IMG/VR virus record: IMGVR_UViG_3300046028_007828
Coordinates: 1-64,000 of that record
Direction: 5' to 3' (one strand)
Length of the DNA: 64,000 nucleotides
From: a virus
Part shown: piece after piece, positions 1 through 64,000 of the stretch
Numbering within the stretch: the stretch's first letter is position 1
How the letters are laid out: each line of letters opens with the position of its first letter
Translations under genes and position numbers: made by a program
Notes under the pieces: generated by a model
What the model saw: only the letters and a program-made list of their open reading frames with translations
Databases searched by the model: none
What the model was told of the DNA's origin: nothing

Positions 1-1
1 T

Positions 2-2191
2 CATAAGATTTCTTTTTATAATTGCGATACTAACATAAAAGTTGTAGCAAGAACGCAAGATACACAATTTTTCGGTGAATATATTGATTTCAATGGAACA
101 TATTCATACGGCACAATTTCAAGCGGCTCCAATGGATTTTATGCGTTGACAAACCTTGAAAATTATTATCAATATCCAAGTGGGTCGGTAAATCTAATAG
201 CCAACGACGTAATTGGTACAGCCGAATTAGACCTTCGGGCTTCCGTGTTACAAGGAGAAGATGACGCAAATTCAATTGCATTGAGATTGTCAGCCGGGGC
301 AAATACAGAGGGCACTTCTCTTGATATTCAAAATTGGGGAACCGGAGTTCAAGTATTGAATTTTGGCAACTCTTCAAGTTTTGATATTGTGGGATCGATG
401 ATTCACGACTCCGTGAATTATGACTTCAATGTATTGCATCCTAATGCGTCGGGCAGATTCCAAGGAACTGCCGATCACGCGATGATCAATAATGCAAGCA
501 ATGACTTCTTCTGGAATTTCTTGGATAAAACAGACGGTGAACTTGATATAACAAGAAAAGTCTCGGTAACATTCGATGACGGTACACACACAGATGCATC
601 AACTCTAATCTTCAAGGGCAGTCCGATGGGTGTGATGCAAGGTGGCACAATTACAACATCTGGTAGTTTTACTATCAATACAGAAGCGGGATTTGGATAT
701 CTACAAGATTCTGTAAATTCAAGTTCATATCACCGATATGATTGGATTGATAGTAGTCTTGTACTTCCATCACATTCCGAATGTTATATTCATATCGACG
801 ACACAGGCACGTTGGCATATTCACTGTCCGAAGTTAATTATATAACAAATATTGTTCTTGGAAGAGTAATCACAAACGGTGCTGGTATAGAGATAATTGC
901 ACAATCTCGGTATGATGGCGAACATACTGCAAACAAGTTGTCGGAGTTCAATAAAGTTGCTCTTGGTTCTGTATATTCAAATGGATCTATTGTAACAGAT
1001 AGCGGTTCTTATAAGTTGAATGTAACTGCTGGTACATATTACTTCTCAGAAAATCGCTTTGATCCGTCCGGTGGTAATGGTATAACATTTTCACAATACT
1101 TCAGAAGTGCGTCTGCTTGGGATAGAAGCACAACATCCACGGTAGTTGGTAATGTATATGATTCTGGTTCAAGTGTGTTGGTTCCGTTGTCATCATCTGC
1201 ATACACAAAGCATACATTATATGCAATTGGACAAGGCGTGGATGAAAAATATATGATGGTAATTGGACAAGATCAATACACATCACTGCTTTTGGCAGAA
1301 AATGCGGGATTGCCAATACCGCCCACTTATTTTAAATATGCAATTGTTCCTATTGCATCTGTATATGTACAATCCGGATCGGCGAATATTATTCAAGTGG
1401 AAGATATTCGCCCAGTAATTGGATTCAAAGCGGGTGGTGTAAATGCTGCATCTGTTCATGGCAATTTGCTTGGACTGACTGCCGATAATCATAAGCAATA
1501 TCTATTGGTCTCTGGTGTAAGAGCAATGGATGGAAACTTGAACATGGGTGGTTATAATATCACCAACGCAAGTACAATAACTTCAACATTTACAGGTTCG
1601 TTGCTTGGAACATCAAGTTGGGCAGAAAAAGCAATAACATCTTCTTATACAACAAATGCCGAATCTGCGCAGACATCAATTAGTGCATCTTATGCAACAA
1701 CCGCATCATTTGTTGTAAGCGGTTCTTTTGCTACAACTGCATCATATGCATCAAGTACGGCAAACACCGGGCGTGAGATTGCAAGTTATATACCATTTAT
1801 ATCAACCGCTGGACAAACAGTGACATTGACAAGATTGGTCGCTGCCGTAACAGAAATTGGAACAGAACTTCGTATAAAAACAGATTTGACATATGTATCT
1901 TCATGCAGTCTAAGTCTGAGAGTTGAACGGGCATCTATTTTGACCGGACCGCAAATAAGAGTGCAATATTCAACAGATGAAGTTACATGGAACTATTTGA
2001 CTTCCAATGTTACAAATTATCCGACGGTTGCTCTGAACGCAGCAGGTTCGGCATATACAGGCAAAGAAGCCATCGTGTCGGGTGCTAAAGGTATTGTAAC
2101 ACTGAGACTTATTACAGTTGGCGGAGATGCTACTAATAATAGCACCGCGAGAGTAGGAAACGCAACTCTTGGCACTATATATACATTGTAA
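2..2191 (+). CDS. Virion structural/tail-fibre-associated protein, 5' truncated by the window edge
   Basis: The frame of ORF 146..2191 is open back to base 2. S/T/G-rich with SASYA-type repeats near the C-terminus; first gene of the fibre block. Confidence 0.6.
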   Translation, partial: HKISFYNCDTNIKVVARTQDTQFFGEYIDFNGTYSYGTISSGSNGFYALTNLENYYQYPSGSVNLIANDVIGTAELDLRASVLQGEDDANSIALRLSAGANTEGTSLDIQNWGTGVQVLNFGNSSSFDIVGSMIHDSVNYDFNVLHPNASGRFQGTADHAMINNASNDFFWNFLDKTDGELDITRKVSVTFDDGTHTDASTLIFKGSPMGVMQGGTITTSGSFTINTEAGFGYLQDSVNSSSYHRYDWIDSSLVLPSHSECYIHIDDTGTLAYSLSEVNYITNIVLGRVITNGAGIEIIAQSRYDGEHTANKLSEFNKVALGSVYSNGSIVTDSGSYKLNVTAGTYYFSENRFDPSGGNGITFSQYFRSASAWDRSTTSTVVGNVYDSGSSVLVPLSSSAYTKHTLYAIGQGVDEKYMMVIGQDQYTSLLLAENAGLPIPPTYFKYAIVPIASVYVQSGSANIIQVEDIRPVIGFKAGGVNAASVHGNLLGLTADNHKQYLLVSGVRAMDGNLNMGGYNITNASTITSTFTGSLLGTSSWAEKAITSSYTTNAESAQTSISASYATTASFVVSGSFATTASYASSTANTGREIASYIPFISTAGQTVTLTRLVAAVTEIGTELRIKTDLTYVSSCSLSLRVERASILTGPQIRVQYSTDEVTWNYLTSNVTNYPTVALNAAGSAYTGKEAIVSGAKGIVTLRLITVGGDATNNSTARVGNATLGTIYTL

Positions 2192-2199
2192 AATAACAC

Positions 2200-5100
2200 A
2201 TGTCTAATTACACAGTATTTACAAATATAATAAGTGGAAGCGAGGCAGAGATAGCTTCGATCACAGGTTCATTGAGTGGAACTGCGTCATATTCAATTAC
2301 TGCAAGTTATGCGTTGAGTTATAGTGGCACAAGCGGAACTTCGGGTACCAATGGAACAAGCGGCACCAACGGGTCGTCCGGTACTTCCGGAACAAACGGG
2401 TCGAGTGGAACATCTGGTACGAATGGAACTTCGGGTACCAATGGGACAAGTGGTACCAACGGTTCGAGTGGAACATCTGGTACGAATGGAACTTCCGGCA
2501 CCAACGGAACGAGCGGCACCAATGGTTCAAGTGGCACGTCCGGCACCAACGGTACGTCGGGTACAAACGGTTCGAGCGGCACAAGTGGCACAAACGGTAC
2601 GTCGGGTACAAACGGTTCAAGTGGCACGTCCGGCACCAACGGTACGTCGGGTACAAACGGTTCGAGCGGCACGTCCGGCACCAACGGTACGTCGGGTACA
2701 AACGGTTCGAGCGGCACGTCCGGCACCAACGGAACGAGCGGCACCAATGGTTCAAGTGGAACGTCGGGTACGAATGGAACAAGCGGAACCTCTGGCACAA
2801 ACGGTTCAAGTGGCACGTCCGGCACAAACGGTTCAAGTGGCACGTCCGGCACAAACGGTTCAAGTGGCACGTCCGGCACAAACGGTTCAAGTGGCACGTC
2901 CGGCACAAACGGTTCAAGTGGCACGTCCGGCACCAACGGAACGAGCGGCACCAATGGTTCAAGTGGAACGTCGGGTACGAATGGAACAAGTGGAACCTCT
3001 GGCACAAACGGTTCAAGTGGAACATCTGGCACAAACGGTTCAAGTGGAACATCTGGTGCAGGATTTACAACAATCAATAGCCCAAGCATAGGACGAGTAA
3101 TATTGTCTGACGGCTCGGTTAATGCTGCCACCGCATCAGCAAATTTGATTTATTCAGATAATGTATTTACAATCACGGGAAGTATTTTGGCTAATGGTGG
3201 TGTCACAGCATCTTTGTTTGGTACGAGCAGTTATGCTATTCAAGCATTAAGTTCTTCATATGCTACAACAGCATCACTTGCATTTGATACAAATATAAGA
3301 ATAACAGACACGCTATTTGTTGATCCAGTAAATGGTAATGACTCAACGGCCAAATCGGGAAGTTTACAGTATACATACAGATCTATTGCTGCCGCTGAAA
3401 GTGCTGGTGCAGTGAGTCAATCTATATATCTTTTAAATGGTGTAGCAACAGCCTCGGGATTGATTAAGTCGTTGAACTATTATCTATCAGAAGGATCAAC
3501 ATTAAAACTAAATCCTTCTAGTGCAGTTCCATTGTTTTATCTTACTGGCTCAAGTGCCAGTACACTAATTCAAATAAAAGTATCTGGTCCCGGTACGATT
3601 GACGCAACAATTAACTACGCTCCGGCAAGTTCAAGAGCAACTTTGATAGGAATGTATTCCAACGGAGTCAACGGATCAACTATTTCTGGCGGATCTTATA
3701 TCAATATTGATGTATATAAGATTATTGCCGGTATGGACAGTACTAATTACAACAGTAGTGCATGTGCAATAGATATTGAAGGATCAAACTATAGCATAGG
3801 AGCAACAATCAATGCCCATACTTTTGTTTTGAATAAAGGCTTGACTGGAGTTTCATACCTAGGTGCTCCGCTCGTGAAAGGAATTGGTTTTGCAAATTAT
3901 TGCAATGTCAATATAGAACAGGCGTTTTTCAGTTCAAATGGTATAGTTAAAAGTACTGTGTCAAGTGGTGGAAGAACGGTAATAAACATAAGCCAACTTG
4001 TAGATTCTGACATGTTTACTATGATTGTTGCTGATCCTGCTGGTGCCAATATATCGTTGTCCATAGAAAATGCAATAAATTCAAGCGTTGTTACACCAAT
4101 TATTGCAAAAAATGGTGGTGGAAATATATACTTAAAACTTCCTAGAGATTATAGCATCGTTCAGACAAATAACAATCAACCATATGGAATGTGGCTTGAT
4201 ATAAATGGAACAGTTGCGCTGGAAGGTATGTTTAACTTCGATACAGTTTCTCAATACGATTCAAGTCCCGTGTTAATAACGGGAAGCAATGCGTCCAATG
4301 TCATTTTTAGAAATTCGTACATTGGGAGGCTTATTTCAACTGGATCAAGTCCTGTAATATATTTCGGTTCAGGAACAAGCAACAAAACTCTTACACTTCA
4401 AGATTGCCATATCTATTCCACAGGAAGTACATATTCAATCGACGCGGCCCAATCACAAAATGTAACATTGATGGGCGGCAGAACAACCAGCACATATCAA
4501 TTTGGTCCAAATATAAACGTTGTTGATGCAGCATATACACATGGATCATCTTCATATGCACTAACTGCAAGTTATGCTTTGAATGGTGGTGGTGGTAGCG
4601 GTACCAATGGCACAAGCGGAACGTCGGGTACCAATGGCACAAGCGGAACGAATGGCACAAGCGGAACGAATGGCACCAACGGTTCGAGTGGAACGTCTGG
4701 TACGAATGGGTCGTCGGGAACGTCTGGCACAAATGGAACAAGCGGTACCAACGGTTCGAGTGGAACGTCTGGTACCAATGGCACGAGCGGCACCAATGGG
4801 TCGTCGGGAACGTCTGGCACAAATGGAACAAGCGGTACCAACGGTTCGAGTGGAACGTCTGGTACGAATGGAACTTCTGGTACCAATGGGTCAAGTGGTA
4901 CAAGCGGTACCAACGGTTCGAGTGGAACGTCTGGTACCAATGGCACGAGCGGCACCAATGGGTCGTCGGGAACGTCTGGCACAAATGGAACAAGCGGTAC
5001 CAACGGTTCGAGTGGAACGTCTGGGACAAACGGGTCGTCCGGAACCTCGGGTACCAACGGAACAAGCGGCACGAATGGTTCGTCCGGTACATCTGGAACA

Positions 5101-5748
5101 AACGGGTCAAGTGGAACATCTGGTACCAATGGGTCAAGTGGTACAAGCGGTACCAACGGTTCGAGTGGAACGTCCGGTACCAATGGCACGAGCGGCACCA
5201 ATGGGTCGTCGGGAACGTCTGGCACAAACGGAACAAGCGGTACCAACGGTTCGAGTGGAACTTCTGGTTCAAGTGGCACAAACGGTTCATCCGGAACTTC
5301 CGGGACAAACGGTTCGAGTGGAACGTCTGGTACCAATGGCACGAGCGGCACCAATGGGTCGTCGGGAACGTCCGGCACAAACGGAACAAGTGGAACGAAT
5401 GGCACAAGCGGCACGAACGGCTCATCGGGAACTTCTGGTTCAAGTGGCACAAACGGTTCATCCGGAACTTCCGGGACAAACGGGTCAAGTGGAACATCCG
5501 GGACAATTCCTGCCGGAACAGTTTCAAGCAGTGCTCAATTAAGTAATGGTGGTGGCACAGCGTTCGACAGTTCAAACGATGTCACATTTGGAAGCGTAAC
5601 TGCTTCTCTTGGTCTTCTTGGTACATCTTCATATTCTATTACTGCTTCATATGCTTTGAATGGTGGTGGAGGCGGTGGAGGAACTACTGGTATAACATCT
5701 CAACAAGTTTTAGCACTATTTATAGCATATCCAAACAGAATGATTTGA
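2200..5748 (+). CDS. Long fibre-like virion protein with two Gly-X-Y (GTS/GTN/GSS) repeat blocks flanking a probable beta-helix domain
   Basis: Gly at every third residue in two long blocks. The central region begins LFVDPVNGNDSTA...YRSIAAA, typical of pectin-lyase-like beta-helix starts. Confidence 0.7.
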   Translation: MSNYTVFTNIISGSEAEIASITGSLSGTASYSITASYALSYSGTSGTSGTNGTSGTNGSSGTSGTNGSSGTSGTNGTSGTNGTSGTNGSSGTSGTNGTSGTNGTSGTNGSSGTSGTNGTSGTNGSSGTSGTNGTSGTNGSSGTSGTNGTSGTNGSSGTSGTNGTSGTNGSSGTSGTNGTSGTNGSSGTSGTNGTSGTSGTNGSSGTSGTNGSSGTSGTNGSSGTSGTNGSSGTSGTNGSSGTSGTNGTSGTNGSSGTSGTNGTSGTSGTNGSSGTSGTNGSSGTSGAGFTTINSPSIGRVILSDGSVNAATASANLIYSDNVFTITGSILANGGVTASLFGTSSYAIQALSSSYATTASLAFDTNIRITDTLFVDPVNGNDSTAKSGSLQYTYRSIAAAESAGAVSQSIYLLNGVATASGLIKSLNYYLSEGSTLKLNPSSAVPLFYLTGSSASTLIQIKVSGPGTIDATINYAPASSRATLIGMYSNGVNGSTISGGSYINIDVYKIIAGMDSTNYNSSACAIDIEGSNYSIGATINAHTFVLNKGLTGVSYLGAPLVKGIGFANYCNVNIEQAFFSSNGIVKSTVSSGGRTVINISQLVDSDMFTMIVADPAGANISLSIENAINSSVVTPIIAKNGGGNIYLKLPRDYSIVQTNNNQPYGMWLDINGTVALEGMFNFDTVSQYDSSPVLITGSNASNVIFRNSYIGRLISTGSSPVIYFGSGTSNKTLTLQDCHIYSTGSTYSIDAAQSQNVTLMGGRTTSTYQFGPNINVVDAAYTHGSSSYALTASYALNGGGGSGTNGTSGTSGTNGTSGTNGTSGTNGTNGSSGTSGTNGSSGTSGTNGTSGTNGSSGTSGTNGTSGTNGSSGTSGTNGTSGTNGSSGTSGTNGTSGTNGSSGTSGTNGSSGTSGTNGTSGTNGSSGTSGTNGTSGTNGSSGTSGTNGSSGTSGTNGTSGTNGSSGTSGTNGSSGTSGTNGSSGTSGTNGSSGTSGTNGTSGTNGSSGTSGTNGTSGTNGSSGTSGSSGTNGSSGTSGTNGSSGTSGTNGTSGTNGSSGTSGTNGTSGTNGTSGTNGSSGTSGSSGTNGSSGTSGTNGSSGTSGTIPAGTVSSSAQLSNGGGTAFDSSNDVTFGSVTASLGLLGTSSYSITASYALNGGGGGGGTTGITSQQVLALFIAYPNRMI
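2323..3060 (+). repeat. Coding 9-bp-unit repeat block 1 (GTS/GTN/GSS), including 5 exact 27-bp copies at 2794-2928
   Basis: GGCACAAACGGTTCAAGTGGCACGTCC x5 read directly; the other units are synonymous variants. Confidence 0.9.
4597..5505 (+). repeat. Coding 9-bp-unit repeat block 2 (GTS/GTN/GSS)
   Basis: Same tripeptide repeat with longer-range duplicated segments. Confidence 0.9.
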
Positions 5749-5784
5749 TATATATATAAACAACGACACAACTTATAAAATATT

Positions 5785-6234
5785 ATGGCACAAAATACAT
5801 CACCAATATTCGGACTGACGCCAAGAATAGGCACAGGAAATATAACACAAACTGCCACTTCCCCAAGAAGTGATGGCGTTGGTACAGTTGGAACAAATTT
5901 ATTTCTTAGTTTCACTGCTGGTCCTTCTGGCAGCTTTGTTCAAAAAGTAAGATTCTTTTCTGTTGCCACTGCACCAACAACAGGCATTGCAACAGTGTTG
6001 AGAACATTTTATAGCACAGTTGGAACTGGCACTCTAGTTGCCGCAGATGCCGCACTTCTTGGAGAAATTTCCGTGGGTGCGCTCGCAGCTGCCAATGCTA
6101 CAAACGCCACAAACTTTTATGAACTTCCGCTAAATTTTGCAATGCCAGCAAACACATACATTCTTGTGTCTCAACATGCTGCGCAAACAGCCAATCAAAA
6201 TTGGAAAGCATTTGTGATAGCCAGCGATTACTAA
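5785..6234 (+). CDS. Small virion structural protein (hypothetical)
   Basis: 149 aa, A/T/G-rich, co-oriented in the fibre block. Confidence 0.5.
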   Translation: MAQNTSPIFGLTPRIGTGNITQTATSPRSDGVGTVGTNLFLSFTAGPSGSFVQKVRFFSVATAPTTGIATVLRTFYSTVGTGTLVAADAALLGEISVGALAAANATNATNFYELPLNFAMPANTYILVSQHAAQTANQNWKAFVIASDY

Positions 6235-6252
6235 AAAAATATATAAATAGTT

Positions 6253-7215
6253 ATGAATTTTCCTGCTACACAACTAGATGTATTTGGCATTCCCTCAAAT
6301 TTCAAAGGGGATGTTCAGATATTTCATGCCAACAATCAATCCACCATAAATCATCAACCGTGGATAAAACCGCGTGGTACAACCATGTCATATATGATTG
6401 CTATTTCCGGTGGTGGCGGAGGTGGCGGCGGGCATACCAAAGCATCTGGTACGAACGGAGGTGGAGGAGGCGGTGGTGCATGTTCTGGGATAGCAAGATT
6501 GATGGTTCCGAGTTTTTTATTACCAGATACATTATATGTACAAGTTGGGCAAGGTGGGTTGGGCGGTGCCGCCGGTGCCGCCGGTTCTGCGGGCACCAAT
6601 TCTTATATATTGTTTTCTCCTCTTGCGTTTCTTGCTCAAAATAGTTTACTGTCTTCCAACACCAATGCGCCCGGTGGCGGTGGTGCTGGTACACTAACGC
6701 TGGTTGGTACTGTTGGCAGTATTCCAACGATTGCAGGAACTTCAGTTGAAGGTTCAATTGGAATTTTTGCGTCTACGGTTGGATTGATTGGAGTTACTGG
6801 AGGCGCGGTTGCCGGTGGAAACGGAACTTCGGTTACTGCTTGGGCCGCTCTGCCCATGAGTCCCGGTGCAGGTGGTGGTGGTGGACCGAATGATTCTGGT
6901 ACTAGTAACGGTGGAAATATCACCGCGACATCTGCAATAAATTTTACAAATTTGAATTTCCCGATTACGGCTGGAGCACTTGCACTTGGTGGTACTGCCG
7001 GATCAACGTCGGCAAATATAGGAAGTGCCGGTGTTTCTTTGTTGAATCCATTTTATCAAACTGGAGGTGCCGGTGGAGGAACTGGTACAACATCCACAGG
7101 AGGTGACGGTGGTAGAGGAGGTATAGGATGTGGAGGCGGTGGTGGTGGAGCAGGACTCGTTGGAGGACGTGGCGGAAATGGTGGCAATGGACTTGTTGCT
7201 ATATTCTCATGGTAA
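6253..7215 (+). CDS. Glycine-rich tail-associated protein, paralogue A1
   Basis: Poly-Gly runs; WxKP...GGGGGGGG...GG.SG.ARL..PSF.LPD.LY pattern; ends ..SW. Confidence 0.65.
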   Translation: MNFPATQLDVFGIPSNFKGDVQIFHANNQSTINHQPWIKPRGTTMSYMIAISGGGGGGGGHTKASGTNGGGGGGGACSGIARLMVPSFLLPDTLYVQVGQGGLGGAAGAAGSAGTNSYILFSPLAFLAQNSLLSSNTNAPGGGGAGTLTLVGTVGSIPTIAGTSVEGSIGIFASTVGLIGVTGGAVAGGNGTSVTAWAALPMSPGAGGGGGPNDSGTSNGGNITATSAINFTNLNFPITAGALALGGTAGSTSANIGSAGVSLLNPFYQTGGAGGGTGTTSTGGDGGRGGIGCGGGGGGAGLVGGRGGNGGNGLVAIFSW

Positions 7216-7218
7216 AAT

Positions 7219-8178
7219 ATGATACATTATCCATCAACTCCCAGTGATCTCAATGATCTACCGTATCCAAGTAATTGCGATGTTCAATTATTTGTTGGTG
7301 GAATAGGAACTGGTGGCAGTAATGACAATTGGAAAATTTGGAACAAGCCAAAATATTCTAGTATGGTCAGCATACTTGCTATAGGTGGTGGCAGTGGTGG
7401 CGGTGGTGGATTTCAGCGGACAGCTGGCGGAGACGGAGGCGGCGGAGGCAGCGGTGGCAGCGGTGGCTTGGCCAGATTGACAATACCATCATTTTTTCTG
7501 CCAGATATTTTGTATATATTGGCCGGTGATGGAGGTCAAGGCGGTGCCGCGAGCACCGCTGGTATAGCTGGTGGTATATCATATGTTTCATTTTCTTCAA
7601 TATTGGAAACTCAAAATGTATTGATTCGATCAAATGCTGTCGCTGCCGGTGGTGGCGGCGGTGCTGCTGCAACAGGAACGGCAGCGTTTGGTGTAGCTGG
7701 TACCATATCCACTATTACCGTTGGCGCTGCTTTTGGCATTTTCTCTGGAAGTGCAGGTCAAAATGGTCAACTTGGAACAAATGGCACCGGCAATACTACC
7801 GGTAACTCATTGAGTGTTTGGGGATCTGTGCCAATATCCGGCGGTGCGGGCGGCGCATCTTCGACCGGAGGTACGGCAGCGGGCGGAGCATTAACCGCAG
7901 CCGGTATAGCAACGAGTTTTACATATTTGAACTGGCCAACAACAGCAGGTGCGGTTGCTGCGGGTGGAGCGGCCACAGGCGGTCGCGGAAGTGCCGGTGT
8001 GAATGTATGGAAGCCGTTTCGCAGTTCTGGTGGGGCTGGGGGCGGTACAAACGACACTACAGGCGGAGATGGTAATAGTGGAGGCATAGGTTCTGGCGGT
8101 GGTGGCGGCGGCGCTGGTGTAACTGCTGGCAGAGGAGGCAACGGTGGGCCGGGAATGGTAATGATCATGTCATGGTAA
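7219..8178 (+). CDS. Glycine-rich tail-associated protein, paralogue A2
   Basis: Collinear with 6253..7215 (WNKPK, ARLTIPSFFLPDILY, C-terminal GRGGNGG.G.V...SW). Confidence 0.65.
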   Translation: MIHYPSTPSDLNDLPYPSNCDVQLFVGGIGTGGSNDNWKIWNKPKYSSMVSILAIGGGSGGGGGFQRTAGGDGGGGGSGGSGGLARLTIPSFFLPDILYILAGDGGQGGAASTAGIAGGISYVSFSSILETQNVLIRSNAVAAGGGGGAAATGTAAFGVAGTISTITVGAAFGIFSGSAGQNGQLGTNGTGNTTGNSLSVWGSVPISGGAGGASSTGGTAAGGALTAAGIATSFTYLNWPTTAGAVAAGGAATGGRGSAGVNVWKPFRSSGGAGGGTNDTTGGDGNSGGIGSGGGGGGAGVTAGRGGNGGPGMVMIMSW

Positions 8179-8205
8179 TGCATTCATCTAAAATATAAAA
8201 AGAAT

Positions 8206-8448
8206 ATGAAAATACAAATACAATCTTTAACATACAGAGCGGGAATTGGAAATTATCTTGAAGTAATTTCTGTTTATGGAAATCCGGCGATAAATATAAA
8301 ATGGCAAATTTTGACAGATATTGGACACGTTCTTGAATCGGGGGACATTCAAATGTCATTAGATCAATGGGAAAATTGGCCAAGCGGACCAGACAATAAT
8401 TATATAGAAAATATTGCTGCTGGATATTTGGGCGTGGCTCTATTATAA
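8206..8448 (+). CDS. Hypothetical protein
   Basis: 80-aa ORF filling the gap in the co-oriented block. Confidence 0.5.
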   Translation: MKIQIQSLTYRAGIGNYLEVISVYGNPAINIKWQILTDIGHVLESGDIQMSLDQWENWPSGPDNNYIENIAAGYLGVALL

Positions 8449-8504
8449 TAAACAATATGCGCGTTCTTTGTCGATAGTTATAATAATTATATACATATAA
8501 ATTT

Positions 8505-10481
8505 ATGTCAAATACACTTCCAACAAAAATGTCGCAGTTCGAAAATACAAATTCTCTAGGTTTGGGGAGTTTTCTCGTTGGGTTGGGATTAAATGGAAGC
8601 GGACAGACAATCAATGTAAAAATATCCGAGACTTCTGCTTCATATCATCTAGGAAAAAATAGATGGATTTTTCCGGCAGTAACAAGTTCATCTGATCCTC
8701 GTGGGGACAATGGAGCAGAATCGTTTGACTCGGTTGGAAATTATTGGATAAAATCCGGAAGCACGTGGATTGTAAATTCAACAACATCAACCAGTGCTAG
8801 TTACTCGGAAACTGCATCGGTGTCGAGCTATTCAATTTCTTCGAGTTATGCATCTTCCACAAAAAGTGCGAGCTATTCAACGACGGCGGCGAGTGCAAGC
8901 TACGCAATATCAGCCAGTTACACATCGACTACAACAAGTGCAAGTTATTCTATATCATCAAGTTTTGCATTAACTACATCTAACGCAACAAGTGCAAGTT
9001 ATTCTAGCACATCGAGTTATTCGTTAACTACAACAAGTGCAAGTTATTCTGATGCATCAAAATCTTCTAGCTTTTCTGCAACTTCTACTTCCGCCAGTTA
9101 TTCGATATCGGCAAGTTTTTCTACTACGAGCATATCATCTAGCAACAGTGTAACTTCGAGTTTTTCATTGACGGTTACGTCGGCAAGTTTTTCTGGGCAA
9201 GCAAACACTTCAAGCTATGCACTAACATCTATAGCAAAAACTGGTTCTTTATATTCCAGATTAGTAAAGAACACCGCGTCAAGTTTAACCAATCCAGTTA
9301 CTCAAACATCTTGGGTAAAAGCAGACACTTTTAATGTAAGAGATTATGGTGCAATCGGAAATGGAACAACCGACGATACTTCTGCAATATTAGCGGCTGT
9401 CAGCGCGTCCGTAATGTCCGGCGGAGGAACAGTATATTTTCCAGACGGAATATATTCTATTTCATCATCCGTCATTGTTCCTAGCAATCCACAATGCGAC
9501 ATCGCATTGGTTGGAAATGGCTCAAACGTCTCAATAATAAAACAAAATGGTTCGGCCAACGGAATATATTTCAACATGGATAACGGCGGAACCGGCGACC
9601 AAATTTATCAAGTGTTAATAGATAAAATTGGATTGTGGGCAAATACTACAACACAAACTGCCATCACAGTAACATATGGAACAACGAGTGTGTCAGCACA
9701 TCAAAATACATCCGTTATTATCAATGATGTTCATATTCTTTCGGACGGTTCAAATTATTGGTCAAATGGAATTGTATTAGAATCGGCATGGAATTTCCAA
9801 ATTAATAAGGCAATGGTGGTAGGAAACGCCGCAGCTTATACAGGCAGCGCATTAGAAATTAAAAGAATGTGCGTCAATGGCACTATTCATCAATCTCAAT
9901 TTAATTTCTGGGACACGGGCATTTATGTAAATACCGCAGATTATTCTTCTGCTGGGCAGAATACCGAAGGATTATTAATGAACCAATTATTCATGGTTCC
10001 AGTAAGACGAGGAATTTATGCAGCCGGTAATGGAGGATTTACTGCAATTGCTGGATTGGATTGGGCAAATCGCCCGGTCGCAGGAAGAATTGCACTATTA
10101 ACTTTAACCAATAGCCACATCGACTCAAGAAATTCCGGAACTCCAATATCTTTAAACAATGTTGAAGGACATTATATCACAAATAATTTCTTAATTTGTG
10201 ATGGGTCCGGAAGCTTGATTAGTTATAATAACGCATATGAAGGAAATCTGATTGGTAATACTTTATACAATGCTGGGTCCGGCCCCTCTGTTTATGTTGG
10301 TGGGTTCACTGGGTCGGCCAACGTCATGACTGCCAATATTTTGCGCGGCGGTTCCACCCATTTTTATTTGGAATCCAGTTCTATGTATAATAAGGTTTAT
10401 GGTAACACAGGAGCAAACTTTTTGACTCCAACGGTCGTAGATTTAGGCACGAGCAATTTGGTCGGAAGTTCTGGAACTTAA
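8505..10481 (+). CDS. Tailspike-like protein: Ser/Thr-rich SASY-repeat stalk plus pectate-lyase-3-type beta-helix
   Basis: FNVRDYGAIGNGTTDDTSAI...GGGTVYFPDGIY is the classic start of Pectate_lyase_3 phage tailspikes. Confidence 0.75.
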   Translation: MSNTLPTKMSQFENTNSLGLGSFLVGLGLNGSGQTINVKISETSASYHLGKNRWIFPAVTSSSDPRGDNGAESFDSVGNYWIKSGSTWIVNSTTSTSASYSETASVSSYSISSSYASSTKSASYSTTAASASYAISASYTSTTTSASYSISSSFALTTSNATSASYSSTSSYSLTTTSASYSDASKSSSFSATSTSASYSISASFSTTSISSSNSVTSSFSLTVTSASFSGQANTSSYALTSIAKTGSLYSRLVKNTASSLTNPVTQTSWVKADTFNVRDYGAIGNGTTDDTSAILAAVSASVMSGGGTVYFPDGIYSISSSVIVPSNPQCDIALVGNGSNVSIIKQNGSANGIYFNMDNGGTGDQIYQVLIDKIGLWANTTTQTAITVTYGTTSVSAHQNTSVIINDVHILSDGSNYWSNGIVLESAWNFQINKAMVVGNAAAYTGSALEIKRMCVNGTIHQSQFNFWDTGIYVNTADYSSAGQNTEGLLMNQLFMVPVRRGIYAAGNGGFTAIAGLDWANRPVAGRIALLTLTNSHIDSRNSGTPISLNNVEGHYITNNFLICDGSGSLISYNNAYEGNLIGNTLYNAGSGPSVYVGGFTGSANVMTANILRGGSTHFYLESSSMYNKVYGNTGANFLTPTVVDLGTSNLVGSSGT

Positions 10482-10527
10482 TCCGAAAAATACAATCTTT
10501 GGGTTATATATATAGACATAGAAATCT

Positions 10528-10857
10528 ATGCCAACAACATATAAAATTTTAGGAAGCGCAGCACCTAGTACAGCCGGTGCAACATTATATACAGTACCGA
10601 CTACTGGAAACGCTGTGATATCTACAGTGTCGGTGGCAAATATAACAACTGGTTCTAGAACTTTTAAGTTAATATTGAAACCTACCGCGGCAACAACTCT
10701 TGCTAATAATCATTATCTAGCAAATGATTCAATTGTTCCCGCAAATGACACTATTGTACTCACTCTTGGAATAACAATGTCGGGAAGCAATGTGCTGATT
10801 GGGTCGGGTAGTACATCAGACATAGCATTTAATGTTTTTGGTTCGGAAATAACATAA
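10528..10857 (+). CDS. Small virion structural protein (hypothetical)
   Basis: 109 aa; TLYTVP...STVSVAN...FGSEIT pattern common in phage tail regions. Confidence 0.55.
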   Translation: MPTTYKILGSAAPSTAGATLYTVPTTGNAVISTVSVANITTGSRTFKLILKPTAATTLANNHYLANDSIVPANDTIVLTLGITMSGSNVLIGSGSTSDIAFNVFGSEIT

Positions 10858-10864
10858 TTTTATT

Positions 10865-11233
10865 ATGTCACACTTTGCAGAAGTAATAAATGGTAGAGTG
10901 GAACGAGTAATTGTTGCCGAACAAGATTTCATAGATAGTGGTGCAGTGGGCGACCCAGCAAATTGGATACAGACCTCGTATAATAGCAGAATAAGAAATA
11001 TGTTTGCTCAACCCGGCTTTGTGTACGACAAAGAAAGAGACGTTTTTTATCCATCGCAACCATATCCATCTTGGTTATTACAACCTTCGTATCAAGAATA
11101 TCTTGATGAAAATAACAATATAGTATTAGGACCAAAAAAACTTAATTGGATAGCCCCAGTAAAATATCCGCCGGATTTTTATAAAAAAGTATATAATTGG
11201 AACGAAGATTTATTGAAATGGGAAGAATCTTAA
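10865..11233 (+). CDS. Conserved phage protein of the kind found beside Gly-rich tail genes (possible fibre assembly factor)
   Basis: MSHFAEV...VIVAEQDFI...WIQTSYN...F.P.QPYPSW...W.APV.YP...Y.WNE motif string. Confidence 0.55.
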   Translation: MSHFAEVINGRVERVIVAEQDFIDSGAVGDPANWIQTSYNSRIRNMFAQPGFVYDKERDVFYPSQPYPSWLLQPSYQEYLDENNNIVLGPKKLNWIAPVKYPPDFYKKVYNWNEDLLKWEES

Positions 11234-11236
11234 AAA

Positions 11237-12073
11237 ATGTCATCTGGTTTATATTCAAACAGATTAATTTCCAGACGCTTGGTCGTTGGGTTGATTACAC
11301 CAACTTTGGTGATGATAACAGGTTCCATGACATGGACAGCTCCAAGAGCAATATCCGGTTCAACATTTTTAGTGTTAGTGGTTGGCGGAGGCGGAAATGC
11401 GGGTAACAACAATATTTGGGCGAGTGGCGGTGGGGGAGGCGGTGCAGCACACACCGCATCGGTTCAATTTACTTCAAGCGCGCAATATCCAATAGTCATC
11501 GGCTCCGGTGGAAGTAGAACTGAAGCATTTTCTATGACTGCATCGGCGGGAGGAGCCGGTGGCGCATATGGAATAAATACCGGAAACGGGAATGCAAGTT
11601 CCGCTACTCCGGTGGGAGTATTGCAAGGCTCGGGTGGCGGCGGCGCGGGAAGTTTTCTGGCAAACGGAACTCGTCCCGGAGGAACCGGTGGAGGATATGG
11701 ATTTACAGGTGGGTCGGGCACAGACTATGGCACAGGCACTACGGGCGGCGGCGGCGGCGGGCGAGGGGCGAGCGGTGGAAGTGAAGGGGGGGCCGGTGGC
11801 GCTGGTCTCGGGTATGCGCTTGGACCATTTTCGGTCACGGTAGGCGGCGGCGGAGGAGGTGGGCAGGCATATTTATCCAACACTGCCGGTGGCGTGGGGG
11901 GAGTTGGAGGTGGGGGAAACGCAACTGGTACTGGTATATATGCGGGCAAACCGCAATCGGGAAATCCGAACACCGGCGGTGGTGGTGGTGGAAAAGGATA
12001 TACCTTCGAATCTGCTGGTAATGGTGGGTCGGGAGTAGTTTATATTTTTTATTATACATATGGAGGATATTAA
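11237..12073 (+). CDS. Glycine-rich tail-associated protein, paralogue B1
   Basis: VLVVGGGG...GGGGGG...NTGGGGGG...GNGGSGVV glycine-rich domain. Confidence 0.65.
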   Translation: MSSGLYSNRLISRRLVVGLITPTLVMITGSMTWTAPRAISGSTFLVLVVGGGGNAGNNNIWASGGGGGGAAHTASVQFTSSAQYPIVIGSGGSRTEAFSMTASAGGAGGAYGINTGNGNASSATPVGVLQGSGGGGAGSFLANGTRPGGTGGGYGFTGGSGTDYGTGTTGGGGGGRGASGGSEGGAGGAGLGYALGPFSVTVGGGGGGGQAYLSNTAGGVGGVGGGGNATGTGIYAGKPQSGNPNTGGGGGGKGYTFESAGNGGSGVVYIFYYTYGGY

Positions 12074-12075
12074 TC

Positions 12076-12894
12076 ATGTCAGTATCATTAATAACAAATA
12101 AAACAATATCAAAGCGGTTTGTATTTCCGTATATATCTAGTTACCAACGAATAGAAATAAACTCTTCTGCCACATGGACTTCTCCTTCAACGTGTAATGG
12201 ATTTTTTGTGCTGGTCGGGGGTGGTGGTGGTGGTGGCAATGGCGGAGGCGGCGCTGGTGGAGTAGTGATAAAAAATTTTTCATTTTTGAGCGGAAGCTCT
12301 TACCTAATAACTATCGGCGCTGGTTCCGGTGGCTCGGGAACTGCGACGGTGGGGTTTTTTGTAACGGCGTCCGGAGGAGGTTCTGGTGGCGCGAGAAATT
12401 CTGTTGGGTCAAGCGGTGGCTCTGGTGGCGGTGGTGGTAGTGGAGCATCCTACGCGGGCGGTTCTGGAACTCAACCCGGCAGCACTTTCGGCGGATATGG
12501 AAGTCCGGGAGGAACGGGAAGCACGGACAGTGCGGGCGGCGGAGGCGGCGCACTTGCAACTGGTTCATTCGGTTCACCGTATCCTTCCGGCGGAATTGGA
12601 ATAAACTATAAGGCTACTAACGGATACGAAGTTGGTTACCTTGGCGGAGGCGGCGGGGGCGGAACGTGGTGGGAAGTTGATTCGTCGGTATCTTATCCCG
12701 GCGGATTGGGAGGCGGAGGAAGTGGTTCATACACATATTACGTGGGAACTATCGCCAACACAGTATCTGCGCAAAACGGACAAACAAATACGGGAGGTGG
12801 TTCGGGTGGAAATAGTTTACCCGATGACGTTCCCCTCGGAGGCAGTGGAGTTGCACTTATATTTTTAGAAAAATATATAAATCCGTTTTATTAA
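12076..12894 (+). CDS. Glycine-rich tail-associated protein, paralogue B2
   Basis: VLVGGGGGGG...GGGAGG...NTGGG...GGSGVA; collinear with B1. Confidence 0.65.
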   Translation: MSVSLITNKTISKRFVFPYISSYQRIEINSSATWTSPSTCNGFFVLVGGGGGGGNGGGGAGGVVIKNFSFLSGSSYLITIGAGSGGSGTATVGFFVTASGGGSGGARNSVGSSGGSGGGGGSGASYAGGSGTQPGSTFGGYGSPGGTGSTDSAGGGGGALATGSFGSPYPSGGIGINYKATNGYEVGYLGGGGGGGTWWEVDSSVSYPGGLGGGGSGSYTYYVGTIANTVSAQNGQTNTGGGSGGNSLPDDVPLGGSGVALIFLEKYINPFY

Positions 12895-13550
12895 TAGTTA
12901 TAACCGAAAGAATCAAAATCTATTTTATAAAAATTATAGACATTTTTTTTTATTTCTGGAGTATAATATGATAAAAAATCCATTTTGTCTGTCGATTTTA
13001 AAATGTGCGGAAATTTATTTTTTCCCGTGAGTATTAGTAAATCGGAAATACATTCGTCCATATTTTCAAACTTGTAGATTTTATCAATATCCAATAAATT
13101 TCCGCGCTCGTTTGCCAAATAAGAAAATTGGGTTTCTAGGTGGCCGTCATATAGCCAATTTCTCGTGGCTGGATTCATTGACAGAGAATTAAAAACAAAT
13201 TCAGAGAATGGGACATTATGTTTGTATCCAAACACAGAAAAGTGATATGCAGACACCAGTCTATCATATGGATTTCTAACGACTGTTATTTTTCTGTATT
13301 TACTAAACTCTTCCGCACCTAAAATTTTTTTTAATTCCAATAGACTATAGTGTTGCATACTTTTTGACATGCACATTCTATATTCTATGTCACTAAACGC
13401 ATCAATACCAGTTATTTGTAAAAACGAATTATTTTTTTCGGTTGTATAAAAATGCTCCGCCGTACTGATATCTAGTATATTTTCAATCGACGTTCCGGCG
13501 CATTTTGGTATATGAACGTGGAGTATGTTGTAGATTTTATTTAATGGCAT
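12891..13550 (-). CDS. Sulfotransferase (Sulfotransfer_2-like)
   Basis: PAPS-binding motifs HIPKCAGTS and VRNPYDRLVSAY; C-terminal YKIDFDSFGY. Confidence 0.85.
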   Translation of the reverse strand: MPLNKIYNILHVHIPKCAGTSIENILDISTAEHFYTTEKNNSFLQITGIDAFSDIEYRMCMSKSMQHYSLLELKKILGAEEFSKYRKITVVRNPYDRLVSAYHFSVFGYKHNVPFSEFVFNSLSMNPATRNWLYDGHLETQFSYLANERGNLLDIDKIYKFENMDECISDLLILTGKNKFPHILKSTDKMDFLSYYTPEIKKNVYNFYKIDFDSFGYNY

Positions 13551-14536
13551 ACTATATTGTGTTTTTTGCAGTAATTTAAAATAAAAATATATTTATTTTT
13601 TCCGTCCGTGGGCGTCCCCGCAAAATGAATCAATGCAGTGTCGTCAATGTGCTGTTTTTCATACAAGTCTTTGGCACACGATACGGCGGGTTTTACGGTT
13701 GTTATAGCAACAATATCGTCGAGTAGGTCGTATTTAACCAATTCCCCATATACAAAATAATGATTCATAAAAGATTGCTCAAAAAAATATATAGATGGCC
13801 AAACGTTCGCCAGCCATCGTATATTTTCAAAATGATTTTGCATAGATAGAGTATTGTAGAAAAAAAACTGACCAGCGTTAAATATTTCTAGGTCATTAGT
13901 TTTTAACAATTTTAAATCTGTGGCGCTAAAAAATGCTAAACTGTGTGTTATTGTGCAAGACTTATACACATCAATCAGCTGGGGGGAGTTTGCATTTAAT
14001 ATGGGGGACCGCTTTGCGTGAAAAAAGTTATCCGGTTCTTCTAAGAACAATTTTGAGATTTCTCCCACGCAAATTATATCGGCGTCTAAAAATAATATTC
14101 TCTTGTACTCATTTATATTTTTAAAATCAAATATCTCCAATTTTTTCATACTCGCTTCCACTCCGTCAATCGGGGATTCCACTTCATGAAATAAAATATT
14201 ACGCTGTGAGATACACTCCAACGAACATATCATTTTCTTCGTCGGTGAATCTGTTATAATTAATACGTCAAATGGTGTGGCCGAAGAAATCGACTTTAAA
14301 GACATTTCTAGCAAAGAAATATAGTCCGCACCAAATGCACAGTAATATATTAAATTTTTTTCTCCTATAAATCCACTCGAAAGAACATTTGCTTGCTTTC
14401 GGCGTTTTTCTAGTTCATACAATATTTGGGCTTTATCGGGCGGAATTCCTTTGTATGGAGAATTTTTATTCTGTCGCATTACATTTTTGCTACCTTTAAA
14501 TGCAGATAAATTATAATTTCTTGTTGCTTGGTTCAT
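13541..14536 (-). CDS. Glycosyltransferase family 8-like
   Basis: ILFLDADII (DxD), FNAG, EQSFMN and IHFAG motifs. Confidence 0.8.
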   Translation of the reverse strand: MNQATRNYNLSAFKGSKNVMRQNKNSPYKGIPPDKAQILYELEKRRKQANVLSSGFIGEKNLIYYCAFGADYISLLEMSLKSISSATPFDVLIITDSPTKKMICSLECISQRNILFHEVESPIDGVEASMKKLEIFDFKNINEYKRILFLDADIICVGEISKLFLEEPDNFFHAKRSPILNANSPQLIDVYKSCTITHSLAFFSATDLKLLKTNDLEIFNAGQFFFYNTLSMQNHFENIRWLANVWPSIYFFEQSFMNHYFVYGELVKYDLLDDIVAITTVKPAVSCAKDLYEKQHIDDTALIHFAGTPTDGKNKYIFILNYCKKHNIVCH

Positions 14537-14596
14537 AATTTATGCGTTTTGATTTTCATATGTATATATATACAAGAACAATAAATTTACATATAT

Positions 14597-14872
14597 ATGG
14601 AATTAAAATCAACACAACCAAATCAAATCAAGTTTACCGACGAAGAAGTAAAAGAACTAGTCGCCTTGCGGAACACATATGACCAAATCACGGTCGAATT
14701 GGGAAGAATAGAGTTACAAAAGCGAGATATCAAAAAGTCCGAAACTATGATATTGGACAGATTGTCTTTTACCGAAACATCCGAAAAAACATTTCTTGAC
14801 AGGATAGTGGCCAAGTACGGAGAAGGAAATTACGACAATGAAACCGGGATTTTTACCCCGAAAAAAGTCTAA
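14597..14872 (+). CDS. Small coiled-coil hypothetical protein upstream of the sheath
   Basis: 91 aa ending KYGEGNYDNETGIFTP. Confidence 0.6.
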   Translation: MELKSTQPNQIKFTDEEVKELVALRNTYDQITVELGRIELQKRDIKKSETMILDRLSFTETSEKTFLDRIVAKYGEGNYDNETGIFTPKKV

Positions 14873-14982
14873 TAATTAAAATATAACAAGAAAGTACTTT
14901 TTCTTATATTTTTTATGTTTTGAGTTTTTCTAACATACTTATATATAGACTTTTTATCTAACTTTAATAGGAGAAAAAACAT

Positions 14983-17973
14983 ATGGCAATTGAACAAAAT
15001 GGAAATTACAGCCCTTCGGAACGTATCGTCTCACCGGGAGTATTTACCCGAGAAATAGACCAAACGTTTCTTGCACAAGGCGTCGCCGCAATTGGCGGAG
15101 TAATCGTGGCACCCTTCAATAAGGGTCCGGGATTTTCTCCTACGATAGTAACGAGCGAAGCCGATTTAGTAAGCATCTTCGGAGACCCGGATGGTACATT
15201 GTATGGACCAATCACGGCGCAGCAATATTTTCGCCAGCAAAACCAAGTGACAATCTGTCGCGTTGGTGGTCTTGGCGGATATGAACAAAAAAATGCATTG
15301 GTCATCAGCGCAGTTCCGGGACAATATGCAAGATTCACCGAATCTGGTTCTTTTACCGGCACTGTTCTTGGAGCTACCACAACATACACAAGCACTCCGG
15401 GTGAATTTATCATCTCCGGTTCTCTGTCGTTGAAATTCTCAAGTGGTATATATTCCGGCTCTACCGTTCTCGTAGGCGACGTGGAATTCATCACAACTGC
15501 TGGATTAACAGATTCAAACGGCAGTACATTTATTTCTTCGTCGGTCAACTCATTGGCGATTGTAAATACAAATCTCGCCGCACCTTCTGCGCTGATCAGT
15601 TCTTCGTTCGTACTGAATCTCGTGGATGGTTGTAACACGCAACTTGAAGTTGTTGGTAATCTAAGCGGATCATATGGTGCATTAAATACAGCAGTATTTA
15701 CTCCGTGGGACGTATCGACGGAAGACGCATGTGGTAGCGCATCGTACGCCACATCCGGCAGCGACGAAGTTGTTCTGGCGGTTTTAGCAAATACTTCTTA
15801 TGACCGCGGCCAAAATCTATACGGATTCAGTGGCTCGGTATTGACACCGAAAGATTCATCGGTCGTTGGTGCTGATTATCGGCTACAATTGAACGAGTCG
15901 CATTTCGACACGGGATTGAATGTTTATACTAGCGCATCCTACGGAACCTATGAATTCTCATTGGACCAAGGCGCAAGTTCGTATATCACTTCGGTATTTG
16001 GCACCGACGCGAAAGCTGGTTATTACCCAGTAGCATCAGGACAAAAATTAGAAGTTGCATACACATACGCAAACTTCAAGAACAAGACAAAACAAGTCAT
16101 CGACGAAATGTTGGCTTCTGGTAGCTGGCAGATTAAAGTTACCGCTGTTGATAATATGGCATTCACAGATGGCGTGACTCCAGATGTTGGAACCTCACAA
16201 TTCGATTTGACTAATGCTTATACTCCATTCATCCGTTCGCAATTGGTATCATCCTTTAGCGCCTCGTTTGGGTCTTCTCCGGCGGCATACGATTTGTTCA
16301 AAGTACAGACTTTGAGCGACGGTACAAATGCTAACACGCTATATAAGGTTGAAATCTCCAATGTTCGCTCCGCTGGTTCGATTCCCGGAACGAAATATGG
16401 TTCTTTCAGCTTGGCGTTGAGAGAATACACCGACACGGACGCTCGTCCAATAGTGCTGGAACGTTACGACAACCTAAACTTGGATGTTAATAGCTCCAAT
16501 TATGTTTCTCGTCGGATTGGTGATGTTTGGAAGTATATCGACTTCAACGGAAAGATTGTTGAATTTGGCGACTATTCGAACAAGAGCAAACGCATTCGCG
16601 TAGAAATGGCAACATCCCCATGGCCAATTGACGCAATTCCATTCGGGTTCGGTCCATACGCTTCGCCGATTGGTGGAGAATATGCTCGCTTAGGTAAACT
16701 TGCAGCAATGCAATATACCAGCGCATCTGTGTACTCCGCTCAACCGGGTCGTTATGCTTCCGGTATTGTATTCAATCCAGCACCGGCCAATGGCGATTCA
16801 GAACTTGTCGCCTTGTATCCAAATGGTTCTTCAATCGGACCTGAGTTGGATAACAAACAATATTTCTGCCCGCTTCCATTGGGAGCGACAGCAAATGCGA
16901 ACGTTGGCTTCGACCTAGAAACAAATTGCGGATTGTCTCCACTATATATTGCTTCCAACGAAAACACCAACGTCAAAAAGCGCCGCTTCATTCTTGGATT
17001 CCAAGGTGGATTCGATGGCCAAAGTCCATCAGTTCCAGTACTGGTTGGAAATGAAATCTTGCCAACCAACCAACAAGGATTGGATTGCTCGACAAACAAG
17101 ACCAACGGTTCTTACGCATACAAACAATGTTTGGCTGCTCTATCGAACTCAGATGAATGGGATTTTAATCTAATCACAACTCCGGGTATTAACTATGACG
17201 ATCACTCTTACGTCGCATCGTTGGTTGTTGATGCATGTGAAAGACGCGGTGACGCATTCTATATCATGGATATCACACACAATCAAATGGCCGGAGAAAC
17301 ATCAATCCAAACCGTGATTGACTTGGCGTCTGAGTTTGATACCAGCTATGCTGCTACATATTACCCATGGGTTAAAATTATAGAAACCAACACGAACAAA
17401 ATCATTCCAGTGCCGCCGTCCGTTGTAATGATGAGCGTGTTCGCTGCAAGCGATAAAGTCTCCGCCGAATGGTTTGCACCAGCCGGTCTGGGGCGTGGTG
17501 GAATCCCAACCGCAGTACAAGTTGTGGACCGTCTAACGCACACAGAACGCGATTCTCTCTACGAGGGCCGTGTAAATCCAATCGCGGCATTTCCGGGACA
17601 AGGTGTAGTAGCATGGGGACAAAAGACCCTACAACGCCTACCTTCCGCACTAGACCGCATCAATGTTCGCCGTTTGTTGATTGCATTGAAGAAATTCATC
17701 GCATCTTCTTCTCGGTTCTTGGTATTCGAGCAAAACGTGTCTACGACACGCCAACGTTTCTTGAATATCGTGAATCCATATTTGGAGAGCGTGCAACAAC
17801 GCAGTGGCATTTACACCTTCAAGGTGGTAATGGATGACACCAACAACACTCCGGACATGATTGATCGTGGTATCATGTATGGTCAGATTTATATCCAACC
17901 AACTCGCACCGCAGAGTTCATCGTACTTGATTTTAATGTACTCCCGAGCGGTGCTGTTTTTCCGGGCGCATAA
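14983..17973 (+). CDS. Contractile tail sheath protein (T4 gp18-like)
   Basis: VSPGVFTREIDQ at the N-terminus; YYPWV, PPS, WFAPAG..RG, VNPIA.FPGQG...WGQKTL, LDRINVRRLL and QPTRTAEFI at the C-terminus. Confidence 0.95.
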   Translation: MAIEQNGNYSPSERIVSPGVFTREIDQTFLAQGVAAIGGVIVAPFNKGPGFSPTIVTSEADLVSIFGDPDGTLYGPITAQQYFRQQNQVTICRVGGLGGYEQKNALVISAVPGQYARFTESGSFTGTVLGATTTYTSTPGEFIISGSLSLKFSSGIYSGSTVLVGDVEFITTAGLTDSNGSTFISSSVNSLAIVNTNLAAPSALISSSFVLNLVDGCNTQLEVVGNLSGSYGALNTAVFTPWDVSTEDACGSASYATSGSDEVVLAVLANTSYDRGQNLYGFSGSVLTPKDSSVVGADYRLQLNESHFDTGLNVYTSASYGTYEFSLDQGASSYITSVFGTDAKAGYYPVASGQKLEVAYTYANFKNKTKQVIDEMLASGSWQIKVTAVDNMAFTDGVTPDVGTSQFDLTNAYTPFIRSQLVSSFSASFGSSPAAYDLFKVQTLSDGTNANTLYKVEISNVRSAGSIPGTKYGSFSLALREYTDTDARPIVLERYDNLNLDVNSSNYVSRRIGDVWKYIDFNGKIVEFGDYSNKSKRIRVEMATSPWPIDAIPFGFGPYASPIGGEYARLGKLAAMQYTSASVYSAQPGRYASGIVFNPAPANGDSELVALYPNGSSIGPELDNKQYFCPLPLGATANANVGFDLETNCGLSPLYIASNENTNVKKRRFILGFQGGFDGQSPSVPVLVGNEILPTNQQGLDCSTNKTNGSYAYKQCLAALSNSDEWDFNLITTPGINYDDHSYVASLVVDACERRGDAFYIMDITHNQMAGETSIQTVIDLASEFDTSYAATYYPWVKIIETNTNKIIPVPPSVVMMSVFAASDKVSAEWFAPAGLGRGGIPTAVQVVDRLTHTERDSLYEGRVNPIAAFPGQGVVAWGQKTLQRLPSALDRINVRRLLIALKKFIASSSRFLVFEQNVSTTRQRFLNIVNPYLESVQQRSGIYTFKVVMDDTNNTPDMIDRGIMYGQIYIQPTRTAEFIVLDFNVLPSGAVFPGA

Positions 17974-17992
17974 ATCATAAAAAATTGATTAC

Positions 17993-18024
17993 AAGAAACC
18001 CACTAAAAAGTGGGTTTCTTTTTT
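17993..18024 (+). terminator. Rho-independent terminator after the sheath gene
   Basis: AAGAAACCCACT-AAA-AGTGGGTTTCTT-TTTT. Confidence 0.85.
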
Positions 18025-18075
18025 ATATAGCAGGATTTCATCATTTTGCCTACAGGGTCGTATATTTATGTTTAT

Positions 18076-18873
18076 ATGAAAACAAATTATGGAAACCCGA
18101 AGTCAATAAATAAAATTTGCGAATGGACTGGTAAATATTTCACGGTTGATTGGAAGCACAGAAATAAAAGATTCATAGACACAAAAGCCATGTATGCTTG
18201 GAGAAAATCGCAAAATCACGAAATTGTAAATTGCCTAAATTGCAATAAACCGTTTGATAGATATAAAAGAATACTACACCCAAGGTCTGGAAAATTGCAG
18301 CAATATTGTTCAAATGAATGTAATGTGAAATCCAATGAGCACAAAGAGATGTGCAGAAACATATTTTTAACAAACAATCCAATGAATTCAAAAAAGTCTC
18401 GATTGAAAATATCAAAAACCAAGCTAGAAAAATACGGAAATTATAAATACAACAACCCGGAAAAAGCTGCAAATACTTGTATGAGAAAATACGGAACAGC
18501 GTGCTATTTTGATAGCCCATCTGCTATATTATCAAACGGAAAACGCATATCTAAGTTTCAAAAACAAACTTATGATCTTGTTTTATTAGAATATCCAGAC
18601 GCGCGGTTGGAAGAATATCTAAAAGATGCAAGATGTTCGGTGGATATATACATACCATCGTTAAAAAAAGCAATAGAATGTTACGGTGATTATTGGCATT
18701 GCAATCCATCAAAATGTCAACCGGATTATTATAATAAGTCTTTGCGCATGACAGCAAAAGAAAAATGGGACAAGGATGCCATTAAAACAGATAAGTTGAT
18801 GTTGGCCGGTTATGGTGTTGAAATAGTTTGGGAAAACTCAAAGAAAAAACTTGTGCATTCAACAAAATCATGA
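18076..18873 (+). CDS. Homing-endonuclease-like protein (Cys knuckle, KYG repeats, Vsr/DUF559-type nuclease domain)
   Basis: CLNC..YCS..C; KYG repeats; VDIYI...IECYGDYWH...D..K...GY.V..VWE. ATG at 18076 preferred over TTG at 18046. Confidence 0.7.
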   Translation: MKTNYGNPKSINKICEWTGKYFTVDWKHRNKRFIDTKAMYAWRKSQNHEIVNCLNCNKPFDRYKRILHPRSGKLQQYCSNECNVKSNEHKEMCRNIFLTNNPMNSKKSRLKISKTKLEKYGNYKYNNPEKAANTCMRKYGTACYFDSPSAILSNGKRISKFQKQTYDLVLLEYPDARLEEYLKDARCSVDIYIPSLKKAIECYGDYWHCNPSKCQPDYYNKSLRMTAKEKWDKDAIKTDKLMLAGYGVEIVWENSKKKLVHSTKS

Positions 18874-18885
18874 TATTTATAAGAT

Positions 18886-19449
18886 ATGCATATATTGTTA
18901 AAGCACTTATTAAAAGAAGAAATGGAAGGAAATGAAAATCCGCTTCAAGTTCAATGCTACGTGGATATGGATGGAGTGCTTGCAGATATGGAAAAAGGAT
19001 TCAAGGAACTTTCGGGTGGATTGAGTCCAAAAGAATATGAAGCAAAAAATGGAAAGGGCTCCTTTTGGAAACTAATTGCAAGTAAACCAACATTTTGGAT
19101 AGAGTTGGAACCAATGCCAGATGCAAAAATATTGTGGGATTACATCAAGCAAAATTTCAAAAATCCACAGCCAGTTTTGTTGAGCGCGGGTCAAGGTGCA
19201 AAAATTATACAGCAAAAAACGGAATGGGCGCACAAACACATCGACCCAAATGTAAAAGTGATTATTGCTTCGGCGGGAATAAAGAAGCCCGAATATATCA
19301 TACCACATACTGGAAAACGTGTGACCCACTTGCTCGTAGATGATACTCAAAAGAATATAGATGCGTGGGACAATCCATCCATACATCGCGTAGCTATAAA
19401 ACATAAAGATGCGGCAAGTAGTATAGTCAAATTAAAGACATTTATCTAA
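18886..19449 (+). CDS. HAD-family 5'(3')-deoxyribonucleotidase-like protein
   Basis: YVDMDGVLAD, FW..LEPMPDA, K.EW and LVDD...NI..W motifs. Confidence 0.8.
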   Translation: MHILLKHLLKEEMEGNENPLQVQCYVDMDGVLADMEKGFKELSGGLSPKEYEAKNGKGSFWKLIASKPTFWIELEPMPDAKILWDYIKQNFKNPQPVLLSAGQGAKIIQQKTEWAHKHIDPNVKVIIASAGIKKPEYIIPHTGKRVTHLLVDDTQKNIDAWDNPSIHRVAIKHKDAASSIVKLKTFI

Positions 19450-19460
19450 GATTCCAACTA

Positions 19461-20198
19461 ATGAATTACCCACTATATCGAGATACCTTGTGCCCAAAAC
19501 TTTGGGTGGCCGAAAGCGGACAAATAAAATTGAACCGAGAAGTAAGAAAATCCTTGTTAAAAATTGCACAGGATTTCATCAAAGAGTTAAAACTAAACAA
19601 CGAAATAGAAATCAAAGCGACAGATGTTGTTATTATAGGTTCAATAACAAATTATAACTGGACGCAGTATTCCGACATAGATTTACATATTGTCGCAGAC
19701 TATTCTACGTTGAATATGTCAAAAGAGGACGCTCAAACATTATTTGACGCCATCAAACGTCCGTGGAATGAAACTCACAACATAACAATGAAGGGGCATG
19801 ACGTTGAACTTTATGTGCAAGATGTGGAATATACACCAACGTCTGCGTCGGAATATTCTGTGCTATCTGATAAATGGTTGATTCCACCAGTTAAAGAAAA
19901 ACCGAATTTTAATGTGGGGTTAATCAAAAAGAAGTATAAAGAATACAAAAACAAAATCAACTCGTTGATCAGTTCTAACGATGAAGCCGGTCTTAAGTCT
20001 CTACTAGATAAACTTTATAAATTCAGACAAGCTGGGTTGGATTCTTCCGGAGAACTATCCGAAGAGAACATCGTGTTTAAAATGTTAAGAGCCAAGGGGT
20101 TTTTGGATAAAATTAAAGATAGCGCAATTCGACTATACGACAAAAGCGCATCTGTAAAAGAAATCACTGGGAAAAAGTGTGCTTATAAATCTCCGTAA
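19461..20198 (+). CDS. Pol-beta superfamily nucleotidyltransferase
   Basis: GSITNYNWTQYSDIDLH (GS...DxD) plus VELYVQD. Confidence 0.75.
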   Translation: MNYPLYRDTLCPKLWVAESGQIKLNREVRKSLLKIAQDFIKELKLNNEIEIKATDVVIIGSITNYNWTQYSDIDLHIVADYSTLNMSKEDAQTLFDAIKRPWNETHNITMKGHDVELYVQDVEYTPTSASEYSVLSDKWLIPPVKEKPNFNVGLIKKKYKEYKNKINSLISSNDEAGLKSLLDKLYKFRQAGLDSSGELSEENIVFKMLRAKGFLDKIKDSAIRLYDKSASVKEITGKKCAYKSP

Positions 20199-20748
20199 TT
20201 GCACGCTTTCCGTTTTCGTTAATTTCTCGCGTTCCAATCCCAGCAAAATTTTTCGTTAGTGTGGGAGGATACAAGCATGGAATAAACTGTCTTTCGCGTT
20301 GTGCTCCATCTATATCTGTACAATAGTCAAAGCCAAACCAGCTATTGACATTTTGCTCAAATAAGTATATTGGAACGTAATTATCGACTGCCATTTGCAC
20401 TGCCCAGCCAGTTCCACCATCTACAAGTGCGGTTGAATTTTTTACAAACTTGCCAACCGCAAATACACAATCTGCACCCTTGACCTGAAACCAATTTCTT
20501 GCCATCAAGTTTTTTACATATGGTTTATTTTCGATATATTTCCAAGGTCGTTTCAATGTTTCAGCCGCAATTTTACATTTTTCGTATCCCTCATTCAACT
20601 GTTCCTGCGTCAATTTACATTGATTTTTACCGTACTGTACATGATTGCCAAAAGAATATGCAATAGTTTTTACGCCATATGGTATTCCTTGGTTTTCCCA
20701 TTCCATGTCAGAACCTGCACATCCACCGCTATGATTTGTATAGCTCAT
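20164..20748 (-). CDS. Conserved phage protein, possible SLOG/DprA-like nucleotide-binding fold
   Basis: HSGGCAGSD, RNWFQV, GGTGWAVQMA and FAGIGTR motifs; ATG at 20748. Confidence 0.45.
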   Translation of the reverse strand: MSYTNHSGGCAGSDMEWENQGIPYGVKTIAYSFGNHVQYGKNQCKLTQEQLNEGYEKCKIAAETLKRPWKYIENKPYVKNLMARNWFQVKGADCVFAVGKFVKNSTALVDGGTGWAVQMAVDNYVPIYLFEQNVNSWFGFDYCTDIDGAQRERQFIPCLYPPTLTKNFAGIGTREINENGKRAITEIYKHTFSQ

Positions 20749-20750
20749 AT

Positions 20751-21185
20751 TTATTCTTTCCACTCGCCAATTCGCTTCAATTCTTTCTCAATAAGAAACC
20801 AATCTCCGTTCGGTCCATCAAATCCGGCCTTATCATCCAAAATTACGTTGGCATAAAACTTTTTACTAAAGTCGCACAACGCATCATTTGCACATTCTGG
20901 ATTGCAATTTACATGTTTAAAATTTATATTATGTTTTTCAAGATTATCCAACACTTTACTGGCAGGACCAACATGACTACTTGTCCATAGAATCAGTGAT
21001 ATATCTTCACGCTTGCTCCACTGTTGTAAAACCTTGATACAGTTGGGCATATAACCAGCACCATCGTTATTCAAATTATATTTACCCTCTAAAATAACAT
21101 CATGTACATCAACAGCTATGAAGATTTTCTGCCAACGTCTTTTTGCTTTTTCTGTGAAAGTTCTTTCTATGTTAAATATGTTCAT
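20751..21185 (-). CDS. HAD-like phosphatase-fold protein
   Basis: IAVDVHDVI, LILWTS, VN.NPE and KFY.NVILDDKAGF; ATG at 21185. Confidence 0.6.
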   Translation of the reverse strand: MNIFNIERTFTEKAKRRWQKIFIAVDVHDVILEGKYNLNNDGAGYMPNCIKVLQQWSKREDISLILWTSSHVGPASKVLDNLEKHNINFKHVNCNPECANDALCDFSKKFYANVILDDKAGFDGPNGDWFLIEKELKRIGEWKE

Positions 21186-21207
21186 ATTAGACAGCGTATG
21201 AAACTGA

Positions 21208-22218
21208 TTACTGGACCTTTTCTCTCTCAAAGAAGTAGTTGCGAGCAATCTTTGCGATATGTCCGCTTATATCTTTCGCGTCAACCCCGGCTTCCTTGAT
21301 AGTGTGGGTTTCCTCTTTGGTTACATCGTCGGTGACAAGTTTGATGAAGTCCCCAACTTTGCTTCGGTCGATTTTTCCTCCGTTCATTAGATCACACGCC
21401 TTGTCTAACATTTGCGCTAGCCGCCACTCGGGAGTAACCTTGACTGCCAAAGTGGTGGCTTTATCAAGTTTCTCCAAATCAATCGGCTTTAGAGTAATAA
21501 CCTTCGATTTCGAGTGGAGTTCGCCTTTCACTTTGAAGTAAAATTCTGGCGATTCCCAGCCTTCGGAGACACACTTCCATACAATGCCTTCGCCGATACC
21601 GTCAACTCCCATAGCTTTTGCCACAGGGCAGGACTCCTCAACCTTAATGGTCAATTCGGAAAGTTTGTTCTGAGAAATTTCTGGCTTGTTGAAGTCGATT
21701 TCAATGGTTTCACACGGATAATCGTAAATGTTGTAAACACCAATGGTTTCGTCTTTTACCTTACTGATGGCTTCTTTTCCAAGCCACTTATCGTCAGCCA
21801 ACACTCCAAAAACAACAAATCGTTTGGATAGCTTTGCAATCCCAACGTTGGGTTGAATGTTTCCTCCGCACCACTCACCAAATACGGCATAGTCTTCGCT
21901 CGCGGGTTCGATTAAAGAAAACAACTTTCTGACAAATTTTCCCTCAAAGTGGCGAACAAACCCTGCATTATCTTTTTCAAGGGCAATGACATTTTCCCGG
22001 CTTTGGAACCAAACTTCTCCGGATAAAACATTTGTACAGATGGCTGCGTTAGTACCATGCAACTTAACCGTGCCTTCATAAGTCAGTACTGGTAAGACTT
22101 TAGTGTGATCGTACACGGGGTCACCATTAACATCAATACCGGCATGTCTGGCTTTGCAACCGACCTTGTGAATCGCGTTTCTAAACTGTTCGATAGAGGG
22201 ATATGGAATATGTTTCAT
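21208..22218 (-). CDS. ATP-dependent RNA ligase (Rnl2-like)
   Basis: Motif I VKLHGTN, QSR, FGEW, FVVFGV, GEGIVW, FKVK; ATG at 22218. Confidence 0.8.
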   Translation of the reverse strand: MKHIPYPSIEQFRNAIHKVGCKARHAGIDVNGDPVYDHTKVLPVLTYEGTVKLHGTNAAICTNVLSGEVWFQSRENVIALEKDNAGFVRHFEGKFVRKLFSLIEPASEDYAVFGEWCGGNIQPNVGIAKLSKRFVVFGVLADDKWLGKEAISKVKDETIGVYNIYDYPCETIEIDFNKPEISQNKLSELTIKVEESCPVAKAMGVDGIGEGIVWKCVSEGWESPEFYFKVKGELHSKSKVITLKPIDLEKLDKATTLAVKVTPEWRLAQMLDKACDLMNGGKIDRSKVGDFIKLVTDDVTKEETHTIKEAGVDAKDISGHIAKIARNYFFEREKVQ

Positions 22219-22228
22219 ATTAGGCACA

Positions 22229-22256
22229 ACTATACAGACTTTTTATCTCGTGTCAA
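22229..22256 (-). promoter_or_regulatory. Sigma70-type early promoter for the RNA ligase operon
   Basis: TTGACA-N16-TATAGT on the minus strand just before the ATG. Confidence 0.7.
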
Positions 22257-22259
22257 TAG

Positions 22260-22565
22260 TTATCGCGAATTAACTGGTATAATTTCCATCGGAAGCACAG
22301 ATTCAACTCGCGTTGGGTTATGTTTTTCGTCGATGTGGTTGACCACGATTTTCACTACAATTTTCACATTATCTACTTCCACCGTCGAGGTGAAGTTTTT
22401 GAATGGTACGGCTTTGATAAACTCGCCCATGAACAACTTTATACCAGCATCAATCTTTTCCGGTAACTCTAAATCCGGCACGGTGAACACACACTTGAAC
22501 GCAATAGATAAAACGTTTTGTTTAATTGCGTCTGATAATTGCTGTTCGGTGATTTGATTGCTCAT
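22260..22565 (-). CDS. Hypothetical protein
   Basis: 101 aa, preceded by TTGACG-N16-TACAAC (22572-22599, minus strand). Confidence 0.55.
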   Translation of the reverse strand: MSNQITEQQLSDAIKQNVLSIAFKCVFTVPDLELPEKIDAGIKLFMGEFIKAVPFKNFTSTVEVDNVKIVVKIVVNHIDEKHNPTRVESVLPMEIIPVNSR

Positions 22566-22595
22566 GGTATGGTTGTAATAGGTTTCTTGTCCGCG

Positions 22596-24152
22596 TCAAC
22601 ACTTTTTCCACACCCACTTCGAATGCCCACAATCCCAAATCCGGTCGAACCCGTTCATTTTCATATTTTCCCATTCCGACAAGGCGGGGTCAAACGAAAG
22701 GAGTTTGTTGGCAAGTTTGTGTTTCTGCCACCCCTGTCTCCCGGACAGGGTAGAATATCCATCCACTGTGTAATAATATCCGGGGGGAGTCGTAGAAACG
22801 AAATTGAATCCCAACTTTAAATACACTTCACCCGAGAAGTATCGCCGGTCTCCGTATGTAACAATCGAATTAGGGTTGTGTTTTTTTACAAAATGAGAAA
22901 ACAGGCGAGAGCTTCCACCTATGACGGTGTGACCCAACTTAGAACAAAATCTGCTCATTTCCCACTCAACTGCCGTATCGAATCTGGATTTTACAAATGT
23001 CATGACCGACATCAACTCTTTATTGAAATACATTCCAAGTTTTATTGTGGCATGGTCGTTTCCTTGGATGTGATTTCTTGCCAGAAATTCCTTTTTTTCT
23101 TGAGATGATATATCTCGTATTTCACATTTTCGTGCGTGAATTTTTATATTACCCTTTATCAATATATTTCTGAGCACGGACTTGACCACTTCCTGTGAAT
23201 GATTCCATTCGTTTTCAAATATATGTATTAAGCGTATTCCTTTGAATGCTGCCCCGTTGGTCTTGTTGAGATGGTAATTTCTATTTTTTCCACCGGATAT
23301 TTCAGTATGCCAGTAAAGTCCATTACATTCTATACCAATCTTTTGATTTGGTAAATATATATCTATTTCTCTGGGAAATAATGTGGTTCTATCGTTGGGT
23401 ATCACGGGGTCATCCGGGACCAGTGTCTTGATAAATTCAAATATACTCGACTGAAAGTCCGACATAGTTTTGTCGCACTTAGAACATTTTATAGTTGCTC
23501 CATTATTAAGACTGTGTGCTTCTTCTCTATTGCATCTATTACATTTAAATGAATATGTCATTGTGGAGGAAACAGTCTTTACTCCAAAATAATCTTCTAT
23601 GTTAAATAACGGAACAAAATGTTTGAACCGCTCGGACGACACAAACTTTTTGAACATCGTTATTTTATGTGCATCTTTAAATTCACTCGATTTTGACGCA
23701 TGTGCAACTCCATATTTTATAGCACATGTCTTTTTGTATTTTTCTTCGTACTCTTTGGATTTTCTGTAATTATCAACCCCATATTTTTCTATCATGGTGG
23801 ATTTCATTTGTGTCGGGTTATTGTAATTTTCGTCACCATAACGAGCGGCAAGGGTTTTTTTAACTTTTTCTACGTGGTCTGGCATCCCACCGGCCCATTC
23901 CACGCCGTGTGTTGCCATCATCGCGGCTTTGTAATTCTCCTTGACCGCGTCGGTTTTCATAGCATGTCCACCATATCTAGCGTCGAAAGTTTTAGCAACT
24001 CCGAGTTTATTTTTCTCTTTTACCTCCGGAGAGTTACATGCGCAGACGCGAGAACAATACATTTTCTCTTTCCGTTTTTCGCACGTAAATTCCGATTTGC
24101 AGGTCGGGCAAATCTTGTGCAATGTATTATTTGGGTTCTTTGGTCTGGCCAT
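22596..24152 (-). CDS. Homing-endonuclease-like protein (Cys motifs, KYG repeats, PD-(D/E)xK domain, conserved C-terminal domain)
   Basis: CPTC..YCS..C; repeated (K/R)YG; EIDIYLP..KIGIECNGLYWH; IRLIHIFENEW; C-terminal FL..NH.QG, WE.SRF, IWDCG..KW. ATG at 24152. Confidence 0.7.
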   Translation of the reverse strand: MARPKNPNNTLHKICPTCKSEFTCEKRKEKMYCSRVCACNSPEVKEKNKLGVAKTFDARYGGHAMKTDAVKENYKAAMMATHGVEWAGGMPDHVEKVKKTLAARYGDENYNNPTQMKSTMIEKYGVDNYRKSKEYEEKYKKTCAIKYGVAHASKSSEFKDAHKITMFKKFVSSERFKHFVPLFNIEDYFGVKTVSSTMTYSFKCNRCNREEAHSLNNGATIKCSKCDKTMSDFQSSIFEFIKTLVPDDPVIPNDRTTLFPREIDIYLPNQKIGIECNGLYWHTEISGGKNRNYHLNKTNGAAFKGIRLIHIFENEWNHSQEVVKSVLRNILIKGNIKIHARKCEIRDISSQEKKEFLARNHIQGNDHATIKLGMYFNKELMSVMTFVKSRFDTAVEWEMSRFCSKLGHTVIGGSSRLFSHFVKKHNPNSIVTYGDRRYFSGEVYLKLGFNFVSTTPPGYYYTVDGYSTLSGRQGWQKHKLANKLLSFDPALSEWENMKMNGFDRIWDCGHSKWVWKKC

Positions 24153-24286
24153 AAGGTTCGTAAGCAATAAAACAGTATATGTTTTTTTGATAATGTCAAC
24201 ATATTTTTTGTTTAATTATTATTTATAATACGATGCGATTACGCAGGCAGAAATGAATAACCAAACAATTAACCCTATATAACACC

Positions 24287-24781
24287 ATGGCAGAACTACT
24301 AGATGCAAATTCTATATTTTTTACAGCGTATGAACCAAAAGTTCAAAACCGCTTTATTATCGAGATAGACGGAATTCCCGCATATCTTATCAAAGCGGCG
24401 GCGCGTCCAACTATTGTAAACAACTCAATTACCCTAGACCACATCAACTTGAAGCGCAAGCTCAAGGGAAAAAGTGAATGGTCCGACGTTGAAGTGACAC
24501 TGTATGACGCTATTGTTCCGTCCGGCGCTCAAGCCTGTATGGAATGGGTGCGTCTTGCTCACGAATCCGTGACCGGTCGTAACGGCTATGCGGCATTCTA
24601 TAAAAAGGATGTCAATATCGTTGTATTGGGTCCGGTCGGCGATAAAATCGAAAATTGGCAATTGAAGGGCGCATTCCCATCAACAGTCAATTTCAATGGC
24701 ACGGGACTTGATTGGAGCGCACAAGAAGCTCTGACCATCAACATGACGCTCACTTACGACTACGCGATACTTCAATATTGA
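24287..24781 (+). CDS. Tail tube protein (T4 gp19-like)
   Basis: EPKVQNRF, KGKSEW, LYD.IVPSGAQA.MEWVR, FYKKD, GPVGD..E.W.LKGAFP, L.YDYAILQY. Confidence 0.9.
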   Translation: MAELLDANSIFFTAYEPKVQNRFIIEIDGIPAYLIKAAARPTIVNNSITLDHINLKRKLKGKSEWSDVEVTLYDAIVPSGAQACMEWVRLAHESVTGRNGYAAFYKKDVNIVVLGPVGDKIENWQLKGAFPSTVNFNGTGLDWSAQEALTINMTLTYDYAILQY

Positions 24782-24803
24782 TATAATAAGAAGAATAAGT
24801 TTC

Positions 24804-24832
24804 AAGTCCCCTATGAAAATAGGGGATTTTTT
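24804..24832 (+). terminator. Terminator after the tail tube gene
   Basis: TCCCCTAT-GAAA-ATAGGGGA followed by a T-run. Confidence 0.8.
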
Positions 24833-24833
24833 A

Positions 24834-24865
24834 TTGACATATACAAAATTATCCGCATACTTATA
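24834..24865 (+). promoter_or_regulatory. Promoter(s) for the release factor leader ORF
   Basis: TTGACA(24834)-N16-CATACT, overlapping a TACTTATA copy of the putative late motif (24858), about 10 nt before ATG 24872. Confidence 0.6.
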
Positions 24866-24871
24866 TTCGCT

Positions 24872-25613
24872 ATGAAGACACAAACAACATATTACTCGAA
24901 TAACTCGGGCAACCCATCGGGAGGCTCTGCTAGCTCTTGGGGGTCACTTTGACGCGAGAGGTGTGTTGGTTGAAGTAATTTCTGGCGAGGGCGGGGATGA
25001 TTCAAAATTATTCACCGAGCAACTGTTCATAGCTTATCTGGCGTTCATGGAAAAAAATGGACTGGAAGCTGAGTTGGAAGAAACCGGACCCAGCAAATTC
25101 AGTTTTGTGTGTTCGGATATGAAAGCTGAATCTTTGTTTGATTCCGAGACTGGGACGCATTGTGTACAACGCATTCCAAAGAACGACCGAGGTGGTAGGA
25201 AACATACATCTTACGTTGCCGTGACCGTAACGAGGTTACTGCAACAGAACAATGAAATGAAGGAATCTGATTTGGAAGAATCATTCCAACGAGGACATGG
25301 AAACGGTGGACAACACCAGAACAAAACGTCAAGTGCAGTGCGACTGAAACACATCCCAACTGGGTTGGAAGTTTTCATTAACGGACGAAGTCAGCAAGCC
25401 AATCGAAGAACTGCCAGACTGTGTTTGGCGGGTAAAATAAAGCAGTTTTCGTCCAAGTCGGGTAATTCTACTAATTATAGCGGCGCTGGTCGCGGAGATA
25501 AGGTCCGCACATACAACTATGCTGATAACCGAATTACTGACCACAGAAATGGAGCTAAGTGTCACATGATAGACAGTGTTATGAAAGAAGGAAGATTTGA
25601 ACTTTTACGCTAA
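24872..25613 (+). CDS. Class I peptide chain release factor, RF1-like, lacking domain 1; predicted to be made by +1 frameshift at 24947-24953 (about 246 aa)
   Basis: Leader MKTQTTYYSNNSGNPSGGSASSWGSL* (24872-24952). The +1 frame continues DARGVLVEVISGEGGDDSKLF...GTHCVQRIPKNDRGGRKHTS...GGQHQNKTSSAVRLKHIPTG...RSQ..N...VRTYNY..NRITDHR. Confidence 0.9.
24939..24953 (+). promoter_or_regulatory. prfB-type programmed +1 frameshift signal
   Basis: GGGGG TCA CTT TGA C: internal SD-like run, 3-nt spacer, then CTT-TGA-C in the leader frame; same layout as E. coli prfB AGGGGG TAT CTT TGA C. Confidence 0.85.
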
Positions 25614-25766
25614 TTCTTTCTTATATTCATTTTGGACTTGACGGAAGTATATAACACTGTGTACAATACTTGAGTTATAACGACAGCAACTAAATAAATT
25701 CAGTTAACTAGCATTAAAAATAAAATAAGTTATATTTATATATACTAAAAATAATAACAACTTAAA

Positions 25767-26015
25767 ATGAATAAATTTGAATTAAAATCTTTAATAAAAG
25801 AGGTTATAAAAGAAGTGAGGAATAAGTCAGAAACAAAACAAAAATTGAATAGAGTTGTTAGTTCATATATTACTTCTCCCGGAGAAAAAAATCCTTGCTT
25901 ATATATTAACATTCAGATTGAAGCAAAAGATATGGATTGTGCAGAAAAATGTAGAAAAGATATATTATCAGATTTAGAAAAAAATCACGACATAAAAATC
26001 CAAAAGGAAACTTAA
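25767..26015 (+). CDS. Hypothetical protein with K.ELK.LI.E N-terminus (possible head-internal protein)
   Basis: MNKFELKSLIKEVIKE; TATTTATA motif at 25733. Confidence 0.55.
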   Translation: MNKFELKSLIKEVIKEVRNKSETKQKLNRVVSSYITSPGEKNPCLYINIQIEAKDMDCAEKCRKDILSDLEKNHDIKIQKET

Positions 26016-26016
26016 T

Positions 26017-26280
26017 ATGAAACACGATGAATTAAAGAAATTTATACGGGAAACTATTAAAGACGCAATTGATGAATTTGCACCCCTCGGTGTTGCAGAA
26101 GAAGATATGTTACAGGAAAAATCTCCTCCGGGGTTTCCAGAGAAACTGCATGATAAATTACTGAGTCAATACGATGGAGATGAGGATAAAGCGTATGCCA
26201 CAATGTGGAAAATTTTTTATGCTAAGAAACGGGGTCATAAAAAGATGAATGAAATGTGGATGGCTTGGGAAAATAAATAA
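26017..26280 (+). CDS. Hypothetical protein with the same N-terminal motif
   Basis: MKHDELKKFIRETIKD; EKSPPGF...KAYATMWK. Confidence 0.55.
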   Translation: MKHDELKKFIRETIKDAIDEFAPLGVAEEDMLQEKSPPGFPEKLHDKLLSQYDGDEDKAYATMWKIFYAKKRGHKKMNEMWMAWENK

Positions 26281-26283
26281 AAA

Positions 26284-26607
26284 ATGTCATTCACAGATTA
26301 CAATATTGACGTTGTTCCAATCAGAATCGGCGGATTTATGATGGATAATTTAGGACCGGAAAAAATAAATTCAAGTGTTCCTACTTTTAATATCGGAGAC
26401 ACAGTTACATTCGTAGCCGAAGAAAAGAGGTATTGTTTAGATTATTTTGCAGTGTTTCCACCAAATAAAATTGTAAATCAATCAGATTGGTTTTTAACTA
26501 TGTTTGGATTTTATGCGTCATTTAACCCAAGAATTCAAGTCGAAATGAACACCGCTGCTGACCACACCGGTCAAAACTCGGGAGTAAGAGTAGTATACAG
26601 ACCATGA
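26284..26607 (+). CDS. Hypothetical protein
   Basis: 107 aa, tightly packed, ATGA overlap with the next gene. Confidence 0.5.
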   Translation: MSFTDYNIDVVPIRIGGFMMDNLGPEKINSSVPTFNIGDTVTFVAEEKRYCLDYFAVFPPNKIVNQSDWFLTMFGFYASFNPRIQVEMNTAADHTGQNSGVRVVYRP

Positions 26608-27245
26608 ATAAATCACAACTATCAGAAATTATAACCAATATTGTAAAACGTAAATTGGCGGAACACAAAATCGGGCTAAATGAGTTGGAGAACATGCTCA
26701 CACAGATGGGAGCGCCAACACAGGCACCGTCCCCGGAGGACAAAAAACTGCAAAAATCCCAGAGTGAATTGGTGAAAGCTCAAAAGGATAAAGAAAAAAA
26801 TTTAGCAAAGATTGCAAAGTTGGATGCCAGCACTTTAAGTGCAAAAACCCGGGCTCAACTTCACGTCAATAAGGCCGAGGAACGTATCGGAACCTCTCAA
26901 GATAAAGTCGCCAGAGACGCAGAGACCGCAGCGAGGAAAGCAAAAGCAACTGGGCAGATATCCGCCGCGCAATTACCATTACAAGAAACTGAGACACCGA
27001 GCAAAACTCATAAGTGGAAAGATGGAACCTCCATCCCAGTTAATTCCCAAGGCGCACCAATTGAACAAGGATGGCAATCTTTGGGATATGCCAACGGTTG
27101 GTCAAGTAGCCCGGAAGACAAACAAAAGTACGACCAAAATAAAAATAAAATGTGGTATACCGCAAGACTGAATACAGATGGAACTCAGGAGGCTATATAT
27201 TGCCCAGAAGCCAAATTATGGTATTTGGTTGACTCTGGCGGGTAA
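26604..27245 (+). CDS. Hypothetical protein with the shared N-terminal motif
   Basis: MNKSQLSEIITNIVK; ends YLVDSGG. Confidence 0.55.
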   Translation: MNKSQLSEIITNIVKRKLAEHKIGLNELENMLTQMGAPTQAPSPEDKKLQKSQSELVKAQKDKEKNLAKIAKLDASTLSAKTRAQLHVNKAEERIGTSQDKVARDAETAARKAKATGQISAAQLPLQETETPSKTHKWKDGTSIPVNSQGAPIEQGWQSLGYANGWSSSPEDKQKYDQNKNKMWYTARLNTDGTQEAIYCPEAKLWYLVDSGG

Positions 27246-27264
27246 TTTAATAACATAGAAACAT

Positions 27265-28191
27265 ATGAAAAAATCAGATCTTAAATTGTTGATTAAGAGT
27301 ATAGTGACAGAAATATATTCTTCTAAACGCGAAAGTTTAGAAGAGTCGGAAGCTCTATCTGGGTTTGAAGAAACTTCCGATAAGGCCGAAAATACGGAGA
27401 TGGTGGTTGATGATAAAAAATTGACTATTGTCACAGAACCAAAAGAAAAAGAAGAAGGTAAAAAACTCCCGGTAGTTAAGAAACCGGCGACTCCCAAGAT
27501 TGTAAAAGAAGATATTCTAGGCATGATTCGCGAAGCACTCGAACAACGACGAGTTGAAGAAATGGCAAAGCGTCCATCCAAATTTGATGCCGCAACTGGA
27601 ATCCTCGACGCTTCCGTAAGTCCGGACCGTCGTAAGTCCGACCCAACATCTCCCACAGGATATCGGCTAGTGGGAGCATTCGAATTAAAAGACCCAGTAA
27701 CAAAGAAAGTTACTCAGGTTGTACCGGATGGAACGCCAATCATGGCACCCTCTGCACAGACTCAAAAGAAATTGGGGACAGTCGCCCCAAAAACTCCGCC
27801 ATCAACTGTAGCGGGAAGCGGGTCGTCGATATTATCTCCACAGACCGTTGCCGCTCAGTCCTCGGCCGATTCGTCGGACGACGGCGAGGAGGAAGACCTA
27901 AATATGGGAGTTCCACCGGAAGGAAAACCAAACTCAAAGGTCAAAGTTACATTGGACGGAAAGTCTATCGGACAATTTAATTTTCGTTTGCCTTCTGGTA
28001 AGATTAGTAGTGATAATATGGAAACGAATCTTTACCGCACCGAACTTCCGGATTTGCCGCTCGATAAGTCTGTGGGTTCAATGTACGAGAATATGGAAAA
28101 TATGTTCTTCGATGACAAACTGCCAGCTAACGCTACATTGAATCTTTTCACCGCAAAGAATGCGACTGGTAAGACCATTATGGCTAAATAA
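27265..28191 (+). CDS. Charged hypothetical protein with the shared N-terminal motif
   Basis: MKKSDLKLLIKSIVTE; internal second copy KEDILGMIREALE. Confidence 0.55.
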   Translation: MKKSDLKLLIKSIVTEIYSSKRESLEESEALSGFEETSDKAENTEMVVDDKKLTIVTEPKEKEEGKKLPVVKKPATPKIVKEDILGMIREALEQRRVEEMAKRPSKFDAATGILDASVSPDRRKSDPTSPTGYRLVGAFELKDPVTKKVTQVVPDGTPIMAPSAQTQKKLGTVAPKTPPSTVAGSGSSILSPQTVAAQSSADSSDDGEEEDLNMGVPPEGKPNSKVKVTLDGKSIGQFNFRLPSGKISSDNMETNLYRTELPDLPLDKSVGSMYENMENMFFDDKLPANATLNLFTAKNATGKTIMAK

Positions 28192-28211
28192 TTTAGTTTT
28201 TATAACAAACG

Positions 28212-28243
28212 AAAAAGAGATTGCCAACAACAATCTCTTTTTT
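28212..28243 (+). terminator. Terminator (possibly bidirectional)
   Basis: AAAAAGAGATTG-CCAACAA-CAATCTCTTTTT. Confidence 0.7.
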
Positions 28244-28284
28244 TATGCTCAAATATATACGAAAACTTTTTGTAATCCATATAT

Positions 28285-29118
28285 ATGGATAACAAACATA
28301 TTATGGCAGACACAATTATTCCAATCTCGAAATCAACTCCGGTAGCACAAAAGTCTAATCAGCCAATTGAAACGGTAACTCTACCGTCAAAAGGATATTT
28401 CTATCCGGAGAGTCATCCACTGTCCAAGGGTACGGTTGATATTTATCAAGTTACCGCTCGACATGAAGATATTTTGAGCAACACCACCTTATTAAAGAAA
28501 GGCACTGTTCTTGACGAATTCTTGAAAGCTTTGATTGCTACCCCGAATGTATCCGTGGGCGATTTGTTAATAGGCGACCAAAATGCGCTGTATATTGCGG
28601 CGAGAAAAAGTGCATATGGAGAAATTTATAGCCCAAAGATTAAATGTCCCGCGTGCGAAGTAGAATCCACGGTGCGGTTCGATTTGAATACAATAGGAGT
28701 AAAGGAATTCAAGCTTGACGGAATAACCAAGGGAGAAAATCGTCTGACATTTACTCTACCAAAATCCGGACGAGTGATTGGATTTAGTTTAACTACCGTA
28801 AAGGACGATGCTGATATTTCAGCGGAAATTAAAGCTATTGTAAAATTTGGAAACGCCGCAACCATACCGGAAGTTACCACGAAATTAAAATACACCATCA
28901 AGACCATTGATGGCGAATCTAACAGAGTAAAAGTTAAAAACTTTGTTGATGACCAATTGACAGCGATTGACAGTCTGGCCTTGCGCAGATTTATCCGCGA
29001 AAGCACGCCGGATATAGACATGTCGTTTAATTTCGTTTGCCCCGAATGTGAACATTCGGAAAAACTATATATTCCATTGGGACCAAGTTTCTTCTGGCCG
29101 AGCACAGCAGAAAACTAA
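28285..29118 (+). CDS. Baseplate hub/tail assembly protein (T4 gp26-like), short paralogue
   Basis: VTLPSKGYFYP, TA.HEDIL, LLIGD.NA, AYG..Y, CPAC, DSLALR..I...TPDID, CPEC, FFWP. Confidence 0.75.
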   Translation: MDNKHIMADTIIPISKSTPVAQKSNQPIETVTLPSKGYFYPESHPLSKGTVDIYQVTARHEDILSNTTLLKKGTVLDEFLKALIATPNVSVGDLLIGDQNALYIAARKSAYGEIYSPKIKCPACEVESTVRFDLNTIGVKEFKLDGITKGENRLTFTLPKSGRVIGFSLTTVKDDADISAEIKAIVKFGNAATIPEVTTKLKYTIKTIDGESNRVKVKNFVDDQLTAIDSLALRRFIRESTPDIDMSFNFVCPECEHSEKLYIPLGPSFFWPSTAEN

Positions 29119-29129
29119 TAGAATGAGGC

Positions 29130-30044
29130 GTGAACCTACATTCTGAAATCATAGATTTGGCATCAGAGGGATATTTTTATCCAAGTGGGTCGGCATTATC
29201 TAGCGGAAAAGTCAATATTCTTCCAATCACGGCGGAGTATGAGGAATTGCTTGGAAATGCCAATTTAATAAAGCGGGGACTTCTAGACCGAGAGTTTTTG
29301 AATAAAATCGTGGCCGGTGGGATCGACTACGACAGTCTATTGGAATGTGATAAGCATTCTATTCTATTGAACGTTCGAATCGCGAATTACGGAATGCATA
29401 CGAGTGTAAAAACCGGATGTGAAAAGTGCGATGCTGAATTTGACCATGACATATCATTCGGATTCAGGTCTATTCCTTTCAACTTTTCCAACTATACTAG
29501 AGGAGTGAACGAAATTGAATATCTATTTGAAAGATGTGAAAAGAAAATAAAGTTTAGGTTGGGAACGTGTCTTGATAATGATATATACGAAAAGTTAGGT
29601 TGGTTGGCGTTTGCGAAGCATATTACACTGGAAATTGATGGTGTAGATAACATATCGGATTTCTATGACTATGAGTTGTCTGTGTCAGATAGTATATCAT
29701 TTCGAAATTATTATAAAAACAACACTCCGGGATATGTGAATGACATCACAATCACTTGCCCGACATGTCGCATACCAAGAATATCCAAGATGGATATAAA
29801 TGCAAATATATTTGGAATCAGACCAGAGTCCAAGATGACGATGCATTCTGAAATATTTGATTTGTGTTATTATAGTAACGGGGCATTTACTCAGGATGGA
29901 GTATATAAAATGCCAACCAGTTTGCGAAGTTTTTATATGAAAAAATTGGTGGATGCCAAAAAAGCAGAATCGGATGCGCAAAAATCCACAAACGACGGAG
30001 ACACAAGCAACAAGATTGCTCGACCTCCCACCATCAAAAGTTAA
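29130..30044 (+). CDS. gp26-like paralogue with C-terminal extension
   Basis: IDLASEGYFYP, ITAEYEELL, CEKC, DS..FR.Y....TPG, CPTC, then extension HSEIFDL...F....VY.MP..LR.FY. Confidence 0.7.
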   Translation: MNLHSEIIDLASEGYFYPSGSALSSGKVNILPITAEYEELLGNANLIKRGLLDREFLNKIVAGGIDYDSLLECDKHSILLNVRIANYGMHTSVKTGCEKCDAEFDHDISFGFRSIPFNFSNYTRGVNEIEYLFERCEKKIKFRLGTCLDNDIYEKLGWLAFAKHITLEIDGVDNISDFYDYELSVSDSISFRNYYKNNTPGYVNDITITCPTCRIPRISKMDINANIFGIRPESKMTMHSEIFDLCYYSNGAFTQDGVYKMPTSLRSFYMKKLVDAKKAESDAQKSTNDGDTSNKIARPPTIKS

Positions 30045-30078
30045 TGTGCTATAATATTTATAATATAACACATAGACA

Positions 30079-33000
30079 ATGGCAAAAGACCTAATAGACC
30101 CAAAAGATTTAGAATCAGCAATCGCCAAGCTTTCTTTGCGTGGAAACAAGGAAATGTTGGAGATGGAGAGCATTGCCAAGAACATTGCCAAACAATTTGA
30201 AAGAATAAACAAAAATTTAAATTCTGGTATCGGTAGTATGAAAGAAATGAGGAATTTCTCCAAGGAAATACTCAAAGATACAAAAGCGAGGACTTTGCTT
30301 TTGAATGAGATGGAGCAAAGAACGGACTCCGCCGAGTCTAACTTAATAGCGGCAAAATTGAAAAGAATTCAATTACAAAGTAACGAGATTGGTGGTGAGA
30401 AAATTTTAAGTCAGCTAGAACAAGATATTTATACACATAAGCTGAATCAGTTGGCGGTAGAAAACAAGATGTCGGAAATAACGAAAAACCAACAAGATAG
30501 AGTTGCATTGTCAGAAGATTCTTATTTCGCGGAAAAGAAAAAACTTGCATTAGCTGAAAAACTTAAAGACGTTCAAGAAAAAATAACTCGGGCAAGTAGT
30601 GCCGGTGAAGATTATTGGGGACAAACTGGTAGACTGATGGTACAACAAGTATCCATGTTACGAGAAATAGCACAGACTGATAGTGAAATAGCCGAAATAA
30701 ATGAGGGGATATCGCGGAATTCGAGAGAGAGTAATAGCTTAACTGCGGGGCTACTGCAATTGAACGAAGATAATATAAAACTCGCCATCGAGGGAGAAAA
30801 TATCGCCAGAAGGCAACTGGAATATCAGAAAGATATGTCCAAGCAAATTAAATTATCTTCCGGATATATCGCACACTTAAAAGATTCATCAAAGGACATT
30901 CTTGCGATTTTCGGTGGAATATCTGGTAAGATGCAAACTTTTGTATCCTCTCTGAAAACTGTACCAAAAAGGTTCTTGCTGATAAATTTGCTAATAGAAG
31001 AAGGATTGCGTCGATTTGTGTTGTTGGACCAGACAGCAGAAAGTTTCAGACGTGAGACTGGGTACACGGCAGACCAGATGGCAAACGTTAGAAAAAATGT
31101 AGAGAGCTTGAACGTGGAATTCGCTGATATGGGAGTCACCATAGAGGCAGCATACAAGTCGGCCAAGGCGTTAACGGATGTTTTTGGTAGAACCTCGCTC
31201 GTGACAAAGGAAGCAATGCAAAATATCGCATTGATGAAAGCCAACCTAAACGTTTCTGAGGAAGATTCAGCCAGTGTGTTGGCAACATTTCAGGGATTGG
31301 GTGGAGTAAGCCAGACAGTGGCAATGAACATAATGAAGGTTGGGGCAAGCTTCTCTGGCAAAATCGGGGTTCCTTTTCAATTGGTGATGCACGATATAGC
31401 AAATGTGTCGGAAGAAACTCTGGCATTGCTGGGAGCAAATCCAAATGTATTGATGAAGTCGGCTATATCAGCAAGAATGTTTGGTACCGATTTGAACAAG
31501 CTGGCGGCAACTCAAAAAAGGCTACTCGACTACAGTTCTAGTATAACTGACGAAATGGAAGCGGGTGCATTGTTGGGAAGAGATATAAGTTTCCAAAAAG
31601 CAAGACAGTATGCATATGAAGGAAATATAGCAAAATCCACAGAAGCCATTTTGGAGACCGTAAAATCCATCGGAGATTTTAATGCGCTCGATGTTTATCA
31701 AAGACAATCTCTAGCTAAAGCATCCGGAATGGAATTGAAAGACTTGAGTAAGATGATGGCAATCGAGTCTCAGCGCGAAAAAATTAGATTTAGTGGCACA
31801 AAAGAAGAGCGAGAAAAATTGGCAGACCAAGAAAAGGCACTAAAAACATTGGAAGCCCAGAACGATTTGTCCAATGCTGGATTATTGATAGAAGGCGAGC
31901 GAGCAATACGCCAACAACAGATGCAAGGGTTGTTAACCCGGATGACTGATATGCTTCAAGCCGTTTTGGTGTCTATTGGAGACATATTAGAGCCTATTAT
32001 AACTCCAATAGTTAGTATTTTATTGCCTGTGTTGCGTGGAGTTGCGTGGATTATTAAAGGAATTGCGTTCGCATTTAAAGTGTTGGTATTTCCGATTAAT
32101 TTGGCAGTCGATGCAATTAAATCGTTTGGTGAATATTTCCAATGGGTTGGTGAGGGTATTGAGTCGGTTAGTAAAATATTTAAAGATACATTTGGCGGTG
32201 CTGAAAATTGGATTAAAGGCATAGCCGGAAGCGCCGGATTGATTGCATTATTATTCTTTGGAAGCAGTGGTATATCCGGAATGTTGGGAAAATTGAAGGG
32301 TGGAATTGGATCGGCATTTAAATTTATGTCGTCGCCAATCAAATCTATAAAATCCATGTTCGAAAAGAGAGATTTTATCGAACCGATGCAACCAAAAGCG
32401 GCGGGCGTTATACCTGACGTGAAACCAGACGCCAAAGTCGGAAAGGCTGCACAGAGCGGAGCGCGGGCGATGCAATTTTTGACCAACATCGGAAAGGGCA
32501 TAGCAAATCTTGGTAAAGGAATTGGCAATGCTATATCTGGGCTAGTCGGCGGAATATCAAAAAGTATTACATTGATATTTAAAGGTATCGCGCAAGGTGT
32601 TGAGAGACTTGCTACACGTAAAGTATTCATGGGCGCATTGGCGATTGCCGCGCTCGGAGTTTCTATCCTGCCGTTGGTGTACGCGCTAAAACAATTTACT
32701 GACATTGATTGGGCTTCCGTAGCAAAGGGCGGAGCAGCACTTGGTGCGCTAGCTATATCAGCCGGTATAATGGGAGTGTTCGTTAAGCCGATATTGTTGG
32801 GAGCCCTCGCAATTGCGGCATTGGGAGTTGCGTTGATTCCATTCGGAGTTGCGGCGATGTCTGCGGGAAAGGGCGTTCAATATTTTGCACGGGGAATTAA
32901 GTCCGCCATCGGACCAATAGAAAAATTGAAAAATGTAAATTTGATTAGCACCGCGGTTGGGATTGGTGCACTCGGTGTCGCATTTACCGCGTTCGGTTAC

Positions 33001-33441
33001 GGTAGCGCGGCAGCGGGGCTTGGGTCTTTCGTTGGCACTTTTCTTGGCGGAGATCCAATTTCAAAGATGGAACGCCTAGCATCAATCGGAGATAAACTGC
33101 AACCGGTTGCAAATTCTATTAAAGATATAGGAATCGCCGTCGGTTCGTTCTCGTCCGTGAATTCTTTCTCGGATGCAATTGTAAAACTGGCAGATTCTAT
33201 TGGAAAATTGAATGACCAACTGAAATCCGTAAATACCGAAAATTTAAATAAACTTTCTGCGATATCGAGCGCGACTGGTGCAACAACAACAAAGGAAACA
33301 AAACAGACTGGTGCAGTTACATTTGACACATCCGCACTTGAGGCCAAATTTGATACATTAATTGGCATGATGGTGGATGGTAAAATTGTGGCATCGGTAG
33401 ACCTAGACAAGCTATCGAGTAGAAGTGCAAGAAGGTCGTAA
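30079..33441 (+). CDS. Tape measure protein
   Basis: 1120 aa; helical/coiled-coil N-terminus, Ala/Gly/hydrophobic repeats; position between assembly and baseplate genes. Confidence 0.8.
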   Translation: MAKDLIDPKDLESAIAKLSLRGNKEMLEMESIAKNIAKQFERINKNLNSGIGSMKEMRNFSKEILKDTKARTLLLNEMEQRTDSAESNLIAAKLKRIQLQSNEIGGEKILSQLEQDIYTHKLNQLAVENKMSEITKNQQDRVALSEDSYFAEKKKLALAEKLKDVQEKITRASSAGEDYWGQTGRLMVQQVSMLREIAQTDSEIAEINEGISRNSRESNSLTAGLLQLNEDNIKLAIEGENIARRQLEYQKDMSKQIKLSSGYIAHLKDSSKDILAIFGGISGKMQTFVSSLKTVPKRFLLINLLIEEGLRRFVLLDQTAESFRRETGYTADQMANVRKNVESLNVEFADMGVTIEAAYKSAKALTDVFGRTSLVTKEAMQNIALMKANLNVSEEDSASVLATFQGLGGVSQTVAMNIMKVGASFSGKIGVPFQLVMHDIANVSEETLALLGANPNVLMKSAISARMFGTDLNKLAATQKRLLDYSSSITDEMEAGALLGRDISFQKARQYAYEGNIAKSTEAILETVKSIGDFNALDVYQRQSLAKASGMELKDLSKMMAIESQREKIRFSGTKEEREKLADQEKALKTLEAQNDLSNAGLLIEGERAIRQQQMQGLLTRMTDMLQAVLVSIGDILEPIITPIVSILLPVLRGVAWIIKGIAFAFKVLVFPINLAVDAIKSFGEYFQWVGEGIESVSKIFKDTFGGAENWIKGIAGSAGLIALLFFGSSGISGMLGKLKGGIGSAFKFMSSPIKSIKSMFEKRDFIEPMQPKAAGVIPDVKPDAKVGKAAQSGARAMQFLTNIGKGIANLGKGIGNAISGLVGGISKSITLIFKGIAQGVERLATRKVFMGALAIAALGVSILPLVYALKQFTDIDWASVAKGGAALGALAISAGIMGVFVKPILLGALAIAALGVALIPFGVAAMSAGKGVQYFARGIKSAIGPIEKLKNVNLISTAVGIGALGVAFTAFGYGSAAAGLGSFVGTFLGGDPISKMERLASIGDKLQPVANSIKDIGIAVGSFSSVNSFSDAIVKLADSIGKLNDQLKSVNTENLNKLSAISSATGATTTKETKQTGAVTFDTSALEAKFDTLIGMMVDGKIVASVDLDKLSSRSARRS

Positions 33442-33459
33442 CGGTAATATTTATAGTAT

Positions 33460-35553
33460 ATGTTAACAGATTTTACGCCACCAAACAATTTGAGCCCGAT
33501 TGTCAGAAGTACTTCTGATAAACGACTTGCTGCGTTTTCGGCAAAATCCAACGAAATATATAATAAGTACTCTCCGTATGATGGGTCCAGCAACGGAATA
33601 GGATTCAGTCAGCCGTTTGTATATACAAAACTTACCGATTCAAATACAATAAAGAATCTTACAAAGTATGACAGTCAAGCATTTCCAATTGGTTCTACCG
33701 TTCGAGATTTGCAACGAGTTGGAAAGTTTGCGGCGAGTGGAAATGGAATTTTATATATTGGCACTCAGTATTTGTTGCAAAATACAAATGCATTCAATGA
33801 AACTCGGATATATAATCCAATCAGCCTAATTAAAGCAACAGCCAAACCGGGCTCGTTGGGGTTGATAGATTATCCAATACGCCATCTTGAGACGAGCGGT
33901 GGAATATTGAATTTTTTCTTAGACTCATTGAAGAGTACAATTGGTATGGAGACCAGCGGAGGAAAACAGGCGACGATTGACGGAACTGCAACTGGAAAGA
34001 ATGGCGTGCTTCCTTATTCCAAATACGCAGGAGAATTGGGAGGCGCGAAATATGGAATGATAAGATTTGATACTGGGGCCAATGCCAGCAGTAAATTTTC
34101 TAGTTTGTGGGTGTCCGGTGCATCCAAGGGTGGCGGCGGGGGATTCTTGGAAAATATGGGCAAAGCACTTATTGGTAGATTGACCCGATTGATTCCAAGT
34201 ACAAATCCATACCGATTTGGAAGTGATACATTAAAATGGGAGTATAGACCAGAATATCCAACTGGTCAGGCCGGCGCATACTACGCATTTCTTGACGACA
34301 AGTCGGGATTCTTGACCACTCCCCATCGTGCCAGTGCTATATTCTACAATGATAAAATTTCGGGGGCTGGTACCGCAAAAACCACCGGAGTCGACACCGT
34401 AAAAAATTTCCATCGTTATTATCCCGGAAGGAAAGACCCGGAAGATACATCGATGATATATGCATCGACTCCAAAAATAACAAACGACGCAGTTGGAGAT
34501 ACAACGTCGGAGATAACTGGCAACGTTGTTACTATACAAATAAATAATTTAAAAAAGTTGCACGAGAATATGGAGAAGACCATAGATTCGTATAAAAATG
34601 AAGCCCCGCAATTTAGGAAATCGGCGGAAAGATATACCGAAGTGAAAGATGCCAACGGTGTATCATATCCAACTTATATGCAAATTCCGGGCAAAGGAAG
34701 TTCCCGAGGTACATACACGGATATGTTCGGGGCGAGTGCTACAATTGAAGAGGCAAACTGGTTTGCAAAATCCAGAGGATTAAAAAAAGAACCGGGCGGT
34801 TATACTCCAGAATTTTCCATATACAATACTTATGAGGATAGTGAAGATAGGTATAATGCGCTAGGAGTATTGAGCGGTTCTCGGGAAGAAGAACCACGAG
34901 AACTAACACAGGGCAGGTTTGGAACCAATAAAGCCAAGTCTAGGGATATTATATTCTTCTATTTTTATGATTTAATAAATCAAATTTATATTCCATTCAG
35001 AGCAACTGTGTCGAGTGTAAACGAACAAAATTCTGCGGAATGGGAAGACATTAATTACATGGGTCGCGCTGACAAATTGTACCTATATAAAGGGTTCTCT
35101 CGCGAAACGGCGTTTTCTTTTACGGTATACGCCAACAGCTTACAAGAACTTGTTCCTATGTGGAAAAGAATTAATTACTTGGTCGGACTGACTAGGCCGA
35201 GCAAATATACCGAACCTGCAATAAACACGGGAGATTTGAGTGAAAATACAACTGGCAATGAAGGTAGATTCATTTATCCTCCGATGGTAACATTGCGGCT
35301 TGGTGATATGTATTACGACCAACCGTGTGTGATATTTTCGGTTAGCATAAACATACCCGACGACGCAAATTGGGAAACATATCGCGGGGAAGATTATTCA
35401 TACAGTGCAAGCCCAACCAAAAGAATAACTATAAAAGGCGAAGCATCGAGACAACTTCCAATGAAAGTCGACATCTCAGTTTCCATGAAACTTCTAGAAA
35501 AGCAAAAATCGTTGGTCACCAACGAACATTTCGGGTTTAATTCTCCACTATAA
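33460..35553 (+). CDS. Baseplate/tail-tube-initiator-like structural protein
   Basis: C-terminal IPFRATV....E...AEW....YMGRAD..Y.YKGFSR...FSF...PPMV.LRLGD.Y...P. Confidence 0.65.
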   Translation: MLTDFTPPNNLSPIVRSTSDKRLAAFSAKSNEIYNKYSPYDGSSNGIGFSQPFVYTKLTDSNTIKNLTKYDSQAFPIGSTVRDLQRVGKFAASGNGILYIGTQYLLQNTNAFNETRIYNPISLIKATAKPGSLGLIDYPIRHLETSGGILNFFLDSLKSTIGMETSGGKQATIDGTATGKNGVLPYSKYAGELGGAKYGMIRFDTGANASSKFSSLWVSGASKGGGGGFLENMGKALIGRLTRLIPSTNPYRFGSDTLKWEYRPEYPTGQAGAYYAFLDDKSGFLTTPHRASAIFYNDKISGAGTAKTTGVDTVKNFHRYYPGRKDPEDTSMIYASTPKITNDAVGDTTSEITGNVVTIQINNLKKLHENMEKTIDSYKNEAPQFRKSAERYTEVKDANGVSYPTYMQIPGKGSSRGTYTDMFGASATIEEANWFAKSRGLKKEPGGYTPEFSIYNTYEDSEDRYNALGVLSGSREEEPRELTQGRFGTNKAKSRDIIFFYFYDLINQIYIPFRATVSSVNEQNSAEWEDINYMGRADKLYLYKGFSRETAFSFTVYANSLQELVPMWKRINYLVGLTRPSKYTEPAINTGDLSENTTGNEGRFIYPPMVTLRLGDMYYDQPCVIFSVSINIPDDANWETYRGEDYSYSASPTKRITIKGEASRQLPMKVDISVSMKLLEKQKSLVTNEHFGFNSPL

Positions 35554-35555
35554 AA

Positions 35556-35858
35556 ATGAATAGATATAATCCAAATGGTAGAAATGTATTTGCTCGCTAT
35601 GATGGTAAGAGGGTATATAGTACAACGAGATATCCAAAAATTCCAATTGGAGCCAATGACATATACATTTACGCAACCGACACAGATTTCTTGGACAGCC
35701 TCGCGTTTAAATTTTACAACGATGTTACACTTTGGTGGGTAATTGCACAGGCCAATGGTATAAAAGCTACACTAAAGGCTCCAACCGGAGAGCAAATAAG
35801 AATACCAAAAAATATAGACTTAATTGTTAGCAATTTCAAGCGCGAAAATGGAATATAA
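35556..35858 (+). CDS. LysM-like/gp53-like baseplate wedge protein
   Basis: D.LDSLAFKFYND.TLWWVIAQAN...G.QIRIP. Confidence 0.75.
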   Translation: MNRYNPNGRNVFARYDGKRVYSTTRYPKIPIGANDIYIYATDTDFLDSLAFKFYNDVTLWWVIAQANGIKATLKAPTGEQIRIPKNIDLIVSNFKRENGI

Positions 35859-35872
35859 TTGTTATAAAAATT

Positions 35873-38299
35873 ATGGCCGACACTAAAATATTTCCATGGG
35901 GGCTGCACCCATTAGACGAATGGATTAAAACTGAACTGAATAACAGAGCGGGTGAATATGATTTCAATCCAAACTTAACCGACGGTAAGCCATACAGTGG
36001 ACCAAGAACTGCGTGGACTAGAGTATTTTCCAATGGAATAAGTGGCGCGGCACCGAATCTAGAGGGATTTGTAATGGGCGGAACAAATGGATTCGACGCT
36101 AGCTATGGATTTAAAAACCGCCGCATAACTATAGGCGTGGACGCGGTTGGCAATCCACACGAAATTTTGGCGGTCGGCGGGGTAGGAGAATATACTGGCA
36201 ATGATTTTCCGCATAGACCACCCCCAAGTATAGTTTCGGTAGAGACCGAGTTTTCCGGCGGAACAAACAGTAGTTTCAATGCGCTGTGTAGAACAACTAA
36301 AATAACATGGAAATGTTACTCGTTAGAGCAATTGGAGTATTTGACTCCGTACTTTCTGACCCCGAACATAACTTTATTGGTCGAATGGGGATGGAATAAT
36401 TATAGTAATGAATCTTTGGTAGATTTGCAAGATATTGATTGGTTGTATAAAATATATAGTGGAGACCCTGACTACACTTATAAATGGATTAAACAATCCA
36501 AGGGAAATTACGATTTGGCTATGGGGCTTATAAATGACTATGGATATACTCTTGACGCAGCCGGTGGATATAATTGTTTCACCAGCATAACAAATGCAAA
36601 CCGATTCATCAGTGGACAATCATACCACGGAAAAAATTCGGCGGCGACCAACCCTACCAATAGCAGCGGCTCCATAAAGTTGAAAGACTTTGTGGAATTT
36701 GTGTATGAAGACATAGATAATTTGGGCATAAAGAATAAGAAGACCGCCGTGCCCGAATTTTCTGTTGTTAATATGGGCGGGATTGGTGGAGTAACCACGG
36801 CCAGACAAATTCGCGACGTTTCCAATGATATCAAAGTATCTACCCGTGGAAGAATATTTAAAAGCGGAGACGCCGGATGGTTTGATTCCGCCAACGCCGA
36901 TTCTAAAGTGTGGTTTAGAATGGATTTAATCGTTGATATAATAAATCGGTTTTTTGAAATACAATTTCTTGACCCAGACGATAAGGATACCAATGTCAAG
37001 GGAAACTCTCTCGATATTTCCGGAGTGGTAATGTGTGCACACCCGGCATTAAAATCCACCAGTAAAAACATATTGATACCAAACCAAATTGCGCCAAGAT
37101 TTGTTACCGAGGAATCCGCCAGAAAGATCGCGATTTCCCCGATTAATATGGGAGGAATTGGTGGCGTGGGGACAATTCGAGAAGTACAGGGACCGAGAGA
37201 CGCGGCAACACTGAGGAGTATACAGTCTATCGGGGGAACTGGCACACAAGGAGGGAAGCCAGAAGGCGCTTACTATACGCTGTTTCCAACAATAAAGGCT
37301 TTCATAGAGGAGAATAAATTCGATGACACTTATGATAATTTACATGAGATAATTAATCCGGAGGGTAGGTCATTTCCGGTATATTCCGATTATGTCCCAA
37401 ATATCGGACCGGGCAAAGTTGACGCTGGATATTGGGGGTATTTGGAAGATATTTATGTATCCGTCGAATTATTTAAATCGCTCGTCTCGAAGAATGACAA
37501 TGTTCGAACTCTCATAGAAGATTTGTTGCAGCACATTTCAAATTCGGTGTGCGATATATCACAATTGAAATTAATCCCACATACCGTAGATAATACTAAG
37601 TACTCCGTAATCGATGTAAATTTTACTTCTATAACTACGAAAGAATTGGCGGAGACTTTACAAAGAATTTCAGTTGGCGCAGTAAGTTCAGCATATATGA
37701 AATCCGCAAATTTGGAAATAAAAATGGCTCCTGAAATGTCAAATCAAATGATAATGCAGAGCAGCAGCGGCAAAAAAACTCTACCCACCGGATATGGTAC
37801 TGCCAACTATGACCCAAAGAATATAGTGTATAGTAAATTATCACGCGGCGATAGAATGTTCGACCGAGCAGTATACACCAAAATCACTCCGGCAAACAGC
37901 GAACAAAATAACCCAAATTCAACACAATCAAAATATAAGAGACTATTGGCAGATAATAGCAATTTTTATACTTACACGACGGGCAAGGGAGATGCTGTTA
38001 AGCAATATATACTGTGCGAATTAGATTCAACATTCATGAAATCCATACTGTTGGATATTAAAAACAAAAAATCCATATATACCAACAACAGTCCTATGCC
38101 GGGGACTACGTTTAAAATGGAACTACTGGGAATTGGTGGAGTGCGGTATCTGGCCCAATTCACGTTGGACCACGTGCCAAGTTCATATGGATATGACCGG
38201 GCAGTATGGCAAGTTTCCAATGTATCCCAAAGAATAGAAAACAAGATATGGATTACGGAAATTTCGGCACAAGCCAGACCGTTGACAATTTTTAAATAA
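35873..38299 (+). CDS. Large baseplate/virion structural protein
   Basis: RPPPSI.S, W.C.S.EQL.....YFL.P...LLVEWGW; C-terminal LGIGG.....F....P..Y.....QV..V.Q......W.T.I. Confidence 0.6.
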   Translation: MADTKIFPWGLHPLDEWIKTELNNRAGEYDFNPNLTDGKPYSGPRTAWTRVFSNGISGAAPNLEGFVMGGTNGFDASYGFKNRRITIGVDAVGNPHEILAVGGVGEYTGNDFPHRPPPSIVSVETEFSGGTNSSFNALCRTTKITWKCYSLEQLEYLTPYFLTPNITLLVEWGWNNYSNESLVDLQDIDWLYKIYSGDPDYTYKWIKQSKGNYDLAMGLINDYGYTLDAAGGYNCFTSITNANRFISGQSYHGKNSAATNPTNSSGSIKLKDFVEFVYEDIDNLGIKNKKTAVPEFSVVNMGGIGGVTTARQIRDVSNDIKVSTRGRIFKSGDAGWFDSANADSKVWFRMDLIVDIINRFFEIQFLDPDDKDTNVKGNSLDISGVVMCAHPALKSTSKNILIPNQIAPRFVTEESARKIAISPINMGGIGGVGTIREVQGPRDAATLRSIQSIGGTGTQGGKPEGAYYTLFPTIKAFIEENKFDDTYDNLHEIINPEGRSFPVYSDYVPNIGPGKVDAGYWGYLEDIYVSVELFKSLVSKNDNVRTLIEDLLQHISNSVCDISQLKLIPHTVDNTKYSVIDVNFTSITTKELAETLQRISVGAVSSAYMKSANLEIKMAPEMSNQMIMQSSSGKKTLPTGYGTANYDPKNIVYSKLSRGDRMFDRAVYTKITPANSEQNNPNSTQSKYKRLLADNSNFYTYTTGKGDAVKQYILCELDSTFMKSILLDIKNKKSIYTNNSPMPGTTFKMELLGIGGVRYLAQFTLDHVPSSYGYDRAVWQVSNVSQRIENKIWITEISAQARPLTIFK

Positions 38300-38688
38300 T
38301 GAAATACAATGATGCTATAGCTGCGGAATATGGAGGAAGCTCCGGGAAATTGACTGGCATATCCCCCTCGACAAATAAACCACATCCAAAGGATAGTGAT
38401 TATAATAATGGATATTTCACGCGGGTTTTTATAAAAAAAGTTAACGAGAATATATTGATGGAAATTCGCCCCGAAGACGCAAAAAGCATCAATACAATAT
38501 TGTACAAAATTGTGTATTTGAATTGGAGAATTACGGGAATTAAAGATACGATCAGGTCTAGCTCCATGGTTAATATTATAGGAGTATCGCAACAAAATTT
38601 ATTCGAGATTGACCGAATAAAAAAAGAACAAGAACTTGACTTGTCTAGGTTATTGCAGAATCCGTTGGAATATTGGCGCGGATACTAA
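38299..38688 (+). CDS. Conserved hypothetical phage protein
   Basis: P...DY..GYFTR.F.KK.N, L.W.ITG, L.NPLEY. Confidence 0.6.
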   Translation: MKYNDAIAAEYGGSSGKLTGISPSTNKPHPKDSDYNNGYFTRVFIKKVNENILMEIRPEDAKSINTILYKIVYLNWRITGIKDTIRSSSMVNIIGVSQQNLFEIDRIKKEQELDLSRLLQNPLEYWRGY

Positions 38689-38728
38689 TTTGGTTGACAG
38701 ATCGAGTCTATTGGTTAGTGTTGGTTAA

Positions 38729-40096
38729 GTGACTATTGTAGAAAGTACATTTGATTTATCCTTGCTAACAGCCAACATAAGTACCGACCAATTGGTATTG
38801 GACGTAGTGTGTGTAGATGGGCAGAAGCATTATCTGAATAATCGTGCAAGTTTGTTGTTTTTCTATTTTCTGTCATCGGACACGGAGTGGTGTGTTCCAA
38901 TAGAGCACAACGAGTCTTCTCCTTTGCCGGGGATATTCGATATCATTCGCCGAGCACTTTCCACATCAATCCAAAGGAAATATACGTTCGACAAAAAAAG
39001 CGTAACGCAACTGTTTGGAGAAGATTGCGGTCTACTAGATATACGACTATTGAGATATCTTAGCACCGGGACCGAAGATGATGACGATGCTACGACTAAT
39101 TCTCACCGTTTCATAAATTCAATATTTCGGAATTTACCTGATACAAATAAGTGTATTCCGTTATTCAAACACGCACGTCTTTTTTCTGACAAAGTTAAAC
39201 GAGCCCTTCCATTGAATATTTCTATGGTAGACGAACCGGGACTCATGTTCGTCAATAATAAAATGACCAACTGTTTTGCTAGGTTGGAGTCCAATGGATT
39301 GTATGTTACCGACGATTTCGTGGACGAATTTGGAAACGAGCAAGAAAAACATATAAAAAATGGAATAATATATTCTCAATATAATTTGTTGACATCGACC
39401 GGAAGACCAAGCAACCGGTTTGGTGGAATCAATTATGCGGCACTAAATAAATCCGATAACAGCCGAGAATGTTTCGTATCCAGATATGGAAATGAGGGCA
39501 CATTAATAATGATGGATTATAGCGCATTCCATCCAAGATTGATTGCGCACCTTGTCAATTTCCCGATGGATGTTTCGGTGAATCCCTACGAATACTTGGC
39601 GAGGTATTATTTCAACAAAGAGGAAATCAACGAAGAAGATATTGCAGTAGCCAAAGGATTTACATTCACCCAGATATATGGTGGACTAAGTGAAAAATTT
39701 CTGCACATCCCGCTATTTGCAAAAATTCAAGAATATATAAACCACCGCTGGAAATTTTTCGAGGAGAATGGGTATATAGAAACCCCAAAGTACCGACGCG
39801 AGATTAGGGCGTGCCATATTGAAGACGCAACTCCCAATAAGTTATTCAACTATATATTACAAGCATTCGAGACGGAAATGGCAGTAGATGTTCTGGGAGA
39901 ATTATTGGATAATTTAGAATCAAAAAAGACCAAGGCGATATTATATACATACGACAGCATTTTGTTCGATGTCCACAAGGAAGATAAAATAGACACAATA
40001 CGTAAAATTAAGAATATTATGGAACAAGAAAAATTTCCGGTTAAGGTCTATGTTGGAAAATCTTACAAGGATATGCAGCATATCAAAATTTCTTGA
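38729..40096 (+). CDS. Compact family A DNA polymerase-like protein
   Basis: TSTGRPSN; motif A MDYSAFHPRL; motif B AKGFTFTQIYG; NY.LQA.ETE; motif C YTYDSILFD. Upstream TTGACA-N16-TAGTGT. Confidence 0.8.
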   Translation: MTIVESTFDLSLLTANISTDQLVLDVVCVDGQKHYLNNRASLLFFYFLSSDTEWCVPIEHNESSPLPGIFDIIRRALSTSIQRKYTFDKKSVTQLFGEDCGLLDIRLLRYLSTGTEDDDDATTNSHRFINSIFRNLPDTNKCIPLFKHARLFSDKVKRALPLNISMVDEPGLMFVNNKMTNCFARLESNGLYVTDDFVDEFGNEQEKHIKNGIIYSQYNLLTSTGRPSNRFGGINYAALNKSDNSRECFVSRYGNEGTLIMMDYSAFHPRLIAHLVNFPMDVSVNPYEYLARYYFNKEEINEEDIAVAKGFTFTQIYGGLSEKFLHIPLFAKIQEYINHRWKFFEENGYIETPKYRREIRACHIEDATPNKLFNYILQAFETEMAVDVLGELLDNLESKKTKAILYTYDSILFDVHKEDKIDTIRKIKNIMEQEKFPVKVYVGKSYKDMQHIKIS

Positions 40097-40107
40097 TATT
40101 TAATAAT

Positions 40108-41091
40108 ATGGTAAATGACATAATCTCGGAGGTCGGAAACAACTTTAAGAAAATTGACATTGAAGTTATACCGAGGTTAATTGAAATATTGAAGAAAAAT
40201 CCAAGCTTTGCTGAATTGTATAATAGTTGCGAATCGGTGGAAGCGGCGGTCGCGGAATACAACAACGCAAAATATTCCGAGATTATTGATTATATAAATT
40301 CACTTTCGAGGAAAAAGAATTTGCATTTCGGTGAAATACCGTTTGTATTTTTGCTCCGAGGTTGCATTTCCGGGGGAAGTAATATAGGAGATTTAATTTT
40401 ACCCGGAAACAAAACTGTCGATGTAAAGGCTCTGGATGATGGGTCAAATATAAAATTAGAGAACGCGTCAATCCACGGATACAAAAATTTGATGTTCACA
40501 AAGGCGCTGCGTGCTCTCACTCACATTTTAGAGAAAAACGAAAATGCCAGAAATTACCTAAAGAGTGTTATAACGGACGACCACAAATTTGAGGGAAGAC
40601 CCGCAAGTCAGGATGAAAAAGATTATGTTTGTGATTTTATAGATAATTTAAACGAGGAAGAAATGGGAACAACCGTATTCTCTGGGCTAGAACTTGTAGG
40701 AAAACGACTAAATCAAGTCGAGGTTGATGCTCCAATAAATTACGCAAAACTGCACATAGATGGTAAGGTTATCATAGCTAAGATAGAAAACGGTCCGGAA
40801 GTTCTACGAGAAATGGAAAGCAATAAACCGAGGAAAGTGACTTTAAGTCGAGTGACGGACACACTTGAACATATAACTATTCCAACCCTGAAACAGATTT
40901 CATATTTCACCAAGGCGATATCTTGTACAACGATTACTGCCGAGTTATTGCCCATGATTCATTATACCGAAGGTATTGTGGTAGTAAACAAGCTCGGAAA
41001 AGACGCTTTTTATGTAAAAAAAGAGGAGTTTTTTAATTATTTTGTGTTCAATCGTCTGTCAAAAGGTATAAAACTCAAAGTGTTTATATAA
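40108..41091 (+). CDS. Hypothetical protein, possible PD-(D/E)xK nuclease fold
   Basis: GEI...GDLIL....VDVK pattern. Confidence 0.4.
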   Translation: MVNDIISEVGNNFKKIDIEVIPRLIEILKKNPSFAELYNSCESVEAAVAEYNNAKYSEIIDYINSLSRKKNLHFGEIPFVFLLRGCISGGSNIGDLILPGNKTVDVKALDDGSNIKLENASIHGYKNLMFTKALRALTHILEKNENARNYLKSVITDDHKFEGRPASQDEKDYVCDFIDNLNEEEMGTTVFSGLELVGKRLNQVEVDAPINYAKLHIDGKVIIAKIENGPEVLREMESNKPRKVTLSRVTDTLEHITIPTLKQISYFTKAISCTTITAELLPMIHYTEGIVVVNKLGKDAFYVKKEEFFNYFVFNRLSKGIKLKVFI

Positions 41092-41105
41092 TTATAGAGA
41101 AACCC

Positions 41106-41963
41106 GTGAATACTTTTATAGACAATATTATAACCGAGGCAGGAATAGACGATAGAATTAACTCCGGCATATTAGACATATACGACCCAGTCCACATTGT
41201 GGTATTGATGGAATGTATGATTGACAGAGGAATGGATGAATTAACTGTCATGGAGGGCGTTGAAGCGATGATGCTAAAAAACGAGGGAAAGTTTCCGGAA
41301 CGCCAAGCATTTAACAAAGAAGGCTGGTTGGTAACATTTCCGTCGATTGAATATAAAAAGGCAGCAATTCAGAAAGGAACTCATTTTGAGTCGGACCCAA
41401 CTCACGGACAGGGCGGAATGAATCTTTATTATAAGAAACGAGGCAAACAAAAGCGCACCAACCAACAAGGACCAAGCGCAACAGAGCCAACCGCCCCGCA
41501 AGGCGGAGCCACCCCACCAACAACCCCAGTAAAAGAACCGGCAGCAGAAAAACAACCGGCAAATATAGGGTCCGCTCCATCTGATAAACCAGCGGTCGTG
41601 AAACCGGAACAAAAACCAGCGAGTTCTGGGGCAAATTCGGGAGTTTCTGATACAATCCCACCGGATGTAACCAAAAACGCTCCCACAGGCAACGGCGGGG
41701 CATCTGGTGGGGCATCTGGCGCGACTCCGGGCGCAACTTCCGCCGTTGGTGCCGGGACAATCCCAACACCTTCCGCCCCAGATTATGTTGCACTGTCGGC
41801 CAAATTCGCCCAACAAAAAGGTTGGACCTCTGTTCCGTACGGAGAATGGAGAAATCCTATGGGAGAAGCTTCGGCGGTCGTCGGAATGACCGGTGAAATT
41901 GTTCCAATAAAGAACGTGGACCGGGAAGAATTTAAAATATTTGCTCAAAAGAATGGTGCATAA
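41106..41963 (+). CDS. Hypothetical protein with Pro/Ala/Gly-rich linker
   Basis: LVTFPSIEYK.AAI..GTH domain followed by a low-complexity segment. Confidence 0.55.
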   Translation: MNTFIDNIITEAGIDDRINSGILDIYDPVHIVVLMECMIDRGMDELTVMEGVEAMMLKNEGKFPERQAFNKEGWLVTFPSIEYKKAAIQKGTHFESDPTHGQGGMNLYYKKRGKQKRTNQQGPSATEPTAPQGGATPPTTPVKEPAAEKQPANIGSAPSDKPAVVKPEQKPASSGANSGVSDTIPPDVTKNAPTGNGGASGGASGATPGATSAVGAGTIPTPSAPDYVALSAKFAQQKGWTSVPYGEWRNPMGEASAVVGMTGEIVPIKNVDREEFKIFAQKNGA

Positions 41964-42358
41964 TGCGTGAATATGACACACAGTTGTTGTGTACGTTTGC
42001 TACATATCAAACATATTTGCAGGAGGTTCGTGCGTTAGTTCAATATTACGATATACCCGAAAATGCCGTGTATGTATTACAGAGCACATTAGATTTTAAT
42101 GACATATTTTTAACGTTCAATGCAAAACGTGGAAAAATTGAGTTTTATCCAAGGACGATGTCAGTGCACCGTAAAAAAGAATATAACGTAATATATTCTA
42201 TCAATGCACTCAACGAATTGATTAGATCAGAGACCGGCGGAATGTCTGGTCGAGAATATCAAGTAGACTGGGAACAATACAGAAACTCTTTCATATCCAC
42301 AAGCGGAGGAAAATTCCGCGTCACCCCCACAAAATTGTTAACAATATCTCGACTATAA
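41963..42358 (+). CDS. Conserved hypothetical phage protein
   Basis: TQLLCTF, SVHRKK..N..YSINALN, VDW..YRNS. Confidence 0.65.
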   Translation: MREYDTQLLCTFATYQTYLQEVRALVQYYDIPENAVYVLQSTLDFNDIFLTFNAKRGKIEFYPRTMSVHRKKEYNVIYSINALNELIRSETGGMSGREYQVDWEQYRNSFISTSGGKFRVTPTKLLTISRL

Positions 42359-42558
42359 ACGAGATTTTTTGTTCGATTTTTTGGCGTCTAGATACTTATT
42401 AATAACCGAGAAATGCAGTACGGTTGATTAATAAAAAGATTAATCTTATTATAGATTGACGAATTGCAATTCTTGGTTCATATTACCGGATATTAACTAT
42501 TTGGTAACTGAAACTAACTAGCTAAATTAAACATTAAACATTAATAAATAAAAATACT

Positions 42559-43374
42559 ATGGCATTAGACATATCAAAAATTAAAGCTCGCTTGGAGAGC
42601 ATGAAAGCAAATTCGAACAAATCGACAAGCATCTGGAAGCCAACTCCGGGAAAAACCACGGTGAGATTTCTTCCTTATACGCACAGTCCGGAATTTCCAT
42701 TCGTTGAATTATTGTTTCACTACAACTTAAACGGTAAGACATATTTGAGCCCTACGTCGTTTGGTCGACCGGACCCGATTGTGGAGTTTGCAACTAAACT
42801 TAAGAAGAATAGTTCAAGCAAAGAAGAGTGGACCAAAGCTAGGGCGCTGGACCCAAAACCAAGAACATACGCGCCGATTCTAGTGCGCGGACAAGAAAAT
42901 GAAGGTGTAAAATTCTGGGGAATGGGCAAGACTGTATATCAATCCGTACTTGATATCATGAATGACTCCGACTTCGGAGATATTACCGATTTGAATACTG
43001 GTCGCGATATTCTTGTAGAATTTAAGACTGCTGCCGAGACTGGTAAGAGCTTCCCGGAAACAACTGTTCGTCCGAGGGGAAATACAACTCCGGCATTTGC
43101 ATCGACGGATAAGGTTCTGTTTGAGAAGGTTAAGCATCAACGAAACATTGTGGAACTATTTCCAGAACTGTCGTATGATGAATTGACCGCAGTCATGGAT
43201 ACGTGGGTGAATTCCGTCGAAGGAAATCCGGACGGAGAAGAAGCTCCCATTCCAACAATCGTTGACGATAGTGAAGCACCAGTGATTGTGAGTTCCACAA
43301 CAAAGGCATCGGTGAAATCGCCGATATCGCCAACTGCGGCAAAGCAAGAGTTCGATGACATGTTCAACTCTTAA
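42559..43374 (+). CDS. Single-stranded DNA-binding protein (T4 gp32-like)
   Basis: IWKP..G...VRFLP, PF.EL.FHY, DPI.E, GV..WG.GK, GDITD...GRD; acidic C-terminus FDDMFNS. Confidence 0.8.
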   Translation: MALDISKIKARLESMKANSNKSTSIWKPTPGKTTVRFLPYTHSPEFPFVELLFHYNLNGKTYLSPTSFGRPDPIVEFATKLKKNSSSKEEWTKARALDPKPRTYAPILVRGQENEGVKFWGMGKTVYQSVLDIMNDSDFGDITDLNTGRDILVEFKTAAETGKSFPETTVRPRGNTTPAFASTDKVLFEKVKHQRNIVELFPELSYDELTAVMDTWVNSVEGNPDGEEAPIPTIVDDSEAPVIVSSTTKASVKSPISPTAAKQEFDDMFNS

Positions 43375-43414
43375 AGTTGAATTAGTCTAACTGATAGATA
43401 ATAAATGATATAAT

Positions 43415-43440
43415 GATGCGCCAGCCAATGCTGGCGTATC
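43415..43440 (+). terminator. Hairpin/terminator after SSB
   Basis: GATGCGCCAGC-CAAT-GCTGGCGTATC; weak T-tail. Confidence 0.5.
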
Positions 43441-43462
43441 TTATATTGACCCTTTTACATAT

Positions 43463-44704
43463 ATGGAAAAATTAGAAAAACTTGAAAAGAAGAAACGCGT
43501 CGAGGTGGAAATGGATTCACAAGATAATCTTGGTGAAGTCTTAGCCGAGGCAATTAACAAAGCCCAAGGAGAAAAGGTAGCATTTTTCTTGGACGAGGAT
43601 GAAGACGCCTCGCAAGTGACGGATTGGATTACAACCGGAAACGATTTAGTGGATTTGTCCATCGCAAATCGACCAAATGCGGGAATCCCAGTCGGCAGAA
43701 TAACCGAATTGACTGGCCTCGAAGGCTCTGGAAAGAGTTTGATGGCCGCTCATATAATAAAAGCTACCCAACAAAAAGGCGGAATGGCTGTTTTATTTGA
43801 CACCGAATGCGCAATTGAAAGAAATTGGTTGGCCGGAATTGGTGTAGACGTCAGCAAGGGAAACTTGATGATTGTAAACATGAATATTCTAGAACACATA
43901 TTCGACTCAATTGAGCAAATTATTGTGGGAGTCCGCAAGGCGAATAAAAACAGATTAGTGACGATTATTGTGGATAGCATCGCGGCCACGTCTACGTTGA
44001 AAGAAATGGCGGCGGACCACGGTGTAGATGGATACGCCACAGGTAAAGCTATCATCACCAGCAAGGCAATGCGAAAAATTACACAATTGATTGCAAAGCA
44101 ACGAGTATGTCTAATATTTGCAAATCAACTTCGCCAAAAAATTGGGTTTGTTGGCCTCGGAGATCCGTGGACAACCAGCGGAGGAAAAGCACTCGCATAC
44201 CACGCATCGCTTAGATTGCGGCTCAAGCCGGTGGGACAAATCAAGACTGCTGACAAAAATGTCGTTGGCGTGAAGACAAAATGTACGGTGATAAAAAACC
44301 GCATGGGACCGCCACTGAAAAGCGTCGAGTTCAACATTTTCTTCGACCGTGGTATCGACAATTATGGAAATTGGCTTGAAAAATTGCTCGAATGGGATGT
44401 AATCACGAACGCGAAGAAGGAAAAGAGCGACGTGAAAAAGTCCAAGAAGGAAAAAGACGCAGAGAAAGAGGAAGATAAGAAAGCGAAAAGTCTTCAATTC
44501 ATCATGACAGTCGAGGGCAAAGAGCCCGAGACTGTGGTGTTTGAAAAGAAAGAATTCACTAAATTGATAGCCGACAGACAGGAATGTAGAGATTATCTAT
44601 ATACCAAGCTGTGCGATGAGTTTATTATGAAATATAGAACTCCGTCTGGCGACGCTGGCGATGACATCGAAATTGATGCTGTTGGCGAGGGTATGGACGA
44701 ATAA
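43463..44704 (+). CDS. uvsX: RecA/UvsX recombinase
   Basis: GIPVGRITEL.GLEGSGKS (Walker A), FDTE, IIVDSIA, NQLRQKIG, TSGGKAL.YHASLRL, KNRMGPP. Confidence 0.92.
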   Translation: MEKLEKLEKKKRVEVEMDSQDNLGEVLAEAINKAQGEKVAFFLDEDEDASQVTDWITTGNDLVDLSIANRPNAGIPVGRITELTGLEGSGKSLMAAHIIKATQQKGGMAVLFDTECAIERNWLAGIGVDVSKGNLMIVNMNILEHIFDSIEQIIVGVRKANKNRLVTIIVDSIAATSTLKEMAADHGVDGYATGKAIITSKAMRKITQLIAKQRVCLIFANQLRQKIGFVGLGDPWTTSGGKALAYHASLRLRLKPVGQIKTADKNVVGVKTKCTVIKNRMGPPLKSVEFNIFFDRGIDNYGNWLEKLLEWDVITNAKKEKSDVKKSKKEKDAEKEEDKKAKSLQFIMTVEGKEPETVVFEKKEFTKLIADRQECRDYLYTKLCDEFIMKYRTPSGDAGDDIEIDAVGEGMDE

Positions 44705-44749
44705 AAATTAATCGCGTGGAGTGAAATACCTCCACGCGGTTCTCATTAC

Positions 44750-45814
44750 ATGGAAAACGATACTAAGAAAAAATTTACGTCTCTATTTGCTCAAATAAAA
44801 GAGGAGCACGCCACGGCTGTAATCACACCGAGGACTAAAAATAGTGACATACTGGTTATTGATGGTACCAATAATTTTATACGCACTTGGTCGGTAGTCC
44901 CAACTCTTAACGATAACGGAGAACACGTCGGCGGAGTGAGTGGGTTTTTAACTACAATCGGACATGCGATTAAATTACTAACTCCCACGAAGGTCATTAT
45001 TGTTTTTGATGGAAAGGGCGGGTCGCAGAGAAGAAAGAAACTATATCCGGACTACAAGAATAAACGGGCAATGAAAGTCCGAGTGAATCGAGCATACGAG
45101 GAAATGAGCGACCCACAGACCGAACAGGATTCTATGATAAATCAACTCATGATGCTCATTGACTATTTAAAGTCTTTGCCGGTGAGTGTGGTAGCTATAG
45201 ATTATATAGAAGCCGACGACACGATTGGATTTATCGCGACTCAAATGTATCCTACGTCACGAATCACAATCATGAGCGCAGACAAGGATTTCTTACAACT
45301 GGTAAATGACCGAGTGTCCATTTGGAGCCCCACAAAAAAGAAATTGTACGGAGTTCAAGACGTAATAAATGAATACGGAATACACCCAATAAACTTCATA
45401 TACTACAGAATCCTCGAAGGAGATACATCGGATAATATAGGAGGTGTTAAAGGTATCGGACTAATAACAGCAAAAAAGAGATTTCCTGTCCTACTGGACA
45501 GCAAAGAAACTTCCGTTGATGCCATCCTGACTATCGCCAAGGAACGGGTGAATGAGAGTAAAGTATTCTCAACCGTAGCAGACAGTGCCGATATCTTGGA
45601 CAGAAATTACAACCTGATGCAATTAAAGACACCGAGTTTTTCTCCGACGTTACAACTGAAAATTTTCGACACCGTAGACAACGTTAACAAATATAATAAG
45701 CTAGAATTTATGCAGAAGATAGCAATGCGTAAAATGCAAGCGAGCATCCCAAATTATCTAGCGTGGGTAAATGAAGTATTCAACCCACTATCAGTATTTT
45801 CAACGTCAGAATAA
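44750..45814 (+). CDS. 5'-3' exonuclease/RNase H (FEN family)
   Basis: LVIDGTN, VFDG.GGS..R...YPDYK.KR, EADD, SADKDFLQL, GD.SDNI.GVKGIG. Confidence 0.9.
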   Translation: MENDTKKKFTSLFAQIKEEHATAVITPRTKNSDILVIDGTNNFIRTWSVVPTLNDNGEHVGGVSGFLTTIGHAIKLLTPTKVIIVFDGKGGSQRRKKLYPDYKNKRAMKVRVNRAYEEMSDPQTEQDSMINQLMMLIDYLKSLPVSVVAIDYIEADDTIGFIATQMYPTSRITIMSADKDFLQLVNDRVSIWSPTKKKLYGVQDVINEYGIHPINFIYYRILEGDTSDNIGGVKGIGLITAKKRFPVLLDSKETSVDAILTIAKERVNESKVFSTVADSADILDRNYNLMQLKTPSFSPTLQLKIFDTVDNVNKYNKLEFMQKIAMRKMQASIPNYLAWVNEVFNPLSVFSTSE

Positions 45815-45815
45815 T

Positions 45816-46610
45816 ATGAAAGCATTCGTAAAAACAAACAACGGCACATTTCCAAACATCAATTTTTATTGTGCGTGGGAAGCATTTAACACACTGGGAT
45901 ATGACGTTGTTTGTTTTGAAGAAAAGGATTTGGATAAACTTGATATAACTATACACACACCCCTGTTCGCCGGAGTGACAGTATTTCGCAAGGCGATTGA
46001 CAAACTTGGTGTGAATTATCCACCGTTTGATTGCTATCCAGAGGTGTTAAATCCGCACTACGCCAGAAAAATTGAAAAAAGTACACTCGGAGAAGTGCGG
46101 GCAAAGTTTAATGATGACGAGATCCCGGTATTTGTAAAACCAATCAAGCCGAAAGAATTCAATGGTGTGGTATTAAAGTCGATGTTAGATTTACTTCCAA
46201 TTTACACCAAGAAGGACGATGTGCCTGTTTATGTTTCTGACCCAATTGACATTGTGTCCGAATTTCGTGTTTATGTCATGGAAGGCGAGATTCTAGCGGT
46301 TAAGCATTATTATGGCGAGTGGCAAATAGTACCAGACATAAATTTTGTGGAAGAAGTCGTAAGAAATTACAAGCCAAGTCCCGTAGCATACGGGGTAGAC
46401 GTTGGTGTAACCAACAATGGCCAAAATTTTGTTATAGAGGCTAATGATGGATGCAACTTGGGCAATTACGGCTTAGATTCTATACATTATGGTGAGATGA
46501 TTATTGCCAGATGGGTAGAAATAGTCGGCGGAGGAAATAATAAGTCCGACGGCTTGAAGAATTTAATGCAAGCCAGAGCGGAAGAGATTAGAAAAAGTCT
46601 CCACCGATAA
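45816..46610 (+). CDS. ATP-grasp protein (DUF4343/R2K-like)
   Basis: YP..L...Y.R.I, PVFVKP..PK.F.G, SEFRVYV, YGVDVG, VIEANDG..LG.YG; ATG at 45816. Confidence 0.7.
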   Translation: MKAFVKTNNGTFPNINFYCAWEAFNTLGYDVVCFEEKDLDKLDITIHTPLFAGVTVFRKAIDKLGVNYPPFDCYPEVLNPHYARKIEKSTLGEVRAKFNDDEIPVFVKPIKPKEFNGVVLKSMLDLLPIYTKKDDVPVYVSDPIDIVSEFRVYVMEGEILAVKHYYGEWQIVPDINFVEEVVRNYKPSPVAYGVDVGVTNNGQNFVIEANDGCNLGNYGLDSIHYGEMIIARWVEIVGGGNNKSDGLKNLMQARAEEIRKSLHR

Positions 46611-46627
46611 CGTTTAGTATTTATCAT

Positions 46628-46655
46628 TTGACTATGCCCAGATATCGGGTAAGAT
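46628..46655 (+). promoter_or_regulatory. Sigma70-type promoter upstream of the helicase
   Basis: TTGACT-N16-TAAGAT. Confidence 0.6.
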
Positions 46656-46672
46656 AGAGCCATCAACTTATT

Positions 46673-48070
46673 ATGGCACCAGTAATCATCGACAATCTGC
46701 ACAAGTTTGGCTTGGAATTCCAAGTAAAAATCATAGCAGGAATATTAACCGACAAAGTTTTTTTGGAGCGCGTCGTTGACATCATAGATGTCGAAGCGTT
46801 CGAAAACGAATCCCATCGCTGGATTCTAAAAGAAATTATTCAATATCATATACAATACAAGGATTTGCCGACATTCCAAGTTTTCAAGGTTCGCATTGTA
46901 ACCATAGAGAACGAGGAATTCAAGGCCGCTATCACGGAACAACTTAGGTCCGTGCACGCGAAGATTTCTGAAAAAGATTTGCAATTCGTGAGAGAACAAT
47001 TTTTGGAATTTTGCAAAAATCAAAAATTGAAGAGTGCCATCATGGACTCCGTTGACCACTTGAAGAGTGGTGAATACGAAAAGATTAAGTCCCTAGTTGA
47101 CGGCGCAATGAAAGCGGGCATGGAACGAAACCTTGGCCATAATTATCACGTCGATATAGCAACGCGCATGAGTGAAATGTGCCGAAAAACTATTTCTACG
47201 GGATGGGCACCGGTTGATAAATTGTTGGATGGTGGACTCGGGCCGGGAGAACTTGGCATTGTAGTTGCCCCTGCTGGTATTGGCAAATCTTGGCTGTTGT
47301 GCTCACTCGGAGCCCGCGCCATGAAACAAGGCAAAAATATTGCACATTTCACCTTAGAGTTAAATGAAAATTATGTTGGCCTTCGGTATGACTGCTGCTT
47401 CACGGGAATCAACTTCCAAGAGATTAAATATAAACAGGACGAGGTTGCCGAAAAAATCAAGGGAATCAAAGGTAAACTATTTGTCAAATATTTCCCTCTT
47501 AAAACGGTAAGTGCACAATCACTCAAATTCCATGTAGAAAGAATACAGGTATTAGAGGGAATCCGCATTGATGAAATGATCGTGGATTACGCCGACATTC
47601 TTCGACCAATTGAGAAAGAAAAGAACAGCAACAGTTATTCTGAGGCCGGTGGTATATACGAAGAATTGCGCCAAGCGGCTGGAGAATTACAGATTCCGGT
47701 TTGGACAGCATCTCAGACCAATCGTGGCGGTGGCCAAGAGGACGTCGTTCAAGCTCACAACATCGCGGACAGTTATAGAAAGATTATGACTGCGGACTTT
47801 GTCATCAGCGTTTCGAGAAATGTGCAGGATAAAGCAAATAATACCGCCCGGTGCCATATTATAAAAAACCGATTTGGTCCGGATGGAATTACACTTTATG
47901 CCAAAATGGACACTGGAAACGGCCAGATTGATTTATTTGACGCGGATTCAAAAGAATCCACGGGAATTAAATCTATTATGGAAGGCGATGAAAATACCGT
48001 GAAAAGTTCATTGAAGGCGAAGTGGAATGCATCGCGCCAAAAGCAAAATGGAGAAAACGCAGATTTATAA
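46673..48070 (+). CDS. DnaB-like replicative helicase (T4 gp41-like)
   Basis: GGLGPGELG...APAGIGKS, TLEL.E, IVDYAD, WTASQTNR, IADS..K...ADF, KNRFG.DG. Confidence 0.92.
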   Translation: MAPVIIDNLHKFGLEFQVKIIAGILTDKVFLERVVDIIDVEAFENESHRWILKEIIQYHIQYKDLPTFQVFKVRIVTIENEEFKAAITEQLRSVHAKISEKDLQFVREQFLEFCKNQKLKSAIMDSVDHLKSGEYEKIKSLVDGAMKAGMERNLGHNYHVDIATRMSEMCRKTISTGWAPVDKLLDGGLGPGELGIVVAPAGIGKSWLLCSLGARAMKQGKNIAHFTLELNENYVGLRYDCCFTGINFQEIKYKQDEVAEKIKGIKGKLFVKYFPLKTVSAQSLKFHVERIQVLEGIRIDEMIVDYADILRPIEKEKNSNSYSEAGGIYEELRQAAGELQIPVWTASQTNRGGGQEDVVQAHNIADSYRKIMTADFVISVSRNVQDKANNTARCHIIKNRFGPDGITLYAKMDTGNGQIDLFDADSKESTGIKSIMEGDENTVKSSLKAKWNASRQKQNGENADL

Positions 48071-48151
48071 GAAAAAATTAAAAAATATATTTTCCAATTT
48101 TATTTTTTTAATAACTACTTATTTTCACCTTTAAATACAAAAAACTTTAAC

Positions 48152-49126
48152 ATGACAATTTTTGACGAACAAATCGCACGCAAACCGAACCGCTATCCTT
48201 GGGCACAAGAATACATAGACGCCATGTGGGCTGGACATTGGACTCCAAACGAGTTCACTTTTACGTCCGACTTGCAACAATATAAAACAGAAATGACCGC
48301 ACAAGAGCAGTTGATTATTAAAAATGCTCTGAGCGCAATTGGACAAATTGAGATATCAGTAAAGAAGTTTTGGGCCAAATTGGGCGATGTATTACCACAT
48401 CCAGCCATGAGCGATTTGGGAATAACGATGGCAAACATCGAAGTTATTCACAATAATGCGTACGAAAAACTACTCGAAGTGCTGCAAATGCAAGACGTAT
48501 TTGAAGAAAACTTAAAACTTGATATTATTCAAGGGCGTGTCAAATATTTGCGCAAATATTTAGACAAGAATTACACAGATTCTCGTAAACAGTATATATA
48601 TTCGCTGACTCTTTTTACGCTATATGTAGAAAACGTATCTCTATTTAGTCAATTTTATATTATTAATTGGTTTAATCGTTATAAAGGTCTACTAAAAGAT
48701 ACAGCACAACAAGTTGCATATACAGCAAAAGAAGAAACACTTCATGGTCTTGCTGGTGTAAAAATTATAAATACAATTCGACAAGAATTGCCGGAGTTAT
48801 TTGACGCGGAACTTGAAGCTCGTATTTTACACGAAGCAGAAGAATCATACAATGCCGAATCAAAATTGATAGATTGGATGATTGGAGATTATAAAGACGA
48901 CAAAATTAGTGCCGATATTCTTAAAGGATACGTACAAAGAAGATTGAACGACTCGCTAGAAATGATTGGCTTCAAGAAAATTTTTGATGTACCGCAAGAA
49001 ATTATTGAGTTGACTATGTGGATGGATGAGGATGTAATGGGAAACACTATGACGGATTTCTTTCACAAGCGTCCCGTAGAGTATTCCAAAAAAACGCAAT
49101 CAATACAAGCAACCGATTTATTTTAA
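48152..49126 (+). CDS. nrdB: Ribonucleotide reductase beta subunit, class Id-type
   Basis: Counted residues E67, K71, E97, H100, Y104, E160, E195, H198; C-terminal DFFHKRPVEYSK. Confidence 0.92.
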   Translation: MTIFDEQIARKPNRYPWAQEYIDAMWAGHWTPNEFTFTSDLQQYKTEMTAQEQLIIKNALSAIGQIEISVKKFWAKLGDVLPHPAMSDLGITMANIEVIHNNAYEKLLEVLQMQDVFEENLKLDIIQGRVKYLRKYLDKNYTDSRKQYIYSLTLFTLYVENVSLFSQFYIINWFNRYKGLLKDTAQQVAYTAKEETLHGLAGVKIINTIRQELPELFDAELEARILHEAEESYNAESKLIDWMIGDYKDDKISADILKGYVQRRLNDSLEMIGFKKIFDVPQEIIELTMWMDEDVMGNTMTDFFHKRPVEYSKKTQSIQATDLF

Positions 49127-49131
49127 TATAT

Positions 49132-50781
49132 ATGAGCAAGGATATTTACTGGTTAAACAAAGATTCTGTCACATTTCTTGAACGAGGATATCTTCCCAAA
49201 GGCCAAACCGCCGAGGAAAGAATTCACGAAATCGCAAAAGCGGCAGAAAAAATTCTAAAGAAAAAAGGATTTTCCGACAAGTTCGAGGCATATATGCATA
49301 AGGGATGGTATAGTTTATCATCTCCGATATGGGCAAATTTTGGAAATGGTCGCGGATTGTCTATTTCGTGTAACGGTTCATATGTGTCTGACACAATGAC
49401 TTCTATTCTGGAAAAAACTGCCGAGGTTGGTATGCTCACAAAGTACGGTGCCGGTACCTCTGGATACTTTGGAGAACTGCGTGCAAGAGGCACTCCAATT
49501 AGCGTTGGAGGAACCAGTTCCGGTCCTGTTCATTTCATGGAAATGTTTGATAGCGTGACGAGAGTGGTTTCACAATCAAACGTTCGTCGCGGTTCATTTG
49601 CAGCATATATGCCGATTGACCACCCGGATATTATGGAATTCCTTGGTATTCGCGAAGAAGGTCATGCTATTCAAGATTTGAGCATTGGCGTTTGCGTAAG
49701 CAATAAGTTCATGCGCAAGATGATTGATGGGGACAAGGATGCTCGGGGTGTTTGGGCCAAGGTTCTTAAGAAACGGTTCGAGTCTGGATATCCTTACATT
49801 TTCTTTAGTGACAACGTAAATGATAATGCTCCTCAAGTATACAAGGACAAGAAGATGAAGATATATGCTTCCAATCTTTGTTCCGAAATCTGCTTGAGTT
49901 CTTCACCAGATGAAACATTTGTTTGTAATCTATCGTCTATGAACCTGCTTCATTATGACGATTGGAAGACAACGGATGCAGTCGAAACACTGACATACTT
50001 CCTCGATGCTGTGATGGAAGATTATATTCATGCAACTGAAAATATTCCATTCCTCAAGGCCGCTCATAATTTTGCTAAAAATCAACGTGCTCTTGGTATT
50101 GGCGTATTGGGTTGGCATTCTTATCTACAAAGCAAGATGATTGCTTTTGAGAGTATGGAATCCAAAATGCTCAACACCCAAATACATCGCGTTATTCGAG
50201 ACAAGAGTATTGCTGCAAGTAAAGAAATGGCAAAGGAATATGGAGAACCGACATTGTTGAAGGGCTACGGATTGAGAAATGTCACTACGATGGCGATTGC
50301 TCCAACTACGAGCAGCTCATTTATATTGGGTCAAGTATCTCCTTCGGTCGAACCGCTTAACAGCAATTATTATACAAAAGATTTGGCTAAAGGCAAGTTC
50401 ACTTATCGTAATCCATATCTTGAAAATGTATTGGAAAAGCATAATAAGAACACTCAAGAAGTGTGGAAGACTATTTTGCATAAGGGAGGAAGCGTCCAAC
50501 ATCTTGAGTTCTTGAGCGACCACGAAAAAGAAGTATTTAAGACTTTCGGTGAAATTTCACAAAAAGAAATTATAATTCAAGCGGCATCACGACAAAAGTA
50601 TATCGACCAAGGGCAAAGCATAAATTTGCAAATTCATCCAAAAACATCTGTGAAGGATGTAAATCAACTAATGATTTTTGCTTGGGAACAGGGCGTAAAG
50701 TGCCTTTATTATCAACGAGGAACCAATCCTGCCCAAGAATTGGGGAGAAGTATCTTAGACTGTAAGAGTTGTGAAGCTTAA
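49132..50781 (+). CDS. nrdA: Ribonucleotide reductase alpha subunit, short, no ATP-cone
   Basis: SSPIWAN, SC, RRGS, GYPY, SNLCSEI, VCNLSS, IAPTTSSS, DQGQS.N, LYY, C-terminal CKSCEA. Confidence 0.95.
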   Translation: MSKDIYWLNKDSVTFLERGYLPKGQTAEERIHEIAKAAEKILKKKGFSDKFEAYMHKGWYSLSSPIWANFGNGRGLSISCNGSYVSDTMTSILEKTAEVGMLTKYGAGTSGYFGELRARGTPISVGGTSSGPVHFMEMFDSVTRVVSQSNVRRGSFAAYMPIDHPDIMEFLGIREEGHAIQDLSIGVCVSNKFMRKMIDGDKDARGVWAKVLKKRFESGYPYIFFSDNVNDNAPQVYKDKKMKIYASNLCSEICLSSSPDETFVCNLSSMNLLHYDDWKTTDAVETLTYFLDAVMEDYIHATENIPFLKAAHNFAKNQRALGIGVLGWHSYLQSKMIAFESMESKMLNTQIHRVIRDKSIAASKEMAKEYGEPTLLKGYGLRNVTTMAIAPTTSSSFILGQVSPSVEPLNSNYYTKDLAKGKFTYRNPYLENVLEKHNKNTQEVWKTILHKGGSVQHLEFLSDHEKEVFKTFGEISQKEIIIQAASRQKYIDQGQSINLQIHPKTSVKDVNQLMIFAWEQGVKCLYYQRGTNPAQELGRSILDCKSCEA

Positions 50782-50798
50782 ATACTATAAAAACATCA

Positions 50799-50826
50799 CA
50801 AACCGCCGATAACTCGGCGGTTTTTT
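50799..50826 (+). terminator. Terminator after nrdA
   Basis: AAACCGCCGA-TAAC-TCGGCGGTTTTTT. Confidence 0.85.
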
Positions 50827-50945
50827 GTTTCTCATTATTTTAAGGAAACTCCCCGGTATTATATGATTTTTAATAGTATTTAGTATAAATTTATAAGCGA
50901 AATTGAGAGTTAGGAACTATTTATATACTAAACGTATATACACTT

Positions 50946-51653
50946 ATGAATAGAGACGAATTAAAACAAGCCATCAAAAAGATTATATTACAAGAAATCA
51001 CCAATAATCAGTTTGGTACTCCAAACCACGCCGACGATGTAGAAGGCGCGAAAGCGGTCGATAAGCTAATAGGCAAAGATGGTAAGACCATAAGTTCTCC
51101 GGGGACCGGTAAGGTTGTTGGCGATAAGAAGAATCATAATGTAGCATTTTCTCGTCAGAGCGATGATAACTACGACGTAGTGTCAATCACAAATGGGTCG
51201 GATAGAAAAACCGCTAAAGGATTGACGTTGGACAATGCGGTCAAGTTTGCTAAAGACCACGCGGATACATCCGACACCTCATACGTTGAAAAAGCCCGCG
51301 CCAAGTCTATAAACTCCGGCAAAGAAATAAAACCGGAAAACCGCGATTCCAAGGTCGAAGACACGATGGAAGAGACTGATGAAGATACACAGAAAGATAT
51401 TGCGGACGACAATGACAAGAAAGCGGAGGAGAAAGTTGATAAAGATTTGGCTCCGGTAAATTCAGATGTAGCTAGCCAGATGGGTGGAGCATTGGTGGAT
51501 AAGATTGAAAAAATTATTGACCGAGTCCTTAAAGGAAAAGACAAAGTGGAGCCAAAGACGGCGTATTTAAAAACCGACTCTAAAATGGAAAGTCCTGACA
51601 AATTAACTGTCAAAGACAAGGGAACCCCTGCATTTAAAGAAAAAAAGAAATAA
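50946..51653 (+). CDS. Charged hypothetical protein with the shared N-terminal motif
   Basis: MNRDELKQAIKKIILQE; TATTTATA at 50918. Confidence 0.55.
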   Translation: MNRDELKQAIKKIILQEITNNQFGTPNHADDVEGAKAVDKLIGKDGKTISSPGTGKVVGDKKNHNVAFSRQSDDNYDVVSITNGSDRKTAKGLTLDNAVKFAKDHADTSDTSYVEKARAKSINSGKEIKPENRDSKVEDTMEETDEDTQKDIADDNDKKAEEKVDKDLAPVNSDVASQMGGALVDKIEKIIDRVLKGKDKVEPKTAYLKTDSKMESPDKLTVKDKGTPAFKEKKK

Positions 51654-51656
51654 CAT

Positions 51657-52151
51657 ATGAAAAAATCTGAACTAGCGGAGTTGATTGCCGAAGTTATCTC
51701 AGAAATTAAATTGGACGAAAAAAACAGGTGTTGGACTGGTTATAAACCCACACCCGGCGTAGCGCCATATGAAAAAGGTAGTTGTGAAAAAGTTGAGGAG
51801 AACGATAATACCGAATCGGAAGATTTACGCGGCAGAGTAAAAGAAGTTGTCAAGGGAATGGTAAGAGAAATATTTCAAGGCGAACTTGATGAGGGTGGCA
51901 CTGCTGACAAAAAAGGACACAAAAGTAAAAAAGGTGGACTTACTCAAAAAGGAAGAGATTCGTATAACAAAAAAACTGGAAGCAATCTTAAAGCTCCCGT
52001 CACAAAATCACATCCAAAGGGCAAAGATAAATCACGTAAGGCATCATTCTGTGCAAGAATGTCTGGGGTAGAGGGTCCAATGAAAAAACCAAACGGCGAA
52101 CCAACCCGCAAGGCTTTGGCCCTGCGCAGATGGAAATGCCAAGAAGAATAA
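51657..52151 (+). CDS. Basic hypothetical protein (DUF6321-like C-terminus) with the shared N-terminal motif
   Basis: MKKSELAELIAE; CWTGY...KGSC; GGLTQKGR...GSNLKAPV...RKASFCARM...PTRKALALRRWKC. Confidence 0.65.
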   Translation: MKKSELAELIAEVISEIKLDEKNRCWTGYKPTPGVAPYEKGSCEKVEENDNTESEDLRGRVKEVVKGMVREIFQGELDEGGTADKKGHKSKKGGLTQKGRDSYNKKTGSNLKAPVTKSHPKGKDKSRKASFCARMSGVEGPMKKPNGEPTRKALALRRWKCQEE

Positions 52152-52175
52152 TAATCTTAATCCTATCACTCAATC

Positions 52176-52204
52176 AAAAAACCCACCAAATCAGGTGGGT
52201 TTTT
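52176..52204 (+). terminator. Terminator
   Basis: AAAACCCACC-AAATCA-GGTGGGTTTT. Confidence 0.8.
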
Positions 52205-52235
52205 ATTTTTAGTACTAAAAAATGATAAAAACTGC

Positions 52236-52263
52236 TTGACTTTCTATATCCGCCGTGTAGGAT
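52236..52263 (+). promoter_or_regulatory. Sigma70-type promoter for rIIA
   Basis: TTGACT-N16-TAGGAT. Confidence 0.6.
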
Positions 52264-52285
52264 GTGCGACGTAATAACTTAACAC

Positions 52286-54475
52286 ATGATTATCGCCCAA
52301 ACACAATCGTCTCCTGTTCTGACCAGTGCAACCGCCACACCGTCCCGCTTCAAGATTAAAGCGAGTGCGAAGGCATTCAAAATCCTCTCTGGATTTTATT
52401 CCGAGCCGGTGCTTGCTATTCCCCGTGAGTTGGGCGCAAACGCGTGGGATAGCCACGTTAAGGCCAAAAACACGGCAACCCCGTTTCAAGTCCATGCTCC
52501 AAATACTCTTGAGCCGTGGTTCTCTGTTCGCGATTTTGGTACCGGACTTAGTCCCGAACACATCGAGACTATTTATACCACGTATTTTGAGTCCACCAAA
52601 ACTGCGGACAACGACTCCGATGGATGTATGGGACTTGGCAGCAAGACTCCGTTCAATTACACCGACAATTTTAACGTAACTTCTTGGGTCGACGGGGTCA
52701 AGCATGTCTATAACTGCTACATTGACGAGACTGGTAGTCCGAATATCCTGCACATCATCACCGAACAATCTTCCGAGCCCAATGGGCTGGAAGTTAAGTT
52801 TGGTGTTAAGATTGCCGAAATTTCGATGTGGATTGACAAAATTACCCGAGCTTACGAACCGTTTCGCCACCGTCCAAAAATTGTCGGCGCAAATATCGAA
52901 TTTGCTCCGCGAGTTTATCTTTATGAAGGCAAGAATTGGGGGTATCGCAATACACAAGGTTATTATACTAATCGCTCGTGTAATGCATTCATGGGAAATT
53001 ATTGCTATCCGGTTTCTCATCAAGCGATGCGGTCTGCCATCTATGCTGCGTCTGCCAAGGGCTACATTCCCGGCGTAGAAAACGCATTTAGTTACGGCGG
53101 GTTCGATTTCTTTTTTGACATCGGTGATATTGAAGTCGCACCAAATAAGGAACAACTTCAATATGAGGATGGTAATAGCACGGCAGAAAAGTTGCTGGAA
53201 GCAGCAACACGTGCCATCGAAGAGTTGAAGGCGCAAGTTAAACAATCCGTGGAAGTTCCGACCAGTCGATGGAATGCAATGGAATTGCACAATAAATATA
53301 ATGGGTACAACAACAAGTATACAAACATCAAGAATTTTATTGGCGACATTTCAATCTCTTACAATGGCGTTACGATTGATTCACCCAACGATAATGTATC
53401 GCGGGTGCATAGCGCACTCGGCCTACTGACTGCGTCAAGTGTCCTTGCGCCTTTTCAACTTCACCTGTTGGAGAGAATCAATGGAAAATTCAAGCGGACT
53501 GGTACCTACTGTCCACACGCTGATGGGAAGGAGATTGTGATTTTTTATACGAATTCTGATTCCATTAAAAAGGCGCGAGTTCGCCACTATCTCAACACCA
53601 AGTATCCGACGGGTGCGATTCCACTCTGCTACACAGTTACTGATTTGTCTAACAATGCTGCTACATTTTTTGCACACCAGAAATATTTCGGTTGGAATGA
53701 TGCATCCATAGTCAACATCGAAACTCTTCCAAAGCCACCCGCCACCCCTCGCCAAGCTCGTACGGCGACTACTGATGAAATCTTTTATTATTCCTTGGCC
53801 GAATTCATCAAACCGATTAAGAATCGTACTCCGCATGCATACAGGGCATCTCGCGCCGAAGCGATTGATTCGAAAAATACTTATTATTACGTCGATTTTT
53901 TGTACTCTGACGCTATGTGGAATGGTAAAAATATTAGTGATGTTATGACACCACTTCTTTCTGCGTTCGTGGATAATAAATTGAATGGCAAGGAAATCGC
54001 GGTTTTTGGCATCAATCGAAAGAATCTTCATCTGATGAAGGTTGGTACGTGGATTAATGTTGCCGACGAAGTTGCTAAGGTCTTGAAAAATGATAAGGCA
54101 AAATACGAAGACGAATATTATCGCGCAACGAACACAAGCGATGCCCATAATTATTCTAGTTTGTATAACAAACTTATTCGGAGTAAGTCCGAACTCGCAA
54201 ATATCGCTCGCGTTTCCACCCGGAAAATGTTAGAGGATTTTATGAGAGCATATTTGGATTCAACAAAGCTGAATCTAGTTTCGCACGAAACTATCATGTT
54301 TTATAAAATATTTGGGGTCGAGTCCAAGTCTCACGCAAAATGTGGATTTGATTACGTAAAGTTTCAGGCCGACATTGAACAAAAATACATGGGCGTTTTT
54401 GACATTGTTTCCGACTATTCCAATGTCACACATGGGATTGTGAAAATCATCAACTTTATCGACAAAAATTCCTAA
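52286..54475 (+). CDS. rIIA: rIIA-like protein (GHKL ATPase N-terminus)
   Basis: KAFKILS..YS....A.PREL..NAWDSH, VRDFGTGLS, YFESTK, G.MGLGSKTPF.YTD.F.V, EPNG.EV; followed by rIIB. Confidence 0.85.
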   Translation: MIIAQTQSSPVLTSATATPSRFKIKASAKAFKILSGFYSEPVLAIPRELGANAWDSHVKAKNTATPFQVHAPNTLEPWFSVRDFGTGLSPEHIETIYTTYFESTKTADNDSDGCMGLGSKTPFNYTDNFNVTSWVDGVKHVYNCYIDETGSPNILHIITEQSSEPNGLEVKFGVKIAEISMWIDKITRAYEPFRHRPKIVGANIEFAPRVYLYEGKNWGYRNTQGYYTNRSCNAFMGNYCYPVSHQAMRSAIYAASAKGYIPGVENAFSYGGFDFFFDIGDIEVAPNKEQLQYEDGNSTAEKLLEAATRAIEELKAQVKQSVEVPTSRWNAMELHNKYNGYNNKYTNIKNFIGDISISYNGVTIDSPNDNVSRVHSALGLLTASSVLAPFQLHLLERINGKFKRTGTYCPHADGKEIVIFYTNSDSIKKARVRHYLNTKYPTGAIPLCYTVTDLSNNAATFFAHQKYFGWNDASIVNIETLPKPPATPRQARTATTDEIFYYSLAEFIKPIKNRTPHAYRASRAEAIDSKNTYYYVDFLYSDAMWNGKNISDVMTPLLSAFVDNKLNGKEIAVFGINRKNLHLMKVGTWINVADEVAKVLKNDKAKYEDEYYRATNTSDAHNYSSLYNKLIRSKSELANIARVSTRKMLEDFMRAYLDSTKLNLVSHETIMFYKIFGVESKSHAKCGFDYVKFQADIEQKYMGVFDIVSDYSNVTHGIVKIINFIDKNS

Positions 54476-54539
54476 AATAAGATTGACAAATAACAAAGCG
54501 ACACATAATATATTCAACGTTAAGCAATAAAAACTAAAA

Positions 54540-55586
54540 ATGAGCAACACTAAAACTAATATCCCGTACGTCATCAAGACGAATGGTTCCGTAACACTCT
54601 ATCTTAAGAGCGAGTGTCTTACTGTGGCAACAGACCACCCTAATTATAGCAAGATTATCGCCGCAATCAAGGCGGGGGAGTTCGACGAGATCGAGAATCT
54701 GGTGAATGTTGCAAAGGCAGTCACCCAGTATTCTGGCAATCGCATTGCCGTCATCAACGGACAAATTTTTGTGAATGGATTTGTTGTACATAATACTCTC
54801 ACCGACCGCATTTTGAAGATGATGACGGAAGGATTTAAGTTCGACCATATGATGAAGTTTCTCGAAAACTTGATGGAAAACCCATCGGCGCGTTCGGTTA
54901 ACGAAACTTATTGGTTTTTGGAGAACTATGGATTGCCAATCACCGAGGACGGCTGTTTTCTCGCGTACAAGGCCGTGAAAAATAACTATACCGATATCTA
55001 CAGCGGTAAGTTTGACAATTCTATCGGCAAGGTCGTTGCAATGCCACGAAATATGGTTGATGATAATTATGGCGTCGATTGTTCTCAAGGACTGCACGTC
55101 GGGGCGCTGGATTATGTGGTCGGATATGGTCACTTTACCAAGGGTGAAGTGCGTGCCGCCGATGGCAATCGACTTCTGATTGTCAAGGTTAATCCTAAGA
55201 ATGTTGTTTCTGTGCCGAAGTACGAAGGGCACACGAAGATGCGGGTATGCGAATACACCGTTGTTTCTCAAATTACCGACATTGTGAAGGAATTGGACAA
55301 GGTGGTTTACACCGCCGACGCCGTCGAGATTTCTCCCGATTACGATAATTCTGATTGTGGATGCTCGGACAACTGCGGACTTGACAATGCAGACGATTAC
55401 ACCGACGATTACACCGACGAGACCGAGGGCGATGACTCCAACAGTGAATATAGTATTGGTTACAAGTTGGGGTCCGACGACATTCTGTCTGGAAAAGAAT
55501 ACCAGTTTTCACTTGACGGAAATGAAACGGACGAATTCCACGACGGATATTCCGACGGATATTGCGATAACGAAGTCACCCAGTAA
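54540..55586 (+). CDS. rIIB: rIIB-like protein with acidic tail
   Basis: F..NL..NPS, FL....LPIT.DGCFLAYK.V, MPR..VDD....CS.GLHVG, VKVNP..VVSVP, KMRVCEY.V. Confidence 0.88.
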   Translation: MSNTKTNIPYVIKTNGSVTLYLKSECLTVATDHPNYSKIIAAIKAGEFDEIENLVNVAKAVTQYSGNRIAVINGQIFVNGFVVHNTLTDRILKMMTEGFKFDHMMKFLENLMENPSARSVNETYWFLENYGLPITEDGCFLAYKAVKNNYTDIYSGKFDNSIGKVVAMPRNMVDDNYGVDCSQGLHVGALDYVVGYGHFTKGEVRAADGNRLLIVKVNPKNVVSVPKYEGHTKMRVCEYTVVSQITDIVKELDKVVYTADAVEISPDYDNSDCGCSDNCGLDNADDYTDDYTDETEGDDSNSEYSIGYKLGSDDILSGKEYQFSLDGNETDEFHDGYSDGYCDNEVTQ

Positions 55587-55617
55587 GCAATTATAAACAA
55601 TCATAAACAATAAAATT

Positions 55618-56022
55618 ATGCCAAATACAACAAATAAAACTAAGAAAACTCCCATTAACATCGAATGGCCCGAAGGACATTTCACCATTGATGAAATGTG
55701 GCAAAAAGTCGGAGGAGTTGCGGTAATCCCAGCAATTACTCTCCGGTTCCGGCTCAAGAAGGCCGAGGCCGATAACAAGTTGGTGGCCATCGGCAAGATT
55801 AAGCCGGTCATTGGCCGTCCAAAGCTGGTGTACACCAAGGCGAACCCGTCCAAGGCAGTTCTCGATGCGGCAAAGGCCGCAGGAGTCCTCGAACTGGTCG
55901 ATAAGAAGTCCACCGTCTCGGTGGGGGATGTCACATCCGACAAGAAGAAGGCGGTGGTGCCAGCAACTGCAACGGTCGCCGCCACAGCATCGACAGTGTC
56001 CGAACATACGCCAACTGTTTAA
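55618..56022 (+). CDS. Basic hypothetical protein, possible winged-helix DNA-binding
   Basis: WP..HFTI..., ITLRFRL..., GRPKLVY. Confidence 0.5.
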   Translation: MPNTTNKTKKTPINIEWPEGHFTIDEMWQKVGGVAVIPAITLRFRLKKAEADNKLVAIGKIKPVIGRPKLVYTKANPSKAVLDAAKAAGVLELVDKKSTVSVGDVTSDKKKAVVPATATVAATASTVSEHTPTV

Positions 56023-56042
56023 AAATAACGTTATTACAACCG

Positions 56043-56075
56043 AAAACCGCCGACAAGAAATTTGTCGGCGGTTTT
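56043..56075 (+). terminator. Terminator
   Basis: AAAACCGCCGACAA-GAAAT-TTGTCGGCGGTTTT. Confidence 0.85.
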
Positions 56076-56087
56076 CTATTTATACGC

Positions 56088-56720
56088 ATGGACAAAATAC
56101 CAGTGCAGTACAAGAAGATACCATTGAACGAGGATTTATTTTACAAATTCAATATGGGAAAAGGTCATTATGTATTATATGACTCTGGAATGGGAGACCC
56201 TGTATCTTATGGACAAATAAATAAAGTAGATGCGCCACTCGTTGCAGAGGCCGAAAAAATTAAAGTTGGAAAGCGCCGTGCGTTTTATGTTTTGGATTAT
56301 GTCATGAACAACAACGATGGATGGAAACTTGACCCAGCAAAACCAAATGAAATGCAAAAAAATCCACCACCCAATTTCATGATGGGAAAAGGCAATTTTA
56401 AAATACCAAAATTGAAAAACGATTGGAGTCTCAATGAAAAACAATTTTATTGGTTTGATATGAAAGACCGACAAGTATTATATGACTCAGATATGGGAAC
56501 CCCTGTGTCGTATGGAAGCAATGAACTTGTTAAAGGTTCGATTAAAGGCATAGCAAAGGCAGTTCGAGAAGGCAAACATAGCAAATGTATAATCTGGTAT
56601 TTTAAACGGGAAATGAACGGACAGTGGAAAAAACATATTATGCCTATAACTTTGTCGTGGACACTGGATGATACAGAAAAACGAAATATAGTTAATGAAA
56701 AAAAGAATAGTCAAGTGTAA
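56088..56720 (+). CDS. Hypothetical protein with an internal domain duplication
   Basis: LNE..FY.F.M....VLYDS.MG.PVSYG occurs twice. Confidence 0.6.
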   Translation: MDKIPVQYKKIPLNEDLFYKFNMGKGHYVLYDSGMGDPVSYGQINKVDAPLVAEAEKIKVGKRRAFYVLDYVMNNNDGWKLDPAKPNEMQKNPPPNFMMGKGNFKIPKLKNDWSLNEKQFYWFDMKDRQVLYDSDMGTPVSYGSNELVKGSIKGIAKAVREGKHSKCIIWYFKREMNGQWKKHIMPITLSWTLDDTEKRNIVNEKKNSQV

Positions 56721-56756
56721 GATTTAGTTGACTAACGCAAATAAACAAGTAATATA

Positions 56757-56966
56757 ATGTATATGATTATTGATATATTGTCTATGGTGAAGAGTTGGGA
56801 CATGGGATACCAATTCTTTTTTGTTATTATAATAGCAACATTGGCTACATTTATAGGATTGGCTATCACGGGCGTTGTGGGAGATTTTTTAAACTGTACA
56901 ATACCGACATTGGCCCACGGTCGTCCCGTAGAAACCGAAGATTCTTCGGGTGAATCTGGCAAATAA
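56757..56966 (+). CDS. Small membrane protein
   Basis: One hydrophobic segment, FFFVIIIATLATFIGLAITGVV; TTGACT promoter-like element at 56728. Confidence 0.5.
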   Translation: MYMIIDILSMVKSWDMGYQFFFVIIIATLATFIGLAITGVVGDFLNCTIPTLAHGRPVETEDSSGESGK

Positions 56967-57006
56967 TTGCCGATTAAGTAAGGCAGTTCACTAATTATAG
57001 TGGTCT

Positions 57007-57819
57007 ATGAGCATAATCCTACCATTTAATACAAATTTCGCCGGTAATCCGGACGGGCTAATTGATGGTCAAAAGGGAACTCTATTCTACAAGAATGGTA
57101 ATTTTTATAAGATAAATTATTCTGGAAGTGCGCATGATAATTGGCATACGGTTGAATTTCAAGCATACAAAACCCCGACATATTTGCGAACAGAAGCGGA
57201 TGAAAAATTAGTAGAATACGACCAGTCAACATATCTATACATTAAAAATAGCAATCTTGGAATACTCACCGGCTGGGAATTATTGAGCAACAAGGCGGCG
57301 TTCATTCCAAAGGAAACTCCTACTCCAACCACAACGCCGACGCCAACGGTTACTCCGACAGTTACTCCGACGGTCACAACTACAACGACGGTCACTCCGA
57401 CGACTACTACCACACCAACGGTAACCCCGACGACTACTCCGACAACTACTCCCACGGTTACTCCGACAATCACGGTTACTCCGACAATCACGGTTACTCC
57501 GACGGTAACTCACACGCCAAGAGCGTCCGCCACACCATTTCCAACGCTCACGGCAACTAGAACTCCGACGCCGACGCCAACGGTCACTCCGACAGTTACT
57601 CCGACGGTCACTCCGACTGTATCGTATTCTCCCACACCCACCCCGACATTAACCCCGACCCCGACCGTCACGCCCACAATTACTAATACTCCCACGGTCA
57701 CGCCCACACACACCGTGACGAGAACACCAACTCACACACCAACTCCAACTCCCACAGTAACGCCGACATATGGTGGACTGATGGGATATGCACCGGGCGG
57801 CTATATGATTTTTCCATAA
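57007..57819 (+). CDS. Mucin-like Pro/Thr-repeat protein
   Basis: About 150 aa of TPT/TVTPT repeats (57315-57770) after a short globular N-terminus. Confidence 0.7.
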
Positions 57820-57835
57820 ATTTTTACTAAATGTT

Positions 57836-60274
57836 ATGATTAATCCAAAAGAAATTACATTTGTAATTCCGATATTCAACTTAAAAGAGCATAGGATAAA
57901 TAATTTAAAATTTATTTTGCCGTATATTCTCAAGACCGGGTGTGAGGTAATAGTAGCGGAACAAACCGCGAATGGTACCTCAAGTATAACAAATTTGGTC
58001 GGAGAGAATTCTGGGGTTAGACATTTGATATACAAACATCCCAGTGAGAAAATACACAAGACCGGAATAATAAACTGGGCAACTAAGAATCATGTATCTA
58101 CGAAATATGTATGGGCGAACGACGCAGATTTTTACATGAAATTTAGCGAGGCTCTGAACGAATTGCCAGCGGGAGATTTCATTCAACCTTACTCAGCCGC
58201 AAAAAAATTGTTTGCCAAAGATACCGAGGAAATCATTTCCGGAAATTACTTGACGGTTTCGTACGAGGATGTGACCGCTGAATATCTTTCATTGTATGGG
58301 GCATTATCTTTTATATTCAACCGAGATAAATTTATAGAAATCGGCGGCATGGACGAAACTTTATTTGGCTGGGCAAAAGAAGATGAGGTACTGTCAGCGA
58401 AGATTGCATCGCTTGGATATAGCGTAGAAGTGGGACAGCCGAAAGGAATTCATCTGTGGCATCCTCCGGAGATTGATTCTATTTCTATCGCAATAAAAGA
58501 CGTCGCAATAATTACTTGTCATTTCAATTGGACAAACTATGTAAATCCCGTAAGAAATTTAAATAGATTCTTGGACGAAATGGCAGCGGAAGGAATTCCT
58601 GTATATGGAGTGGAACTATCATTGACCGATACTTTCGTAACCCGGACTAGAGAAAATTGGAAACATATCCGAGTGGATGAAACTAATGTATGCTTTCAAA
58701 AAGAGGCATGTGTAAATTTGGTGGAGAAACTTGTTCCGGAATGCTATAAAAAAATAGCGTGGATAGACTCAGATTTGCATTTCACGAATAGAAACTGGTA
58801 TCAAGAAATGTCCAGAAAGTTGGACAAATACAAGCTTGTTCAATTATACGAGAGTGGAAGTGACACGGACAAATTTGGAAAGATAACTTCTACAATAAGT
58901 GGAATTGTGGCGGCGGGAGGACCAAGACTTGGACCGAAATATTTTGGACATCCCGGAGGAGCGTGGGCCGCACAGAGAAGTTTTTGGGAGAACGGTGGAC
59001 TTTATTGTCATTCATTTATGGGGGCTGGCGACACTCTGTTAGTAAATACTATTTATAATATTTATGACGGCAATACTGAGCCGACCGCTGGGATATATTT
59101 GGAGTGGAAAAAGAAAATCCAGCTATATGTAAATAAACATGAAATTTCGTACGTCAAGGGCAAGTTTATTCATGAGTGGCATGGGGATAAATTTGAGAGA
59201 GGATACGGGAGTCGTAATCAAATTGTAGCAAAAATAGATATTGATAAGCACGTAGTTTTGGATTGCAATGGTATAATAAAAATTAAAGATGTACCCGGAA
59301 GTATCTACGAAGAAATATTGTTATACTTTAATTCCAGAAAAGAGGACGGGAATTTATCCGGCAACATAAATCAATGGCAAAAAGACATGGCGGTCGTAGC
59401 TGTCCATTTTAATTGGGCAGGGTTCGAATCGCCAGTTAGGAATTTGAATAGATTTATATTAGAGATGGAGTCTGAAAATATACCACTCTATGGCGTTGAA
59501 CTATCATTGACCGGAAAATTTGTCACTGAACGATACCCAAATTGGATTAAGGTTAGGGTAAATAAAGAAAACGTTTGTTTTCAAAAAGAGGCGTGTGTAA
59601 ATTTAGCCGAGAAATTCATCCCCGATAAGTACAAAAAGATTGCGTGGATAGATCACGATATATATTTTAAAAATAGAAACTGGTATCGAGAAACATCCGA
59701 TAAACTCAACTCCGCGAGAGTAGTTCAAATGTTTTCAGAAGAAATATTTACCGATAGGTTCGGCGAGGAAATATCCACAATACCTTCTCTTATGAAGATT
59801 GGTGGGCCTATGGCGGAAACGGCGGTCGGTAAATATATAGGAACCCCCGGCGCAGCGTTGGCTGCGCAAAGAGATTTATGGCGAAATGGCGGAGGGCTAT
59901 ATCCATACTCTATTATGGGAGGAGGAGATACTGTATTATTGTACACAATATATAGAAATTCGAAGAACACATCCGCAACGTCAGCGTCCGGGGCAGCAAA
60001 AAAATTCAAACCCTACGAAATGTGGAAAAACTCTATCCAAGCATGGGCTCAGGAATCTTGTTCGTGTATAGAAGGAGAAATTGTGCATTCTTGGCACGGA
60101 GATAGAAAAAATAGATCATATGTTGACAGGCACACCATATCGGCAGAAATTAACTGGGACAAATGTATTTCTATCAACAAACGTGGAATTGTTCAAATAA
60201 AAAATGTAACCGATGCAACATACTCCGCAATACTAAATTATTTCAATGGTAGAAACGAAGACGGAAAATTATGA
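57836..60274 (+). CDS. Three-domain glycosyltransferase (GT2/GT7C-like domain plus two tandem GT-A-like domains)
   Basis: NDADF and GGMDETLFGWAKED, HLWH; then two copies of HFNW...PVRNLNRF...FQKEACVNL...IAWID.D...GGLY....G.GD...H.WHGD...YFN.R.EDG.L. Confidence 0.8.
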   Translation: MINPKEITFVIPIFNLKEHRINNLKFILPYILKTGCEVIVAEQTANGTSSITNLVGENSGVRHLIYKHPSEKIHKTGIINWATKNHVSTKYVWANDADFYMKFSEALNELPAGDFIQPYSAAKKLFAKDTEEIISGNYLTVSYEDVTAEYLSLYGALSFIFNRDKFIEIGGMDETLFGWAKEDEVLSAKIASLGYSVEVGQPKGIHLWHPPEIDSISIAIKDVAIITCHFNWTNYVNPVRNLNRFLDEMAAEGIPVYGVELSLTDTFVTRTRENWKHIRVDETNVCFQKEACVNLVEKLVPECYKKIAWIDSDLHFTNRNWYQEMSRKLDKYKLVQLYESGSDTDKFGKITSTISGIVAAGGPRLGPKYFGHPGGAWAAQRSFWENGGLYCHSFMGAGDTLLVNTIYNIYDGNTEPTAGIYLEWKKKIQLYVNKHEISYVKGKFIHEWHGDKFERGYGSRNQIVAKIDIDKHVVLDCNGIIKIKDVPGSIYEEILLYFNSRKEDGNLSGNINQWQKDMAVVAVHFNWAGFESPVRNLNRFILEMESENIPLYGVELSLTGKFVTERYPNWIKVRVNKENVCFQKEACVNLAEKFIPDKYKKIAWIDHDIYFKNRNWYRETSDKLNSARVVQMFSEEIFTDRFGEEISTIPSLMKIGGPMAETAVGKYIGTPGAALAAQRDLWRNGGGLYPYSIMGGGDTVLLYTIYRNSKNTSATSASGAAKKFKPYEMWKNSIQAWAQESCSCIEGEIVHSWHGDRKNRSYVDRHTISAEINWDKCISINKRGIVQIKNVTDATYSAILNYFNGRNEDGKL

Positions 60275-60765
60275 AATTAAATACACACGAACAATACATA
60301 AAACAGTTGGCCGAGACTCCTTATTTCGATGGCCGATGGCCATATTACTCGGTTGTTGGACAAGAAGCCGAAAAAATGAATCCCGGTAGCGTGTTGGAGC
60401 TTGGGGCCGCAGGATTTCCTATATTTGTCGACGGCACGACTATGGATATACATCAAAAGTTTTCTCCTACTGTAAAACATGATGGTCGAGTGTCTCCATG
60501 GCCATTCAAGGATAAAACATTCGATTTGTTTATTTCTTTACAAGTGTGGGAACACCTAGACAACAAACAAGGTCAAGCCTTCAACGAAGTTCGCCGAGTT
60601 GCAAAGTCGGCAATATTAAGCTTTCCGTATAAGTGGAAAACCGCCGACCCATTAGATTTTCATAACAATTTAGACGAGACTATATTTGCAAAATGGACAG
60701 GAAACTTACCGGCCAGAACAATCTTAATCGGAACGCGAATGATATATATATTTGATACCTTGTAA
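60271..60765 (+). CDS. Class I SAM-dependent methyltransferase-like protein
   Basis: VLELGA, WPFKDKTFDL..SLQVWEHL, EV.RV. Confidence 0.7.
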   Translation: MKLNTHEQYIKQLAETPYFDGRWPYYSVVGQEAEKMNPGSVLELGAAGFPIFVDGTTMDIHQKFSPTVKHDGRVSPWPFKDKTFDLFISLQVWEHLDNKQGQAFNEVRRVAKSAILSFPYKWKTADPLDFHNNLDETIFAKWTGNLPARTILIGTRMIYIFDTL

Positions 60766-61379
60766 TGAAGCACATTATAGCAACAAGATGTAGTTTTGAA
60801 GACTCGATATTATTCGATAAATATTTATCGGTGATGCGGTCCGTATACATACCATCATTATCCACACAAACTAACAAAAATTTTTCTGTGTACATAATGA
60901 TACACCCCCAACATAAAGATGTAATAGAAAACGCATTTAAAGATTCTGGTGTGCATATAATAACCTGCGTATGCGGGTCACTATTGGAGTTTTCTAAGTT
61001 GCTAATGAATACTGGTGCCGAGATTCAAACTCGACACGATTGCGACGACTGGATGGCCGACAGTTATATTGACGACATTCAGAAATGTTATTTGGAGGAA
61101 TCGAAACTTTGCGATACATTTCTAATACAGGCCCAGCCAACCAAATATGAAATAAGCAGCGGACACGAATACTCAATGACTAAATACGGCCCATTTAAAA
61201 CTTCTATGTTTTTGAGCCTGTGTCAAAAATTAAAAGTTCGCGGTATAATGGATTTTAAACATAATGAATACTGGAAACACGTCCCAGTTGTCAAAGATTT
61301 GCCTAGTGGACTTGTTAAATGGACGGTTCACGGGAACAATTTGACCGCCAAGATTAATCCAAACGACAAAAAAATATGA
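60765..61379 (+). CDS. Glycosyltransferase-like protein (putative rhamnosyltransferase-type GT-A)
   Basis: PSL..QTNKNF, TRHDCDD, VHG.N. Confidence 0.6.
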   Translation: MKHIIATRCSFEDSILFDKYLSVMRSVYIPSLSTQTNKNFSVYIMIHPQHKDVIENAFKDSGVHIITCVCGSLLEFSKLLMNTGAEIQTRHDCDDWMADSYIDDIQKCYLEESKLCDTFLIQAQPTKYEISSGHEYSMTKYGPFKTSMFLSLCQKLKVRGIMDFKHNEYWKHVPVVKDLPSGLVKWTVHGNNLTAKINPNDKKI

Positions 61380-61957
61380 AGACTGCGCACATAGTAGGAA
61401 AAGGCACCACGGCAAAGTCGATAAAAAGGGCAGATTTTCCAAACGACATTTTGGTTGGAATCAACCACGGGGCTATGTTTATAGATGAATTGGACTATAT
61501 TTTCGCAAACGATGTAGAAGGGTTGGAAGGAATGGCCGACGAAAAGTTCAACCATGTTAAAAACATAGCAATACCCGAGCATCCGCACGTACAAGGAATT
61601 CCTCGCGCCGATATAACTTATAAGCGAGTAGTTGATAAATTTCCGGGGAAACCAATAAATTTTATAATCTACAATTTGTTCACATGGAAGCCCCAGAACC
61701 CCGATTTGCCAACACCGGAGAGAGCAAATACCTCGGCTGGAATGGCAGTGGGATATTTATTAAAATATGAAAATGTGAAGCAATTTGAGTTGTATGGGAT
61801 AGGAAAAGGAAATGGATATCACCAGACCGTATTAGATATATTACCAAAAGAACAAGTAAAATTTAAGAACAATTGGGACGGGCAGCGGAAAGATGATTTG
61901 ATTGAGAGTATAATAAAGGCGTGTGCCAAATATAATGCCAAGGTAAATTTTAACTAA
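61376..61957 (+). CDS. Glycosyltransferase-like protein (MAF/DUF115 or sialyltransferase-type fold)
   Basis: IVGKG.T, VGINH, F.ND, TSA.MA, LYGIG...YH. Confidence 0.5.
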   Translation: MKTAHIVGKGTTAKSIKRADFPNDILVGINHGAMFIDELDYIFANDVEGLEGMADEKFNHVKNIAIPEHPHVQGIPRADITYKRVVDKFPGKPINFIIYNLFTWKPQNPDLPTPERANTSAGMAVGYLLKYENVKQFELYGIGKGNGYHQTVLDILPKEQVKFKNNWDGQRKDDLIESIIKACAKYNAKVNFN

Positions 61958-61959
61958 TT

Positions 61960-62586
61960 ATGATAACAATAGCATCTGTATTAAGGTCGGGTGGAGATTA
62001 TAATGCTTCACATGTCGCTATTCTAGAAGCGTCCGTAAAAAAACATTTATCGGTCGAACATTCGTTCGTATGTTTATCGGATGTAGAATGTGGAGTTGAG
62101 CGAATCCCCCTCACCGACGGCTGGTCCGGTTGGTGGTCTAAATTGGAACTTTTTAAAATACCGGGACCAGTCATTTATTTTGACTTGGATACTATTATAA
62201 TAAATAATTTAGATTCTATAGTAGAAAAAATGTTAGTCCCCGAATTCTGTATATTACGAGATGTTTTCATCGGGAAGAAAGACCCACACTCAATGCAATC
62301 AAGTGTGATGTCGTGGCGTGGAGATATGAGTGAGTTATATAAAACATTTCTGGAGTCTCCCGAGAAATATATTAAATTATACAAAGGAGACCAAGATTTT
62401 ATATATGCACAACTTGGGAAAACCAGAGCTGCGTATTATCAAGATATATTGCCAAACAATATTATGAGTTATAAAGCACATCTCAGAGGTAAACCAATAC
62501 CACCGGAAACTAAAATAGTGATATTTCACGGATTACCCAGACCATGGCAACAAACTCAAATTCCTTATGATAATATTAAAAAATAA
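61960..62586 (+). CDS. GT8-like glycosyltransferase
   Basis: VLRSGGDY, F.CL.D, GWWSKLELF, YFDLDT, SSVM.W, GDQ, FHG.PRPW. Confidence 0.75.
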   Translation: MITIASVLRSGGDYNASHVAILEASVKKHLSVEHSFVCLSDVECGVERIPLTDGWSGWWSKLELFKIPGPVIYFDLDTIIINNLDSIVEKMLVPEFCILRDVFIGKKDPHSMQSSVMSWRGDMSELYKTFLESPEKYIKLYKGDQDFIYAQLGKTRAAYYQDILPNNIMSYKAHLRGKPIPPETKIVIFHGLPRPWQQTQIPYDNIKK

Positions 62587-63184
62587 TTGGTGGGTTCCTG
62601 AAATAGATACACACTGCTTTCAGGCGGTGTTAAAAGAAGTCGAGGCCGTCGATGAACTCGCCAACCTTTGCAAGACCAAGCGGGTGTGTATCCAAGCGGG
62701 AGGAAATCTCGGAATTTGGCCAAAAAAGCTATCTACTATATTCGACTCGGTGTACACATTTGAACCCGACTTGGAAAATTGGCAAGCCCTTGAAAAAAAT
62801 TTGGTCGGTATAAATAATATACATGCAAAAAATTGCGCGCTTGGAGCAATTCCGGGAAAAGTATCAATAGATAGACTGAAACCGAATAATGTTGGAGCGC
62901 ACCAAGTTAAAGATGGGGCGGACACAGAAAGAATAACTATAGATAGTTTAAATTTGTCCGAAGTTAGTCTTATACAACTGGACGTGGAGGGAAGTGAACA
63001 TGATGCGATATTGGGAGCAAAAGCTACTTTATTGCGAAGTAATCCTATTGTTGTATTGGAGTTAAAGGGGTTGGGAAAGCGGTATGGACATTCCGACGCA
63101 AATACGGTAAAACTGCTCGGAGAGTTGGGATTTTCTCATATAAAAACCATCAAGCGCGACTGGGTATTTTCGAAACTTTCTTGA
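62567..63184 (+). CDS. FkbM-family methyltransferase
   Basis: IQAGGN.G, V.TFEP...N, ALG, IDSL, IQLDVEG.E...I.GA. Confidence 0.85.
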   Translation: MIILKNNWWVPEIDTHCFQAVLKEVEAVDELANLCKTKRVCIQAGGNLGIWPKKLSTIFDSVYTFEPDLENWQALEKNLVGINNIHAKNCALGAIPGKVSIDRLKPNNVGAHQVKDGADTERITIDSLNLSEVSLIQLDVEGSEHDAILGAKATLLRSNPIVVLELKGLGKRYGHSDANTVKLLGELGFSHIKTIKRDWVFSKLS

Positions 63185-63208
63185 CATCTAATAAAAATTA
63201 TCTAAGAT
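63181..63208 (+). promoter_or_regulatory. Sigma70-type promoter for the kinase/PolB genes
   Basis: TTGACA-N16-TAAGAT, 6 nt before the ATG. Confidence 0.65.
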
Positions 63209-63214
63209 GGGTAT

Positions 63215-63661
63215 ATGAAACCCAATTTATTTGTTATGGTAGGAATTAGCGGCTCTGGAAAGAGCACCTATTCCAACAAGTTGAAGACCGACTTTTCAGC
63301 CGAACTGGTCGAGACCGATGCAATTCGCGTGGAATTGAGCGGAGATGCACAAGACCAGACCCAAAATGGTCGAGTATTTTCCGTTGCCAAGGACCGCGTC
63401 GCGAAGTATTTGGCGGAGGGAAAGAATGTTATTATCGACGCGACCAGTCTGTCTATCAAGGACCGTAAGGATTGGGTCGAGATTGGCAAAGCCAACTCGG
63501 CGCTCATCAATGCTTATTTTGTAGATACGCCAGTCAATGTCGCTAAACAGAGAAATTCTTCTCGTTTGCGCCAAGTTCCGGAGTGGGTTATCGACAAGCA
63601 AGCATCTAAGCTACACGCCCCGACTCGTTCTGAGGGATTTGATGCGGTTTCCGTGGTATAA
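63215..63661 (+). CDS. Polynucleotide-kinase-like P-loop kinase (AAA_33)
   Basis: MVGISGSGKST, D.IR, VIIDAT....DR, RN..R.RQVP..VI, P...EGF. Confidence 0.8.
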   Translation: MKPNLFVMVGISGSGKSTYSNKLKTDFSAELVETDAIRVELSGDAQDQTQNGRVFSVAKDRVAKYLAEGKNVIIDATSLSIKDRKDWVEIGKANSALINAYFVDTPVNVAKQRNSSRLRQVPEWVIDKQASKLHAPTRSEGFDAVSVV

Positions 63662-63683
63662 CACCGAGTCAAACTGTTCCAAT

Positions 63684-64000
63684 ATGTACCAAGCTATTTA
63701 CTGCGAGCACAAGACCGGCATTGTTCATCTATGGGACGATATAAATGGATATGTAAATTTTAAACACAAGCCATACGCATATAAACGTTCCCAAAATGGG
63801 AAGTATATGTCGATTTATGGCGATAAGCTAGACCGGGTAGAGAAGTATAATTTCAAAGACCCATCATTATTTGAATCCGACGTTCCGTGGGATACCCGCG
63901 TTCTGATTGATGCGTACACCGACAGTGATGAAATGAGCATAAATCACCGGATTGCAATTTTGGACATTGAAACGGATTCCACCGGAGGATATCCCAACAT
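63684..64000 (+). CDS. Family B DNA polymerase, N-terminus (runs off the window; absent from the ORF track)
   Basis: My translation: MYQAIYCEHKTGIVHLWDD...PYAY...SIYGDKL...FESDVP...R.LID.Y.DSD...ILDIETDSTGGYP, with the ExoI DIE motif. Confidence 0.75.
   Translation, partial: MYQAIYCEHKTGIVHLWDDINGYVNFKHKPYAYKRSQNGKYMSIYGDKLDRVEKYNFKDPSLFESDVPWDTRVLIDAYTDSDEMSINHRIAILDIETDSTGGYPN

Follow-up and report, generated by a model that had tools for sequence, protein, structure and literature searches.

Leader, slip-stop site, and body at 24,834–25,613

The window, i.e., the whole 64-kb stretch of DNA analyzed here, belongs to a 76.5-kb record from a T4-like myovirus. The record is a fragment with an estimated completeness of 32% and carries genes for sheath, tube, baseplate hub, UvsX, helicase, RNR, rIIA, and RNA ligase. 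Among cultured phages, Microcystis phage Mel-JY01 comes nearest, with only 43% recombinase identity; it is not among the release factor matches described below. All sampled 31-mers of the stretch are present in 22 lake-water runs from 2020 to 2025, some of which may be the source of the record. Reads from four lake-water runs were assembled and gave no contig over the site, and the RNA run reached the end of the tail-tube gene only.

Next to the factor gene lie a tail-tube gene and small ORFs of unknown function. The tail-tube ORF (24,287–24,781; PHROG tail tube) is followed by a terminator-like hairpin with a T-run (24,804–24,829, plus strand), located by a consensus scan, which closes the tail-tube gene unit. 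A sigma-70-type promoter-like site then occupies 24,834–24,861 of the plus strand, with TTGACA at 24,834, a 16-nt spacer, and CATACT at 24,856–24,861 (10 of 12 consensus matches). It ends 10 nt 5′ of the start codon ATG 24,872, so that an mRNA with its start predicted from this site would have almost no 5′ untranslated leader. The same layout, i.e., TTGAC.., (C/A)ATACT, 10 nt, and ATG, is found in two relatives, L052 and L050, and the region 24,834–25,613 is probably a self-contained gene unit expressed early by the host polymerase.

The leader ORF (24,872–24,952, plus strand, frame 0) has 26 sense codons from its ATG (MKTQ...SWGSL) and ends in TGA. Near its 3′ end lies an internal Shine-Dalgarno (SD)-like G-run, GGGGG (24,939–24,943, plus strand), which is conserved in the clade of close relatives and is separated by a 3-nt spacer, TCA (24,944–24,946), from the slip-stop site CTT TGA C (24,947–24,953, same strand). 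In this site CTT (24,947–24,949) is the Leu codon that would occupy the P site, TGA (24,950–24,952) would stand in the A site, and C 24,953 is a weak +4 base. The body lies in the +1 frame of the plus strand (24,951–25,613), from GAC 24,951 onward; it opens with DARGVLVEVISGEGGDD, comprises 220 codons plus a TAA stop at 25,611–25,613, and encodes release factor domains 2, 3, and 4, and the fused leader and body product is 246 amino acids long. The body frame is closed 5′ by a TGA that overlaps the leader ATG, and its first ATG, GTG, or TTG in the ORF scan is GTG 24,963. This GTG and the adjoining TTG (24,963–24,968, plus strand) are the possible internal starts chosen by ORF callers, with GAGAGG ending 1 nt 5′ of the GTG.

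A sequence-only reading of this locus had placed a promoter directly 5′ of a 26-codon ORF that ends in GGGGG TCA CTT TGA C and had pointed to a +1 shift into the factor frame; all of these sequence statements were exact. It had also likened the arrangement to the prfB autoregulatory site, and the G-run, the 3-nt gap, CUU UGA C, and the position at codon 26 are indeed all present. The locus has a short frame-0 ORF with its stop, a +1 body, a CUU slip codon, an SD-like run, and UGA-C, the sequence elements of a prfB-type cassette.

The pattern RGGGG-N3-CTTTGA occurs once in the 64-kb window, against 0.07 occurrences expected. As had been remarked earlier, the other genes lack an obvious SD: across the 76.5-kb record, an SD 4-mer at positions −18 to −4 precedes 4 of 77 ORFs, compared with 14.6% at random positions. 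SD is thus almost unused in this record, and the gate G-run stands out. Within the leader, a 22-nt block (24,907–24,928, plus strand) that includes a second SD-like element, GGGAGG (24,919–24,924), is identical in the 77%-identical relative L005. When conserved RNA structure was sought around the site, the RNAalifold consensus was weak (−5 kcal/mol) and lacked convincing covariation.

The genetic code of the record is the standard one: with table 11 its coding density is 91%, its 77 ORFs stop at TAA (58), TGA (17), or TAG (2), and there is no suppressor among its 14 tRNAs, all of which are located beyond the window. Stop-codon recoding was rejected on these grounds and also because a stop reassignment cannot mend a frame change. 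Transcriptional slippage was rejected as well, since it needs a longer run than the three T present at the site.

The release factor encoded by the body

Pfam places PCRF (profile positions 98–194 of 194 only) and RF-1 in the body. Among the NCBIfam profiles, RF1 scores 161.8 bits, RF2 119.6, PrfH 62.5, and ArfB 35.1, all of them under the curated cutoffs. For RF1 (TIGR00019/NF001859), the cutoff is 400 bits and the match spans profile positions 102–329 only, a start that indicates the absence of domain 1; in the alignment with PDB sequences, the body starts at the equivalent of E. coli RF1 residue 107. RF1 chains are the top PDB sequence matches (119 bits), with RF2 at 82 bits. An AlphaFold model built with 33 homologues (pLDDT 86, pTM 0.84) superimposes on free RF1/RF2 crystal structures with TM scores of 0.80–0.82 (0.80 for RF1 1rq0). 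Maximum-likelihood analysis of 69 sequences, with five RF2 references as the root, unites the short phage factors in a single group (SH-aLRT 97), places this group as sister to cellular RF1 (95), and sets RF2 apart (100). The body had been taken for RF1-like and not RF2-like from its letters, and this assignment held in the HMM scores, the PDB matches, the best bacterial matches, and the tree.

For the cellular comparison, one genome each from 185,579 prokaryote species was searched and the best 80 relatives were examined; all of these are full-length canonical RF1 proteins with PxT, with no more than 38% identity to the phage protein. Shared with bacterial RF1 (prfA) are domains 2–4, GGQ, the codon-reading elements VQR-P..-..HTS, and the RTYN...DHR signature, whereas the low identity to these best 80, the missing domain 1, a PKN tripeptide replacing PxT, and a profile score of 162 against 400 bits set the phage factor apart. 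PKN (25,176–25,184, plus strand) stands at the stop-codon-reading position of RF1 and is aligned with PVT of Thermotoga (T. maritima) RF1, and the catalytic GGQ (25,305–25,313, plus strand) is the invariant G119 G120 Q121. The phage protein likewise retains Gln and His-Thr reading elements of RF1 type, and the RF2 tripeptide SPF is absent from it. Judged by these sequence comparisons, the phage protein is of RF1 type but is not an RF1 orthologue. Across the phage family PxN, PxT, and PxS alternate, and many relatives have PPT. The PKN loop is a natural variant of the “protein anticodon”: from the RF1-type sequence, UGA reading is predicted to be absent, yet Thr is replaced by Asn.

Domain 1 is the part of RF1 that contacts RF3 and the L11 stalk. 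RF1 without domain 1 has been reported to be active (PMC1586002). The body is evidently under purifying selection and a live gene, given the strong third-position bias between the window and its closest relative L052 (127 differences at third, 39 at first, and 31 at second codon positions).

PrfH, or RFH, is a domain-1-less factor that is paired with the RtcB ligase and rescues damaged ribosomes. The phage protein resembles it in lacking domain 1, in keeping GGQ, and in its similar size. However, it scores 62.5 bits against a cutoff of 166.65 (TIGR03072), matches PDB 9mor with an E value of 9e-11, has decoding elements like those of RF1 and unlike those of RFH, and has no adjoining RtcB; the only RNA ligase of the record is Rnl-type and lies 2.6 kb from the factor on the opposite strand. 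Another likeness is to the recoded phages Lak, Agate, and Jade, whose phage-borne class I release factors are thought to reshape termination (10.1101/2021.08.26.457843). Those phages reassign TAG or TGA with suppressor tRNAs, in contrast to the standard code of the present record, and the preprint (Borges et al.) describes RF1 and RF2 in recoded phages with no frameshift mentioned.

Conservation in close relatives and across the phage family

Four close relatives were compared as DNA: L005 (identical to L001; 77% identity to the window), L052 (78%), L006 (64%), and L050 (67%, partial), L052 being the sole additional close relative that a metagenome scan with the protein returned. All four have an ATG-started leader of 22–27 codons, a G-run (GGGGG, GGGG, or GGAG) three to four bases 5′ of the slip codon, and a slip-stop in the frame one base 5′ of that of the body. 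The alternative GTG/TTG starts are missing in three of the four, i.e., L005 (GTT/CTT there), L006, and L050, and none of these three has any start codon from the site up to the conserved GEGG strand. The leader differences between the window and L052 are distributed 7/6/6 over the codon positions with no bias, so that only the openness of the frame and the site are conserved and not the peptide sequence. In L052, the closest relative, GTT-TGA replaces CTT-TGA, and GTT-TGA is also found in the unrelated L011. The GTT variant seems to be tolerated, though re-pairing should be poorer, and the poorer re-pairing in L052 is an observation that counts against a frameshift.

Beyond the clade, the survey covered about 45 phage loci, taken from IMG/VR and from GenBank. 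Among them, 30 distinct contexts have a CTT-stop in the correct frame just 5′ of domain 2. Of these contexts, 22 are gated by TGA, 7 by TAG, and 1 by TAA; C follows the stop (+4 base) in 20 of 30, and G occupies positions −7 and −6 in 21–22 of 30 (about 70%). The codon preceding CTT is mostly TGT, giving the consensus GG(G/A)(G/C)-TGT-CTT-TGA-C. Most leaders in the family open at an ATG preceded by an SD of its own; leaders of about 8–29 codons are found in most of the distant relatives, and GTG/TTG starts are absent from most of these relatives too. Homologues thus retain both the leader and an SD-N3-CTT-stop in the corresponding frame (leader, G-run, and slip-stop in 4 of 4 in the clade, with GTT for CTT in L052; CTT-stop in 30 contexts of the family), the check that had been proposed when the site was first noticed.

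There are also variations on this arrangement. Seven of the 30 loci (L004, L016, L019, L021, L024, L027, and L037) have tandem gates, in which a frame-0 leader without an ATG is reached via a second upstream CTT-stop with a strong SD. L002, L003, and L053 begin at an ATG, with AGT-CTT-TGA-C about 39 codons inside the body; at the same alignment position L043, L044, L046, and L049 have an in-frame TGA and L022 an in-frame TAG. In L007 and L032 an in-frame TGA comes soon after the start, and L017 and L018 appear ungated. The gate codon can differ between near-identical proteins, i.e., TAG in L030, TAA in L031, and TGA in their sister L025.

A protein search over the length range 121–385 amino acids returned 455 proteins at E ≤ 1e-10, and the called lengths of the best 120 of these 455 homologues run from 125 to 292 amino acids, the wide range that would result from gene callers guessing at a nonexistent start. 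In eight of the closest protein matches (P0002–P0032), the N-terminal extension as called has x-F-(D/E) where the two frames would join, consistent with TTTGA.

Several correlations were sought across the loci. No usable one was found between gate codon and loop type (PxT/PxN/PxS), between gate codon and the stop usage or GC of the flanking genes, or between the gate SD and the SD use of the flanking genes. The search for a conserved partner gene gave no recurring neighbors other than the tail-tube gene, inside the clade, and HNH homing endonucleases at scattered loci, and no RtcB, PrmC, or RF3-like gene adjoins the factor loci. On the sequences compared, the family pattern cannot be explained by sequencing error or pseudogene formation.

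Proposed mechanism and competing explanations

The closest known system is bacterial prfB, with which the phage cassette shares the leader length (about 25 codons), the SD-like G-run 3 nt from CUU, UGA-C, a +1 body, and a class I release factor as the gated protein; the prfB consensus is AGGGGG-N3-CTTT (PMC12421855). Prince et al. (2025; PMC12421855), who surveyed over 12,000 genomes of bacteria, found the frameshift confined to RF2 and absent from prfA, and the reviewer's report with Baranov et al. (2006; PMC1586002) likewise places it in RF2, not RF1. GeneTack and PRFect list CTT-stop frameshifts for prfB only. Burroughs and Aravind (2019; PMC6514570) describe no frameshift and no phage factors bar the passing word “viruses.” A full-text literature search found no description of a CTT-stop frameshift on a phage RF1-type factor. 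The prfB motif is retained in F. johnsoniae, an SD-poor bacterium (PMC12421855).

The phage cassette differs from prfB in several respects. Its gated protein is RF1-type, so that a UGA gate is not obviously self-sensing; its leader stands in for domain 1 instead of forming the beginning of that domain. TAG gates occur in 7 of 30 contexts of the phage family and tandem gates are common, in contrast to TAG in 0 of 8,164 prfB motifs (PMC12421855). The family also has a second site position, internal in L002, L003, and L053.

We consider it very probable from these comparisons that a programmed +1 frameshift takes place at this site. That it works as a prfB-type race, in which UGA termination against slippage sets the output of the domain-1-less RF1-type factor, we favor with moderate confidence. 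In this scheme, ribosomes would start at ATG 24,872 near the mRNA 5′ end and read 26 codons, until CUU occupies the P site with UGA next to it in the A site and the G-run 3 nt 5′ pairs with the anti-Shine-Dalgarno end of 16S rRNA. Two outcomes would then compete: either termination by host RF2, which frees a 26-residue peptide, or slippage of the peptidyl-tRNA-Leu from CUU onto UUU, after which reading would proceed in +1 (GAC...) and yield the factor. Factor output would rise when RF2-dependent termination is slow in the infected cell and, being set by the race, should vary inversely with UGA termination. We infer the slippage itself, its rate, and its modulation by RF2, as well as termination at UAA/UAG by the product. 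UAA ends 58 of the 77 phage ORFs, and the product could top up termination if host factors are short. An RF1-type product would not close a prfB self-loop, unless PKN reads UGA.

The sequence-only reading had gone further, in that the factor would be made only when host RF2 activity is low or inhibited. Of that reading, the prfB-type geometry, the RF1-type body, and the conservation are borne out, and host-RF2 sensing is plausible; the word “only” is not supported, as a prfB-type site slips about 53% in a B. subtilis reporter at normal RF2 level (PMC12421855) and the gate codon varies. This baseline, the varying codon, and the lack of gate correlations weaken the reading of an RF2-sensing, UAA/UAG-supplying device. 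Since the gate is TGA, TAG, or TAA and differs between near-identical proteins, specific RF2 sensing is not the family rule, and the flipping of the gate stop argues against it as the selected function.

If the frameshift is real, it may serve ordinary self-regulation, in that the PKN, domain-1-less factor also reads UGA (or all three stops) and closes its own gate as RF2 does in prfB. One rule would then cover the TGA, TAG, and TAA gates of the family, and the clade has Asn where 80 of 80 cellular RF1 have Thr, the amide of which might in principle tolerate either A or G as the second stop base. We nevertheless regard this as unlikely. Most TGA-gated relatives have a canonical PPT loop together with the RF1-type Gln and His-Thr elements, and loop and gate are uncoupled, non-Thr loops occurring at 9 of 21 TGA sites and 2 of 8 TAG/TAA sites. 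Moreover, the first-position Pro of the tripeptide is held to restrict stop position 2 to A, as Ito and colleagues are said to have found in 2000. A little less likely still is that the frameshift acts mainly as a fixed attenuator that keeps a potentially toxic, RF3-independent factor low, stop identity and host release factor level being minor. The drift of stop identity among close relatives (L025, L030, and L031), the stacking of two sites at 7 of 30 loci, which multiplies the attenuation, and the in-frame stops that other members have instead would all fit, as would the reduced fitness of B. subtilis on release factor overproduction (PMC12421855). A weak start or promoter, however, would be a cheaper attenuation, and, with +4 C kept in 20 of 30 contexts and an SD-like element retained at a constant distance, selection seems to have favored efficient slippage that competes with termination.

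The remaining two explanations dispense with the frameshift. The 26-codon ORF may be a separate uORF and the factor may be made from GTG 24,963 or TTG 24,966, perhaps by re-initiation after TGA 24,950. These starts are 13–16 nt past the stop with GAGAGG just 5′, and the product would be short of the homologous body by four residues only. We find this improbable: the start codons are missing in L005, L006, and L050 and in most distant relatives, GAGAGG is only 1 nt from the GTG in a record that hardly uses SD, and the exact slip-stop would be an unexplained coincidence in about 30 lineages. It is an observation against the frameshift, all the same, that GTG and TTG lie 4–5 codons past the site and that internal initiation there would give an almost complete factor. 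A broken gene, through mis-assembly, a one-base error, or pseudogene decay, might be suspected with a single metagenomic contig and an L052 that has the weaker GTT slip codon; we take it to be very improbable indeed, with the identical frame break at the motif in independent assemblies from many samples, the sampled 31-mers all present in 22 lake-water runs (some perhaps the source of the record), and a body under purifying selection.

Returning to the programmed frameshift, we tentatively propose a wider reading of the family as termination homeostats, with appreciably less confidence than the race itself. A slip-stop gate, single or tandem and with UGA, UAG, or UAA, would gauge how occupied or depleted the host release factors are and release an RF3-independent phage terminator accordingly; at the present locus, a UGA (RF2) input would be turned into an RF1-type (UAA/UAG) output. 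Such a crossed circuit is not known in cells; if it exists, phage translation, 75% of it UAA-terminated, could persist after host shut-off or a termination-targeting defence.

The frameshift of prfB is the standard example of a gene that gauges, on the ribosome, how active its own product is. Here the device is carried by viruses on a gene of RF1 type, all three stop codons occur in it, and some loci have it twice. The cassette would be portable and partly re-invented independently, with at least one subgroup having the site elsewhere in the gene, and gene callers systematically mis-annotate such genes. It gives a testable handle on why large phages carry termination factors and on what these factors sense in the infected cell.

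Turnover of the gate stop codon and tandem or internal sites in relatives

The stop codon of the gate, i.e., the putative prfB-like slip-stop at which a +1 frameshift would lead into the release-factor body, differs even between factors that are almost identical. L030 and L031, two of the more distant homologous loci, are separated by tree branches of 0.011 and 0, and the gate codon (site ~2490) is TAG in the former and TAA in the latter; in their sister L025 it is TGA. The gate stop codon is therefore quick to change, while the CTT-stop is retained.

Judging from the sequences, two successive +1 slips would be needed in seven relatives: L004 (1415-1497), L016, L019, L021, L024, L027, and L037. 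In all seven, the first CTT-stop closes a short leader that opens with ATG and carries a strong SD-like run, and it is separated by 34-70 nt from the second CTT-stop; the stop pairs seen include TAA+TGA, TAA+TAG, TGA+TGA, and TAG+TAG. A subgroup made up of L002 (3090-3110), L003, and L053 has a plain ATG start and carries AGT-CTT-TGA-C ~39 codons into the body, at an alignment position that falls directly after MEKNG in the window protein. At this same position, ~32 codons after position 2501, there is an in-frame TGA in L043, L044, L046, and L049 and an in-frame TAG in L022. These in-frame stops may reflect Trp reading in TGA-recoded phages, or they may be a read-through gate.

Neighboring genes

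A homing endonuclease gene (PHROG 3339/HNH, 523 aa; window 22596-24167, minus strand) separates the tail-tube gene from the RNA ligase gene. Six distant relatives also have HNH endonuclease genes no more than 2.5 kb from the one for the release factor, which is probably mobile-element traffic and not functional partnership. On the 3' side of the release-factor gene, there is another promoter of consensus type (TTGACG, 18 nt, TACAAT; within 25638-26280), and after it come two small ORFs (25767-26015 and 26017-26280), whose N-termini are alike and amphipathic (MNKFELKSLIKEV... and MKHDELKKFIRET..., respectively).

Leader block, tRNA genes, and initiation signals

A 22-nt block of the leader (window 24907-24928), which includes GGGAGG, is unchanged in L005, a relative with 77% identity, and almost unchanged in L052. 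It is thus conserved far better than the rest of the leader around it; RNA structure was sought and none was found. Beyond the window, the same record (G000:C1) carries an array of 14 tRNA genes (74231-76506), including tRNA-Leu(TAG) and tRNA-Phe(GAA). No suppressor tRNA is among the 14, one of which (75200-75269) was given an undefined anticodon, "(ta)", by ARAGORN. TAG terminates only 2 of the 77 ORFs in the whole record. Both in the window and across the record, starts are seldom preceded by SD-like 4-mers (4/77 ORFs versus 14.6% at random positions), and this depletion suggests a host in which translation rarely begins by the Shine-Dalgarno route.

Follow-up and report, generated by a model that had tools for sequence, protein, structure and literature searches.

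A short, frameshift-gated RF1-type release factor gene in a lake-water phage, with asparagine at the position of a stop-codon-reading threonine

Thr186 of bacterial release factor 1 (RF1), a residue essentially invariant in bacteria, is well established as a determinant of how stop codons are read. Other GGQ proteins are built differently, with ArfB and ICT1 consisting of the GGQ domain alone and a basic C-terminal tail that probes the empty mRNA channel. PrfH, in turn, rescues ribosomes containing damaged 16S rRNA and is, to our knowledge, always encoded by a gene adjoining rtcB. In RF1, Gly116, Glu119 and Thr186 bond U1, Thr186 also bonds the second base, which stacks on His193, and the third base is bonded by Gln181 and Thr194 (PMC3974865), such that Thr186 offers the only side chain in RF1 that reads position 2 by hydrogen bonding. 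Domain 1 of the protein, according to the account of Mora 2003 given in PMC1586002, contacts RF3 and L11 and is dispensable for codon-specific release. As for expression, programmed frameshifting is not reported for prfA, while among 8,164 prfB frameshift motifs, TAG was found in none (PMC12421855). Vertebrate mitochondrial mtRF1, as described in two reports (PMC3418547, PMC9613700), is an RF1-derived paralogue in which function was changed via a remodelled recognition loop. Finally, recoded phages (Lak, crAss-like, Jade) carry class-I release factors of their own (bioRxiv 10.1101/2021.08.26.457843).

The stretch of DNA analysed here (hereafter, the window) covers the initial 64 kb of an IMG/VR virus record that is 76.5 kb long and ~32% complete. 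The window has a G+C content of 41% and comes from a lake-water phage, with near-identical copies of the gene stretch considered below being present in over 20 metagenome runs from lake water. Among RNA runs, two contained trace shares only. Positions 24951..25613 (+ strand) encode, in the +1 frame relative to a short leader, a release-factor body of 220 residues that starts at a GAC codon (24951), ends with TAA and comprises domains 2, 3 and 4 only; together with the 26-residue leader, to which the body is joined through a +1 frameshift, the full product contains 246 residues. Pfam detected the C-terminal half of PCRF (profile positions 98-194 only) and RF-1. The NCBIfam RF1 models were matched from position 102/110 onward only, with scores of 161.8 and 151.4 bits, both below the respective cut-offs (NF001859, 400; TIGR00019, 423). 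Still, RF1 was the best-scoring family, given an RF2 score of 120 bits against 162 bits for RF1. The absence of domain 1, as reported in the first-pass annotation of this DNA, was thus confirmed. The possibility that this domain is encoded separately was rejected, as no PCRF match was detected among the neighbouring genes and no second release factor-like match was found in the 76.5 kb of the record. Because domain 1 has been lost, the factor should be independent of RF3. Relative to Thermus RF1, the protein is also ~20 residues shorter at the C-terminus and ~7 residues shorter before the switch loop.

The AlphaFold2 model of the protein (pLDDT 86.8; pTM 0.83) folds as a class-I release factor, in line with the original assignment. 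When this model was used in a Foldseek search, the top matches were RF1 and RF2 chains (probability 1.0), with TM values of 0.80-0.84 to the free, closed forms. The architecture, gate and fold are those of a minimal 246-residue class-I release factor, comprising a 26-residue leader and domains 2/4 and 3.

A phmmer alignment to Thermus thermophilus RF1 (4v63-type chain) contained no gap through the decoding region. In this alignment, Gly14 corresponds to Gly116, Asp17 to Glu119, Gln73 to Gln181, Pro76-Lys77-Asn78 to Pro184-Val185-Thr186, and His85-Thr86 to His193-Thr194. The tip of helix alpha-5 (Gly14-Gly15-Asp16-Asp17) is encoded at 24990..25001 (+), and the recognition loop, CVQRIPKNDRGGRKHTS (residues 71-87), at 25161..25211 (+). 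Within this loop, the PKN tripeptide is specified by CCA AAG AAC (25176-25184, +). The catalytic GGQ motif (Gly119-Gly120-Gln121; 25305..25313, +) is invariant in alignments A1 and A2. As such, the protein shares with RF1 domains 2/4 and 3, the Gln of VQR, Pro184, His193-Thr194, GGQ and the overall fold, but differs in lacking domain 1 and in presenting Asn for Thr186, Asp for the U1-contacting Glu119 and Lys/Arg for Ile192. Judging from the alignment, all RF1 decoding residues are conserved except Thr186 and Glu119. The earlier description of the loop as PKN, corresponding neither to PxT nor to SPF, therefore held; by comparison, all 11 of the RF2 references contained LVR and SPF rather than VQR and PKN. 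The replacement of Glu119, a detail added here to that description, was considered as a second special feature and rejected as such, since a GGxD tip was present in all short factors compared (see below), as well as in some canonical RF2 proteins encoded in Pirellulaceae/Planctomycetes and Obscuribacterales genomes.

The leader ORF (24872..24952, +) contains 26 sense codons in the 0 frame (translation, MKTQTTYYSNNSGNPSGGSASSWGSL) and ends with CTT and an in-frame TGA. The end of the leader, reading TGG GGG TCA CTT TGA C, contains a prfB-type +1 frameshift cassette (24939..24953, +) composed of GGGGG (24939-24943), a 3-nt spacer (TCA), CTT (24947-24949), TGA (24950-24952) and then C. Further upstream within the leader lies a second Shine-Dalgarno (SD)-like sequence, GGGAGG (24919..24924, +), with GGGAGG or GGAGG being found at the equivalent site in five related loci (L002, L191-L194). 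Contigs assembled from four lake-water metagenome runs, two of which are not flagged as a possible source of the window, agree exactly across 24800-25650, with no indel, so that the split frame is genuine and assembly error could be excluded. The layout, i.e., GGGGG, a 3-nt spacer, CUU UGA C and a leader of ~25 codons, is identical to that of prfB and predicts the same shift, yet the product encoded behind the gate is RF1-like and not of the SPF type; prfA, for its part, has no such reported cassette (PMC12421855). In one close relative also containing PKN (L191, 880-915), the shift site reads GTT TGA (Val) and is preceded by the same TGGGGG, with TCG as spacer.

Directly upstream of the release-factor gene is a T4 gp19-type tail-tube gene (24287-24781; PF06841 match). 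The 90-nt gap between its stop codon (24781) and the leader ATG (24872) contains an intrinsic terminator (24804..24829, +; an 11-pair stem followed by a T run), which makes the release-factor gene a separate transcription unit, and a candidate sigma-70-like promoter (TTGACA-16 nt-CATACT; 24834..24861, +) that matched the consensus at 10 of 12 positions in a scan and to which function is assigned by prediction. The -10-like CATACT ends 10 nt upstream of the leader ATG, no SD sequence is present in this interval, and the spacing of ATACTT and ATG is retained in the nearest relatives (L050, L191-L193). Such proximity of the putative -10 element to the ATG suggests that the predicted mRNA is leaderless or nearly so. 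Downstream, four consecutive small to medium-sized ORFs (starting at 25767, 26017, 26604 and 27265; region 25767-28191) share the N-terminal pattern M-x-K-x-x-L-K/S-x-x-I...I-K/T-E, with no Pfam match having been obtained for any of the four.

A search of 5.8 billion proteins revealed several hundred short (~200-250 residues) relatives, with no full-length relative appearing among the best 120 matches. In IMG/VR, 49 loci of this family were identified, mostly on contigs of 100-570 kb, while in GTDB species genomes, full-length matches were obtained in Pirellulaceae, Mariniblastus, several Obscuribacterales and one Bacteriovoracaceae MAG. The short RF1-type family thus extends across huge phages and several lineages of bacteria. 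The annotated flanks of the bacterial copies are cellular (histidine kinase, thioredoxin, MsrAB, MetRS, TnpB transposase). In each of the five bacterial genomes tested, both a canonical RF1 scoring above cut-off and RF2 were also present, such that the short factor represents a third release-factor paralogue in those bacteria; the phage genomes tested contained the short factor only. The family can hence be described as a third, domain-1-less, frameshift-gated release factor of huge phages and several bacterial lineages. The window protein displays the traits of the family, taken from the invariant columns of 38-sequence alignment A1, namely, a length of ~210-250 residues, no domain 1, a GEGGxD tip, a VQR...HTS head and GGQ.

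Maximum-likelihood analysis of 118 sequences placed RF2 in a clade (support 100), and the short factors formed a clade apart from RF2 and adjoining RF1 (SH-aLRT 85; 95 for a core of 85 rows). The window protein fell in a 32-row clade (support 100; stem 0.77) that includes IMG/VR loci L002 and L003. The kinship with RF1 seen in the first-pass annotation was therefore retained, now with a place inside the short-factor clade. The window gene resembles other members of the family in length, missing domain 1, GGxD tip, gate position and placement in the tree; most members contain P-P-T-E, whereas the window gene and its clade contain P-x-N-D/G. A literature search, in which subscription journals were mostly uncovered, turned up no published account of the short family and none of a naturally occurring release factor with PxN. 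As far as could be found, then, the window gene is a loop variant in an undescribed short RF1-type family.

Of 54 family loci, 45 contain a CTT-T(GA/AG/AA) gate at the equivalent point, just before the start of domain 2. The gate stop codon is UGA in 25, UAG in 19 and UAA in one, setting the family apart from prfB, where motifs with TAG are lacking. Leaders starting with ATG, spanning ~8-32 codons and ending in CUU and a stop codon are present in most relatives, and an SD-like run is often seen 3-4 nt upstream of the gate. The 19 CUU-UAG gates, each preceding an RF1-like factor and mostly having C as the next base, occur in L058-L068 (bacterial MAGs) and in L012, L018, L020, L024, L027, L028, L035 and L045, with the Obscuribacterales copies reading GA CTT TAG CC; such a gate can be seen as the prfB device in an RF1-specific form. 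In phages with a UAG gate, TAG accounted for 17-33% of stop codons, as compared to 0-21% in those gated by UGA (Mann-Whitney p = 0.004, n = 6 v 10, uncorrected for relatedness; G006-G020, L156-L190). Five viral loci (L019, L041, L042, L044, L049; each at ~3094-3105) contain no CUU-stop gate and start directly with Met. Each contains one in-frame stop codon (TGA in four, TAG in one) at about codon 46 and at the same alignment position, often Trp in canonical RF1. These sequences could reflect either TGA/TAG-recoded phages or a gate of the read-through type.

The rarity of the Asn-type loop was next considered. Among 89 cluster representatives of canonical RF1, the tripeptide was PxT in 88 and SKT in one, PxN was found in none, and the residue after the tripeptide was Glu in 88; in a second count, Thr was found in 95 of 95. 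This bears out the proposal of the first-pass annotation that PKN is a departure from bacterial RF1, a loop common in such proteins having been named beforehand as the finding that would speak against it. By contrast, roughly one in four short factors contains PxN. In this family, PxT/S loops (n = 130) are of constant length, with Pro as the middle residue in 105 and Glu as the next residue in 129. In PxN loops (n = 45), the middle residue is free (S, K, P, A and others), the next residue is Asp in 21, Gly in 15, Glu in seven and Ser in two, and 16 are one residue shorter. Comparison of the loops thus indicates that Asn is accompanied by a re-fitted loop, with PPT-E becoming P-x-N-D/G. The second half of the PxN loop (D, G-G-R-K/R, HTS-Y) is closer to that of RF2 (D..G-R-R, HTS-F) than to that of RF1 (E..G-R-I, HTS-T). 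The change also differs from that in mtRF1, where insertions were introduced into the loop and domain 1 was kept; here, a point substitution is combined with a change of neighbouring residue.

On a tree built with the loop columns omitted, Asn and Thr/Ser were interchanged at least nine times; support is weak for many of its branches, but five or six of the changes fall in separately supported clades. Within the 32-row clade of the window protein, 26 contain PxN and a PxT group is nested; two proteins sharing 83% identity contain PHT (P0022) and PPN (P0023). At the same time, Asn78 is invariant across the ten closest relatives (70-78% identity), and comparison with the L002 orthologue yielded a dN of 0.19 with saturated synonymous sites. 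Taken together, these comparisons show the Asn-type loop as a recurrent and selected variant confined to the short family, one present in dozens of relatives alongside close relatives that keep Thr. Among 15 copies from bacterial or archaeal MAG contigs, Asn was found in none. A link between PxN and UGA gates was considered and rejected: PxN is found behind UGA gates in the window and in L002, L007, L010, L023 and L192-194, as well as behind UAG gates in L012/L201 (PDN) and L210 (PKN), while PxT occurs behind both UGA gates (at least 20 loci) and UAG gates.

The phage uses the standard genetic code. An alternative code was ruled out, as codes 11, 4 and 15 gave equal coding density, and the 16 phage genomes sampled use all three stop codons. 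In the record, ORFs end in TAA in 58 of 75 cases, in TGA in 15 and in TAG in two, with TAA terminating ~77-80% of the phage genes; among ORFs of at least 100 residues, TAG is used in 0 of 66. The share of TAG is 4% in the L002 phage, the nearest relative, and 12-23% in other PxN phages. Avoidance of TAG was rejected as a trait of PKN phages, given that TAG is used in the PKN contigs L191, L193, L194 and L050. The release factors of recoded phages, in contrast to that considered here, accompany reassignment of TAG or TGA and suppressor tRNAs. A cluster of 14 tRNA genes, located outside the window (G000:C1:74231-76506), includes no identifiable suppressor among those 14. The cluster does encode both tRNAs that would pair in a CUU-to-UUU slip, Leu(UAG) and Phe(GAA), along with a tRNA-like gene (75200-75269) having a 6-nt anticodon loop that ARAGORN could not assign.

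The explanation favoured here, although given only an even chance of being correct, is that the window gene encodes a stop-codon-dependent, gated, RF3-independent auxiliary terminator in which Asn serves as an alternative reader of U-A. Once produced from the gene's own promoter, the mRNA would be translated through the 26-codon leader; should free host RF2 become limiting, slow termination at UGA would cause ribosomes to pause on CUU-UGA-C, slip into the +1 frame and produce the factor. The factor would then enter the A site at stop codons, relying on an RF1-type pocket comprising Gly14, Asp17, Gln73, His85 and Thr86, with the carboxamide of Asn substituting for the Thr hydroxyl in bonding bases 1 and 2. 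That carboxamide could act at once as donor to O4 of U1 and as acceptor from N6 of A2, as does the hydroxyl of Thr. The loop would have been re-fitted around the longer Asn side chain, with P-x-N-D/G replacing P-P-T-E, at times in a version one residue shorter, and the shorter neighbouring residue (Asp or Gly) presumably making room. GGQ would release the peptide, after which the factor, lacking domain 1, would depart without RF3. The codons read would most likely include UAA and probably UAG, providing added termination capacity to a phage that ends most of its genes in TAA. By sparing RF2 part of its work at UAA, the factor would also relieve the pause at UGA, thereby closing a feedback loop indirectly and with specificity unchanged. 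In the 'communicating vessels' model, the sharing of UAA likewise lets an RF1-type factor free RF2 for UGA (PMC7530605). Since UAA is read by both host factors, extra capacity for this codon would free RF2, and the feedback thus needs no change in specificity.

Equivalence of Asn and Thr draws support from the repeated changes on the tree, from the closely related PHT/PPN pair and from the presence of PxN and PxT alike behind both kinds of gate. Were the two states indeed to read the same codons, the Asn-type loop would represent a second structural solution for the recognition of U-A. Several points weigh against such equivalence. Because Thr186 is invariant in canonical RF1, a truly equivalent Asn would be expected there too, and the confinement of Asn to the short factors hints at some other constraint or role. 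The RF2-like half of the loop after the tripeptide and the finding that all readable gates in the 32-row clade are UGA also argue against it. Moreover, as the phage nearly avoids TAG, the reading of UAG cannot explain retention of the gene.

The same observations could be explained if specificity had changed, a possibility regarded as unlikely though deserving serious consideration, in which the P-x-N-D/G loop accepts G at position 2 and the factor reads UAA and UGA or all three stop codons. The UGA gate of this phage would then form a direct autoregulatory loop, as in prfB. An amide group can, in principle, serve as a hydrogen-bond donor or acceptor. Consistent with changed specificity, the replaced residue is the one that bonds base 2 in RF1 (PMC3974865), the loop becomes RF2-like after the tripeptide, every readable gate in the clade is UGA, the phage ends its genes in TAA and TGA with almost no TAG, and PxN is absent from the 89-95 canonical RF1 proteins counted. 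Nonetheless, the relaxed specificity put forward in the first-pass annotation, which would have turned the UGA gate into a true feedback loop, was not borne out by the comparison. Since PxN lies behind both UGA and UAG gates, as does PxT, the distribution of gates does not support the idea that Asn reads UGA; the interchange of Thr and Asn is shallow, occurring even between proteins sharing 83% identity; other contigs with PKN make use of TAG; and, as Gln181 is retained, a factor also accepting G as the second base would be at risk of terminating at UGG, an activity that is toxic in evolved RF2 (PMC7530605). More doubtful still is the proposal that P-x-N-D/G confers a range belonging to neither RF1 nor RF2, be this UAA and UGA on an RF1 scaffold or all stop codons. 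If true, the short family would comprise natural variants in specificity, interconverted by single-base changes (ACN<->AAY), and would offer a ready-made series for studying how the second base of stop codons is recognised. Should the codons read prove to differ, it would follow that one base change can shift the specificity of a bacterial release factor, with bearing on genetic-code engineering and on the management of host termination by phages.

That the protein is instead a codon-independent ribosome rescue factor of the PrfH/ArfB kind, forming part of a phage RNA-repair toolkit, is improbable. Like the window protein, PrfH (RFH; TIGR03072) lacks domain 1, contains GGQ and is of similar size (PMC1586002), and the tripeptide of the short family is more variable than that of RF1 (PxT, PxS, PxN, PHL, PKG, GPT, SPT). 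In addition, a Rnl2-type RNA ligase (PF09414; 21208-22227, -) is encoded ~3 kb from the release-factor gene, with the order of ligase, tail tube and release factor being retained in L002 (ligase at 902-1933). However, the whole codon-reading head is conserved (Q181, P184, H/Q193, T194, S195), which favours a stop-codon-dependent factor over such a rescuer. Moreover, scores of 62.5 bits for PrfH (cut-off 166.65) and 35 bits for ArfB (cut-off 100; residues 98-133 only) did not reach the respective thresholds, the loop of E. coli PrfH, used for comparison, is quite different, and the window protein, unlike ArfB and ICT1, contains a full domain 2/4. Conserved linkage to RNA-repair genes was rejected, having been seen only in L002: the genes adjoining the release factor are the tail-tube gene and small ORFs, the sole nearby ligase is on the opposite strand, inspection of the annotated neighbours revealed no RtcB partner, the other 40-odd family loci have no neighbouring gene in common with this one, and annotated bacterial copies lie amid unrelated housekeeping genes. 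The rescue function raised in the first-pass annotation is thus unlikely, leaving that interpretation, overall, supported in part. A 523-residue DUF7487-encoding gene (22596-24167), found between the ligase and the tail-tube and release-factor genes, is missing from L002.

Very improbable is that the factor is directed at the host, either as a sloppy terminator acting at near-stop sense codons such as UGG or as an A-site competitor displacing RF2 at UGA: although it is phage-borne, gated, presumably free of RF3 recycling and relaxed in its recognition loop, and although sloppy RF2 variants are toxic (PMC7530605), GGQ is intact and the protein is hence no mere blocker, the phage's own genes containing Trp codons would be hit as well, and short factors are kept as bacterial chromosomal genes, all with T/S-type or other non-Asn loops.

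Other unusual loops were noted in the short family (among L068, L060, L062-L065, L024 and L047). A Planctomycetota MAG encodes VKR-V-SPT, combining SPF with PxT. Bacteriovoracaceae copies contain GPT and those of Obscuribacterales VTR...PAS, while PHL and PKG were found in phage short factors.
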